Positions 1 to 64,000 of a DNA stretch of 64,000 nt are shown here, one piece after another; the first letter of the stretch is position 1; every line of letters starts with the position of its first letter. Location of the stretch: NCBI RefSeq assembly GCF_964204865.1, contig NC_135258.1, positions 12,524,001-12,588,000 on the forward strand, given 5' to 3'. The notes below the pieces were generated by a model, which saw only the letters and a program-made list of their open reading frames with translations, searched no databases and was not told the DNA's origin. A program made the position numbers and the translations under genes. The stretch is from Styela clava. Its lineage: Eukaryota.

Positions 1-39
1 TTTTTTCCAAATAGATGCGAGAAACAAATAGTATCATAC

Positions 40-3000
40 TCTGTTCTGGGAGAATTTCCATAGGAAGAATAGGATTATCATGATTCAATCTCCTCATTGT
101 TAAAGCATGTAGTCTTGGAACAATTGATGCTGGAGGATGATGGGCTTTCTTTTCTTCTGCATCTCCAACATCCATTTCACACATGCCTGGAATCGAACAA
201 GGTGGTAAATATTAACAAAATTGTCAGAGACTTCAAAAATGAGCATGTACCTAAAAGTATAGAGCCTATTCAGTGCGACAGGCTCAGTAGAATAGAGGGA
301 GGGGGATCAGAGCAGAGAAAGAAGTTTTTCTCACTCATTCGATGACTGAACATAGTATGTGTACCAGGTTATGGTTATCAGGTTGTGCGCCATTTTATTG
401 CACATACTTCTTGAGCGCCCAGAATTATGTGCAGTTATGAGTCTCTTCGTATAAATAGAGTTACTTACCATAAATAATTCAAGCAATTATACATTAACAA
501 TTGTTCATGTGATCATTGCTGCATACTTGTGAATTTTTAAACATAGAAACTGATCAAAATCAAATTCAGCAAGCATCATCAGCAAGCTATAAGGTTTTCA
601 ATGATTGAAATTGCTGGCTTGGTCTAACCCAAATTCAAGTTTTTAAATTGCTAACCCGTGAGGTTTACATAGGCTTACCCTTGAGCTATAGTAACACTGA
701 TGCTTACACATAATATGTAAATCTTGTTCAATGAATGATAGTAAGAGTTATTCAATCACAAAAATCATACCATTTTCTTCATTCGTTTGTGCATCATAGA
801 TACTTGATAATTCAGGATCGACCGATAATACACCATAAAACTCTATGATTTCATTCACCTTAAAAAGAACAATACCAACATTCCGAATGCAAATTCAAAT
901 TGCTTTGACTGTAAACATTGCCAATGACGGTGGGTATCATTGTTCAATAAAAACAGTTTTTAAGCAGTTTTTAGGGTGCTCCCGAAGTATGCGAACCAAG
1001 ATGGCGGACATCGGAACGTAACATGGGTAACAGGTTAGAGTTAAGCGATAATTTTTTTCCAATTTTCCTTATTTTAGTCCTATTATCAGTTTGAAGACTA
1101 GCCAAGAGCCTCCCGTAGTATTTATACCTAAAATTATGGCCTAACCCAAACCTAGCACACATATTACATTCCGATGTCCGTCATCTTGGTTCGCATACTT
1201 CGGGAGCCCCGTTTTTAGTTTCAATTTAGTTGCCAATATTCAGACCATTTCTGTCAAAATGCCTGTTGGGAAAAGTTAAGTATAAAGCAAGGCACTAAAA
1301 TTCAACCGCTCTTATCAGAATTGATAATATAATTCTAACTTTTCTAAAAGCCTAGTAATACCTTTTACATTAATTTTAAAAATTCAATCTGATTTATTTA
1401 CCTTAAAATCAGCTGATTCATCATAAACTTTTACGAGACAAACAGGACCGTTTTCATCAGGTAAAGGATGATTCTTGTTCAATGGTTCTGCAGCACTACT
1501 GCTCCTTCCTTGAAGTATAAAAGAAGAATACATAGATCAAATATGGAATCATGTTCAATATATTCACCGCCGATTTCTTATTCTCAAACAGATAACACAA
1601 ATCATAGTAGTGGTTTTATAGGAAAAAAGTAATTTTAATAATCTGTATTCTAAGTTAAAATGAAATAACGAGTAGCATCAATTAGATATTTCAGTTTTAA
1701 TTACTTTTTTACTTTAACTGAAAAGATTGACATCCTCGAAAAGAGATCACCAGACTCACCACCATGAATAATCACAAAGCACCAAGCAGAAATGATTCTA
1801 ATTGAAGAAGAAAAGATTACCTGAATTAGCAGAAGGCTTGGCTCTCTTGTTGCTTCCAAAATCTCTATCACCTTGATCTTTATTGCCTTCTGAAATATCA
1901 TCAAGATATATAATATTATATTTATACATGACCATTATTTTGTGCTAAGGCTTTTGATTCACAAATGGGAAGACATGGGACTGATGGGAGCATCAAAACA
2001 TGTGGGTTTGACGATCTATTGGTTAGAACACTTGGCCTATATTGGTGCCGCAATTCAAAATGCTCGAATTCAAATCTCATGCCCGCCATTTCACCTAGGA
2101 TGTGGTAAATTGAGCGAGAAGAACCGGAAATATTAGAGATATTATAAAAATAGTAGTTGCTTTTGTGTTAGGTGCTGTTTCTACAAAGCCCTGTTTCAGA
2201 TTGAAAGTGTAAAAAACAAGTCCTTAAAAATTACCAAAAGGCATTTACCCCTTTTTATCATTTAGCCACAATCAGTTTATCAATTTCCTGAATAAGACAG
2301 CTTGAAGAGTATGCAATACTAAGTGTAGTGATTATAAAACCATTACATAATAAAAACTACATATGTTAAATTGAATCAAATCACAGGACCAAACAATTAC
2401 ATGTCAAAAACAGATTACCTTCAACAGTCATTGTGTCATCATCTTCATCACGGCTCCTTTTAATTGATTGTCCACTCGTACTTGGTTCTTCCTTGTTTGG
2501 TTTGGTTGAAGTGAACACTGACTTCCATGACTAGAAACAACAAATTTGTTGGGAATAGATAAAAATAGCATACAGAAGAGGCGCTCCAGAAGTATGTGTA
2601 CCAATATGGAGATAAACAATTTTGTTCGCCTACTTCACATCAAGTGTGCAAAGGGACGGAAGCCTATGGGCAGGGGGTAAACAAACAGTTCCCGAACTCG
2701 TTATAGAACTAAAGGACATTCGGAATAAAATTATGGCCTAACCCTAACCTGGTACACATACTACGGAGGTAACCCAAAAAAGTTTTAAAAGGTATTGTTG
2801 CATCCTGAGCAATATCTAAAATTTTGAACAATTTCCATCATCAGAGTATTTGATCAAATGTGGATATTGCAATTTGTAAATGTCAGTAATATGAAAGCAG
2901 ATCCAATGTTAAAATTCACCTCTTTAACCCAATCTGTCTCTGCAGGTATAGATACACAATATAGAATTTGTCTCATTCCTGTCTTGTTTTTATCTGAAGA

Positions 3001-6000
3001 CATATCAATGTCATAATCACCCTGCAAAAAATAAAGGTAGAAACATCAGGTGATTGCAGGTCTAGCAAACATCAGTGTCAATTATAAGAATCCACGCACA
3101 TATTGTCGCATAATAAATATAATATACTAAAGTTTAGATGACAATATTGTCAATTATTATTAAAAGCTGTCATATTGATAAAATCAATTTATGCCTCATC
3201 AATCGATTTGAAATACCTAAGTAAGAGTGTAGACAACCCATTTAAAAAACAACAGGACCAGACCCCATCAATGAATTAACATTAGCACTGTACTATAAAC
3301 TAGCCTACTACCAACAGAGAGAAAAAAAACTTATTTGTAGAAACTGAACCTTCAATCAAATACCATATTGACATAATTTGATACTCACTGGTCCAATCAA
3401 GTCCTGGAAGCAACTGGTCTTCATCACCTAGACAAGCCAAACAAAAACAATATGAATGAATCATAGAGTTGATGATTCAATGCAAAAAATTTTATTATCA
3501 TGCAAACTTATGTAAAAAATAAAAAATAAATTCATGCTTATACTAGAGGTAAATAGATAGGAATAGTTAGCTAATTTGATATGGTTTCATACAAAAATAT
3601 CTGGTAATATTTCCAATATCTCAATGTTATCACTTATCAACTTAAGTAATGTTCAAGCTCTTATTTTAGATGCTACACTGTATTACAGAACCTTCATATT
3701 TATTCAGCAGATAGGATTGTTTATAAATTATAGGATAAAATAATCATAAGGCTACCATTTCCGCTTGTTCAGTTTCAAAAATCCCCTCGGACACGAATTA
3801 TTCGTCACTGGATTTGTACCTCTGAACCCAGTCTGGGTAATTATGGTAGTGGATACCAGTTATTATTACAACTTACTGTTTCACCCTTCACTTTATCTGT
3901 GATATTGTAGGTTTCGAGAAAAAACTCATTGTCGAATGTGTCTTGCACCATACATCTGAATCTAACGAGACAGTTAGGCTGAATTTCATGAATCGGTTTG
4001 TCATTGAGAGAAGGAACCTAGAACAGTAGAAAGAGAAGCGTGCTAAAATTATCCAGTACTGTGTTAAATTTTTGTATCTAAGTAGTTTAAAATGAAGGCT
4101 ACTGCAATCACATATGGAATGATAGTATATATAATATATCAAAAAAGTACAACAATATACTCTCTGATTCCAAATATATTGACCAAAATATCTGCTTTTC
4201 ATACAGCGTAAATAAGACCAAGCGATCAAATGCTGAACTCTATTTTCAATTCATTAATCTGGAAGGTGTTGGGTGTTGGATCCAGGTAAGAACCATGGTT
4301 CGAATTTCAGAGATTTAGAAAATATTGATTCGGATTATGCAGTAGGCCTAATGAACAAAACAACCAACAAAAGCTTATATTACAGGTACCGGTATACTAT
4401 TTGTCACATTTAAATGACTGCACAGACGGATAGATAAGCTATAACAATTACAAAATTATGAGTTAAACATGCTTGAAAATTAAACAAGTTTTCATATAAG
4501 ACTACAACACTGCCATAACTCACCACTGATATATTTTCTTCATTACTCAAACGTGATTCAAAATATTTTGCAACTTCTGAGATCCAATCATCTTTACTGC
4601 GATTTTCTATAGATTTAAAACATCAGTAAACATTTGAGCGGCAAATATAACAGTGTTATGTAGATATTACAGTATTATTACTGTATTAGGGTATGTTATT
4701 CTTCAGATCTTGTTTGGTCTGTTGCTACCGTGTTTACCCGAAAATGGTACCTAGCCTGAATTTTCAATATGATATTAATATAAGCCCTCCCCTTAAAATA
4801 AGACCTAGTCGATAGCAAGAAATTTGTAATACATGTTTTGAATGAAATTTATTACGGTACCCTGGTACCGGTACGGCGGTACCCTGGTACCGGTACGGCG
4901 GTAGCCAGTTATTTGTTTTCAGACGCATGCCAGCATGGACTTGATAGTGGAGAAAGCCCTAACCAACCAGCGGTTACATGGACCAACCCTAAAAATTTCA
5001 CATCACATTTCTGTTTGGCATTAATGAAGCAGTTTCAGCGGTAAATGCAAGTCACAATTTTGTTTGGTGCCATTTTATATAGTTACCGGTACCGTACGGC
5101 GTGTACCTACTTCGCTCAGTCGCTAGACCCAGTTACCAGGTTACGGTATCGTACCGTAAAAGCGCCTAACTTCGGACAAAATTACTATATTTTCGTCAAT
5201 AACTCGGCCATTTATTGTCCAAACGGTGCCAAAATTGCTCGGTAAAACATTCGTGCGGTAATTTAGATTCCCTGCAAATTTCGGTTCAATTGGACTATTT
5301 TCACTATTGAAATAATCTATTTTTCTTGCCATCTGACCGTTATCATTCACTGCCCTAACTTCGGACAGTCATTTTCTTCACTGCGTAACCGCGACGCTCA
5401 GAGAGAGAGGCTTCCGATGCGGATGACGTAATCACGTCGTTGCGTGAAGATAAGACGCTCGATCGTCGTCGTAACGTAACATTAACGTCACGACGAAAAT
5501 GCATTATTTGAAACTTCCGTCGTCCTATGTTTACATCTTTCGTTCGTTACGTCAGATAAGTATTACAACACGTTAGTCATTTTAATCAGGAAATACATAC
5601 GTAAATATATCTGATGCAAACCGTTTCAATCCACAATGAAATATTTTAACGGGCTTCTATCGAAGTCTTTGAAGTATTAATATTCTCGACGGATAGCTTG
5701 GTTTATTCTGCGCGGTAATCTTTATAAGTGATAATTTATATCAAACACACGGTGAATCCGATTGTAAAGTTTAATTTAAAGTTCAACCTAATTTCGTTAA
5801 CATATAAGTCCCGTTTATTTGTTGATTTTTAACTTCGAGTGAATAAAATTCACCCAGGCCGTATTCAAATAACTGTCATTTCGACTACTAATCATAAAAT
5901 AATTGTTAAGTCAGTACACTGTGCCATACGGACGTTTGATTTTTTACAGTTTTATATATTCGATTTTTAACGTCATCGATTAAGTGTGACATGTATTTTT

Positions 6001-6654
6001 ATTAATGTAATTTTGGCATATATTCACACATGGACCGAACAAAATACAAAAATATTACATTGGAATGCCGTCTTTATCTTAACGAAAATTGTCATATTGG
6101 CGCCGTTGTGTCTGGCGTCAAAATTCATTTCCGCGACGCAGTGTGACGTCGTGTCGGAAGTGAGCGAAAAATAATCTACGTGAGGTTGACGTAACTGTTG
6201 ACGCTGCGTGAAATCTTAATATTCTTACGGAATTTATAATTCAGAATTTTAGGTTTTATTTAAATCTCGTACGACATCTTGCGATCACTCAAATAAATTA
6301 TATACATTGTTATCGCCCTCTACCGAATGATGGTATTTTGACGATGATAGCTTTAGTAGGAGCGACGCTCTGCGCCGTTGAATGCCGGGCAGTCAATTTT
6401 CGGCAAAATTGCCGTTTTTGTACCAAAAAAATTATAATGCCACATTAAAAAGATGAGAATAGATGTAGATATAACAGCGCTACCTATAATATTTGAAATT
6501 AGCAATATATGCCCCGTTTTAGCCAAGATATGGCCGTTCAAAAATTTTGTCCGAAGTTAGGAACTGTCCGAAGTTAGGCGCTTTTACGGTACTCACCGAA
6601 AATATTTTGAACAATGCTTAACGGTTTCTTCTGCCAGTTCTCTATGCAAGGCAT
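40..6654 (-). CDS. MCMBP: Mini-chromosome maintenance complex-binding protein, first 10 exons; the gene continues beyond the left edge
   Basis: Manually spliced GT-AG exons 6654-6597, 4606-4524, 4017-3877, 3427-3389, 3021-2920, 2530-2419, 1889-1821, 1508-1402, 858-771 and 186-40 keep phase. They read [105 protein letters not shown], which are recognisable MCMBP motifs. Confidence 0.93.
975..1210. mobile_element. MITE with long TIRs, GG..CC termini and an 8-bp TSD (family A)
   Basis: TIR GGTGCTCCCGAAGTATGCGAACCAAGATGGCGGACATCGGAA and its reverse complement; TSD GTTTTTAG at 967-974 and 1211-1218; near-identical copy at 53304-53530. Confidence 0.9.
2579..2772. mobile_element. Diverged relative of MITE family A
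   Basis: GGCGCTCCAGAAGTATGTGTACC start and AAAATTATGGCCTAACCCTAACCTGGTACACATACTACGG core shared with 39214-39358 and 40837-41060. Confidence 0.6.
5152..6591. mobile_element. Non-autonomous Tc1/mariner/pogo-type element in MCMBP intron 1 (coordinates include the TA TSDs)
   Basis: Perfect inverted termini TA|CCGTAAAAGCGCCTAACTTCGGACA ... TGTCCGAAGTTAGGCGCTTTTACGG|TA; subterminal repeats of CCTAACTTCGGACA; no transposase ORF. Confidence 0.88.
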
Positions 6655-6828
6655 GATGTCGCAGGCTTCTTTAAGTTTACGGGTATGTCTTCGGCAAACA
6701 CAGAATTAAGGGGAAGTCAGTAGGCTATTTCTGTACTCTGAGCGATGAACAATAATAACACGTGCCAAGTGGATGCATATCAACAACCAAACGGATTATA
6801 AAAAAATATATACAGGGAACCTTTTACC

Positions 6829-6836
6829 GCGCGAAA
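6829..6836 (-). promoter_or_regulatory. Candidate E2F site upstream of MCMBP
   Basis: TTTCGCGC on the minus strand, about 175 bp upstream of the ATG of a DNA-replication gene; matches the canonical TTTSSCGC. Confidence 0.45.
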
Positions 6837-8399
6837 TATCAATGTTGCCATTTCCTTGAGTAATATTCATGTTCCGTTAGGATTCATATAATGAATTTAT
6901 TATTATATTTGTTGTATTTTTATGCAGGCTCATTTGTAATTTCATTAGAAAAAAGTTATACCTGATAGTTTTATTTAATCTCAAAAAAAAAATTGGAATG
7001 TGTGCGATAATTCAATAGTAACTATAGAACCTGGCAACAATAATCACATACATATGCCATTAAACATTCTACTCGCAGATTCATCTTTCATTTTCCTGGT
7101 CGTCTCGCGATGATAAAATCAATGCAACAGCTAACTTGTCCAACAATAATGGTATCCACATCGATTTAATTTGCAAAGACTGATGAATCATCCATGTTAA
7201 ATTTGAACTCATCCTAGTAGTCGACAACCTCTATTATAATTTCGGGTCCAAAATTAATGTGAAAAGATGGGACCGCTGCACCTGTTGCAATTGTGGTCGT
7301 TCGTGGAAATTCGATATTGATGTTGGAAGCATTGGAACGGATACGATGATTTTAAATTGAACTTATCGAGAACGACAAAAGGACCCGATATCCCAATCCA
7401 TGATTTGTGCATAGACTGCTATGGAACATTCAATCTATTTACCGAGCTTGTTTTTTAGTAACACTTTTTGTCACTGTGTTATTTCTGCAATGAAATTGAA
7501 CTAGGCGCTCAGCATCACCATTTCACGTCAGCGAGTGTTTTTTATTCCATAGTTTTGTAGGAAAAGCACTGTTGTGTTACAAATACACGTCTCACATCCG
7601 TTTGTTGTTGTTTTGTTTCTATCAGAGTGACCAAATAAAATTAACTGATTGATGAATATGAAAACCTTGCTTCAACCTTTGATAACCTGTATATTCCCAT
7701 AACTCATTCTCCTACCTCAGTACCACACTGCCCTATTTTATTTTATTTTTTAATTATAATTACATACACTGATTCACGATATGGGAAGAAATAAACTTGA
7801 CTATGACTATATTTGATATAATATGGACTTGGTGAATTTGGCTTTGGTGAGTAAAGTGTAGCCCACCTCTTCATGCATCCAACTTAGCAATTTGGCTTTA
7901 GAAGACTCCAACTATAATCAGCTTGACGATATCTTTTCAGAATTTTTTTTCTACAATTTCACTCCTGTCAACTAAATCGGTATCCAGTTCGGCAATCCTT
8001 ACAAAATTATTAATATATACGGTATATGGTAAGGCAAAAATTTTTTTTATTAATACATGTTTTTGTATATATATTTCTCTTTTTACCAAGTAATATATCT
8101 TGTGTCTTTTTTACTCTCGTCTGATATTATTTTGTCTGCATCATTGTATGTATGCGTGTCAAGAGTCTTGAGCAAACGCGTAGGCTACCACTTCTTTTGA
8201 CAATACCTCAATAAAAAAATGTACGTTTTAAACCTTACTCAAGGTTTTGTTCGCCCTTCTGATTCCGTAATCGATTGTTTTTATCAAATATTTATCTGTT
8301 TTCATCAATTATTGTCTTATTACCGTCTTTCATCTGATTATGAAGTCAAAACAATCCTATACTCATAAACATTGATTCCATCGATCTGGAACCCAAAAT

Positions 8400-8562
8400 A
8401 AGGACGACTGGAAAAATTCCTGCATTGTGAGCAGAAATAGCTTGCTTTCCTGGCCTTCAGGCTAATGTCACAATTACAGACGTCACAGTGTGCAAAGCAC
8501 TCATCTATCAAGCCTCGTTTAACTTTGAATTTTTTCCTGTAGGCTACTCCTGTACTCACCAA
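8400..8562 (-). pseudogene. Possible relic of a transposase N-terminal zinc finger
   Basis: Short peptide DECFAHCDVCNCDISLK resembles the Cys-rich N-termini of hAT-type transposases; no continuation is visible. Confidence 0.25.
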
Positions 8563-9009
8563 AAACGTTCTTACATTTGCTCATTTTGAAATTTAGGCTA
8601 AAATAACCACCACCACCACGACAAAACGTAAGGATCGCCACACTAACAATGCTTCATGCCTATCTGTGCCTTGCTTTTTCGTGTTCCAAATAAGAATGTG
8701 TGCTTTTATGATGCCACAATAAATCTTTGGCGATAAAACAAACAACACAAAGCTTCCTTTATGATGTCCAAATAAGACAAAATAAAGACAAGCAAGCCAA
8801 ATATAAGGGCGCAAGCTAAAAATAAGAATAAATCTCAGGAATAAGGACGGTGTGGATTCCCTGCTTATAAATCAAGTCTGTCGGTCACTTCTATCGTAGA
8901 ACTTATAATGGCATTGCTGGTTATGAATTCTATCACCATTTTACGCCGATTACAATTTGTTCATTGTTTTAATATAGAAGAGTTTATATCATTCGCTGAC
9001 ACGTTAAAG

Positions 9010-9912
9010 CAGGGGTGGACAATTACTTTCCTGAGTGGGCCGGATGCGGATATTAGACTTGGTTACTGGGCCAGAGGATTTTTCCTTATCCTCGAAAATG
9101 CTCAATTGCCCAATTGTTGGGGCATTCACGAAAAAAAATTGCGGGCCTAAAGTTTTTGAATGGCATAAATAATTCGGATGAATGATTTTGCACATTATAT
9201 TCAGGTGCTTTTTATGGACCTTTTCCAGACCCTTGACACCAAAAAATTCTCCCTATACTTTATTACTGCAAAAGTGTAGATGCCTATTTTTCAAGTGTTT
9301 TAAAGAGTTGACGCTTACAAACTGATTTACATGCTCAAACTCTCAATTTTATCAAAATATACAACCACGTGCCGCTTATACGTACTAATCGTTTTAGCCG
9401 AGTCTATCGCAGTTTTCCGGATACTAATTTTTGATTATTGCAACTAAACTGAAGCTAACTGAAAGACATGGTGACAATTAAAATACATCATTTACAACTA
9501 ATTTTTGAAATCGCAACTAAAAACCGACAAATACCACGCAAAATCTCAAAAACTAGGCAATGTTTACAACCATGTTTTTATATCTGTCTGAGCAACTGCA
9601 GTGTCTAAGCGGCTGCAAAAATTTTAATTGTTACGTCATCGTAAACTTTTTGCTGCTTTGTCATTGTTACGGAAATAACCGAGGAAATCGATGGTCGGAG
9701 AAACGTCCATGCGTAGGGAATTAAGGTATTTACTTTAGCTGACGATCCGTTATCGATATTTTCGAAGGAATGTCAATTTATATCATCGATACCTTCAACG
9801 GAAATTTATATTCATACAAAAGCATAGTCATAATTTCAGCAGTCACAAGTGGGCCGGATGAAAACCCAGGTGGGCCGGATCCGGCCCGCAGGCCGTAATT
9901 TGCCCACCCATG
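9010..9912. mobile_element. hAT-type MITE
   Basis: Termini CAGGGGTGGACAATTAC ... GTAATTTGCCCACCCATG; 8-bp TSD CGTTAAAG/CGTTAAAT; subterminal GGGCCGGAT repeats. A solo end of this family lies at about 49465-49497. Confidence 0.85.
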
Positions 9913-11720
9913 CGTTAAATTATATACACATGTATAATTATTTGCGTATACTTTCAAACCAGAATAAATTCTAAATATCAGCTACTAGAATTTCAGTGAC
10001 TACTCGACCCGGGCCTCGGGTGCATGTTGCGGATTTTCGCGTTGTGTCATTTACGGCAGAATAACCCAAATATTTTCATTGATTTGATACTGATTTATGG
10101 ACGACATACAATGGATAGCCCTGAAAAAACTCAGAAGTACTAGACAATGAAAACTGCAACATTGAGTAAGTCTCCCAAATCAAACAGTGGATAAGCAGTG
10201 GCGGATTGCAACCCCTAAACGGCGAGTAAATTCAATTCACAGGCTATCCGAGTTTGAGAAGCAGCGCTCCCTAGTTTAAGGAGTCAAGTCCCGACTTGCA
10301 AAACGAGTCTCGAGTCATAAAAAAATCATAAACAACAGCGAAATCAATACTTATGAGTCACATTGACACTGTAAGTCTGAACTTTTTATTTCAAGAATCT
10401 AACTACTATTTAAGCTAGTAATCGAAAGTATTCACATCGGTATTATCACTTCCTATTTGTTGCTGTAACAATCTAATGAATTTCAATGACATCAATCGAT
10501 GTAGAAAATCTTGCTTTTCCGGATTGGTTTCTCCAGGCTCACTAGCAATTTTTTTCGAGTCTTAAGGAAAATCTCCCAGGTGCTTAACCGAGTTCGAGAC
10601 AAGCCATTACGTTCCCTTTACGAGGACATTGAAAACATGGCGCGAGTTTCCCCAAAACCAGTAGATAGTTGCTATCAGAGCTAATGAATACATACATACA
10701 AGAGAATTTTATTTCGCAAAACAACAAACTCCAACAAGCAAATATATGCAATACCGAACATAAAACTCACAGTTCGGATTAAATTATTTATGTTGGTCAG
10801 TTTACAAGGCCGGCGAAAGTCATCGAGGCTCCTGGCCCTCCAAGTTCAATGTATTTTGAACATTCATGTGGCAGTAAAAGAAGAAAAAAATACGGTAATA
10901 AAAATACGATGTAATTTAAATATTATGAAAACGATATGGATAAAATTGAGTCGACACTATTTCGAGACACATGGAAGATTTAATACTGTTGAGGTCATTT
11001 GATTAAAGTCGGTCAGTTAAAGAAAATATGGAAGTCATTTCAGATCAAAATAAGATTGACACAAATTCAACACAAAAATTGCTACTACAAAAACTATTAC
11101 GTATTGCTTAGAAGGACACGACAATTATGTACTTTGTGATAGACTAATTAAGAGCCAGGGTTCAGTCAATCGATTCAGTAGAATGGAAGTACGCCGACGA
11201 TTAGAGCGTCTTGTCCAAATTGAAAAAAGCTGATAGAGGATTGAAACAGGATTACGAGAGATAATTCAATCTTCAATATACTTGGAGGAGAACCTTATTC
11301 ACCGAATAACAGATTTATATACATGTTACCCAAGTTATGGCATGTTATTATGAATAAAAAACATAGTTTTTCCATGTCAAGCTTCCTCTGTCTGTTGATT
11401 CCTTTGCCAAGGTCCCCAGCTGTTGTTACTGAAAACCTTCACATTCGCATATTTGAAAAAGTAAGCCGTCAGTGCAACGAGAACTGCCAGTGCCACCCAT
11501 GGTAGACTCGTACTGTAAAATAGTATAGTTATGTTCATTTATTATCACTTGATTTGTATTCAATGTCTTATTTGTAATCGAGGTCATATTTATTACGCTG
11601 CACAACTTTGAAGTGATTGCGGCATAATATTTTTAAATAATTACCCCGACTAGAACGGTTAAAAACTGACTGATATGGGAAGAAGTATTTTTCACGCGTG
11701 GCTCATGTCATTGTATATAA

Positions 11721-12593
11721 CAGGGATGGCGAACCTTTTTCAATGAATGGGTCAAAAATGGGTCGCGGAGCAGAAGAGAGTGGGTCACAGATATTTAATC
11801 AAAGTTTGATATCTGTAAGAAACTTCTGAAACAAATCTTATAAGCTTTTGTTGGTGTTGGTGTAGTTTTGGGCTTCACTTATGCAGCGCTTCTAGCAGGG
11901 ACTTTTTATGGCACTCGATTTTATGAAATTATAGTACGAAAAAACGCATATAAATTACCAAAAATGTTAAGGATGATAAAGAAAATTATTTTACGGTTCC
12001 AAAGAGTTTGGAGGGAATTCCACTCTGATAGTGTTATATTTTTCGAACAGCTTTCAACCACATTAAAGCACTTTTACTCTTCCCCATCGTTATTTCAGAT
12101 TTCTAAGTTTTTATTCCGAGTCTGAATGATTTTTTTTCAACGGTATTGTAGTCGAGAAACTAATAAAATGCAACTTAGTAGCATCTAGCTCTCGTATAAC
12201 CCCCAAAACAGTCTGCAGATGCGCTTCCGAAAGAGACAAAATATTGCGAGAAATGAAAAGATCAATTGCGTTGTTATGTCAAAAACGATATCAGAGCCAA
12301 TAGCTGAAAAACGGTACACAGCGGTGCAGACATGCGTCAAAGATTAGGGGTTTTGAAAATTACCATACCGACCAATAAATAATAATTTGAATATGAGCGA
12401 TCGCAGCCCTGACTGCCCAACTGACGATACATTATAATAGTTCAAGTATTGTTAAATTAATTTAAGGTCGGTTTTATCAATTTTGAGTACTGATATGATA
12501 GCATTTTTTTTATTTTATTTGTGCATTGGCGGGTCACGAATAAAACTCGGTGGGTCACTTTGTGACCCGCGGGTCAGTGGTTCGCCATTCCTG
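11721..12593. mobile_element. hAT-type MITE
   Basis: TIR CAGGGATGGCGAACC ... GGTTCGCCATTCCTG; perfect 8-bp TSD GTATATAA. A solo end of the same family lies at about 59074. Confidence 0.9.
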
Positions 12594-13972
12594 GTATATA
12601 ATATACTTACTGAAAAATTCCACAATCATGATCATCTTCCGTGCCACGTATTGTTTCATTTGTTGACATTGCTTCTTTTGATTTTAGTTTTTCAATTGTA
12701 AAGAATATTCAACGTATAAACGTGAAAGTTTTATGAAAATTTTAACCAAAAAAATATTACTGCGTACGAATAGAGGTAATAGTGTAGTTAATACAGTCTC
12801 AGCCTGCTAAATGTTGCATATCTCGCCTTTTCAACCAACATAGAACGGTTGAAACTATTAACAGTTTGTATATATATTATCTCTCCCGACGGACTTTGGT
12901 GACTTCTACAATTCTACATGTTTCGACAACTTCTGAAATTTTTGCAACATCCCTGCAGGCTACAGTCGTATAGGCGACTCTGATTATTCTGCGGAGTTAA
13001 TAAGCCGAATCATGGATTATATGCATATCTATCCAGTTATTGACAATTAACAAAAAGTCGATAAAATGGCATCGTCAGTATGTATTCTTATATTCGCGTT
13101 GACAGGCGTTGCCAAAAATTGATAGTAAGTTTTGTAAGTAAGTTATTCTAATTTACTGGTCCAATGAACAATATAAAGGAACGTTATGACAGGTCGGATA
13201 AGGGCATTAATGCAAAGTTGAATAATGTTGTTTGGAAACTGATGTACATGATTAGTTTATGATAGGGGCAGTCAGCAGCAATCTAGTAACACGCCATGAA
13301 ATATTCCATTATTAGACCCGAAAACGATTATTTCTCGCCAGCGGTCACGCAAACCACCAGCGGTCACACAAACCACCCTATGGCCGTTTAGCACAAATCA
13401 AGATGCATCCCGTGGATTTTTTTTTGTTAAATATCGAGTCTCATGGAACTCAGAGCAATGAGGTGAGGAGGTGTATACGTCAATGTTTAGAGCCCTGTTA
13501 TTTTTGAATGAATGAACGAGGCTCGCCCGACCTTACTTCCATATGCCACTCTGCGACAGCGAGAAGTAAAAATGTACTTTCGTACTTGAAACTATTTTTG
13601 CGTGGTTAAATCGTGCTGGCGATTGAAATTGACGTCGAAATTTCCAAAAGAAAAAAGTATGTCTTATGTTTCAAATCTCATTTTAATTTTCGACAACCTT
13701 CCTGGATTTCCGTCCTATGTGTTTGTCTTGTGTAAGGTATTGTTATATTTTTGTACCATAGTGGGGTTCAATAATCTTTAAATTGTCAATAAATCTCATT
13801 TTATACCGTACTTTAACCGTAAATATATATATACTACTACGATTTAACGCTGTAACAATAAATACTGAAATAGGTTGATCATTTGTTTGTCTGTTCGTGT
13901 GAATCAGTGTGTTAAACAGATGCCTCGATTCGCACAACGTGGTATGGTTATATAAGTCCTATGTATGACCAA

Positions 13973-14236
13973 GGCTACTCTAGCCCACAATTTGCCATCC
14001 CACAATTTCGCGGTGGTCATAGGCTTATTCGTGCATATATTTACAGCGATTAGGGGATTTTTAGCAGGGCATACCTAATGAATTCAGACATGGGACTAAT
14101 ACCACGATCTTTTACATCAAAACCAATCTCGTTAATCAAATTTGCAGCACGCTAAACTAAAATGTGGGAACAGAATTGTGGACCAGGGTAACCAAAATTG
14201 TCTGATGGCGTAACCAAATTGTGGGATGACGTAACC
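13973..14236. mobile_element. About 250-bp MITE (family B), copy 1
   Basis: Aligns as reverse complement to 21136-21383; internal CCACAATT/AATTGTGG repeats; GG(T/C)TAC..GTAACC ends. Confidence 0.75.
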
Positions 14237-16414
14237 AAGCACTACAACATAATTCCGATGTGTCTATATGTCTCAGCTATATCTGTAATGAAAATTGTAA
14301 TAGACGACGCAATGAAAAAGCTCGCTTCTCGACATTAGATTATTCAATATCTAGAGAAAATGTGACTTCATCTCGAGGCACCATTTACCGCGAACGAAGC
14401 AGTGCGTGCACATGTGACGAGTAAAAAGTTGTATATTGCGAGAGATACCGAAGGCCAGCTAGGATGTCGTGTTTGCGACGGATAGCGGACGCCTTTTCTG
14501 CTACAATTTGCGACAAGGCACTTGTGCGAGCGAGGATATTTGGCACTGACGGTTATCAAAAAAACTAAGCTCGCAAACGCTTCGATACCCGTGACAACTT
14601 GCGTATTGCGTTAAGTAAAATAGAGCTGTGTATTGAAGATATAATGAAAAAAGAAATTTCAGTTTCATCAATCTCACTGAGTCAATGGACTGTTTCTAAT
14701 AAATAGTTGTCTGTATTTGAGTCAAACTGTACTAACATTAAAAACACATTTTGCGTTTTTTAGGATTGGGTCGCGAGTATTCATAAAACTCAGATTTGGG
14801 TCGCGCTCGAAAAAGTTTAAGAACCACTGGTCTATGGCTAGAGGACATACGCAATTTTGCAACTTGTCTATATGTACCAGTCCTGAAAACCAAACAATCC
14901 AAAATCCCCAAAATAGCTAATCTGTTTCAATTACATTATTTTTTATGTTTAAAAATATATATTCCATCAATATAACACGCTCTGCACATCACCGAAATAA
15001 GACTAAAGTTAAATATAAAGAATAAAACAGTAATGTACTCTTATATAAAAGTCAACCAAGGTGAATTGGACTCAGACCAATGACATTAAACAACATGATG
15101 CGCAACTCCGGCATTTTTGTCCGAAGATCGTATTCGATAGCACGCTCCAATGCACATACTTGACGAGACGAAAACGAGCGGATGTGTGCTGCTTTCAAGG
15201 CGTAGCACGAATGGTGTTCGTGCCTGCTTTGACAGTTGTTGTCGATTTTATTGATATTTTTGAAAGTTGGGGTAAAAAGAAATCGGTAAAAGGTAAGGTG
15301 AATACTATTGTTGTATATCACACCCGGGCATCGCACTGTTAAGTACATGTGGGAAAGCCAGCCTTTGTCAAATACTACGAAGTTATTAATTCAGTACGGT
15401 ACGTAGTTGCCCATTTGCCGAAATTACATATTTACTTACCCCTTATGGTTTCAAATAGTTCATGCACCTCCAGTTAGATTTTTTTAATCAGTGAGGATAT
15501 ATACTCATTGTTGATTGCTGCTCATTGTAACATACTATTACGCATTCACTTTTATTTGCGTATTGAATCAAAGTGTTAACAAGTTCACCTAACATTTCAC
15601 TCATACCGGTCTATATTGTATAGTCTGATTTCTCAAGTATTTGGAGCCACGAATGCTTGTAATTTTCTGACTAAACCCTTTTATTAGTTGGTTTATATAC
15701 CAAATTCAGTAAAATATTTTTTAAATAAAACATGAGATATTGGATTTATTAGCTTTTCCATTCTGAATCATATAGACTGCTTTATTTATTCTTAACGAAA
15801 ATTAATAAATCTCCTCTCTTTCTTCAGATGTGAAAGTTGTGGACAAACCTGTCTAAGCATTGTGAGACTCTTGCAGCACAAGAGGCAATAGCAGAAATAG
15901 TAAGTATATCAATCAAGAAATTAAGCCGACATAAAGCAAAACTTTCAACTATTCGTCTAATCTCAATTTCCTATTATTTATTCACAGGACAACTATAGCA
16001 GACGGGGAGATATCAGAAGTCTGGCGACATATCAGTGACAGTGTGATTCCAAGAAATATAATGCAATTGAAAATAGAAAATTGCAATAGAAAAACAACCT
16101 ATGGAGGCATGCAAAGACATTTGACCCTCTGGTAGAGTTGTGTATGGCCCCCACATCCTGCAGGGCTTGGGGAAAATAACTAAAAATTCCAAAGCGTAAG
16201 ATTGCATAAGCGGTCTTATTTGTAAAAAGGCACAAAACACGCCAGACATACTTAAAACAGCTTTGGAAATGAGGATTACGGGTACCTCACTGCACCTGTG
16301 TTATATTTGGTTCATCAACTTTTGGTAGTACTATAGAAGAAATTTCGGAAGGGGTATAACCATCATTCATGATAAAATACTATCATATATTTTTTGAACA
16401 ACTTCAATCTAGAC

Positions 16415-17601
16415 CAGGGGTCTCAAACTCGCGGTCCCAGAGAACTTCCAGTGCGGCCCTCGAACGCTTAACAATAATTGTAATAGTATTTTTGAAGTTT
16501 TTTTTTTTATCTAAATGTAATAGATTTTTCAAACCTTCTAAAGTGAAATTGATTATTCACACAGAAAACAATTTACTGAAAGTAGTTTTGGAATATTAAT
16601 TTTTTTGTCCACATTTTGACCCAATTAAGAATACACATCAAGCTAGCAAAAGAATACTTGAATAAAACACTTGAGTAATTAAATTAAACGCAAAGTACAT
16701 GAAGAAGGTGGCATTTTCGAAGAAAATGGGAGTTGTAACATTTCTGCTCTTCATAAAATTCTGAAGCACATTGTTTAATTTGTCATATTTCCGTCAATAC
16801 AATCAAAAAACACAATAAGCTCAGCAGTCAATATGACAAATTCGAAGACCAACTTCGAACAGAAAATTTCCATGTGTTTGTATATTAATATAATTATACA
16901 ACGACTTAGTTACTAAAAATCAATGTCAATAATAATTCAAGCAATCCTATGCCACGCAATGTAGTGCGAAATGTCTTGTCGAAAAAATCTGTCATTTGTT
17001 TTTTTACTGATCTATACATGAAATGATAAAAGTAACTTTTTTGCATTATTGGAATTAATTAAACATTCGTAAAGATCCAGATAAACCCATGATCATGTGG
17101 CCTCGTTAGTTAGAGTTGGTACTATAAAATCATTTCAGACTGGCCTTAGTATGCTGGTGACACAAAAAAGATGCCAAACGCCAGGACAAATGTAATTATT
17201 AAAACATTGAGTTTATACTGTAGTATTTTTGTTAATTTTAGGTTCATATATTTAGATTAAGTTATTTTTAGTGTATGTATTATTCTTTCCTTATTCAAAG
17301 CTTGTTCAAAAATGATTTTGATGGTTGTACATAGAATTTTACGATTTTTTATAATAAATACTGTAACTTGCAAATGTTGCAATAATAGTGGAATGCAAAT
17401 ATTAATATGTAATTGCATTTGAAATTGAAGAAAATAATAAAACTTAATCCAACTGTTTAGTTGCATCACAATATATGTCACAAACTAAAACTATCTTAAA
17501 AATATCTTTTAAGTATACATTATCAAAAACTGTTTGCGGCTCTTTTTACAATTTTCAAAATGCAATGCGGCTCTCGAAAACCCATGAGTTTGACACCACT
17601 G
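16415..17601. mobile_element. hAT (Charlie/Buster-like) non-autonomous element
   Basis: Termini CAGGGGTCTCAAACTC ... GAGTTTGACACCACTG; imperfect TSD ATCTAGAC/ATCTATTC; subterminal TGCGGC(C/T)CT repeats. Confidence 0.75.
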
Positions 17602-19448
17602 ATCTATTCTAGACGATTCAAGCATTGCTTTGGGAAATTATATCACTTCAATTAAATTGAAATAATTTCGCTATATTAAATACAAAATCGTTGCTATCAT
17701 AAAGGTAAACCAATTCAGCCACTCGAAATATATTGGCCTTCACAAAGAAATGGAGGCAAAATTGAGAGTTCATGAGCTATGAACATTTGTTCTTTTCTTT
17801 GTCTTGAACTTTCCATACTCCACAGCCCCTATTAATTTTAATTACCATGTGATGGTCATACATATCTTTAACTTGTATTTTCTGTCATGATGTATTATCT
17901 CAATGTGCCAAACTATTAATTAGTGTGCATATTCTGCTTCCAGATGACATAAATGTATTGTCATGTTTATTACCTCAGCTTGGAGTATTGACAAGAAAAA
18001 GGTGCCAGTAAATTAGGTAAAAAAATTTTCAACTCATTGTTATAATCAGAATTCACAATCAATAGGAATTATAAACAGCCAACAATCAGTGAGAATTATA
18101 TGCGAAATTCCTCAGAATAAATTTGTCCAAAATCGGAGGAAGGCAAAAAATATAGGTGGTTTCCATCCACACAAGCATTTTAAGAAGACTTGCTCGAGCC
18201 AAACTAAATGAGCATCGTCAGGTGATCGGTAAGGCTGCAAGTTGAATTCAGCCCTGCAACCTCCTGCATAGAAGATAATATTAATTAGTGGGCTATGAGC
18301 TAAATTCCTAAATTTAAACAAACCTATCTACGATGCATTATGTACCAGCAATGTTACCTACGATTAACTGAATATGTAATATGTCTAATAAATTCACCTA
18401 CGAAAGCAAGTTCGATAGGTGCAAACTTTGTGTTATGGAATTGTATCGCAGCACAGTTTTGTATGACACCCTCTTTAAATGAAATTTCAATGATTAAGCG
18501 CAAACATTAAAATTACTAACTTTGAACTTTGTCATTATCTGCAAAATGTTCCACACAAATCTTTCCGCTATCGCGTTTGTAATCTTCTCTGATAAAAAAA
18601 AACGTCTATGATGTCCAGAATTGCTCTTTACAGCTTGCCTGTTATTCCAGCTTTCCAAGTAAGCAAAACTTCTTAGATATAGAGATTATTTTGTTTCGTT
18701 ACAGGCGCAAAAAGGCAGGTACTACACGTAAAAAAGACGCCGAGTAGCAAAAGCGAGCGGAAAACGGACGCGAAAGGCGACGAGAAATATGTGCATTGGA
18801 GCGTATCATGAAATACAATGTTTTGCCTGTAGTCTTATGGAGTGACGTCAGAGTTGCCTATCATGTTGTTTAATGTCATTGCTCAGACAGTAAATATCAC
18901 AAGTACACGCCTTCCTATACAGTAGTATAAATTGAAAATTATTAGCGCTAAGCTAGAATCTGAGATGCAAAAACTCGAAAATCCTTCGCCTAGGTTATTT
19001 TGCCTTTGTGACGTCACAATAGTCCTGCGTTAACAATGATAATTCATTATGACGGAACAATTGAACAAATTTGCATATCATACAAAATTTCTATTTTTAT
19101 GGGTTTCGGAATTCTTAAAATAAAATCTGAGTTAACAGACAGGTGCGCAGCATTACATAAATACCTATTTTATGAAAAATTCAAAACCGCCCAAAATGAC
19201 TTGCGCAATTCGGTTATTAGCGTGACGATATGTGAATTCAAATTTATATGTATTTATATATTTTATTATTTATTCAAAAATATATGTATATGTAAATTCA
19301 AATTTTAATGGAACATTTTATTTAAAGAAGAAGCAAAGCTATACAAAATAGAGCATATGTCCCACTCAGTTACTGTCAAAGATGATCTACATAGTCTAAA
19401 ATAAATTCATTTTTTCAATTTCACTGTCGTAAACTGGTTAACACGTCA

Positions 19449-20347
19449 TCAAAATCTGTTTTTTTCCAATGTTTCTCTTTCAACACTTAGAAGTGCAAGA
19501 TCACGGAGACGATCCTGTCCCGTTGATGCACGCGAATACGACAAAATAAGTTTCAATCTGCTGAAAGACCGTTCACAGCTTGCAATTGAAACTGATATTG
19601 TTAACAAAATTTGTAGAGAAATTCGCAGATTGAATAAAACGTCGTCTCCAAAAGACACAATAAAACCAAGAAGAGCCGAAGGAGTTTCTGGTTGATCTAC
19701 AGTTCTGTTACTGAGCAGCATTCTGCAATCTCCAATTTCGGTGAAAAGTTCGTGGCCATTGATGTCCGTGTGGTAGAGATTTGCAAAATCTGTGCAATCT
19801 CGACGAATTGTCGAAAACGGCATTGAGGTCTTTTAGCACAGTATAATATATTTTATGTAACTCTGCCGCAAAGTACGGTACTTTGACAACAAAATACAAT
19901 CCACGCATTACTCAAAACATGTATTAACATCATTCAACCAAATTCCGTTTCCATTTGTCTCCAGCACAGAACTAATATCAACTTACATCCGAGTGCGCAG
20001 CCAAGAACTTAACGATACAGAACCACGTAATTAACCCGGTGCATTTTGTTACCTAACGTTACCAAATCAAATTTTGCTTTGTTTTCCGGCCAAATTTTTT
20101 TGGCCATGTAATTACGATGGAAATCTGACCGTGCTATGTGCGTGATGACGTCGGCAGTCGTAAGTGGTCTGACCAAGTGTGCAGTTTGCCATGTACTAAG
20201 ATTAGATGTCTGCCGCCGGTGCGATCTTGCTTGTGACCGTTTTTTTACCTTTGTTGTGAAATTTTTGCCAGCCCCATTTTGGCGCCCCTGTACCTTGGCG
20301 CCCGGGGGCATATGTACCCCACTGCCCCCCCCTAAGCTACGCCTCTG
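19449..20347 (-). mobile_element. Internally deleted hAT transposon relic carrying the C-terminal dimerisation domain
   Basis: ORF 19449-19823 encodes LRISLQILLTISVSIASCERSFSRLKLILSYSRASTGQDRLRDLALLSVE (hATC dimerisation motif). A terminus CAGAGGCGTAGCT reads on the minus strand from 20347; the other TIR was not found. Confidence 0.8.
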
Positions 20348-21135
20348 CTAAACATACTCTGAAATGAATATTTCCCTACTTAAAGCGATTTGCCGTCAAT
20401 ACCACATTTTAGTGAAATTCTCATGTACATACACCCCAAAGCGTATATTCACCATTGCTTTTACTTTCTAGTACAATTTCTCCCTAAACATACTCTAAAA
20501 TAAATATTTCCCGTACCTCAAATCGATTTCCCGTCATTCCCGCTTTTTGTGAAATTTCCGATTTTTAGTGGAATTTTCCCGTAGTTCCTGTCACTCCCCT
20601 AGTTCCCGCATTTTAGTATTGGCAATTTCCCGTCGTTCCCGCAGTTCCCGCATTTTGAGGCGCAGTTCTTACCACTTAATGGCAGCTCCTGCCACGAACG
20701 TACCACGGCGTCTATTGCCATGGTTTTATCGCGCTATTACCGGTATATTTACAAAGTCGTGTACAATATTTTAGTTTATCATGCGGAATTATATCTACTT
20801 AAATCTAAACCTTACCCCGAATACATCAAAACTGTATTTATGAGAAAAGCCTTCCAACTTACCCAAGATTTATCACCATCAGGGACAGCCGACATGCCGT
20901 GGTTACGGCAGCAAAATTTGTGATATTCGATTTGCAGTCGTAACCACGGCTGATCACGGCAGCTCGCTATTGGTTTGTGGCAGCTAAAAAGTCAGTCGCC
21001 GTTGGTTTGGTCATGGCGGCCATGGTTTGGAAATCCCGCCATGGTTTTGCGGCAGCTCTAGACGTCACAAAATACTTGAAGCTGCACTTGCGCATTTTAG
21101 TGCAGTTTTCGTCGTTCCCGTTTCCCGCATTTTAG

Positions 21136-21383
21136 GGTTGCCCATCTCACAATTTCGGTTACCCTGGCCACAATTCTGTTCCCACATTTTAGTTTAGCGT
21201 GCTGCAGATTTGATTAATGGGATTGGATTTGATGTAAAAGATCATGTTATTACCGGTAGTCCCATGTCTGAATTCATTAGGTATGCCCCGCTAAAAATCC
21301 CGTAATCGCTGTAAATGTATGCACGATTAACCCTCTGACCACCGCGAAATTGGAGGATGGCAAATTGTGGCTAATAGGGTAAC
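21136..21383. mobile_element. About 250-bp MITE (family B), copy 2, inverted relative to copy 1
   Basis: Reverse-complement match to 13973-14236; carries an extra CCGGTA at 21251-21258. Confidence 0.75.
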
Positions 21384-21590
21384 GTTGGTCATTCAGACGT
21401 TCGGGCAATTCAATCAATGCTTGAAGAAAATTATGAAAACCATCATCTTCTAACAGCAAGGGTTTTTGCCTCGGCAATTGAGTACGGTACAGAAATAGCT
21501 GGCAGACTGGTGATGCAATCTCTGAATCTACCTATGGCAACAGTACGGTATTCCTAATGCCAGAATGCTGTGATGCATGGCACTGTCTGG

Positions 21591-23900
21591 AACAATTGGA
21601 AACAATTGCGCCCAATTCTCTTACTAATCTATAATAGTTATCATAAACAGTCATGTCTGTCTCAGAACACAAGTCTTGGTGTAATAACTTTACTTTATAA
21701 AAAAGGAGATAAAAATGATATAAAAAATTGGAGACCTATTACTCTACTTAATTTCGAATATAAATTAATCGCAAAAGTTTTAGCTTTGAGAATGAAAGCA
21801 GTACTGCCTGATATAATAAATCATGACCAAACAGGATTTATTGAAGGAAGAACGATTCATGAAAATTTATTAACAATAAGAGATGACATTTTTTGGGCGA
21901 ATAAACAAAACCAACCGTTAATAATTTTTAGTATAGACCAAGAAAAGGCTTACGATACTGTTGATAGAGTTTTGTTACTAAGAATATTAAAAAAAGTTAA
22001 TTTTGGTAATTATTTCATTCGATGGGTCAATACCCTATTTAACAACACCAATGCAAAAATAATAACAAATGGATATTTATCAAAGCAATTTAGTATAACA
22101 CGAGGAGTTAGACAAGGTTGCCCCCTTGCCCCACTTTTATATATTATAATGTCCGAATTGTTAGCATCCAGCATCAGATACAATAGAGCAATAATAGGTT
22201 TTCAAAATTGTGCAGGAGATAGGGAGAAATATAAAGGTTTTGCGGATGACACTATTGTCACAGTAGAAAGTTTATCCTCCATAGATGAAGTATTAAAATT
22301 AATGGCAGAATTTGAAAAAGCTACAGGCTTGAGAATAAATATTCCAAAATGCAACATATTGTTGTGTGGGTCAGCAAAACGGCTAAACTTAGGACCTTCA
22401 TACAAGGGTATTCAAATTCAAGAAGAGCTTAAAATTCTAGGAGCTTATATAGGAAACAATGTTGTATCAAGAGATAAAAACTGGTTGAAAATCATTAACT
22501 CAATTCAAAATGTAGTAAATTTATGGCAGGGACGGAAGTTATCAATGATAGGAAAAATTATTATTGTCAAATCATTAATGTTATCCAAAGTGTGGCACAT
22601 AGCCAATTTTGAAATTATGCCAGGAAATTTCGTTCGAAAATTAGAATCTATAATATGGAAATTCATTTGGAATAATAAAACTCAACTAGTGTCAAGACAA
22701 ATTACATCTAATATTTTCACATCCGGAGGTTTGAATATGTTAGACCTCAGGAGCCAAATAAAAGCTCTTCAGGTCAAATGGATTTTTAAAATCCTCAAAA
22801 ACGAGAGTAGGCCATGGAGTAAAAGAGCCAATTATTTTATTAATAATTATTGTAATATTTTGTCCAAAGATAATTTGGAATGTCTGTATTTGAAAGTCCA
22901 ATTTGACAAAGTAACTACCATACCTAATTTTTATACCGCCATTATCAATTCATTCAAGGATATTAAGTTGGAGAGAAATCATCCCTTTAATATTACAGAG
23001 GTTAAAAATGAAATTTTATGGTACAATCCCTTAATCTCAGAGCAAAATTTTAGATTTTCGTCCAAATGGATCCAAGCAAAAGTCATTTCTGTGGCTGATA
23101 TTGTGGATAACACTGTGCATTATTTAACAAGTAGAATATATTCTATTGATCAAATTGGGGATCACAGAAGAAAGCTCTTTTATTTAAATAGATGCTCTAG
23201 TGAAATCCAACAGGTTTGGGGCAATCTACCTATTAGCTGGAAAGAAATTCTATCGAGAAATCATAATTTACCCGAAAACAGACTTGGAATCGATAGATAT
23301 ATGAACTCCAATTTATCCACCAAAAAAATAAGTAGTTTATTGAAAATAAGGAAAATCACAGAAATTGCTACACGGCATGATATGTACATTACACAAAAAT
23401 TAAATTTGAATATTCCTATAGACTGGTCAAATATTTGGCAATATAAACTCTCAAATAAATATAAAATTCTGAGTTGGAAAATTTTACATAATGGTTTACC
23501 TACGGGGGACAAATTAAAATATTGGTTTGATGATGAGAATGGACAATGTGTATTTTGTAATGAAAATGAAGAAACCTGTATACATTTATTTTGTTATTGT
23601 GATTGGATAATTGACTTTTGGCAGTGGTGCAATGTAAGGGAAATCAATTGTGACATAATTATTGCTAATAATATTCATAGTGAAGTGGTATCATTAATCA
23701 TTCAATGTGGAAAATCAGCCATATGGGAGTTCAGGAATAGTGTCAAATATGATGATGTATTCCAAATGCAATGTAACTTGCGAGCTATTTTTAAATGCAA
23801 ACTCCTGGGTGTAATCAGATTAATGTCAGATTTTGATAGACAAAGAATATTATCTGACGAAATCGTTGATGATGTACTACAAAAATCGATAATGAGTTGA
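21591..23900 (+). CDS. LINE ORF2 fragment: reverse transcriptase plus C-terminal zinc-binding domain, endonuclease missing
   Basis: NWRPITLLNFEYK, DQEKAYD, RGVRQGCPLAP, GFADD and CVFC..ETCIHLFCYC motifs in an uninterrupted frame of about 770 codons. The start codon given in the ORF track lies in flanking DNA. Confidence 0.92.
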   Translation, partial: NNWKQLRPILLLIYNSYHKQSCLSQNTSLGVITLLYKKGDKNDIKNWRPITLLNFEYKLIAKVLALRMKAVLPDIINHDQTGFIEGRTIHENLLTIRDDIFWANKQNQPLIIFSIDQEKAYDTVDRVLLLRILKKVNFGNYFIRWVNTLFNNTNAKIITNGYLSKQFSITRGVRQGCPLAPLLYIIMSELLASSIRYNRAIIGFQNCAGDREKYKGFADDTIVTVESLSSIDEVLKLMAEFEKATGLRINIPKCNILLCGSAKRLNLGPSYKGIQIQEELKILGAYIGNNVVSRDKNWLKIINSIQNVVNLWQGRKLSMIGKIIIVKSLMLSKVWHIANFEIMPGNFVRKLESIIWKFIWNNKTQLVSRQITSNIFTSGGLNMLDLRSQIKALQVKWIFKILKNESRPWSKRANYFINNYCNILSKDNLECLYLKVQFDKVTTIPNFYTAIINSFKDIKLERNHPFNITEVKNEILWYNPLISEQNFRFSSKWIQAKVISVADIVDNTVHYLTSRIYSIDQIGDHRRKLFYLNRCSSEIQQVWGNLPISWKEILSRNHNLPENRLGIDRYMNSNLSTKKISSLLKIRKITEIATRHDMYITQKLNLNIPIDWSNIWQYKLSNKYKILSWKILHNGLPTGDKLKYWFDDENGQCVFCNENEETCIHLFCYCDWIIDFWQWCNVREINCDIIIANNIHSEVVSLIIQCGKSAIWEFRNSVKYDDVFQMQCNLRAIFKCKLLGVIRLMSDFDRQRILSDEIVDDVLQKSIMS

Positions 23901-24344
23901 AGAAATTGAGATTGTCTTGATTTAGGAGGTTTGACTATATAAATGATTGCATAACATAGACAGATTAAATGAAAATCTAGTAGCATGATAGGTTTTTGAA
24001 TTTTCTGTCTAATTTTTTGAAACCTTTTCTTTTTCCATGCTAATATAAAATAATTAATTATATATGTACATAAAAATACTATATTTATGACGAAATATGG
24101 ACAATCTTCAATACAAACGGATATATGACGAAAAATGGATTATCATCACTGGGTTTGATATGTATTAATAATTGTTTATCCAACTGTTTTAATTTTCCTC
24201 AATTACCGTAATTGGAACGCAATACATGCAATTGGTTTCAAAAAAACAAAAAATAAATAAAATTATATAAAACAAAAACTGAAAATTTAATTGGCTTCAA
24301 AAACATAATTAAATAATTCCATATTGACTCTGGAATTGAATTTG

Positions 24345-24374
<30 letters not shown>
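21591..24374 (+). mobile_element. 5'-truncated non-LTR retrotransposon, L1/Tx1 clade
   Basis: 14-bp TSD ATGGCACTGTCTGG at 21577-21590 and 24375-24388; poly(A) starting at 24347; 3' UTR from 23901 to 24346. Confidence 0.95.
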
Positions 24375-24379
<5 letters not shown>

Positions 24380-25315
24380 ACTGTCTGGCTGTGCAGCTGT
24401 AGCATGTGACCAAATTGTGTTTTTTTTTTTGCTGAAAACTAGAATGCTATAGTAAATTTTTTTCCTCCAGTAAATCGGATTTTCTTTTTCGAGTAATGTC
24501 TTTCAATGTAGTTGTGTGTATGTATGTTTATTCGTCTCGTAAAAGCAAAAACACAGGAGTTAGTAAATATCAACATTGAAGACGGGATGTATACACAAGA
24601 CCATACTGGCTTAAAACACATGAAAGTGCGGCATACACCCCCTGCCCCCTATGACTGTATGATAAGCATAAAACTGTAAAATGCAATAAATCAAATAAGT
24701 ATAATGGTCCTTCATACAGACAGTTGTGCAAGGAGGGTGGATGGGTAGCAATATAGGCAACACTGCAACAGGAGTAAGAGTGGAGTATGCCCAACTGTTT
24801 GTACAAAGGAGTTGGTAGGACAAGACAATATCAATAAATAGAGACAATACAACATGGAATATAATACATGTAAACATAATAATAAAATTTGGACATATAC
24901 TAAATATAGCACCCTTGAGTAATGATACCCCACCCTATAAATGAGAGAAATAGTCAAGTTTAAAGGAGTATGTGCATATATGGTATGTACCACTCAAGGG
25001 TGAGTGTCTTAACTCTTAAGTAATATATGGCTAATCTAGCAAATATGCATTCCTTCCAGGCTTGGGAAAATGCGATGTAATAAGTTATGTCAAGTTATTC
25101 GCTTTTCCAAGTTACTTCGTATTTTATAGTTCTGAATACCGCCAAAAAAGATCAGGATTCAAAAAAAGATATTCTATTCTCGGAATCAGAGAATTGTGCC
25201 ATACTGCAAGTTCAGGAAAAATTTGGGAAAAAGTGCAGATTACGGTGGTTTCATATGTCAGAATCTGAAAATATATTGTAACACTTCTTGGCGGGCTAGT
25301 TCACTAAGCGCCCTC

Positions 25316-25510
25316 AAGTACTTCTAGTATGGCATAACCATTTTCGCATATGTCATTTCTAACCCCAGCCTGACTACGACACAGTGACGAAATAAGGCTC
25401 GTCAAAGTATACGGATTGTCATCCAAACCGCACATTCGATAACCCGAATTTAAGCAAGCTATTTCTCTCGTTTTCTCGTCGTAACAATGTTACGCCAACT
25501 AGAAGTACTT
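25316..25510. mobile_element. Palindromic MITE derivative just upstream of MLEC
   Basis: Arms AAGTACTTCTAGTATGGC / GCCAACTAGAAGTACTT; shares CATATG..CTAACCCC..CCTGACTA and CAACTAGAAGTAC with the element at 55400-55853. Confidence 0.55.
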
Positions 25511-25588
25511 ACGACGTTTATTGAATATGCGCCCTTCTTTCTGCATTAGCTGATAACTTTTTTTTCTAATTTTCAGAATATTAGAAAA

Positions 25589-26431
25589 ATGTGGGCAACA
25601 GAATCTTTAGTTATACCATTTACTTTGGCACTATTGTGTTTCATTGATATTACGTTTGCAAATGATGTCATTTATGCAGTAAATGCAGGAGGAACACAGC
25701 ATGTTGATTCAAATGGAATACAGTATATTGCCGATCCATTAAAAGTTGGAGTTGCAAGTGATTATGGTCAACGATTCAATATTAGAAGAGTTTCACATAA
25801 TGATCAAGTTCTTTATCAAACTGAGAGATGGCATGATGAATCATTTAGTTACGATGTTCCAGTTAAAAGTGATGGTGATTACGTTTTGGTGCTTAAATTT
25901 TCTGAAGTTTATTTTACTGGATCAGAGCAAAAGGTATTTAACGTGCAACTCAATAATCAACATATGATTGTACAATCTCTGGATATTTTCGATAAAGTTG
26001 GCCACGCAACTGCACATGATGAAATCGTCCCTTTTTCCATTAAAAAAGGAACGTTGAATGTTGGAACTGAATCTTCATCTTTCAATAATATTTTGACTGT
26101 GGAGTTTTTAAAAGGTGCTGCTGATAATCCAAAGATATGTGCATTCTATTTGTTGAAGGGAAAACCAGAAGATGTGAATCAGCTACCTCCTTTGGATCTT
26201 CTCAACAAGGCAGAGGAAGAGGAGGAAGAAGAAGAGGAAGAATCCCCTGATGTGGGAACCAGACCGGACGACAAGAAGACAAGTTATAGTGATCAAGCAA
26301 AGCGGGAGAAATTGAAATCTGGCCCTCCTGCTGTAAATCCTTATGCAGAAGACAATAGCAGCTTGGTTTTACCTATTATAGTTGCATTTTGTGCATTCAT
26401 ACCTACTCTTGTATGTCTATGTAGGCTTTGA
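25589..26431 (+). CDS. MLEC: Malectin (ER glycan-binding lectin), intronless CDS
   Basis: Signal peptide; VIYAVNAGG..GVASDYG..LYQTER..VLKFSEVYF..KVFNV..AHDE..DNPKICA; acidic poly-E stretch; SGP..NPYA; C-terminal TM segment ending CLCRL. Confidence 0.96.
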   Translation: MWATESLVIPFTLALLCFIDITFANDVIYAVNAGGTQHVDSNGIQYIADPLKVGVASDYGQRFNIRRVSHNDQVLYQTERWHDESFSYDVPVKSDGDYVLVLKFSEVYFTGSEQKVFNVQLNNQHMIVQSLDIFDKVGHATAHDEIVPFSIKKGTLNVGTESSSFNNILTVEFLKGAADNPKICAFYLLKGKPEDVNQLPPLDLLNKAEEEEEEEEEESPDVGTRPDDKKTSYSDQAKREKLKSGPPAVNPYAEDNSSLVLPIIVAFCAFIPTLVCLCRL

Positions 26432-27346
26432 ATTCACTAAGAACCGTAAAAGTGAAGTTATTGAGCACAGAAATTTTTTTTAGGAAATTTACTGTTGTAC
26501 GTCTGAACAACTGATATATACTTGAGATATCAAAATGTTCGATTGTTTTTGGTGAAAATGGCATTTTTGATAATTTTTTTTCTAATGTTTTCCGACATTG
26601 ACCAGAGCAGCTGTTGCCATCTAAATTCTGATGAAAATATGAAATTCTTATCAAACTCTATGCATGTGCAAAAATTTAAAGTTAGGCACAGCTGCGGTGC
26701 ATGTATTTGTCCTGTTTTTTTGCAAATTATTTTGTATTTATGGTTTTATCAGATGTTACAAACATTAGTGTATGTAATTTGTTAATTATCCTGTAAGGTA
26801 TGTAATTTATATCTGCATATTGGCTGATAAAAATAATTTATGATCTAGTGTTGGTTTTGCCACATTGATTACAACACAGCAGAGAGAGAATCGCCTTGAA
26901 AATGTGTCTGTAACATTTCTTGTGTTATATGTTCTTGTAATTGTTAGGTAATCTTTACGTAGTGTATAATTAAAAGTGGGAATTATACAATATTTTTATT
27001 GCTAATCAAATTCACTGAAGTTGGGGATTAATTGTGGACGATATTATTTTAACTATCAGTAGAGGTTGCGTGACACTAACTCCCAATCCTTCCTCAATGC
27101 CTTTGTGTATGCGTATAATGCAAGGATGTTGCGGCAGGAATAAAAATACCATGCTATACATACTCAATTTGAATTGATTAGTATGGTATTATTGTAGTTC
27201 ATGTTTCATATTCATTCATCCAAATCTAATTGTTAACAGAAAAAAATGTGCCCAATCATATTTTAGGACTAAATTTACGTTACTTTATGAAATTGTTTAG
27301 GGTGCATATCCTTAAAGTGGTATCATCCTTCATTTATTACGTAAGA

Positions 27347-27532
27347 GGGTATTAGTTTTGGAACAATTTTTTTCTTAAATTAAGCTCAGAGTTGAAAATT
27401 TTTAGTTCTGATTATAAAGATGTATTTCATGTGGTACTGTCCTTCATTTAAATATGTAATAGGGTATTAGATTAGAAACCTTTATTTCTCAAATTAAGCT
27501 TTAGAGTTGAAAATTATTAGTTCTATTATAAA
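27347..27532. repeat. Two imperfect direct repeats of about 70 bp in the MLEC 3' region
   Basis: GGGTATTAG..TTCT(T/C)AAATTAAGCT..AGAGTTGAAAATT(T/A)TTAGTTCT..ATTATAAA occurs at about 27347 and 27462. Confidence 0.6.
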
Positions 27533-29197
27533 AATGAATACAACTACATAATATTCTGCTCAAAGTTGGTTATTAAAGTCTAAAAAATAAGACAATTTTT
27601 GAATTTAAATATTGATCGCTAGATTACATGTACTTTGTCATTATTAAGATTTTTTAAGCCAAGTTCCATGGTTAATTGTTTTTTGATAGAAATGCAGTCA
27701 TTGATCGCTGGCAATAGTGTAGCAAGCGTAGGTTTTATTTTGTTGAATGCATTGTGCAATCATTGTTAAATCTTATCAAGTTGTTCCAATTCAAAGTGAC
27801 TGAAAAGTTTTACCAAAACTTGTGCTTCCCGATGCCTTTCTTTTGGGGCCTCAATATCATTTTTTATAAAAATTGTTAGTTTTAGTCAAAAGTTTCTATT
27901 TGTTGTTTCTTTGAATGGCATCAATTATTGGTTACATACTACTTCAATGCAAAAATGTTTAGAAAATTCTGGATTCAAAATTGATTGTGCTTTGTTAACA
28001 CTGGTTGTAATTTTTTTACAACTAAACATGGTATAATCAGTGCTTACAATCATTAGTAAGTGGCAAACGTTTTTCCATTTTGATTCTGGAATAATAAAAA
28101 TAAAGCACAAAATCTTGGGTTGAAAATTTTGTTGTTTAATATTAGTTTACAAAAAAACTTCATCCTTTTTTCATCCTGAAACACATAAATGTCCTCTACA
28201 ATCACTTTCTGAAATTTGCACACTTTATGCAATATTATATCTGATATAATATTATTCAAAAGTGTCTTGTTTATTAAGTGCATAGGTATACAATGCCATC
28301 TTAAATGTTATATTTCAATATTGCTTAAATTATAAAAAGTCTGTTTTTGACAATGACACCAATCTTATTTGAATGTTCAGTGAATCCTTTGATTTGGTAT
28401 TCCATACCGTTTCACATTATTTTACATCGATGGATAATGCAAAAAATCATATATAACTAATGTTTTTGTGTTTGTGTATACACTATCTATTGTGAGTTTA
28501 AATTGATATGTTATTGACGGAGTGCAAATATGAAACACTCTATAATGGTTTCATAGTTATTTGGAGAAAATAAGTTGAATCAAGGTAATTGTATTAAAAT
28601 AAAATAAGTCCTTAAAAACTTTGTCCTTAGAATTCAATTCACCCACTGAAACTAAACGCCAACAAGCATCAACAAACACAATCAAGTCATTCACTTCTAA
28701 ACAATGCTAAACACATTTCCAGATTCATTCCTAAAAAAATATTTTGGCATTTTTTTCTGAAATTTTGATCCAAATTATTGCTATAAAGATGTGTCAAATT
28801 TTGTGACAATAAATTAAACTTTTATCCTGATTTTTGCATATGGATCAATATAACAGCCTTCAACGAATCTCAATATGGCATAATATTTCAACCTAAAAAA
28901 TGTCCAAAATGCTATTTTGACTTATTTCACTGTCGCTTGTAGTTGTGTAATTAAATAATTGTTTCTAAATCCCAGCCATATAACCTTAGTTGAATTTATA
29001 TTTAGTATAGATATAGACTAATTATGCCAATGACCTATACTTTAGTTACACTGGGTTTTTGACTGGGATAATCACTGCACGCTTTCTAGGTTATGTGCTT
29101 TGCAATACTGTAAACGGATTTTGTTCTTATTTTAGAATGATAATGTAGTAATTTTTTTCCAAACAAAGACTGCTTTTTGGGTATAAAAATAAGAAAA

Positions 29198-30889
29198 ATG
29201 TCACACATCAGTAGGATCGCGTCTCCTATGAGCTTATGTGAAGAGGATTTATTCGATGTTGACAAAAAAGTACAAAGCAAAATTCGTCTTCTTGAACAAT
29301 TACAAAAAGAATCGCCCGCTTCTTTTCTTGTTGGTACGATTGGAAAAATTAACCAAAGAATCACCAATCTTGATGAAGAATTATCAAAATATGAGAGCCA
29401 GCTTGAAATTGACAGTAGAACACCAGAGCCGCAAAAGAGAACTGAATCTTATGCTGAAAGCTATTCTCCCTCTATGAGCATTCGTGGAACAACTCCTTCA
29501 GAGAAAAAGTATGGTGCTGATGTAGAAAAACAAGCTCCTGGAACTCCAAGAGCAAAATCAAGTGACGCTCCTCGATTGGTTGAACTCCAGCAGTTCCCAG
29601 GATGGAATAAGAAGAAATGTGCTCCTCTACCGCATTCTCTACAAACTAACAAGGTGCTTGATAATGTTGTCGCTGCTCAACCAGATTTGAAACACAAAGT
29701 TGCGTTTCGTCGGGAGTTTTGCAGACTACTGTTTTCAAAAATGCAAGAATCGATACTGCAAGATGGTTTCTGGTGGTTTTTCTTGAGAAAATTTCATCCT
29801 GATCCAATCAACCAAGGCAAGCTCTTTAAAAGAATATCAACCAATTTTGTTGGTCTGTTACTCAGTGCTGAAATTCCGAAGTATAGAGATTTGTTTTTCG
29901 CTAATTATGGTACAATTCTGGCTCAATCAATTTATGCTGCTTTTTGCCTTGCATTTCCGCAGTCATGGAGGCAGTTTGACGAACCAGCGTTCAAGGAAAT
30001 GTTAGCTCAAGTTTGCGGCGAATGGATTTCAGGTATTCCACCGCCACCTCGCTCTTATGAAAAATGGAATATGGCAGCTTTAGAGCCAGATGGGATGCGA
30101 AAGGAGGAAGTTATAAAAAAGAAAAAGAGACCTGATCATGCAGCCAAGTCTCTAGGTGGAAGAGCAAGTTCATACAGCTCCGCTGCTTCAACTAAAACAT
30201 CGTCAATTCGATCACCGACTGGATCTCAAAAAACGCATGGATTAAGAATGCATACTGCTAAATCAGATGCTGCATCTTGTGCACATTCTCCTAAACTAAC
30301 ACCGCGTGTTGCGGAATTAGCATCTGAGCAAAATGCCCTTTCAACAATTACAGAAGAACCTTTGACATCAACCACTGAAAGCACTGCTGGATTAAGAACG
30401 AAGTTTATTGCACCAAAAAGCGATTCATCTTGTGCTGCTGGGCGTGCAATGGAGTTTTCAAGGAATGTCTTCAACGTGTATGGTCGCTCACCATTGCTTG
30501 TTCAATTTTCTCGTCAATATGGTTTCGAGAAAAAATCCTTTTTTGATGTATTAGTCCAGCATTCACTTATTCAAACACCACCAGCTAAAGATGCCCAAAC
30601 CTATCAAGACATCATTTACGAGAGCAGAATTAAAGCATCCGCCGCAGCACAATCTTTCAAACATATTTACGAAGAAGACATGAAAGCTCACAAATCTTTT
30701 TGTGCAAAACAGCGAGAGGAATTACAAAATTTCAAAAAGAAAACGGATAAATTATTGTCGAAGCCACGTCAAGTTCACTATCTTAGTAATCTCATCTTGA
30801 TGGAAATGAAGAACTTAGAAGAAGATACGAATCCGGTTGGTGCCACTGCAACAGTTCAAGCTGCTTTATCTGCAGAATCAGCTGATTAA
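29198..30889 (+). CDS. FAM227-family (FWWh domain) protein, intronless CDS; first ATG at 29198
   Basis: 563-aa ORF with ILQDGFWWFFL, LFKRISTNFV, LAQSIYAAFCLAFPQS and FNVYGRSPLL, characteristic of FAM227A/B; the paralog cannot be assigned. Confidence 0.85.
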   Translation: MSHISRIASPMSLCEEDLFDVDKKVQSKIRLLEQLQKESPASFLVGTIGKINQRITNLDEELSKYESQLEIDSRTPEPQKRTESYAESYSPSMSIRGTTPSEKKYGADVEKQAPGTPRAKSSDAPRLVELQQFPGWNKKKCAPLPHSLQTNKVLDNVVAAQPDLKHKVAFRREFCRLLFSKMQESILQDGFWWFFLRKFHPDPINQGKLFKRISTNFVGLLLSAEIPKYRDLFFANYGTILAQSIYAAFCLAFPQSWRQFDEPAFKEMLAQVCGEWISGIPPPPRSYEKWNMAALEPDGMRKEEVIKKKKRPDHAAKSLGGRASSYSSAASTKTSSIRSPTGSQKTHGLRMHTAKSDAASCAHSPKLTPRVAELASEQNALSTITEEPLTSTTESTAGLRTKFIAPKSDSSCAAGRAMEFSRNVFNVYGRSPLLVQFSRQYGFEKKSFFDVLVQHSLIQTPPAKDAQTYQDIIYESRIKASAAAQSFKHIYEEDMKAHKSFCAKQREELQNFKKKTDKLLSKPRQVHYLSNLILMEMKNLEEDTNPVGATATVQAALSAESAD

Positions 30890-31004
30890 AATGTTAGATA
30901 ACATATCACTGTGCCTTATCAGTTATCTTAGTATTAATATATAAATTGTATTATGTTGTCATAGTTTTAACATCTATTGTTCACTGTAATTTTCGTAACT
31001 GCTG

Positions 31005-31600
31005 TACTACTACTTTACCTAAATATATCTTCAAGTGTAGTTTTAATTTTATAGTTATAATATATTTAAGTTTCATTGCCATGATTATACCATACAAATT
31101 GATACAATGTATTTTACCAAAGTTGTGTGTGCTTATTGTAGTTTTACAAGCATATAATAAAATGACATGTTTTCGAAAATTATCATAAATTCCATAAAAA
31201 GTGCTTCGTGATATTATTTTATCTAATATATCTTCAACTGTTTGTAGTTTTTTGAATGAATTTAGATTAAAATTATTCGTTGGTGCCATTGACATGATTA
31301 TACAATGATGTAATTTATCAAATTTTTGCGTGCCTATAAGCCCATTGTATTGTTACAAGTATTTAATAGAATGATATTTTTTTAGTTATTATTACAAATT
31401 CCAAAAAAAGAGTACTTCATGGTATTATTTTACCTAACATATCTTCAAATGTTTGTAGCTTACCTGTTACAGCATAATTTAATGAAATGTCATTGCCATG
31501 ACTATACAATGCTGTTTTTTATAATATGTTTGTGTGCTTATTGCCTATTATAGTTTTACAAGCATATAATAAAATGATTTGTTCTATTTTTAGATATTAC
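31005..31600. repeat. Three degenerate tandem repeats of about 205 bp between FAM227-like and RAD1
   Basis: Anchor ATATCTTCAA at 31025, 31228 and 31439; shared CATTG(C/A)CATGA.TATAC and TTACAAG.AT.TAATA.AATGA. Confidence 0.75.
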
Positions 31601-31642
31601 TGTTAATCCAAAAAAGCTGTTTTACTTTATAAATATTGATAA

Positions 31643-32470
31643 ATGGATGGCACAACGCTTGAAGATGAGGATTACACATTCCTAGCCAAACTTGGTAATG
31701 CAAGAAATCTTTCACACATTTTAAAAGCGATACATTTCAAAGATGTAGCAACTGTATTTGTAACAGAAAACGGTTTGAAAGTAACTGTAGAAGATGCGAA
31801 ATGTTTGCAAGCTAATGCTTTCATTCAAGCAACTGTTTTTGATGAATATGATGTCCATGAAGAAGTAAACTTCTGTATCAATTTGAACGTTCTTCAAGAG
31901 TGTTTAACTATATTTGGAAGTAGTTCCATTATGACAACATCGTTAAAAATGGTTTATGGGGGATATGGTTCACCTCTTACTCTAACCTTAGAAGAAGAAA
32001 ACATTACAACTGATTGTAGTATAAAGACGCAAGAGTCAGAAGAGACTCTAGATTTTGAATTCTGCGCTGCTAATGTTGTTAATAAAATTATAATGAAAGC
32101 TGATTGTCTGCGAGACGCTTTTAACGAGTTAGACCACACTTCTGATGTGGTTGAGATTACGATGTCTCCACAAAAACCATATTTCCGACTTTCAAGCTCA
32201 GGATATTGTGGACGAACAGATAATGATATTCATAAAGATTCTGATATGGTAGAAATCTTTCAATGCTCAGAGCCGCAGTCAAATCAGTACCGTTTATCCT
32301 TGCTAAAACCTTCCGTAAAAGCAGTTAATCTTGCAAGTAAAGTCTGTATAAGAATGGATCATCGTGGGTTTTTATCCTTCCAATACATGATCAAAAATGA
32401 AAGTGGACAAATTTGTTTTGTTGAATATTATTGTTGTCCAGATGAAAAATTTGATGAAGAAGATGTTTGA
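31643..32470 (+). CDS. RAD1: Cell-cycle checkpoint protein RAD1 (9-1-1 clamp), intronless CDS
   Basis: LGNARNLSHILKAIHFKD..GLKVTVEDAKCLQANAFIQ..ECLTIFG..PYFRLS..LLKPS..GFLSFQYMI..FVEYYCCPDE. Confidence 0.97.
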   Translation: MDGTTLEDEDYTFLAKLGNARNLSHILKAIHFKDVATVFVTENGLKVTVEDAKCLQANAFIQATVFDEYDVHEEVNFCINLNVLQECLTIFGSSSIMTTSLKMVYGGYGSPLTLTLEEENITTDCSIKTQESEETLDFEFCAANVVNKIIMKADCLRDAFNELDHTSDVVEITMSPQKPYFRLSSSGYCGRTDNDIHKDSDMVEIFQCSEPQSNQYRLSLLKPSVKAVNLASKVCIRMDHRGFLSFQYMIKNESGQICFVEYYCCPDEKFDEEDV

Positions 32471-32715
32471 CTTTAACACAAACCATTTTACCCTGTGCAA
32501 ACTAGCAAAAAATATTCATGTATCTAAATATGAACCCATTCAGACCTTAAATCAACAGTATTAATAGCTGGGAAAGTACAGATGGCATCAGTAATTTTAG
32601 ATTTTCACTTCATTTGTCAGTGGTTATTTAGCTTTCAATCATCAATTTCTTTTAAAATGTTGTTTATACACATAGTTCTTATTGTTTTTTACACTCTTTT
32701 CAGAATAGCATAAGC

Positions 32716-35700
32716 ATGCTGTGTCCCATTATTAAATATCGTAATTTATTTTGTCATAAATGGACATCAAAGTTTTTTTCAATGTCCTGCGCAAAAAACA
32801 GCGTCAAAAAATCTTCAGTGATAAAGCCACAAAACATTCTTAACTTGCACAAGCGAGGACTTTTAGAAGATATTTTTCCAAATGCTTCTGTCTCATTGCC
32901 AGAGCAGTTATTAAAACAACAATGCTTTTATTGTGGCTTTGATCCAACATCCGACAGTCTACACATTGGAAATTTAATGTCTTTAATGCTACTGTTGCAT
33001 TGTCAAAGAGCTGGTAAGTACTGTAAAGAATAGTAATCTCTAACAACATAGTTTTGCTGTATTATACTTTCAAAAATAGGAACATGGAAACAGAGTATTT
33101 TATGCTCAATACACAGAATAAACCAATAGCAAACTCAAGTAGAGAACAATGTATAACAAATACACGACAAAGTCCGTTACAGTGGCTGTGCTCCAGTACC
33201 TATCATGTAAAAATGCATTGTACTTAGTCCATAAAGCAATTTGTCAATTAAAAAATGATGAGAATTTTCATGTTTTAGTCTATACAAAATATTCATAGGT
33301 CTATTTCATATCTGATTATGTTGGTTTGTTTTAATGAAAAATGACGAGGAAAATTAGGGGACAAATACGATGGCCAGTTTTTCATCTAGAAACTTGAATT
33401 ATATTTCTGAAATATATATCTGTGCTTTGTATTCAACGTTGTTTCAAAAAAAGTGTTCTTATCCCTTCTAATAACGCTAATATTTATAGGACATAATGTG
33501 ATCGCTGTTATTGGAAATGCAACTGCGAGAATTGGAGATCCGAGCGATCAAACAAAAGACAGAAATTCAGTCTCGACAGATGTATTAGACAAAAACACAA
33601 AAGGACTTATCAATTGTATCACAAATATATTTGAAACTCATGAACAGGAGCATTATATTCATCGCGGAGTTAAAGAACTACCAACAATAAAGATTTTAAA
33701 TAATTATGATTGGTATCGAGATATCAATGTTGTGGATTTTTTTGCCAATGCTGGAAGGAAATTTCGAATGGGTCCTATGCTTGGTAGGTAAATAAATAAG
33801 GTATTTTGTTGTTCAGTTTTTTTGGTAAAATTAAACGAAATTCCTGATTGAAAATGAAGTATATATTATGTGTGAATATCAGGAAAAACGTAGTCAAAAT
33901 TTATTCCTTGACAACCAAAGATGCAAAAAATAATTTCCTCCTGGAGTTTTATGGACTCTAATATTTTACCCCAATTTATTTTGTTTTTAATTCATAGAAA
34001 CAATTTTTATAACATATTTGAGTACTTCTCTCTTGTTTTTTTCAGGTTCTAAATTTCATTTAATTTGCATTGCAATTAAATTTGTGTGCCTTGTTAAGTT
34101 ACATACTGTAGCGAATGTGCATTGTGTAACTATGAATTATAATGTATTTAACCCTTTCATTTTAATAGTGTGTTCCATTTCCCACAATAGGTCATTTTAT
34201 TGTAGCATTACTGATTACATGTACTGCCTTTCTCGTATCGACCAATTTGATGACGTATCGTTCCGGCTTGCCGAGAGGGCTGCAAATATTGTGTTTAGAT
34301 TTCACTTCTGTTTTACTGCGTTAAGCGGTTGTGTTTTGTTTCACTCCTGATTTACTGTGTTAAGAGTTAAGTGTGTTGCAATTTTATCTGTTTCCGGAAT
34401 TTGGATTGTGCATCTTCCTATAATATACAACAATCGAACTTAAATATATAGGTGATAGTCTTTATCCCCCCATCATCACCATCTCTTTATCCCTATAATA
34501 CCATATGGATCAAAGCATTAAAACACTATTCCGTGCTTTAACGATGAATTTTGAAATTTTTACGATTTTACAAGGTAATTGTGTGAAAAGCATTTTTCTT
34601 AATTTCCAAATTTTTAACATTTCTTCTAGATAAAAGATTTGTAAAAGAAAGATTGAATAGTTCTGAAGGACTTCTTTTGCCTGAATTCCTGTATCAAGTA
34701 TATCAAGCATATGACTGGTTACATTTATTACAAAATTATAATTGTCGATTTCAATTTGGAGGTTCCGATCAACTTGGTAACATGAATGCAGGACGTTATC
34801 TCATTGATCGGTAAGTTTAAATGTTCGTTTCATTCAACATATGGTGCTAAAGATATCATATATCACTACAGGAAAAGTTTGTATTCATTCATTAAGTGAC
34901 CTATTACATACAGATCAAATCAAATCTTCTTATACTTCTAAATGAATTCTAATGGTTTAGTGTGACATTTTTTATTTTAAACGAAAATATTTTTGTTTAA
35001 AATATTATTCTCAATACGTTGACAATAACTCATGTATGTTGTTTGTTGGATTAAACAAAATTGAAATATATTCAATAGCAGAAATAGTTTTTCAGAATAT
35101 GTTCTGAATAGTACAATATTTGGTTTTGCTTGTAACTGGATTGGTATTAGTTTAATGTGGTTATACATGCGAACTTGGATTTCATCACGAGATTAACATG
35201 CCTTGTGGTCACAGTTACGCTAGATCACATTTTACACCGCAAAAAACTTATAATGCTGTTCAATCATAATTTGGCGATCCACAAAAATGTTAACACTGTA
35301 TCAACATGAAAAGGACTTCCTGAGCTTATTTTGTATGTGAATAGGTTCATTCATATCTAGCTATGAATAGAAAATGAAACATGAATTGCAGCAGGATTTT
35401 ATTATATTTTTGTTTACTGTAAAACAAAACTATGTACTGGTATACATTTCTCTTTCTTTACTACAATTACTATAAACATTCAATGGGAAGACCAAGACTT
35501 TGTGATTATATTGTTTTGCCATTTTGGGTATATTGTTTGAACTTATGAATTTTTAAAGTTTTACTAATGAATAAAGTGGTCCGAATATATCAATCTTTTC
35601 CATTTTCACAATGACTGATTTACTATGTCACATGTAAGAATATAGAATTCACAGATGTGTTGAATCTATAAGTTTTGATGTGTGCGATTCTCCTTTATCT

Positions 35701-38700
35701 TATCCATCTGGTTCCGCTTTCATGTTAGTCGCGAAGATTGCTGTATCGGTGGTCGACTGTGACAAATTGCATACTCATACTACTCAGTTGAGCATCACTC
35801 TCTTGTTGAATGGTCAAGAGGCAGCTGAGATGCATGGTTCAGGTTATGTCATCTTACTCGGCAGCACGCTCAGGTGTTCGAGTAACGCAGAGTTTTTTAG
35901 TGAATTGTTCGAGTATAGAGTCGTTCGACTACAGAGGTATCACTGTATATGTCAAGTGGTTAGTTTTGCAAAAATGGACCTGGGTCACTGTCTCTGAAGA
36001 ACGCACTTCTGTAAATAATTGTAATTTTATTTTTTAATTATACTGACAAATTTAACTGAAAACCTGAAAAATTTCTTTGTATGGATCATGTAAAATTTTT
36101 TAAGAATTGGAAACTTGTATATATTTTGTTACAAAGTTAAATGAAATTTAGCTGGGTAATATCTAATTTTTAGTGCAGCTCTATGTAAACCAATGCACTG
36201 CCATTGTATATTACTTTGCAGTGTAACTCAACAGGAAGTTTATGGATTATTAACTCCTTTGATAACCACACACACCGGTCAAAAAGTAGGAAAAACCGCC
36301 GGGAATGCAGTGTGGTTAGATGCTGATAAGACATCACCATTCGAGTTTTATCAATATTTTCTTCGTCAACGTGACGCAGATGTTGAAAAGTATGAAATAG
36401 ATATTTTTTATTATTGTATGATGTTTAGCTGATCATATCAACAATGGATCAAAATCAATGGTTTTATGTACTATTTCTTTCAACAATTGTTTGAATGGAT
36501 TGCAACCCTGTATGAGTTGAAAGTTGAAACTAAAAATTCTTGACAGCAGCTATTTGAATATATTTTCTAATATAAAGATATTCAAGTGGCCAATATGATG
36601 GTTAAAAGGGAACTTTGAACCAAATTTAAGCTCTAATTTGATTGAGGTGTTTTTGGCACACTGTGCTAAACAGCTTTCAAGTCCATAATTAGGGAATAAT
36701 TAACTGCAGAATTCCTTCCTTGATTTTAAGTCTTGCTTTTTTACTTCCAACCTTATCATGTCTCGATGATTGTATGAGTGTGTGTGTGTGTGCGTGCTTT
36801 AATTTGTTTTTATACTTTTGGGTGAGCGAACACGTACTACTTCTCTTATCAATACCTTTCCATCTAAAATCTGTGCGCCTCAAACCTTACTTGAGGTTTT
36901 GTTTGCTCTCTCGATTCTATAATCAGTTATTTTCTTCTGTTTTCTAAATACAAAGCAAAATTCTTCCCAAGAACGATAAAATTCCCCACTGAGGAGGAAT
37001 TCCTTCCCGACTGGGCAACGTTGAGTCAGCGGTTTAAAAGTCCTGCATCATGCTTCTTATTTGAGTTTCCACCTTCACTATTATAATATTTTAGATTTCT
37101 AAAGTATTTTACTTTCATTGAACTCACCAACATAAAAGAAATAATGCAAGAACATTCAAGGTATCCAAAACGTAGGAACGCACAGAAGATTCTTGCCAAA
37201 AATGTATGCAAGCTTGTTCATGGTGAGGAAGGCTTGAAATCCGCTGAAAGGTAACTTGTTAGTTGAAAATTGTACCCTTTGTATGTTCAATATAGATATA
37301 GTAGTGCCAATAAACTATTCTTTTGAACGCTATCGCCTGTGAGTATGCTGTGTCAGAATATATCAACATAATAGCAGGAAACAATATTCTGTTCCAGTTC
37401 TTATTCAGGTACCATTCGCCAAAGTTTGTTTCAAGCTGTAAAGTATTCTCAATGTCTGAATACAACATGCCACAGCTGGTCGTAATCGTGCAAATATCTG
37501 TGCCTTAATTTGACCAGGAAATGACTTGTGACGTTAATAACCTGTACAGACACATTTCAAAGGTTATATCCGCATGAAATGATGTTCATTAATGAAGTAG
37601 TTTGTTCCTGAGGAAATGGGAGTTTCCGATTTTATGTTCAAGTTGTGTTTGGCAGTGAAGATTAAATATCAATTTTATGAAACTAAAAGTCTATATATTA
37701 ACAAAACTATTCATATTTAACGTTGATCATACCCGTAGGCCAGGGGTCGGCAACCTTTTGTCGCTCGCAGGCCGAAATAAAGGGTTGCAAGTCATTGGCG
37801 AGCTGCACATATTTTTAGAAAGTTGAAAACCTAATGGATGATACTATTTATAATAAAAATCAAGCAATGATACATCTCAAAAAAGAATATAGATTTATAT
37901 CTTCATTGCATTATATCTCAAATTGTTCCAATTGAATATTGTCGGCGCCATTAAACCCTTTACACTCAGCTTCACCTTTCTTCGTAATTGTGAATTTTAT
38001 ACTTGTCAGATTATAATTCAATTTAGTCTACACACCTCTCACAATAAATTATGTTGAATAAAGAATATAATCGCCGAAACAGCTGTTTTATTACTATGAT
38101 TCAATCAAACGTAGCGGGCCGGATCATATTACTCCGCGGGCCGGATCCAGCCGGATGCCGACCTGCCGTAGGCTACAGTCGTAATAAGATTAAAAAACTA
38201 TTTTGAATATTCTGTGTTAAATTGAATTTTACATATAACCCTTCAAAATTTGTGTACCCCTCTGATGCAAATTCATTTATTTATGCTGGTCCGTTCATGC
38301 TGGCAAGCACGGCTGCGGAGTTGGACTATTGTATCTAAATCTTTGAAATTTTTAATAGTGACATTCAAAGTATAATTTTTGACCCAAACTCAAAAAGCAC
38401 TGAGCTGTCTAAGCATTCTCAACAGACGATTGAATCAAGAATCCATATGCAAAAGCTTTCGTTCTGAAAATTAAGATGTTTGGAACAGAAGTAGAAATTC
38501 CTGTCAACCCTGAATCAGAGACGTTATTTCAATGGTTCATAATTTGTAGTTGAGTTACTGTTTTCCCAGACTCCTCGGCATTCCAGGGTACAGTCATAAA
38601 GTTAATCATTACTTTTCCATGTTTAGATGCACGCAAGTGTTGTTCCATGGCCAGTTAGAACAATTAGAAAATCTTACTGATCAGGAGATAGATGCTACTT

Positions 38701-39673
38701 TTAAGGGTATGAAGATACATCATGCTGTGTTGGAACCCACAACTACAATTTATGATATCGCAACAAAAATAAAGGTATGGAATGTCACCAATGTTGAAAC
38801 TAAAGTCACACATCCAAATGCCTATATTATATATTTTTTTACTCAATCTTCGGAATTTAACTCATCTGAGGGGTTTAATACACTTTTTATGCAAAGGCTT
38901 CTTCTAATACCCATAATATCCCTACAACATCATTTCGTCAAAAAACATTCAGGATCAGGGGATCAAAACCATTCTTGGTTTGAGCTTAACTTAACTAAGA
39001 GTGTCAGTACATCATGAATGTAAATGATCCTTTCGAACATGATAATCCTCCTTGGGATTCGAAAGTTACTCGCAAGAATTGTTCTAGTCCTAAATAGGGT
39101 TGTGGAATCCGATAAAATTTCGAACTCTCGGTTAAGAAAAACTTCAGTTTAATGCAACATGTTTTTTAACATATTTTGGTACTCATGTAGTATGTAAACC
39201 AAGGTACAAATACTACGGGAATCACTTGACTAGTCCCCCAACTCGTAATAGAACTAAAATAAGGAAAATTCGAATAAAATTATGTCCTAACCCGAACCTG
39301 GTATACATACTGCGTTTTGGTGTCCGCCATCTTGGTGGACATATTATGGGAGTGCCCATATTATGTAATTTTGACTACGGTGAATTTTCAACTTCGAGGA
39401 ATTTGAAAATATGAATCCAGGATACTTTGCAAAATAAAGACAAGCATCGTTATATGTCAACAGGCAATTCCAGATGGACCAATAGGAATTGAAGCAATCA
39501 ATAAAGGTGGCGTTTTAGTAAATGGTATCGCAATGCAGAATTCGCAACAAATTCTTCTGTGTGATTTCCATGTCTTAAAAAATGATCTGTCTCTGATAAC
39601 TGTTGGTAAAAAGAATCATCATATTGTACGTTGGAGAGTCCCAGATGATATGTATCAAGTATCAGCAAAATGA
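32716..39673 (+). CDS. YARS2: Mitochondrial tyrosyl-tRNA synthetase, 7 exons
   Basis: Exons 32716-33013, 33490-33783, 34630-34810, 36222-36389, 37094-37250, 38627-38774 and 39464-39673. Motifs [59 protein letters not shown] and GKKNHHIV; basic N-terminal presequence. Confidence 0.95.
37741..38165. mobile_element. hAT-type MITE in YARS2 intron 5
   Basis: CAGGGGTCGGCAACC ... TGCCGACCTG; 8-bp TSD CCGTAGGC on both sides. Confidence 0.8.
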
Positions 39674-40129
39674 AAAGGTATACGACTTGTATTTATAAAG
39701 ATATAAAGTAACAGAAAATTAAAATATATTTATTTTATTTTTAAGGATATATAAATTATGGATTTGTGCCTTGTAGATTAACCAATAAAATAAAATGTGA
39801 AATTGTCTAATACAAAACTTCTGCATTTGATAGAAATAGGTAGCCTTGGCACATAACATCTTTCACCTATAAATGCGGAAACAACTAATAAAAGTTGAAC
39901 GTGATAAAACTGTCCTTATGTCATCATTCATAGCATTAGTTAAAAATAATATTTCATCAATATTGAAATTTGTTTAAAGTATCCAATTCTTGGTTGGAAG
40001 TGTAAGCGTGGTCATGGTTTACAAATCGCTTTGTATGTAATATACTGTTAAATTTTATCTGTTCGTGTTATGCAGAGGATTCACTTTGGAATGGCACTTT
40101 CGAATTTTCCCTATTTCCACGTTAATGCT

Positions 40130-43100
40130 TCATTCTGTATCTTCCAGCTCAATCCACTTTGGACCTTCATCTGCTCGAACAGGTTTCTTTTTGCCATGCA
40201 ACGAAGGAGCGACAGCATAATTGAACCAGCTTGGAACTTCATCGCTGCTGTATTCAAGTTTTTCCAATTTCGACCGGAATTTGTGAGCCATAGCCCTGGC
40301 AGAAATAAACAATCATACTGTATTGTCATCATTCCTGCTGGGCGCAACATTTTAAACCTCAGCTTTCGCAAATAGTTAATTTTAGTTGTTATGACCGCTC
40401 TTTCAAAAGTCTGGAATTTTTCTAGTTGCGCTTTGGTTATGATTGAAAACAGTGAAAATATCAACAATTATTCATGCCCGGATTACATGAAATATATTGA
40501 TTGTTTGTACTTACTTTGTCACACTTTTACAATACAGCATTATCAAAACTCGAAGTTGTGCACATCCTTTTCTTAAATATTTAAGTGCTCTGTCACTGAT
40601 GTGGATACAGCCTGATATGTTGAGGATATGAATGTAATGACAAACGCCAGACAAGTATTGAATGCTTAGATCGGTAAACTGAAAATAAATAAGAACTTTA
40701 GTATGGTGTTTATAAGCATCTTTGTGATATCGAAAAAGTACCACCATCATGAAAAATGTGACTGTGCATCTGCACAGAGTTGAAACAAACTTATCATTTT
40801 CGTGCATTTTTTTAAAAAACTTTGGGAGATATTTTGGTTACTCCCGTAGTATGTGTACCAGGTTAAGGTTAGGCCATAATTTTATTCTGATTTTCCTTAT
40901 TTTAGTTCTATTACGAGTTCGGGGACTGTCTGTTTAAGCCAAGTGAATATACCCCCTGCTCATAAGTTTCAGTCCCTTTAATTTATTTTGTATATTTGAT
41001 GTAAAGTAGACGACCAAAAATAGTTACCTCCATGTTGGTACACATACTTCTGGAGCGCCCAATTTATTCATTTAGGTTAGGGACGTTTGAAGCTAATAAG
41101 AACATTGACAATTTGTATTATCTATGAAACCTACCAATGGGCATCCAGAAAGATTTAAGCTTGTCAGCATTCTGCAGCAGAAAGCGAGATTTTTGATTGC
41201 TGTATCGGTGAGAGTCATGCAATGGGAAACATCAAGTTCTTCCAATTCTTTTACTTGTTGACAAAATTTTTGTAAACCAAGATCAGTGATGGATGAACAT
41301 TCTGATATTACTATCGACTTCAATCTACTGTTGGTTCCGAGTGCAGTAAGACCCTGGGTAAAAGGGAATTTGTCAATCTGGAAGCCGATGGCAGGTTATG
41401 CAGCATCTTGTTCTGCCAGTACAGTTTGGGGGTTCCGCAAGTTTCCATTCAAATGCGAGAGTCAATATATGTATATTGTAAGAATATAGTCAAATTAGTT
41501 TTACTAATGCTGAAAAATTTGTAGATCATCAGGTTCGCTTTTATACATATGAAACAATACAGGCAAGCTAATGCACAATGGTTCCTCACCAAAAGCCAAA
41601 TCGGTAATTGCCAAATATGTTCCGCAGTTGGGTTTTATCTTTTCAGTATACTTTTGCATCCATGAATAAAGTGAAATACCTTCTAGTGTGTGCGGATTTA
41701 TTAATTCTGTAAGCTATGACTAATTTCAATTTTCTAAATTGAATTTTCTTTTCTCAAACTGGCAACTGTAGGTTTGTGAAAAAAGTTCACTAGGAAAGTC
41801 TCACCTGGTCTTGAATGTTTGTGCCAGACAGGTCGACATGCGTTAATGAAACCATGTTCCCAAGCAATTCAATTCCAGCATCTGTTACATGCTCACAGAA
41901 ACATAGTGATAAGTGAGTTAATCCATGGCATCTGAAAATATTGGATACTCAATTGAGCTTTCCTGGGTTAAGTCATAGTCAATTTTATTTTTTCCAACCA
42001 GCAAAAAAATAACATACAAAATCAAAAAATAAACAAAATTTAACACACATTTTTACTGGGGAAGGGAAGCCGCGGGGAACCAAATTTGGTTATCGAGCAG
42101 CGACACCCAAGTTAAGTTCTTTGAGTCATCAGATCTTAGAATATTTATAGTGATTTAGTTGAGAATGATATGCTCTGCCGTGTTGGAAACACATAATCAG
42201 ACTTTTAATATTAGCTCTCATTTGCAAGATAACTTTTATAGTTATTCGGATTATGATGTCATTAACGAAGTCTCAATCAGATGGAACCATATTCTGAAAT
42301 TACCATGTGTTACTTGTTGTTGTTGTCAATTACAAAGACTATAGAGTGCAAGTGAATTGGCATTATAGTTTTAATTATTGTAGTGGATTCTTGTACTGAG
42401 CCTTGTTTGAATTGAAAGCATATGATATGGCGAAAAGATAAGCATATGCCATTACCTTTGTGCTATTCTCAGTAGAGAGACATCACTAACTCTCACACAA
42501 TTTGTGAGATTCATTTCTCGAATCTTCGGTCCAGAAGGACCTTCCACTAGCTGTCTCACTCCTGAGTCGCTGATTCTCACACAATCCGCAACATTGATGA
42601 CAATGATGTTTCTTAACGAAGCAAGTGCTTTCAACATCATGTCTGTGATTCTCTGACAATCCACGACATAACTAAATAGAAAAGAGAATAAAATTACAAT
42701 TACCACAAAACAAAGGCAGCTGTTTTGAACATGGCGCAAAACAAGCAGGCACTCAGATATACAATTCTATTGGATTTCACATTTTCATTTGTGCTGTATC
42801 AGACATAATATTCTTGAACATTTGGATTCCTTGAAACTAATTATTTGAGTTTCTCATGACCTGCTTAACAATGTTGTCAAAATCTGATTTGTTGTTTGTA
42901 ACAATTGCATCTATTCAAGTTTCAATATTTTTCTATACCTAGATTGGTCACCATTAAAGTATTTTTTTTTAATTCTCTTATTGATGAAACGATAATCAAA
43001 TTTTATAAACACGAATTAACAACAAGTAACATGTTTTTTTTCCTATTTCAATGATGCTTACATGTGGCCAAGCATTGGGCATAGCTTTCCGAATGTCTTA

Positions 43101-46100
43101 AACGTGTTATCTGAAATCTTTTGGTTTCCTTCGATTCGAACTTTCTGCAGTCTCTTCCCTTGTGCTAGAGCTTTGAACGAAGAATCAGAAAGATTTGGGG
43201 ATCCAATAAGATATAATCCCTTGATATTCAGGCATTTCTCTGCAATATTCTAAGAAAAAACGAAATAAAATAATTTATTACTGTATTTTAAAGTTTGTAT
43301 GATTTGAAAACATATCTTCTTGCAAGTCATCTCGAAGATATACAGCCTTCAGAAGCTGCAAATCCCAAGTGTGCATTGCTATTATTGAACATTAATAAAT
43401 TGATAACCATTTTGTCATAGTACGGTAATTTAGTTGGTGTGGGTATGGCTTACATGTAACAAGTCGATTTAGTCATATTTGCATTAGAAATCATGGATAT
43501 TGATTTCTGGTCATCAAACTGCATCATCATTGTGTATTGAATCTACTATAGAGAGAGTAAATTAAAGACTGAATTCACATCTTAAGACAAATCTTACTGT
43601 TAGACAGCTATCAGTAAGAGTATGTAGATCATTCAGAAACAGTGATTGAAGACCATTGCATCCGTTAGATATATGCTTGAATCCCTGAGGAGTTATTTGT
43701 GTGCAGCCAGACAGGTCAAGATAAGTCAGTTTCTTACATCCTTTCCCAGTAGCCAGATAGTACAAGCCTCTATAGCAAAGAAATGTTCCACTTCAAATCA
43801 TTGTCCAACAATTTATGTTAAAAAAAAAACTTAACTGTTTAAAAATTGAAATTTTTCTCTCTCTTCGGATAATTATATCTTATATATGTTTCAGCCATGA
43901 TTATGGACTTTTCTTCAAATTAATTTCTAGCATACCTCTAGTTAATCCAATATTAACTGTTATACAATATATACTTATTGTCCTTTTTATGAGTTGCTTT
44001 TGCTACAAATATAGCAAGTTACTTGATGGAATCAATTTTTTTTTATATTTCAACATGGTGTCATAAATAACACCCTGCATGAGGTAAAAGGCTCATGATA
44101 TATAGACAGCAATACCTATCTGTAAACTTGTTACAATATGCCAGACTCAAGTATTGCATGTTCAGACAACATCTTGCCAATGTACGCAATGTGCCATCGG
44201 TTATTTCAGTGTACGAGAGATTGAGATACAGAAGCACTGGACATCCTTCAGCAATTGCTCTTATAATTTCATCCTGTAGAAAAAATCATTATTCACACAA
44301 ATGTAGGTTAAAATTAAGGGCTCACACACTACTAAATAATATACAATGCATTACATTGACTCCTTTGCATTCTGAAATGTTTATATCCTGAAGATTTCTG
44401 CATTCAGCAATTGCTTTGAAGGCAGGCCAATGCACAGCAAAACATTGTCGAAGATTAAGATGTACAAGGTATGGACGACTCTTCTGTAAGCACTGAATAA
44501 TGGCTCTATCATTCACTCTGAAATCAAATATAAATAATGTTAAAAATGTTATCAATATACCTAGATTATACTTCCATATTGAAAAATGTCCCTCACCATA
44601 TTTAAAAAAAAAGATGTTTTAGGTTAGTACATTTTTGAAGGCAGCCAGCGTTAATTTCAAATTCAAAAATAGAGACCAATGAATGTCTCGCAACTGTGTC
44701 TTAAGACACCAACAATGTCCTGTAAAAGTATCCGCTTTTTATTTATTTATCAGGCAGACGAAGTTACACATTTTGAAACAAATATACATACCTGCATACT
44801 AAAACCTTAAAGTAATCACCTGAAGACAGCACCAATAGTCACCTAACTTGATGCTTGAGTGTAAATAAAAAGTATCTCACTTACTTATTTTTAATTCTAC
44901 TGAAGTTAAGATGACTCCATAATGAAGGTGCTCCAGTGATAACTTTCCATGCTCTACAAACTTTTGCACATCTACTAAGTTCAATCAAGTTCAGGTTACT
45001 GAATATTTGTATAGCACATCTTCGTGGAAGCAAAGACACTTCATCTCTAGTAGAAAAATTAATCTTTAAAATGTTGGCGTTGGCTTGAGTGTTTTTCTTT
45101 TTAAGTTAACACATTCAAACATTACCTAAATGTATCACTAGGCAGATCCTTGTCTCCAGTTTCGACACCGAATTCTTCATCCAATTCTCCACGTTCTAGA
45201 CGTTCAAAATATTCTCTAGTCTTACGTGCGTCTACAGCAACCGATCTCCAAGCTCGAAAAACAAGCCGACAAACTGATTCATTCCAAACTTTTGAAATCA
45301 TATCAAAACCACCTAAAAAATTTTTTAAAATAATATAGAACTACAAAATAGTAAAGCTCCAATATATGGTTACCGCGAGAAAAAAGCCAGTATCTAGATA
45401 AAATCCTCAAAGTAAAAGTCATTGCTTTTAATTATGAATCCTATGGATAGATTTGCCGAAATTTTTCCCAGTAATTGGGCTATTTTATTTCAGTTGGATA
45501 AAAATAGATATATTTTACTATTTTGTCTCTTTTTCACGTAACATTTCCAAGTATGCCATTTAGAAAATGATATTCTCATCATTCTTGTCCTGTGGTATCT
45601 GAAATAAAGTTCTAAAATCTTGATATTGAAAAAAAAACAGTTTAAAGTAAACCAAATACTAATATAAAAAATAATATCTGTTGTTTATTTTTCATGTATA
45701 AATGGCAAGTTTAGGCTTCAAATTACACATGACTGTCCTTAAAATAATTTAAATACAGCATTTGGCTCGATAATTCAAGTATGTCCAAAGTTGTACATAC
45801 TGTCTGGCTTCTTTGACTTTATTTCGAATCATATTTCGATGATTTTTCTTGTCCAAGTAGTATTTAAGCCATCCTTTGAAACATATCTTTTGTAATCTGC
45901 CATAATAATGGCTATAGGCTGCTTTCAGCATATCTGGTGATGGCTAAAATTATGAATTGCACTGTTAGTTGACGTTTCACTTTGAATAAAAGAAGAAGAA
46001 ATATTTTAAAAAAATTTACGGTTAACTTGTCATAAAACTTGAAAATCTCATCCAAGTAACTTTCTGCCATTTGTTTTATCTTTGGCTGACATTCAAATGG

Positions 46101-46819
46101 AACGAACATATCCCTGAAATGAAGAGCAAAAGTTAGTGGTCAAAAACGCAATGTTAAATGAAGATTTAACATCATATGCAAACTTATTTTGATGCAGGTC
46201 CTACCATTACATACAAATTATAATCCTTCACCTACCATGTCATTGTATCCAGACCTTGATCGCGTATTTTTTTAATGCTTTCAACAACCCATTTGTAAGG
46301 ATCCTCTGGACATGCTATCATCAAACCAGTAAGGATACACTGCGAAAAATGAAAGGTTTGTAATAAAATTACAATCATTAAATATCTAAACTAGTATTAC
46401 AGCATTGAAGGATAGGATAGGATTTACATATTCATCCAGGGGGTGAAAAAAACCGATAAGACGACTCAATCATATGGCGAACCACGACCTACGGAGATGC
46501 CGTGGTGAGCGTATTCCTAACGCTTAGCACGATGAGCCACACCGCCGAGCACAATAGGAATGCTATTGACTGGGTGATTAGCGCAGATTCTGAGTGTTTG
46601 GAACTAGGGTACTTTTCATTATTTATTTACTTTATATTAGCAAAACTGGGCTGTATTTTTAGCAGTATTTTTATCTTTGTTGCAACCTGAGAAAAAATAT
46701 GAAAAAAAATCCTAAATCTGAAAATTGTGTAGTATTGTTATCACCTCATATACTTCGGGAAGTTGGTGTACTTTAAGATATTCTTTTAGTGCGGGATCGA
46801 TCCCTTGAAGTGACGCCAT
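40130..46819 (-). CDS. FBXL13: F-box and leucine-rich repeat protein 13 / dynein regulatory complex subunit 6, about 16 exons
   Basis: Start MASLQGIDPALKEYLKVHQLPEVYE; ILTGLMIACPEDPYKWV; F-box exon (SLLPRRCAIQIFSNLNLIELSRCAKVCRAWKVIT); many LRR exons (YLDLSGCTQIT, REMNLTNCVRVSDVSL, LDVSHCMTLTD, LNISGCIHISD); final exon ends WIELEDTE-stop at 40130. Not every exon boundary was resolved. Confidence 0.9.
40837..41060. mobile_element. MITE family A relative in an FBXL13 intron
   Basis: GGTTACTCCCGTAGTATGTGTACCAGGTTAAGGTTAGG ... GGTACACATACTTCTGGAGCGCC; inverse of 2579-2772. Confidence 0.65.
46410..46546 (-). mobile_element. Short tRNA-derived SINE (internally deleted) in FBXL13 intron 1
   Basis: The minus strand begins GGCGGTGTGGCTCATCGTGCTAAGCG (A-box-like), contains GGTTCG, and ends ATATGTAAATCCTATCCTATCC. 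The same tail occurs at about 56310-56328. Confidence 0.55.
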
Positions 46820-46921
46820 TGCCTTTATTTCGCACCAAGAGAAACTTAGTAGATATAGACTAGCAAAATCATTTACAGAAAAAGAAATCAGAACGTCTCG
46901 CGGGAATTTTGCTGCTTCACC

Positions 46922-46935
46922 GTCTCCTTAGAAAC
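46922..46935. promoter_or_regulatory. Candidate RFX X-box upstream of FBXL13
   Basis: GTCTCC-TT-AGAAAC fits the GTYNCC-NN-RGNAAC X-box pattern, about 100 bp upstream of the ATG of a motile-cilia gene. Confidence 0.45.
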
Positions 46936-47329
46936 ATATCAGGTCAGCGTCGCGGGTCACTGATTCTTTCGCGTGACTAAATATGGTCCCAAATATTTTG
47001 TTTTTCTCCAAACAATCCCGCTGTATATTTATATTTAATCCTCTAAAACTTAACTCACTCTCTGCTATGACACGTTGCTGTAATGATTGCTAAAAGAATA
47101 AAATAACCATTCATAGTCGTTTGCGGCGCAGTGTATTCATTGCTTATTTATAGCCACAGAGAATGATGGCCCTGTATATTATAGCGATTACCCCGTGCAA
47201 GATTTTCATTTTACATGTGGTTAGTACAAAGAGTTAGTACAAACTATTTTGGACATAATCATAGTTCGTCTGTTTGATTTTTACTCGTTGAAGATGAAAT
47301 TGAAATAAAATCTAACCATCAACTGTCGT

Positions 47330-47665
47330 CCGATGGCAGTTTGGATAGGATTTTCATATTTATGGGAATAGTTGAACAATTCAGAGTTCCAGATGCGTGG
47401 AAAATCGTAATAAATGTTCATTTTTATATCCCGTTTCTGTACATGTTTAACTGTAATTTATGACATATTTTACACTTTTATTTGTGCATCATTCACTAAT
47501 TTCTTTATCTTATTTATATTTTATGTACCGGTAATCCATTCGCATTTACCCTGGTACTATATTATGCCATGATGTGCTTATATATAGCATAAACACAAGG
47601 GTCGGGAGCCTAGATGAACCCAACCGGTCCTGCACACCGACTCGCACAAAACAATAATCAATCAC
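47330..47665 (+). mobile_element. Possible degenerate 3' end of an L2/CR1-type LINE
   Basis: Residual FRVPDAWK peptide, T-rich UTR, GC-rich terminal hairpin region and AATAATCAATCA tail. Confidence 0.3.
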
Positions 47666-48351
47666 TGTTATTACTGCTGAAATATTTTCTTTAATATATT
47701 ATGTTTATATTAGTGTTGATTTTGTTTTTGCGGCAATGATTCTCTCTCTTTATTTCTATTTTATTCGAAAAGTACATTTTTACTTCTATCCAAGTGCATT
47801 TTCACTCTTTAAACAACATAACAGGACAGAAATTTGTTTTATTTTTGTTAAGTAGGTTTCGGCACAAGTGCACAAACCAATCATTCCTGCATAAACATTG
47901 GCAAATTTGACGCGAGACAAGGAACGCATGACTCAGCCTAAAAGGTTAAGGATAAAAATGTGATCGACTCCGATCACCGCTGCACTAAGAGGAAGTACCC
48001 GTCTTGACCGTTTTCTTCCCAGCAGATCAGCTGGTAACTTTTGTGTCAAGCGAGCTGTGCTAAATGGGGCAATTACGCCATGAATAACTCGTTCATAAGG
48101 CTTCACTTTAATCTGATTTCGAAGCACCAATTTAATGGCACATGATACAGTAATAGCACGAAGTTATTCAAACGTTAGTATTAATCATAAATCTGAAAGA
48201 ATTTTATTGCAACAGTAAATTACAATAATATTTTGAGTATGACATATTTTTTTCTTTTTGTTCAAGTAGTTCCTAAATGAGCATAGCGTTGTCAGGTTCT
48301 GTTCAATTAAATTTTGATATTTGGTACCGGTAGTGGTTGAAACATTTTACT

Positions 48352-48930
48352 ATGTCTGGTCGTAAAATTCAAAGTGATGCAACTGCAGTGCCAAAAATGT
48401 ATACTGGGGGAAAATCAACTAAACAATATGTTGAGGACACAGTAAGAGAAGCTATGGCTGAAGTTAATAGGGCAACAGGACATCTTGGAACTGTTAATCC
48501 TGGAAAAGTTTCATATAACACTTCAGGAGGTGGAAGTGCCATCAACCAATTCAATATTGTGGGAGGTACTATTGGTCAAGCGGCAATTGGTAACAGAGGT
48601 GACACTGTTTTCAACGAAGAGAAAAAAGTTTTCCAAAAAGGTGCCTCAAACACTAAATACAACATTAGTGGAGGAAATTTCAATCAAGCAAACATTGGTG
48701 GAACTTCTCACTACAATAACAAAGAGTGCGAAATTGGATCTGGTGGTGGTGGTAAAGGAGTTTCATTGTCAGCTGAAGATTTGACCCTAAGCATTTTGGA
48801 CAAAGGAGTTACAGCTGAGCAGTTTGTCTTGCTCCTTGAAAGGAAATATTCCTTGGCGAATATTGCTTTTGCGATGCCCAGTGATCCAGAACTCAAAAAT
48901 CGTATGGTTGATGCTCTTCTTGTGAAGTGA
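48352..48930 (+). CDS. Uncharacterised intronless 192-aa protein with G/N/Q-rich RHIM/amyloid-like repeats and a C-terminal helical region
   Basis: Clean ORF with coding-like composition in AT-rich DNA; first ATG at 48352; in-frame stop at 48331; AG acceptors at about 48266 and 48295. No family recognised. Confidence 0.75.
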   Translation: MSGRKIQSDATAVPKMYTGGKSTKQYVEDTVREAMAEVNRATGHLGTVNPGKVSYNTSGGGSAINQFNIVGGTIGQAAIGNRGDTVFNEEKKVFQKGASNTKYNISGGNFNQANIGGTSHYNNKECEIGSGGGGKGVSLSAEDLTLSILDKGVTAEQFVLLLERKYSLANIAFAMPSDPELKNRMVDALLVK

Positions 48931-50179
48931 TTACCAAATCAGACTTTCTCTTGTAAATAGTTATCATAGTTTTTTTTTCAAACATAAATCAAGCAATCGA
49001 ATGTGCTTTATCATCAACAATGTGTTTTTATTTTAAATGAAACTTCATGTTCATTTTAATTTAAATGTTTCAAATATAATTTTACTTTGTTTATGCATGT
49101 TTAGTGATACTGAACATCAATCTTTACCACATAAATAGGGTCATACTTCATGAGAGGATGATTTTGGATGTCATGAGAAAGATTATCTCTATAAATATGT
49201 ATAGTTTGCCAGCTGTCTTAACTCTATCAGTAATGATTGATTCTCTTTGGTCAGGGATATGCAAGGCCCGGTACACTTGGGTGTGCGGCAATTACGACTA
49301 TGGTTTTCATGGATATAAATTTCCATTGAAAATAATGTCATAATGACCCCGATTGCCACATTGTGCTTCTTATTATTATATAAATGTTAGCCTAGCTGTT
49401 GAACTAGCTTTTGTAAATAAACTGTTTTTTATTCATAGCTTTTCATATTAAGTTTTTGAGCCTCTGGCCCACTCAGAAAAGTAATTGCCCACCCCTGTCT
49501 TTAATGTTATCTAAAGAATGGCATCCAGTAAATGTCTAAGCTTGATTGTATGTAATGCACAGCTGAAGTCAATTGAGTACTATATTTTATTGTATCATGT
49601 ACAGAAAATTATTATGCAATGAATTTCTTGCATTAAATAAAGAACGAGTTGTAACAGAATGGAGAATTTGTTTTATATGAACTTTCATGAGTTTTTATTA
49701 TTGCTCTCATCTTTTATAATTGATCAATAATCTTGTATTTTTATGCATAGAATGATGTATTCAAAAGTATATGTTCCTGTCCTAAAAAAAAATCTCATCT
49801 CATCTATAATTGCTAAATTAAAATAATAAACTATTTCTAATATACAATATTTTCTACATTTATAATAGAGTGGAAAATTTGCATGGAATTGTTACAGCAC
49901 ATAACTTTATAAAGATATTTTTAACTGCTGCGCCTGTGGGCAATTTTACTATTGATTATGATATGTTGTAAAAAAGAATTATTATGGATTATTTTAAAAT
50001 TCTAGAAATAACCATATCAAACTAAGTAACTAACTAATACTGAATGTGTTTGAATATTCAATTTGTTATGGAATGAACATTTACTGTGGAATATGTAACT
50101 TGGTTGTCTATATACAATTTTTATTCATCTTTTTGTATTATAATTAGATTTAGAATACATAACACTATATACAATAGCA

Positions 50180-50956
50180 ATGTCTCACAAAAAACAGCAT
50201 CAACGGAGGAAAAACTTCAAAAACAAAAATAAATATGAAACGCCGCAACTTGCAATGGATGAAGAGGATTTACATGAACCAAGAGGCACGACGAGCAATT
50301 TTACAATAGCATGCCCCCTTGCAATGTGGGACCTGGGACACTGTGACCCGAAAAAATGTACAGGAAGAAAGCTTGCTCGTAAAGGAGCAGTTAGATTACT
50401 GAAATTACAACAAAGATTCGCTGGAGTAATATTAAGCCCGATGGCTACTGAATATATCAGTGCCGGAGATAAAGACAAAGTATTAGCTCATGGCATAGCT
50501 GTAATTGATTGTTCATGGGCAAGGTTGCAAGACACTCCATTTTCAAAAATGAAAGGAGGTCACTTGAGACTTTTACCATACTTGGTTGCAACGAATCCAA
50601 TAAATTATGGCAAGCCCTGTAGGTTGTCATGTGTGGAGGCATATGCAGCTACACTTTATATTGTTGGGCTTGAAGATAGTGCTAAATCTGTTTTGAAACC
50701 TTTTAAATGGGGTCCCAACTTTTTTACATTGAATGAGGAACTTTTGGAGTTATATCAGAGTTGTGAAAGTTCAAAAAGTATCGAGACAGCTGAACAAAAT
50801 TGGCTACAAAATGAAAGAGATGAACTTAATGCTAAAAGTGAAGAACGGGATCCTTTTGATATAGATTTAAGTGTTGAACACTGTAATCCCAACCATACAT
50901 CCCTGCCACCAGATGAAGATTCTGATTCTTCCTGTAATTCATCTGAAGAAGTTTGA
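50180..50956 (+). CDS. TSR3: 18S rRNA aminocarboxypropyltransferase TSR3, intronless CDS
   Basis: LAMWDLGHCDPKKCTGRKL, VIDCSWA, RLLPYLVATNPINYGKPCRLSCVEA and FKWGPNFFTLN; acidic tail. Confidence 0.97.
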   Translation: MSHKKQHQRRKNFKNKNKYETPQLAMDEEDLHEPRGTTSNFTIACPLAMWDLGHCDPKKCTGRKLARKGAVRLLKLQQRFAGVILSPMATEYISAGDKDKVLAHGIAVIDCSWARLQDTPFSKMKGGHLRLLPYLVATNPINYGKPCRLSCVEAYAATLYIVGLEDSAKSVLKPFKWGPNFFTLNEELLELYQSCESSKSIETAEQNWLQNERDELNAKSEERDPFDIDLSVEHCNPNHTSLPPDEDSDSSCNSSEEV

Positions 50957-51228
50957 TGTCTGAATAGATTCTATAGTAGCAGATTGTTAGGATAGCAAAT
51001 TTAGAATAAAAGTTCAAAATAATCATACTTTTTTTGATATAAAATGTTGTTTTGTCAATTTCAATACAATAAATCGTGCCAAGTTAGCGTCTTTGTTATT
51101 GCCTCTATGTGTAGTAGTTACGCTATACTCACACAATGAATCATACATTAAACTATTGCCTCTTAGTCATATAGCTATCTGCTAGTTTACCTGCAGACTG
51201 ACACTGAAACCAGGAAGTGTTATTTGAA

Positions 51229-52512
51229 ATGGATTTAGCTGTGCTTGTAAAAACAGCAAACTTTGCCGCTAAGAAACACAAAGACCAACGTAGGAAAGAT
51301 GTTTCAAAAACACCTTATATCAATCATCCAATAGGTATGTATGTATATACTGAGATGTCATATCCATTGCGACTTTTTTGCGGAAGCATCAACATAATTG
51401 CCTGCTTTGCGAAAGTCCACATAGTGTCATATTTGTAAGGCTTTAATCAGATACTACAACAGTAAATATGCAGTTGTACATGATGTTATATATGTGTGTA
51501 GTTCTCTTCTTTCCCCTAGTCAAAAAGCAGGAATTTCTCAAAGTGAGGCAAAACTTTGAAGGCTGGGTAAAGCTTTATAGAACTTTCTTTCTGAATGCAT
51601 ATACCTAAGATAATAATGGCTCAAACTGCTGCATTAAACTCTTTTTCAATCAGAAATCACCAGCTTGTGAATATTCATTTGCTATTCCCAACGAACACTA
51701 TAGATTTATCAAACTTTAAAATTAAGAATTTAATACAAACAGGGGTTGCAAACATTCTTTCTGAAGAGGGATGCATTACAGAACTTGAAGTTCTACAAGG
51801 AGCATTGCTCCATGATACTGTGGAGGATACAGATACAACATTAGATGAAATAGAAGAAATATTCGGCAAAACAGTAAGGTAAGACATGTTTAGGACCAAT
51901 CAGCAAAAACATAAATTACTCTTAAAACTACAGTGATAGGTTGATACAATTTTACATCCCGCTTGCTAATACAAACGGTACAACAGTAATAAATGTACTT
52001 GTGGACTTGAAAGAAGATGGCTGATCTTTTACACATTATTAGCAATTTGTAAACTTTTCTGCTTGACAGAGACATTGTAGCAGAGGTGACTGACGACAAA
52101 TCCTTGGCAAAACAAGAAAGAAAACGCCTTCAGGTTGTGAATGCACCACATAAATCGAGACAAGCTAAACTTGTAAAATTGGCAGACAAACTCTACAATC
52201 TCAGGGATTTATGTCGAGAAACACCAGAAGGTAATATTGGTATTTGTTTTACAGTGATTCTATTTATGGCACCAGTTTGGGATAATAATTATAATTTCAA
52301 AATAAATGATCAAAAAGGGTTGCATATTATAAGCTTAACACTAATAATACTCCATTCTAACGGGAAATTTATTTTTAGGTTGGACTGCTGAGAGAGTGCA
52401 GGAATATTTTGAGTGGGCATACCAGGTTGTATCTGGACTGCGAGGCACCAACGAAGCTTTGGAAAAACAACTTGATGAAATTTTTATATCAAAGGGTATT
52501 CATAAAGGATAA
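51229..52512 (+). CDS. HDDC3: HD domain-containing protein 3 / MESH1 ((p)ppGpp hydrolase, NADPH phosphatase), 4 exons
   Basis: Exons about 51229-51333, 51743-51878, 52070-52230 and 52379-52512: [68 protein letters not shown]. Confidence 0.96.
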
Positions 52513-52627
52513 AGTAGATTGCACACATAGAAAAAATACACACAGTTTTAGAACAAAAATTTGCAACCAGCAACCAGTTGTAGTGTAAAACAGGACTCTG
52601 TCCCCCAATGATTGCTAACGTGAACAT

Positions 52628-55600
52628 TCAACAAAATCTACTGCTTACAATGTGTAAAAACTTATCTCGCATGGCTTTTTTAAAATCAACATACCACCTT
52701 ATTAGGTTAATTCGAGACCGAACTTTGGCACGATGAGTCATTTCTTGAAATTCTTGAACTATATTGGGAAGCTCATTTTCCCAATTCTTGACAAAAATGA
52801 CAGGAGCACCATACTTTTTTAATAGTCTATATGGAGATGAGTAATTTTTATTCTCATTGTAGTCACAGGTGCCTTCTGACACGACATCCTCTATTACAGG
52901 TATGGAGCCAAGCTCCATTGCTTCATAAGTTCTGTAGCACTCTGAATTTCTTCCCGCAGGTGATAGTGTTAAATCGCTTGCTAGTAAAACATGCTGATAG
53001 TTTGTCATGCTTTCTGAATCCTCTTCCGGTACCCAGCTGTATTAGGCAGTACGAATGTTGATTGATGCATTAGTTAAAATACTTGGAAGCTATGAATATA
53101 TTTAGACCAGTGGTTCTCAAACGGAAGGGCGTAGACAATTTTTGAGGGGCCGTGAAGCTAATACAAATAAAAATATATTTTTGAAATAACATATTTTTTG
53201 AATAACATACCTTCTTACTGTTATTTGTACATTATTGTTAGCTAGTTATTTCCAAGGTAGGACGTGGCTTGAAGTTTGAGAACCACTGATTTAGACAAAT
53301 TAAGGTGCTCCCGAAGTATGCGAACCAAGATGGCGGACATCGGAACGTAACAGGTTAGGGTTAGGCAATAATTTTCTTCCAATTTTCCTTATTTTAGTCC
53401 TATTATCAGTTCGAAGACTAGCCAAGAGCCTCCCGTAGTATTTATACCTAAAATTATGGCCTAACCCTAACCTAGTACACATATTACATTCCGATGTCCG
53501 CCATCTTGGTTCGCATACTTCGGGAGCCCCCAAATTAAACCATGATAATATCATGTAAAATAACTATTGTTTTTTATGAACCATATAGTAATACCATAGT
53601 AGCACCAATCTAATCACTCTCATGTGGAGTCTTGACATGTTTTTATCGCTGTCGAAAACGAATTTTGAATTTTTAGAAAGTTTCAATGTTCATAAGAAAA
53701 CAAAAAAGCGTTGCATGTGCCAAATATGGCTCAGGATTAGGAGCCTGGTGTAAATTTTAGCCAACTCCAATAAAGCTTTGCTCATATGCATTTTCAATAT
53801 GCTATCACTTACTTTTCTCTTGTTTTTGTGTATTTCTTTGTCTGATTTTTTATATGTTTATGCACTGTATTCATCATACCAACTCTGGATGACCCATCAT
53901 ACACTGTACCAATAAAATTGAATACATATGGTCTTTGTGCACTTAAGTCCAAGAATTCTTCATTAAAATTTTGGAAATTCCTATATCTAAAAGTTGATTT
54001 GAATTTCAGAAATCAATTAATATGTTATTCCACTTTATAATCTATTACATAGACAGGCAGGCAGTTCTATATAGTATTTATTGTAAAATGTACTACTTCA
54101 CATCACTTGAGACTGATTGTAGTCAATTAGTCATAATTGAAAAATATAGTACTTTTACTCACGATGCCACTCCTAGAGGCCACTGGAAAACTAACTCATC
54201 ATCGACTAAAGTAGAATCATACACCATGAATACACATTTAATTCTGCTTTGTTGTAGGTACGGTTGAAGCCAATCATTATCACAAGTTTCGCTCCCAAGT
54301 AAAATAATTGCAACTTTTTCTATATATGCACTTTTCAATACATGATCCACCCACAGTTTTGCATTTGGAATCAGATTAGTATCTCTCGCATTGACGACCA
54401 ACACTATGTTGGGATTGGATGGTGTAAGAGCATAATCTGGTGTTAAACCATATCCAAGGTTATACCTATAGAAATAAAAGAATTATGTAAAATGAAGTGC
54501 TGTATTTAGATATTGTGGGAGATTAGAAGTTATCAAAACAAGAATCAAAATCCAAAGCTTCAGAGAAACTTCTAGGTCTGAATAAACTTTAAAATAATAA
54601 ACAGAGCTTCATGGATCTAGCTTCACACAAATACCGTTCAAATTGGTCAGGGACCACAAGAACTTATTTCAGACTTTGTGTAAATGTAACAAATATTAGG
54701 TTTGAAATTACAACTAAACTATGATAAAGCTGCTAGCATTAAACCCAGTGGTGAAATTCAAATTTTTTGTCAGCCGTTTCCTTCACAAAAGTCATATTTT
54801 TCAGCTGTTTCTGTTACAAACAGAACAGTAACCAGTAATGCTAACCGGTTCGCTGATCTCATAAAATTCCGTGAGACGGTCATATTGGACTGGCTGAATC
54901 CCACCACTGATTAAACCTAATGTTAAGAATAATTTGTACCCTATTTATATAGTATACTTTATAGAAAAGTTGTCAGTCTTCAATGAACTCTGTATCCATC
55001 CATTATTTAAATTGTATTGGGTTATTTCTCCATGAAGTATGTTTCTCCACAAATATATTCCCAAACCACATGTATCCCAGATAGCAAATTCGCATTGCTC
55101 TTGGTGGGAATCAACATTTAAGGTCCTGTCCCTGGGTACTTGAGATCCTTTGTGAATATATTGAAGTCATAAATGTACAACTATTTTCGATAATTACGAA
55201 CTGCAGAGGGCATACCACGTAAAAGTGGTGTATGCTAGTTCTGTAGTTATCTGCACCGCATAGTATCGTTCCTAATTTCATCCAGAGTATAACACAGTAA
55301 CAATACTGCAATAGGGTATGGATACATGAAACACATAAATTGACCCACTATATGATATTCTAAACTTAAGGAATTTGAAAGTTTTTAGGGAAGAAATTCG
55401 GGTCTAGTATAGTTTAGTACCACAAATACTTCCAGTGGGTGTAGCATAATGAATTTTGCATATGATATTCCTAACCCCTACCTGACTATGCTATCAAAAA
55501 ATTACGTCACTACGACGTCACCATCGCGTCATATGGCTTGCCGAAGTATAATTAACATCGCCCAAAATGGCATATGCGCCGCCGATAACGAACTCGCTAA

Positions 55601-56187
55601 CGCCGGCGATCTCTCTCTTATCGTGATCGTTGTGGCGAGCTAACGAGAGAAATAGCTTGCTCGATTTCGGGTGATCGTCTGCGCGTTTTGGATGACCATC
55701 CGCATACCTTGGTGGGCCTTATTACGCCACTGTGACGTTCAAATGACGTAATTTTTCGGTGATGTAGTTAGGTGGGGGTTAGGATTGACATATGCAAAAA
55801 TTGTTGAGCCAGGTCAACTAGAAGTACGTGTGGTACTAAACTATACCAGACCCAGAAATTCTACTTTGTATACTTAAGGTTTAGTGTAGTAGGCTAATAC
55901 TAATAATATTTACTTTTTTAGCATTATTATAATGCATAGAATGCACATATTATAAACTATTGAAAATGAAGTACAACAGGTGTACAAAAAAGATAAAAAT
56001 CAAGATTGTACTCAAGCTGTCAAGTTAAATCTGTAAATCCTACCTGAATTAGACTAATGAACCCACCTGGATATCTTTTCACACCAGTCTCAGATTTTGA
56101 CAGTGCTACATAGGCTCCGTACAACGAAACAAGTCCGTAAGAAACACAAACAAGCAACAATGTGAACCCCTGTTTCCACCGTTTCAT
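52628..56187 (-). CDS. RXYLT1: Ribitol-5-phosphate xylosyltransferase 1 (TMEM5)
   Basis: N-terminal type II TM (MKRWKQGFTLLLVCVSYGLVSLYGAY); IWDTCGLGIYLWRNIL; ILLGSETCDNDWL..VYDS..FQWPLGVA; SDLTLSPAGRNSECYRTYEAMELGSIPVIED. About 5 exons, boundaries partly approximate. Confidence 0.9.
53108..53288. mobile_element. Small hAT-type MITE
   Basis: TIR CAGTGGTTCTCAAAC / GTTTGAGAACCACTG; TSD ATTTAGAC on both sides. Confidence 0.9.
53304..53530. mobile_element. MITE family A, copy 2
   Basis: Near-identical to 975-1210; TSD CAAATTAA at 53296-53303 and 53531-53538. Confidence 0.9.
55400..55853. mobile_element. Foldback MITE with long TIRs and an 8-bp TSD in RXYLT1 intron 1
   Basis: GGGTCTAGTATAGTTTAGTACCAC ... 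GTGGTACTAAACTATACCAGACCC; TSD AGAAATTC; inverted symmetry extends more than 100 bp inward. Confidence 0.88.
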
Positions 56188-56406
56188 GCCCCACGACGTA
56201 CCGGTAGTGAACTGTGCAATTTCAATATATATTCGTATAAAATATACGTACCGGTACGTATAAAATTGGTAGTCACTACAAACTCTATGACCCCTTTCCT
56301 CTCCGGGATAAATATGTAAATCCTATCCTCATTCAGTTATAGCCTAAAAGTCCTATAGTGGTGGTAGCAGCGCATCGGAGGAGGGTTGGTAGCATAAAAG
56401 TCATAT

Positions 56407-57295
56407 TGGGGATGGCAAAATAGGGATGGCGAAATACGGTCGAAAGGTGGCAGATTAGGGATGGCGAAATAGGGACGAAAAGCCAAATTGGGGATGGCAA
56501 AATGCGGTCGAAGCGTGGCAGATTAGGGATGGCGAAATACGGTCGAATGGTGGCAGATTAGGGATGGCAAAATGCGGTCGAAGCGTGGTGGCAGATTAGG
56601 GATGGCAAAATGCGGTCGATGGGTGTCAGTTTTTGCCAAATCGACTGTCATAATGCGCTGTTTAGTATACAGATAACAATAAACAATTGCCTCAAAATGA
56701 CAAAGAAATATGGCCAAAGTGTTTAGATTTGGGGCTGATGAAATGGATTAGTACCTGTCAAATTCGGGCTGGGAAAACACAGTCGATGAGTGTCAAAATG
56801 GGATGGCGAAATGGGGTCGAAGCGTGGCAGATTAGGGATGGCGAAATGCGTTCGAAGCGTGGCAGATTAGGGATGGCAAAATGCGGTCGAAGCGTGGTGG
56901 CAGATTAGGGATGGCAAAATGCGGTCGAAGCGTGGTGGCAGATTAGGGATGGCGAAATACGGTCGAAGCGTGGCAGATTAGGGATGGCAAAATGCGGTCG
57001 AAGCGTGGTGGCAGATTAGGGATGGCGAAATACGGTCGAAGCGTGGCAGGTTAGGGATGGCGAAATACGGTCGAAGCGTGGCAGGTTAGGGATGGCAAAA
57101 TACGGTCGAAGCGTGGCAGATTAGGGATGGCGAAATGCGGACGAAGCGTGTCAAATTGGGGGTGGCGAAATAGGGTCGATTCCTGTCAGGTTAGAGATGA
57201 TGAAATATGGTCGATGCGTTTCAGATTAGGGAGGGCGAAATAGGGCAGTGGGTTGACGGGTGTCATGTTAAGGATGGCGAAATGCGTGTCAGATT
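56407..57295. repeat. 35/38-bp G-rich minisatellite in two blocks
   Basis: Unit GATTAGGGATGGCRAAATRCGGTCGAAGCGTG(GTG)GCA, roughly 20 units, interrupted at about 56620-56780. Confidence 0.92.
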
Positions 57296-59639
57296 TGGAA
57301 ACGAACATTGTCAAATTTAAGAAACTAATCTGATCAGTGTTTCACATTTTAAAATTCATTTAAAAGGTATTGTCCGATTTTACATCGTGTCTTTATTTTA
57401 TGATTAATTTTAATGTTTTATATATTATTACATTTTTTTCATCAAGTCTTGAACATTCTTTTTATATTTTTCTGATTAATAATTTTAATACAATCTTTTA
57501 ATGTTTGATATATTATTACGTTTCTCTCATCAAGTTTTGGGTACTCCTGAAGTATGCGCACCAAGATGTCGCACAACCTGAACCCTAACCTGGTACACAA
57601 CCTGAGTTCAGGTTGTGCGCCAGCTTGTTGCGCATATTTCAAGAGGTCTGCATTGGCTGGCATAGCATTGTGGATCGTGCCTTCATTTATGAGGTCATAT
57701 GTTTTATCTCTTTCGTCATGGAAATTTCAATTTTTCCCTGGTATTATTGACCCTACAATTTTTTACGCCACCCCGAAGCCTTCGATATTTCTATTCCAAA
57801 TACTGTTATTAAACAATTCTTTTCAATTACAAATTATTTAAATTGCTCAAATATATATGTAGAAGAATCCTGTTTTGCTTTAAAATATTTTTGGCATAAT
57901 TCACGATCACACTGCATGAAGAGTTCATTCTCCGTGTTTCGTTAATTTCAATTCTCAAAATTTCTTTCGAAGTTAATTGGTTTTATAATTTGAATATAAC
58001 CTTTTGATGTAAAGATGTGTTCGATATATTATGCTATAAAATGATTTTTATGATATTGGGTGAATTCCTATCTAGAGGAGAGTCTTTGAATAGGAATATA
58101 CGTTGTAGTATTACTCACTTTTGTATATATGATATTATTCATGAAAACGCGACAAACTATTTGAACTGCGTAAAAATGAAAATGCGACTTTTGTATAACA
58201 CTGGCAAAGAATCTACGAAAGGCAAGGTAATTAAACATAGGGATTTTGGTATAAACAGTTCAAAAACCAACTAATAGAAGATTTCAACACAAAATGTTGG
58301 AAACCACCAAATTCATCCATTTTATCGTTTCTCAGAAAGAAAATGTCGAAGACTAGTTTACTTTTTAGGAATCTTCTTGCATGCTTTACTTCTTGAGGAA
58401 CATAATTACCATTACTTGGTACAGAATCCAACCCATGTCTTACTGGATAGCGAAGGAGCAACTTATAAATTAATGTGTTACGTGTAACGCAAGTCTTGTT
58501 CTCTGTTGCAATTGAATTCCAAGGAAAGACGCATTTGCGACGAATTTTTCGTGCTGTTTGGAATAGGGTGGGTTAGACCTTGGTGCTATATATATCCGCA
58601 TTGTTTAATATTTAATGGTGCTTATAACTGGCGTAGTTTCGTGCACCGTTATTTCGCGTTCAAATGCGTTTGATGAGGGATTAATTTTGAGCTAGTAATA
58701 CGTTCAATATTCATATCTAATGATTGTAATATTTGTTCTGGTGAGTATAAGATACAAAAAGCCTTTCTAGATTTTCAATTGAAATCAAATGAAATTATAC
58801 TTTCAAAAACTTAAAGGCGAAATGTTTTGAAAACATTCTGCGCTGAGCAGGGTCTCTATAATTGTACGGACATTTAGCGAAATAAAGCCAGTGAAATACT
58901 TCCCTGAATATTGGACATTTACACTGGAGTCAAATTACTACTAATCTGCAACTGAAAATTTTCAACCTAATTGTTTTTGAACTTTACAAAACAATCTCAA
59001 ACATTTGATGGTCAGAAAACGCTAATGTTTCATGTAGTAGTCAGGGAACACGCAATTTGATGGGTTAGTCTAGCAGGAATGGCGAACCTTTTTAAAGAAT
59101 TGGGTCGAAAATTATTGTTGTATTGTAGAAAAGAAGACTGTGGTTCGTAGACAGGGTTGTCCAAAACGAACCAAATATTCGAATACATTTTCGGCTGATT
59201 TTCGAATAATATATAGTCTGTTTTTATCGTAAACACGGTTTTTCGTTTTTGCGGGAATCTTCAAACGATTTTACACATTCATTTCCATTACGTCAAGAAA
59301 TTGAAGATTATTCAATGTCGTAATTGTTATGATACCCAATAAATTGTCGCAAGTCGGAAAACAAGTCGATTTATTAGAGGTAATAATCAATACTTTTTCC
59401 CGCTTTATGGCAAATAATTTTGATAATGATATTTGAAAGTTTCGACTTTTTACTGGGATGATTTTCTGTTGTGCAAATTATTCATATCCATGACCGATAC
59501 CAGCATATAAAATTATTATGCGTTATTAATTTAGTTTTGTTTAACGTAACTTATGGTTGCGACGACAATTTGTGAGCATAAAATGTGTAGTGAACTGCCC
59601 GATATTATTCATTTTTGATTCCTATTTTCGGATTTACTG

Positions 59640-60020
59640 AATAATAAAAGTATTATTACTCTGAAATCTACTGGAATTTGTGGACTTAAAATGTGTGGCA
59701 AGGTGCCCGAATATAATTAATTTCTGATTCGTATTCACAAAATAATATTACTCAAAAATACACTACACGGACTTAAAATGTGTGGTAAAGTGCCCGAATA
59801 TAATTAATTTTTTATTCGTATTTACAAAATAATAAAAACATTATTACTCCAAAATACAACGGCAATTTGTGGGCTTAAAATGTGTGGTAAAGTGCCCGAA
59901 TATAATTAATTGCTGATTCGTATTTTCGTATTCACAAAATAATAAAAGTATTATTACTCCAAAATACAACGGCAATTTGTGGGCTTAAAATGTGTGGTAA
60001 AGTGCCGGAATATAATTAAT
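59640..60020. repeat. Tandem array of four units of about 87-110 bp
   Basis: GG(A/G)CTTAAAATGTGTGG(T/C)AA(A/G)GTGCC(C/G)GAATATAATTAAT at about 59682, 59769, 59871 and 59981. Confidence 0.85.
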
Positions 60021-60204
60021 GATTACGTCATTAATGATCAACGTCATTAATAAATGATTACTCATGATTACGTCGACTTATAAAAGAATAAAAGCGTTAC
60101 TATCCTAAAATATATATCGCAGTAATCTGTGAATATGAAATGCCTGGTAATATAGCCAGTTATTCCATTGTTTATTGCATGCAAATTCCTTCGCATATTA
60201 TAGA

Positions 60205-61866
60205 TAGGGGTGGGCGAAATCGAATATTTTTTTCGAATCGAATAGTTCGAATATTTTTAACGAATACCGAATAGTCGAATAACGAATTTTTTTTCATACA
60301 CAACAGGAGGTCTACAACGTCGGTCGATACTCCATTTGAAAATTAATAAAGACATTGAAAAATCGGCTACAAAGCGTTTTTTTACTGGTTAATTTCGTCA
60401 TAATCATGATTGTTTTTGTCACCGTGACCGTTTTTGCGGTGATATATAATCTATAATACCGCCCTTTCTGTTATTTGCAAGTATTAATTCTTCCGCGTCG
60501 GCGGACATCGACGTTTATATTTCGGGTTTACCCGTGCGTTCACGTCGGCAGCAGCTGTTAAAACCATAAAGGATTGATGTAAAAACCCAAATTAATATTA
60601 TTCTAATTTTTATCATTTGCGTTAGCTTTCATATTACTTTTCAACGTTTGTAAATTTACCGTCACAATATTAAGCGAACGGCGATATTATTATCGATACC
60701 GGGATGCAGATATTTATTAAGACAATACCGTAATTAACTTTGCTATGTTACTTTACAGATAAACCTCGCAGAGCTGCGATTGCGTCAATCCCGAATGTTG
60801 ATTTAAAATAGTGACTAAATAATTCGGCAATAAAGGCATTTCTGCGTGGCCATATGACGAGATGACGTTAATAAACAGCGCTTCTTGAATAATAATTTGC
60901 ATATGCGACCTAATGCTGAAAAAATTGCGCTTTTGTACTTTTGTGCCTAATAGATGGCCAGGCGCTATTTATAACTAACTCTTCCAAGTTCCGACGTTTT
61001 CTTTCAACAAACCGCGCGGTCATTATAGCTAATATCGTTACCGAGTAGTTCACAATTTTATTTACGGAATTTGCGAATTCACTTTTACTTCTCTTGACAA
61101 TTTTGACAATGTCACGCCCTATTTATTAGTGCAAAAATGCTCAAAATATAACGAATGTAATCATTTCCGACGATACAACAATTCGTAAACGAGACGGTGC
61201 GCGTTGTTACATCGAAATTCACGATTGATTTTACGCCATACTCCTGTTCACGATTTCTACACTCCACCCGCCATGCATGCCCGAGTGAAATGTTTACACT
61301 TTCGAAACATTATTTGGTCAAGAATGAAACGAATCACGAAAGAATTATTTGAAAGTACATTAAAAGAACTATGTCCTGCCATTTCTTTTCTGGTCATAGC
61401 TTGTTCGTGTTATACTATGTATATATCGTTTCACGCAAAAGTTAATTCAACTTTTAATTTTCGTTAAACAAATTTATGTTTGGTTTATTCATGAAACGGC
61501 TAATCACGTGCCGACAATCATACGGAGTTTAAAATCTGGAATATTTATTTTAAATACCTCATCAGATTTAACGTTTCTAAATTTAGGGAACGGTGTCGTT
61601 ACCTCTTTGTGCAACATAGGGAATTAAAATGAACGATCAAAACGCAAAGAAAACAAATAACACCACAACGCAAAAACGATTTTTCAAATTTGTCTGTTAG
61701 CGAGCGAGCTTGTAGGTGAATTCTCGCGCAATTCACGATCGGTTCACAGACGTTCCGTGTCCAAGCGAAGCGACGCAGATCACGTGGTACCCGATATTCG
61801 AATAGTAAAATGCCATTCGAATAATTCAATATTCGATTCGCTATTCGAATATTTCGCCCAGCCCTA
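60205..61866. mobile_element. Non-autonomous hAT element with TAGGG termini
   Basis: TAGGGGTGGGCGAAAT ... ATTTCGCCCAGCCCTA; perfect TSD ATTATAGA; subterminal CGAATA repeats. Confidence 0.9.
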
Positions 61867-63112
61867 ATTATAGATAAGCGTTTTTTGAACTTCAAATGTA
61901 TTCGAAACAGTGAACTATTCGGTATTGGCCACTCGTAGGTATTTAATTGATGAGAAACCCGCTGCCGCAATTTTTCCGTGAGACTCATAATCTTTGAAGT
62001 TGAAGGACTAAGGTAATATCTTGTACTCGATTTTATGTAATTTGTGTAATACTAATTACCGAAATATGTTCCAACGCTACGGTAAATATTCCCGTGGTTT
62101 CAAAAGAGCTTTGAAACGGGATTTCACTGTATGAGAATTGCATTTTTAGATTGGCATTTTTAGATTGTTGAAGTCACTACCACTCTAATCACAACCCCCT
62201 AACGACTACGTGATTGAAGAGGCGTTAGAAACTCTTCATTTCATTTTCAGTTTTCCACGATAAAAACAGTGAATGAGGAGGCCTCTTTATTTCATTTTAT
62301 TCAGTTTTCCACGATAAAAACAATCTCAAAACTTTCCAAGACTAGACTAACATTGAAAACATATTGAACGGTATATATGTAGGGATGAATTAAATGTCCC
62401 TGAACTAAATGACCAGAGAGTTTGACAAGCCCGTGAATCGATGCTCTAAGAACGACCAGAGATCGTAGGTTTTATGGTATTTTCAAATTTGAGGTAATGG
62501 CATTGGTTACTTAAGATATGTAAATGGTGAAGGACTCAAAGTAAGGTATAAGGCATTAAAAAGTGGTATAATGGTCTAGTTGTTGTCACTAAGTAGGTTT
62601 AAAAAAATCATCATCATTAATCATTTCAAAATTGAGCAACATTAAAGTTGGCTCATGTAATATGATATGATTTTGAAAGTTTTATATTATAGAAACGAAA
62701 GCGCACTGACATGAGAGTGAGAGTATATTCCTTCAAATGGCCAGAATGAATCATGTATACAGCACCTAATGAAAGTGATGAATTGAATATTCCCGTTTTT
62801 GAAGAAATACCGTTCACAAGCAACAAGAAATATATGACATTGGAAGGCATAGAGAGTGAGGGTTAAATGCTAATTGGAGTGCTTAGTATCAGCAATAGTG
62901 TCAGCATCAGCATTCAGCATTTCCCTGATTACAGGGAATTAATAAAAATAGAAGAAAGAACACCAATGTTAAATTATAAATTACAATAGTTTTTCATTCT
63001 GCTTTTAAGAAAATTACAAGCAGGACATTCATGAGAGAACACGCAAATTTTAGTGAACCATGCATGTTTATTCATACATGCGCGCAAGAAAGAAGTTGTA
63101 AACGGAAATAAA

Positions 63113-63316
63113 GGGTGACCGTACATTTGAACCCATGTACATTTGAACCCATGCGTATATCCACGGGTTCAATCTATATGCGGGTGCTAAAACCCATGGG
63201 TTAGGGTTAGTATGGGTTTAACTATCCGTGAAACAAAAAAAATTCCATAGGTGCAATAGCATACATGTGCAATTGTCATGGGTTCAAATGTACGTGGGTT
63301 CAAATGTAATGGAACC
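63113..63316. mobile_element. MITE with subterminal TACATTTGAACCCA repeats
   Basis: Inverted arrays of TACATTTGAACCCATG / CATGGGTTCAAATGTA; near-TSD GAAATAAA/GAAATAAT; internal GGGTTAGGGTTAG. Confidence 0.8.
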
Positions 63317-64000
63317 GAAATAATAAGATGAAATTTGAGATAACATGAAGCACATAATTTGAGATGACATGATGCTATAAAGATATCGGGTATAAATGCA
63401 AAATGGGAAATCCTACATCATTTACAGTAAGGTTCAAAATGTGAACACAAAAATTGGGATATCCAACCAATAAAAAATTATTACATTATTAAGAAATTAA
63501 TTCACAATATTTTATAATAATGAAAGCATATAACACCAGTATATCATATTGATTCGAAATGTTGTCACACAATTACATGTGTTTCCATGCATAGTTTGGC
63601 ATATTAAAACATGAACTTAACCAAAGGACTTAGTAAATGCTAGGACATTATCTGGGGGAAGACATATTTTCACTGCAAGATTTCAAGATTACACACTGAA
63701 AACTATTGCTACGGAAAGTGATCAGGAAGTTCATTATAGAATATATATAACAGCATATGCACCCACCAACATAAATAACAAGTTTATCTTATAACAAGAA
63801 CAAAATAACACAGTATGGAGTAGTAGCAGAGAAATTGTTATTTTAGGATTGCAGACAATGCATTAGTACAAAGTGGTTATGATTCATGAATGAAAATCAG
63901 ATCTTATTGATTGACTTCAAAACAAACAAGGACTAGACAAAGTATATAATATCGTGTACACAAATGCTACAGTCCCCATAAATAGTGTTTAATAATTGGC

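Follow-up and report, generated by a model that had tools for sequence, protein, structure and literature searches.

Three described systems stand closest to the protein considered here: the RHIM of animals, the HET-s-related motifs and the pentapeptide-repeat proteins. The RHIM is defined by a core tetrad, (V/I)-Q-(V/I/L/C)-G (PMC9444067), and the interiors of beta-arcades are described as apolar or filled by Asn/Gln and free of uncompensated charge (PMC4262963). According to published work, tunicates appear to be without RHIMs (PMC4262963), RIPK1 was not found in them (PMC12119088) and ascidian NLRs are reported to have no CARD (PMC11508797). A 2021 review lists among the open questions whether animals have any signalling amyloid besides the RHIM (PMC7889193).

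The HET-s-related motifs (HRAM1-5) consist of 21-aa repeats joined by a loop of 6-18 aa, which is variable in length and unconserved; the repeats group by their order in the protein, and both charge complementarity between rungs and concerted evolution of the repeats have been reported (PMC4518210). For pentapeptide-repeat proteins, a run of eight or more contiguous pentapeptides is required (PMC8145042).

The gene LOC120338966 and its surroundings

In the window, that is, the whole 64-kb stretch of Styela clava DNA that was analysed, an ATG-initiated ORF of 192 aa occupies positions 48352-48930 (+), as described in the first-pass annotation of this DNA. By exact look-up (same cluster) its product is XP_039262924.1, the 'uncharacterized protein' of Styela clava LOC120338966, the database allele having one extra Gly. 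LOC120338966 is a real, expressed, intronless gene. The ORF is covered, together with about 0.9 kb beyond it, in three RNA-type runs from three studies; in two of the three it lies in one unbroken contig, which bears out the earlier claim that it has no intron, and in the third it is spanned by overlapping pieces. RNA-type cover is almost nil at 47000-47420, and a DNA-type run covers the whole region. The RNA nature of the RNA-type runs rests on a spliced leader: 24 additional letters head the X7 contig, which opens at 48268; they are absent from the 64-kb window and match the 'Chordata 1' spliced-leader consensus (Table 1 of PMC3795323). This leader is joined at the AG downstream of a pyrimidine tract, the two forming a trans-splice acceptor (48245-48269, +), so that the contig derives from a processed mRNA, the body of which starts at 48270. 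Lack of a transcript had been named as grounds for discarding the initial proposal; a transcript exists, and it carries a spliced leader.

The RNA-type contigs run on past the ORF to about 49800-50100, and the segment 48931-49830 (+), with AATAAA at 49416, 49636 and 49825, is probably the 3' UTR. Among the 40 of 117 substitutions listed, the ORF alleles show two synonymous changes and one change in the Gly-rich tether described below (G133V), and among the 12 of 23 indels listed only in-frame 3-base indels, all in this tether, fall within the ORF, single-base indels being found in the UTRs. An upstream ORF of 18 codons is present at 48277-48333, between the acceptor and the ATG, and single-base insertions occur in it in alleles of two runs. 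High-copy short repeat elements flank the ORF at about 47560-47845 and 49256-49537, the second within the 3' UTR, with DNA depths of up to about 4000 and 11000 vs about 50.

The neighbours of LOC120338966 are housekeeping genes, namely an F-box/LRR gene, a tRNA synthetase, TSR3, RAD1 and malectin. The multi-exon F-box/LRR gene (about 40100-46820, -) lies head to head with LOC120338966, about 1.5 kb from the acceptor; its best PDB match is FBXL2, and presumably it resembles FBXL13/DRC6. This LRR gene was considered as an NLR and rejected, being an F-box/LRR gene. No second copy of the twin-repeat motif was found in the six frames of the window. As regards TSR3 (50146-50956), its X7 contig opens at 50146 with 18 letters that do not align and are probably another spliced leader. 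RNA cover is nearly continuous from the 3' UTR of LOC120338966 to this gene, so that the two genes may form an operon. Other intronless genes of the window are malectin, FAM227, RAD1 and TSR3 (within 25589-32470 and 50180-50956), so that the absence of introns is not peculiar to LOC120338966. The window also contains a non-LTR element with an intact reverse-transcriptase ORF of 775 aa (21573-23900) and a tandem array of about 24 copies of a 35-base unit (56413-57242).

A family of ascidian proteins with two repeats and a helical domain

The protein had been described as an orphan, which proved wrong. An index-free homologue search at E 0.001 or better gave 23 matches. Besides the query, these comprise 21 relatives, which are 61-252 aa long and 12 of which reach E 1e-10 or better, and an unrelated repeat protein of 959 aa (P0030, E 5.8e-4), which aligned to aa 19-71 and was dropped; a word-index search returned the query alone, or two relatives with the full alignment. 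Of the 21 relatives, 20 were looked up: nine are named, all of them ascidian, and the other 11 are nameless. The named entries, all 'uncharacterized', come from Styela clava (LOC120329665 and LOC120330353), Ciona intestinalis (LOC100179113 and LOC100187324), Ciona savignyi (H2ZPM2), Clavelina lepadiformis (LOC143463057 and LOC143461797) and Phallusia mammillata (two entries). They are genuinely homologous to LOC120338966, sharing its core and helical domain, and both major ascidian groups are represented in the family. The tree hints at two ancient sets of paralogues, both of which include Ciona, Phallusia, Clavelina and Styela members (81/83 support), in an overall poorly resolved topology in which 5 of the 18 inner branches are starred.

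Searches of Pfam, NCBIfam and PADLOC gave no family common to more than one of the 22 members. PDB sequence searches returned no match for the core and, with the full profile, nothing beyond weak matches and designed helical repeats; no usable match came from the ESM Atlas, and no related loci were found in the metagenome, viral and phage collections searched. Runs X14 and X15 contain short identical pieces, which do not amount to an orthologue, and a 2574-base contig of run X16 matching 40 bases of repeat 2 is a mere hint. No paper naming these genes was found in a search of the openly accessible literature with six identifiers, six identifiers likewise had no match in 11 supplementary files of a Ciona proteome study, and the passages seen of PMC8195603 and PMC12261475 are silent on tunicate motifs.

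The 20 full-length members that were aligned are all laid out alike: the N-terminus is variable, the core (about 65 residues) comes next, and a tether connects it to the helical domain (about 53 residues). In LOC120338966 the variable region covers aa 1-64 (48352-48543, +; 5-15% mean identity), and in the relatives 4-107 residues precede repeat 1. Two features earlier noted here are present in the Styela protein and are not features of the family: the partial third copy, YNTSGGG, at aa 55-61 (5% mean identity in 19 relatives) and the predicted N-terminal helix at aa 26-41 (6% in 19 relatives), the latter appearing only in a low-confidence, single-sequence model (pLDDT 37). In P0013, P0014 and P0032, of one paralogue group, an extra conserved Gly/Asn/Ile strand-like segment precedes the core, a possible third rung.

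The two repeats lie where they had been placed, 36 aa apart, at aa 67-81 (48550-48594, +; 49% mean identity) and aa 103-117 (48658-48702, +). The second is the most conserved part of the protein (65% mean identity), with G108 and F110 invariant in 19/19. Between them, aa 82-102 (48595-48657, +) comprise a fourth strand and a charged linker of fixed length, with conserved positions F87 and [YF]94-x-x-G97 ([YF]94 in 19/19, G97 in 18/19). The core ends with aa 118-129 (48703-48738, +), where Y121, N123 and I128 are conserved in the alignment. A Gly-rich tether of variable length follows (48739-48765, +), the distance from the core to E142 ranging over 20-53 residues in 20 members, and the protein closes with the conserved C-terminal domain, aa 139-191 (48766-48924, +). 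This domain corresponds to the helical C-terminus, about 55 aa long, that was noticed at first; AlphaFold predicts it as a separate, confident unit of four helices (pLDDT about 90, range 86-92), and it is present in 20/20 full-length members. No signal peptide and no membrane helix were found, no 19-residue hydropathy window exceeding 1.51 in 20 members; as there is no membrane-length hydrophobic stretch, the proteins are likely cytosolic.

Within the Styela protein the repeat is modest. Its best self-diagonal score, 46, is reached by 5 of 2000 whole shuffles, by 76 of 4000 composition-matched shuffles of the Gly/Asn-rich middle and by 11-25 of 1000 local shuffles, and the second of these figures could be taken to favour a spurious, non-coding ORF with a chance low-complexity repeat. 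In the family profile, computed from a core alignment of 19 rows (the fragments P0023 and P0027 and the divergent P0031 being left out), the repeat at offset 36 has z = 4.6, is equalled in 0 of 5000 column shuffles and is the sole such peak among 48 offsets; a weaker peak at offset 41 is reached by 102 of 5000. This family-level repeat, the transcript with its spliced leader and the 21 relatives, 12 of which are strong, refute a spurious ORF, against which the in-frame state of the listed ORF indels also speaks, and its probability is vanishingly small.

The spacing of the repeats is 36 in 16/19 rows and 35 in 3/19. In both repeats, motif positions 6, 8, 13, 16 and 18 are kept hydrophobic, position 15 is Asn/Gln and position 19 is Gly. 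Similarities are higher among first repeats (R1-R1 32) and among second repeats (R2-R2 44) than between them (R1-R2 22), so the repeats cluster by order. Ile/Phe recur in them every five residues, and on two of the three faces the residue two places earlier (i-2) is small; two-residue alternation is absent (lag-2 correlation 0.10).

Possible forms of the core: stacked rungs, closed domain or hairpin

An AlphaFold model was built from a 30-row alignment for a single copy. Its core is all beta at low confidence (pLDDT 53-73), with two strands of 19-20 residues at aa 74-93 and 99-117. A Foldseek search of the core against PDB and viral models gave nothing at E 0.001 and no solenoid match; the neighbours are weak long-hairpin proteins, e.g., the FliF collar, at E 1.3 or worse. 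From secondary structure and these matches, the modelled core may be read as a hairpin. On this basis aa 68-122 could be one long antiparallel hairpin with its turn at [YF]-x-x-G-[AS], copies of which would build a ring, barrel or sheet. The two strands, the ring- or pore-forming hairpins among the weak neighbours, the invariant length and the conserved turn are in line with such a structure. A hairpin, however, leaves the direct in-register repeat unexplained, and column hydropathies correlate at 0.74 in parallel at offset 36 vs at most 0.35 in the 11 antiparallel registers tried. It also lacks the two-residue alternation of membrane barrels, and its model is of low confidence with no match at E 0.001. 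It is considered markedly improbable.

A closed fold has more in its favour. The core may be an ordinary folded beta domain that closes up as a soluble dimer or trimer. Its fold would be either an interlocked sheet or a short beta-helix of the pentapeptide type, and the protein would be a scaffold or adaptor that forms no amyloid and serves in housekeeping or development; taken as a whole, this account is judged somewhat unlikely. Fixed repeat spacing and a conserved linker agree with it, as do the five-residue Ile/Phe periodicity with its secondary peak at offset 41, the housekeeping neighbours, and two sub-threshold Pfam hits to beta-rich trimers or helices, Tailspike_C (E 0.095) and, in 1 of 22 proteins, LbH_GLGC (E 0.064). 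Against it, each repeat holds three pentads vs the eight or more contiguous ones needed (PMC8145042), the strict pentapeptide consensus is found in 0 of 114 pentads (49 of 114 in a version that we loosened), and no capping helix adjoins the core, the helical domain being held on a variable tether of 20-53 residues. What keeps the closed domain and the hairpin in play is mainly the conserved linker of fixed length, together with the AlphaFold model.

The reading tentatively preferred here is that of a two-rung beta-solenoid that would polymerise in a HET-s-like manner and so cluster the tethered four-helix domain as a signalling switch. We infer its steps as follows. Repeat 1 would stack on repeat 2 in parallel, with the Ile/Phe of positions 6, 8, 13, 16 and 18 facing inwards, the Asn/Gln of position 15 forming a ladder and Gly at the turns. 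Because two rungs without a capping element would be unstable alone, copies would join in head-to-tail order and give a filament that templates itself, and this stacking would gather the helical domains, which may then recruit or activate a partner. The parallel hydropathy register and the family-wide offset of 36 argue for the solenoid, and the repeats, poor in charge (5-6%) and almost free of Pro vs a linker (aa 89-102) with 32% charged residues, point to stacked rungs of the kind described for beta-arcades. The all-beta core of the AlphaFold model, the separate C-terminal domain and the variable flanks of the core are likewise consistent with a switch. The fixed and conserved linker, the AlphaFold core without a solenoid and the housekeeping neighbours count against amyloid signalling, as, weakly, does the failure of insensitive searches to bring up a partner. 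The idea of beta-arch stacking first put forward for this protein is strengthened by the in-register repeat across ascidians, the near absence of charge and the HET-s-like spacing.

The same sequence evidence would suit a functional amyloid or filament with a structural or storage role, such as a cytoplasmic scaffold or condensate, instead of a signal relay. In its favour, the 21 relatives are all short proteins built alike, and searches that are insensitive to single repeats brought up none fused to a receptor or an enzyme. That insensitivity weakens the argument, and the occurrence of two repeats plus a globular domain in every full-length member probably fits a switch better; a purely structural polymer is rated as rather improbable. 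A partner search with the core profile (proteins of 122-2000 aa, 7993 scored) recovered only 8 of its own 19 rows; it returned eight proteins, all known members, and hence no partner with the motif, being blind to a single 20-residue repeat.

For the C-terminal helical domain, which was the main subject of the VIA structure search (the core fold was barely covered), no clear fold match was obtained. The best match is MTERF4 (Z 5.1, rmsd 2.7, 54 aligned), and the Fas death domain gives Z 3.1 (rmsd 2.7, 43 aligned); in the comparisons with death-fold, UBA and MTERF structures all Z values are in the range of common helical arrangements.

Comparison with RHIM, pentapeptide-repeat and HET-s proteins

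The family resembles RHIM and cRHIM motifs in its short hydrophobic strand, Gly/Ser arc and strand ending in Ile-Gly, and in its low charge; tandem copies, comparable to the twin repeats, occur in ZBP1 (PMC9444067; PMC4262963). It differs in having no Gln-containing tetrad and no kinase, death, TIR or Z-alpha domain, and no kinase, death-fold, TIR, Z-alpha or PGRP domain was found in the family proteins. The RHIM-like assignment of the first-pass annotation therefore fails, the tetrad being found in 0/38 repeats (0/19 in each). That the repeats are nevertheless true, divergent RHIM/cRHIM motifs, and the protein a RHIM adaptor or decoy, is very improbable. Such a relationship could be argued from the hydrophobic strand and Ile-Gly at the motif end and from the sequence LQIG-x-x-N in Ciona LOC100179113 (P0021/P0037), which lies in the N-terminal region (aa 59-65), outside the core. 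This stretch, however, is not retained in the Phallusia orthologue P0016, the Pfam RHIM profile had no match in 22 proteins at E up to 10 (with filters that drop matches above about 0.1), and RIPK1 is reported not to be found in tunicates (PMC12119088).

With the pentapeptide-repeat (Rfr-fold) beta-helices the family shares the five-residue Ile/Phe spacing with small residues two positions before, and repeat 2 reads like three Rfr-type pentads. Unlike those proteins, it has three pentads per repeat and Ile, not Leu/Phe, at most centres, and no Pfam pentapeptide match was found in the family.

The likeness to HET-s goes further. Two imperfect repeats occur at a compatible offset (36 or 35), they group by order, and hydrophobic residues at positions 8, 16 and 18 with Gly19 are kept in 19/19, 16/19, 19/19 and 14/19 rows for repeat 1 and in 19/19, 12/19, 19/19 and 18/19 for repeat 2; the protein is also small, with one globular domain on a tether. 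Positions 5, 10 and 15 do not conform (1/19, 2/19 and 0/19 in repeat 1; 2/19, 0/19 and 0/19 in repeat 2), as the family is hydrophobic at 6 and 13 where HET-s is so at 5 and 10, and carries Asn/Gln at 15 where HET-s prefers Arg/Lys. In contrast to the HET-s loop, the linker is fixed in length and conserved. The charge pairing and concerted evolution reported for HET-s-related motifs gave no signal in tests of low power, with 5 same and 2 opposite charge pairs between rungs (few charges, 19 rows) and p = 0.55 for concerted evolution (19 rows). Whereas HET-S effectors have an N-terminal helical domain, that of the family is C-terminal, has no HeLo match and is accompanied by a variable N-terminus; nor does an NLR gene with a single repeat adjoin LOC120338966, unlike the HET-S arrangement.

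An immune adaptor or decoy role for these proteins is hypothetical. By analogy with HET-S, the family might make up one half, the effector or adaptor with two repeats, of a second amyloid signalling system in animals that does not use the RHIM, a proposal that is, in our judgement, unlikely. In ascidians, taken to have no RHIM proteins and NLRs devoid of death folds, a short motif at the head of an NLR would template the twin-repeat filament, and this relay would be a chordate parallel of the fungal NWD2/HET-S pair. The family is in this respect a small, conserved candidate bearing on the existence of a second signalling amyloid in animals, with orthologues in the model Ciona; should its role lie outside immunity, there would still be a conserved family of ascidian proteins with two domains and without a Pfam, NCBIfam or PDB match.

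On the sequence comparisons made, the family belongs to none of the RHIM, HET-s and pentapeptide groups. Its twin repeat is a new candidate amyloid motif, unlike the definitions of all three that were tested, and in layout the family most resembles HET-s.
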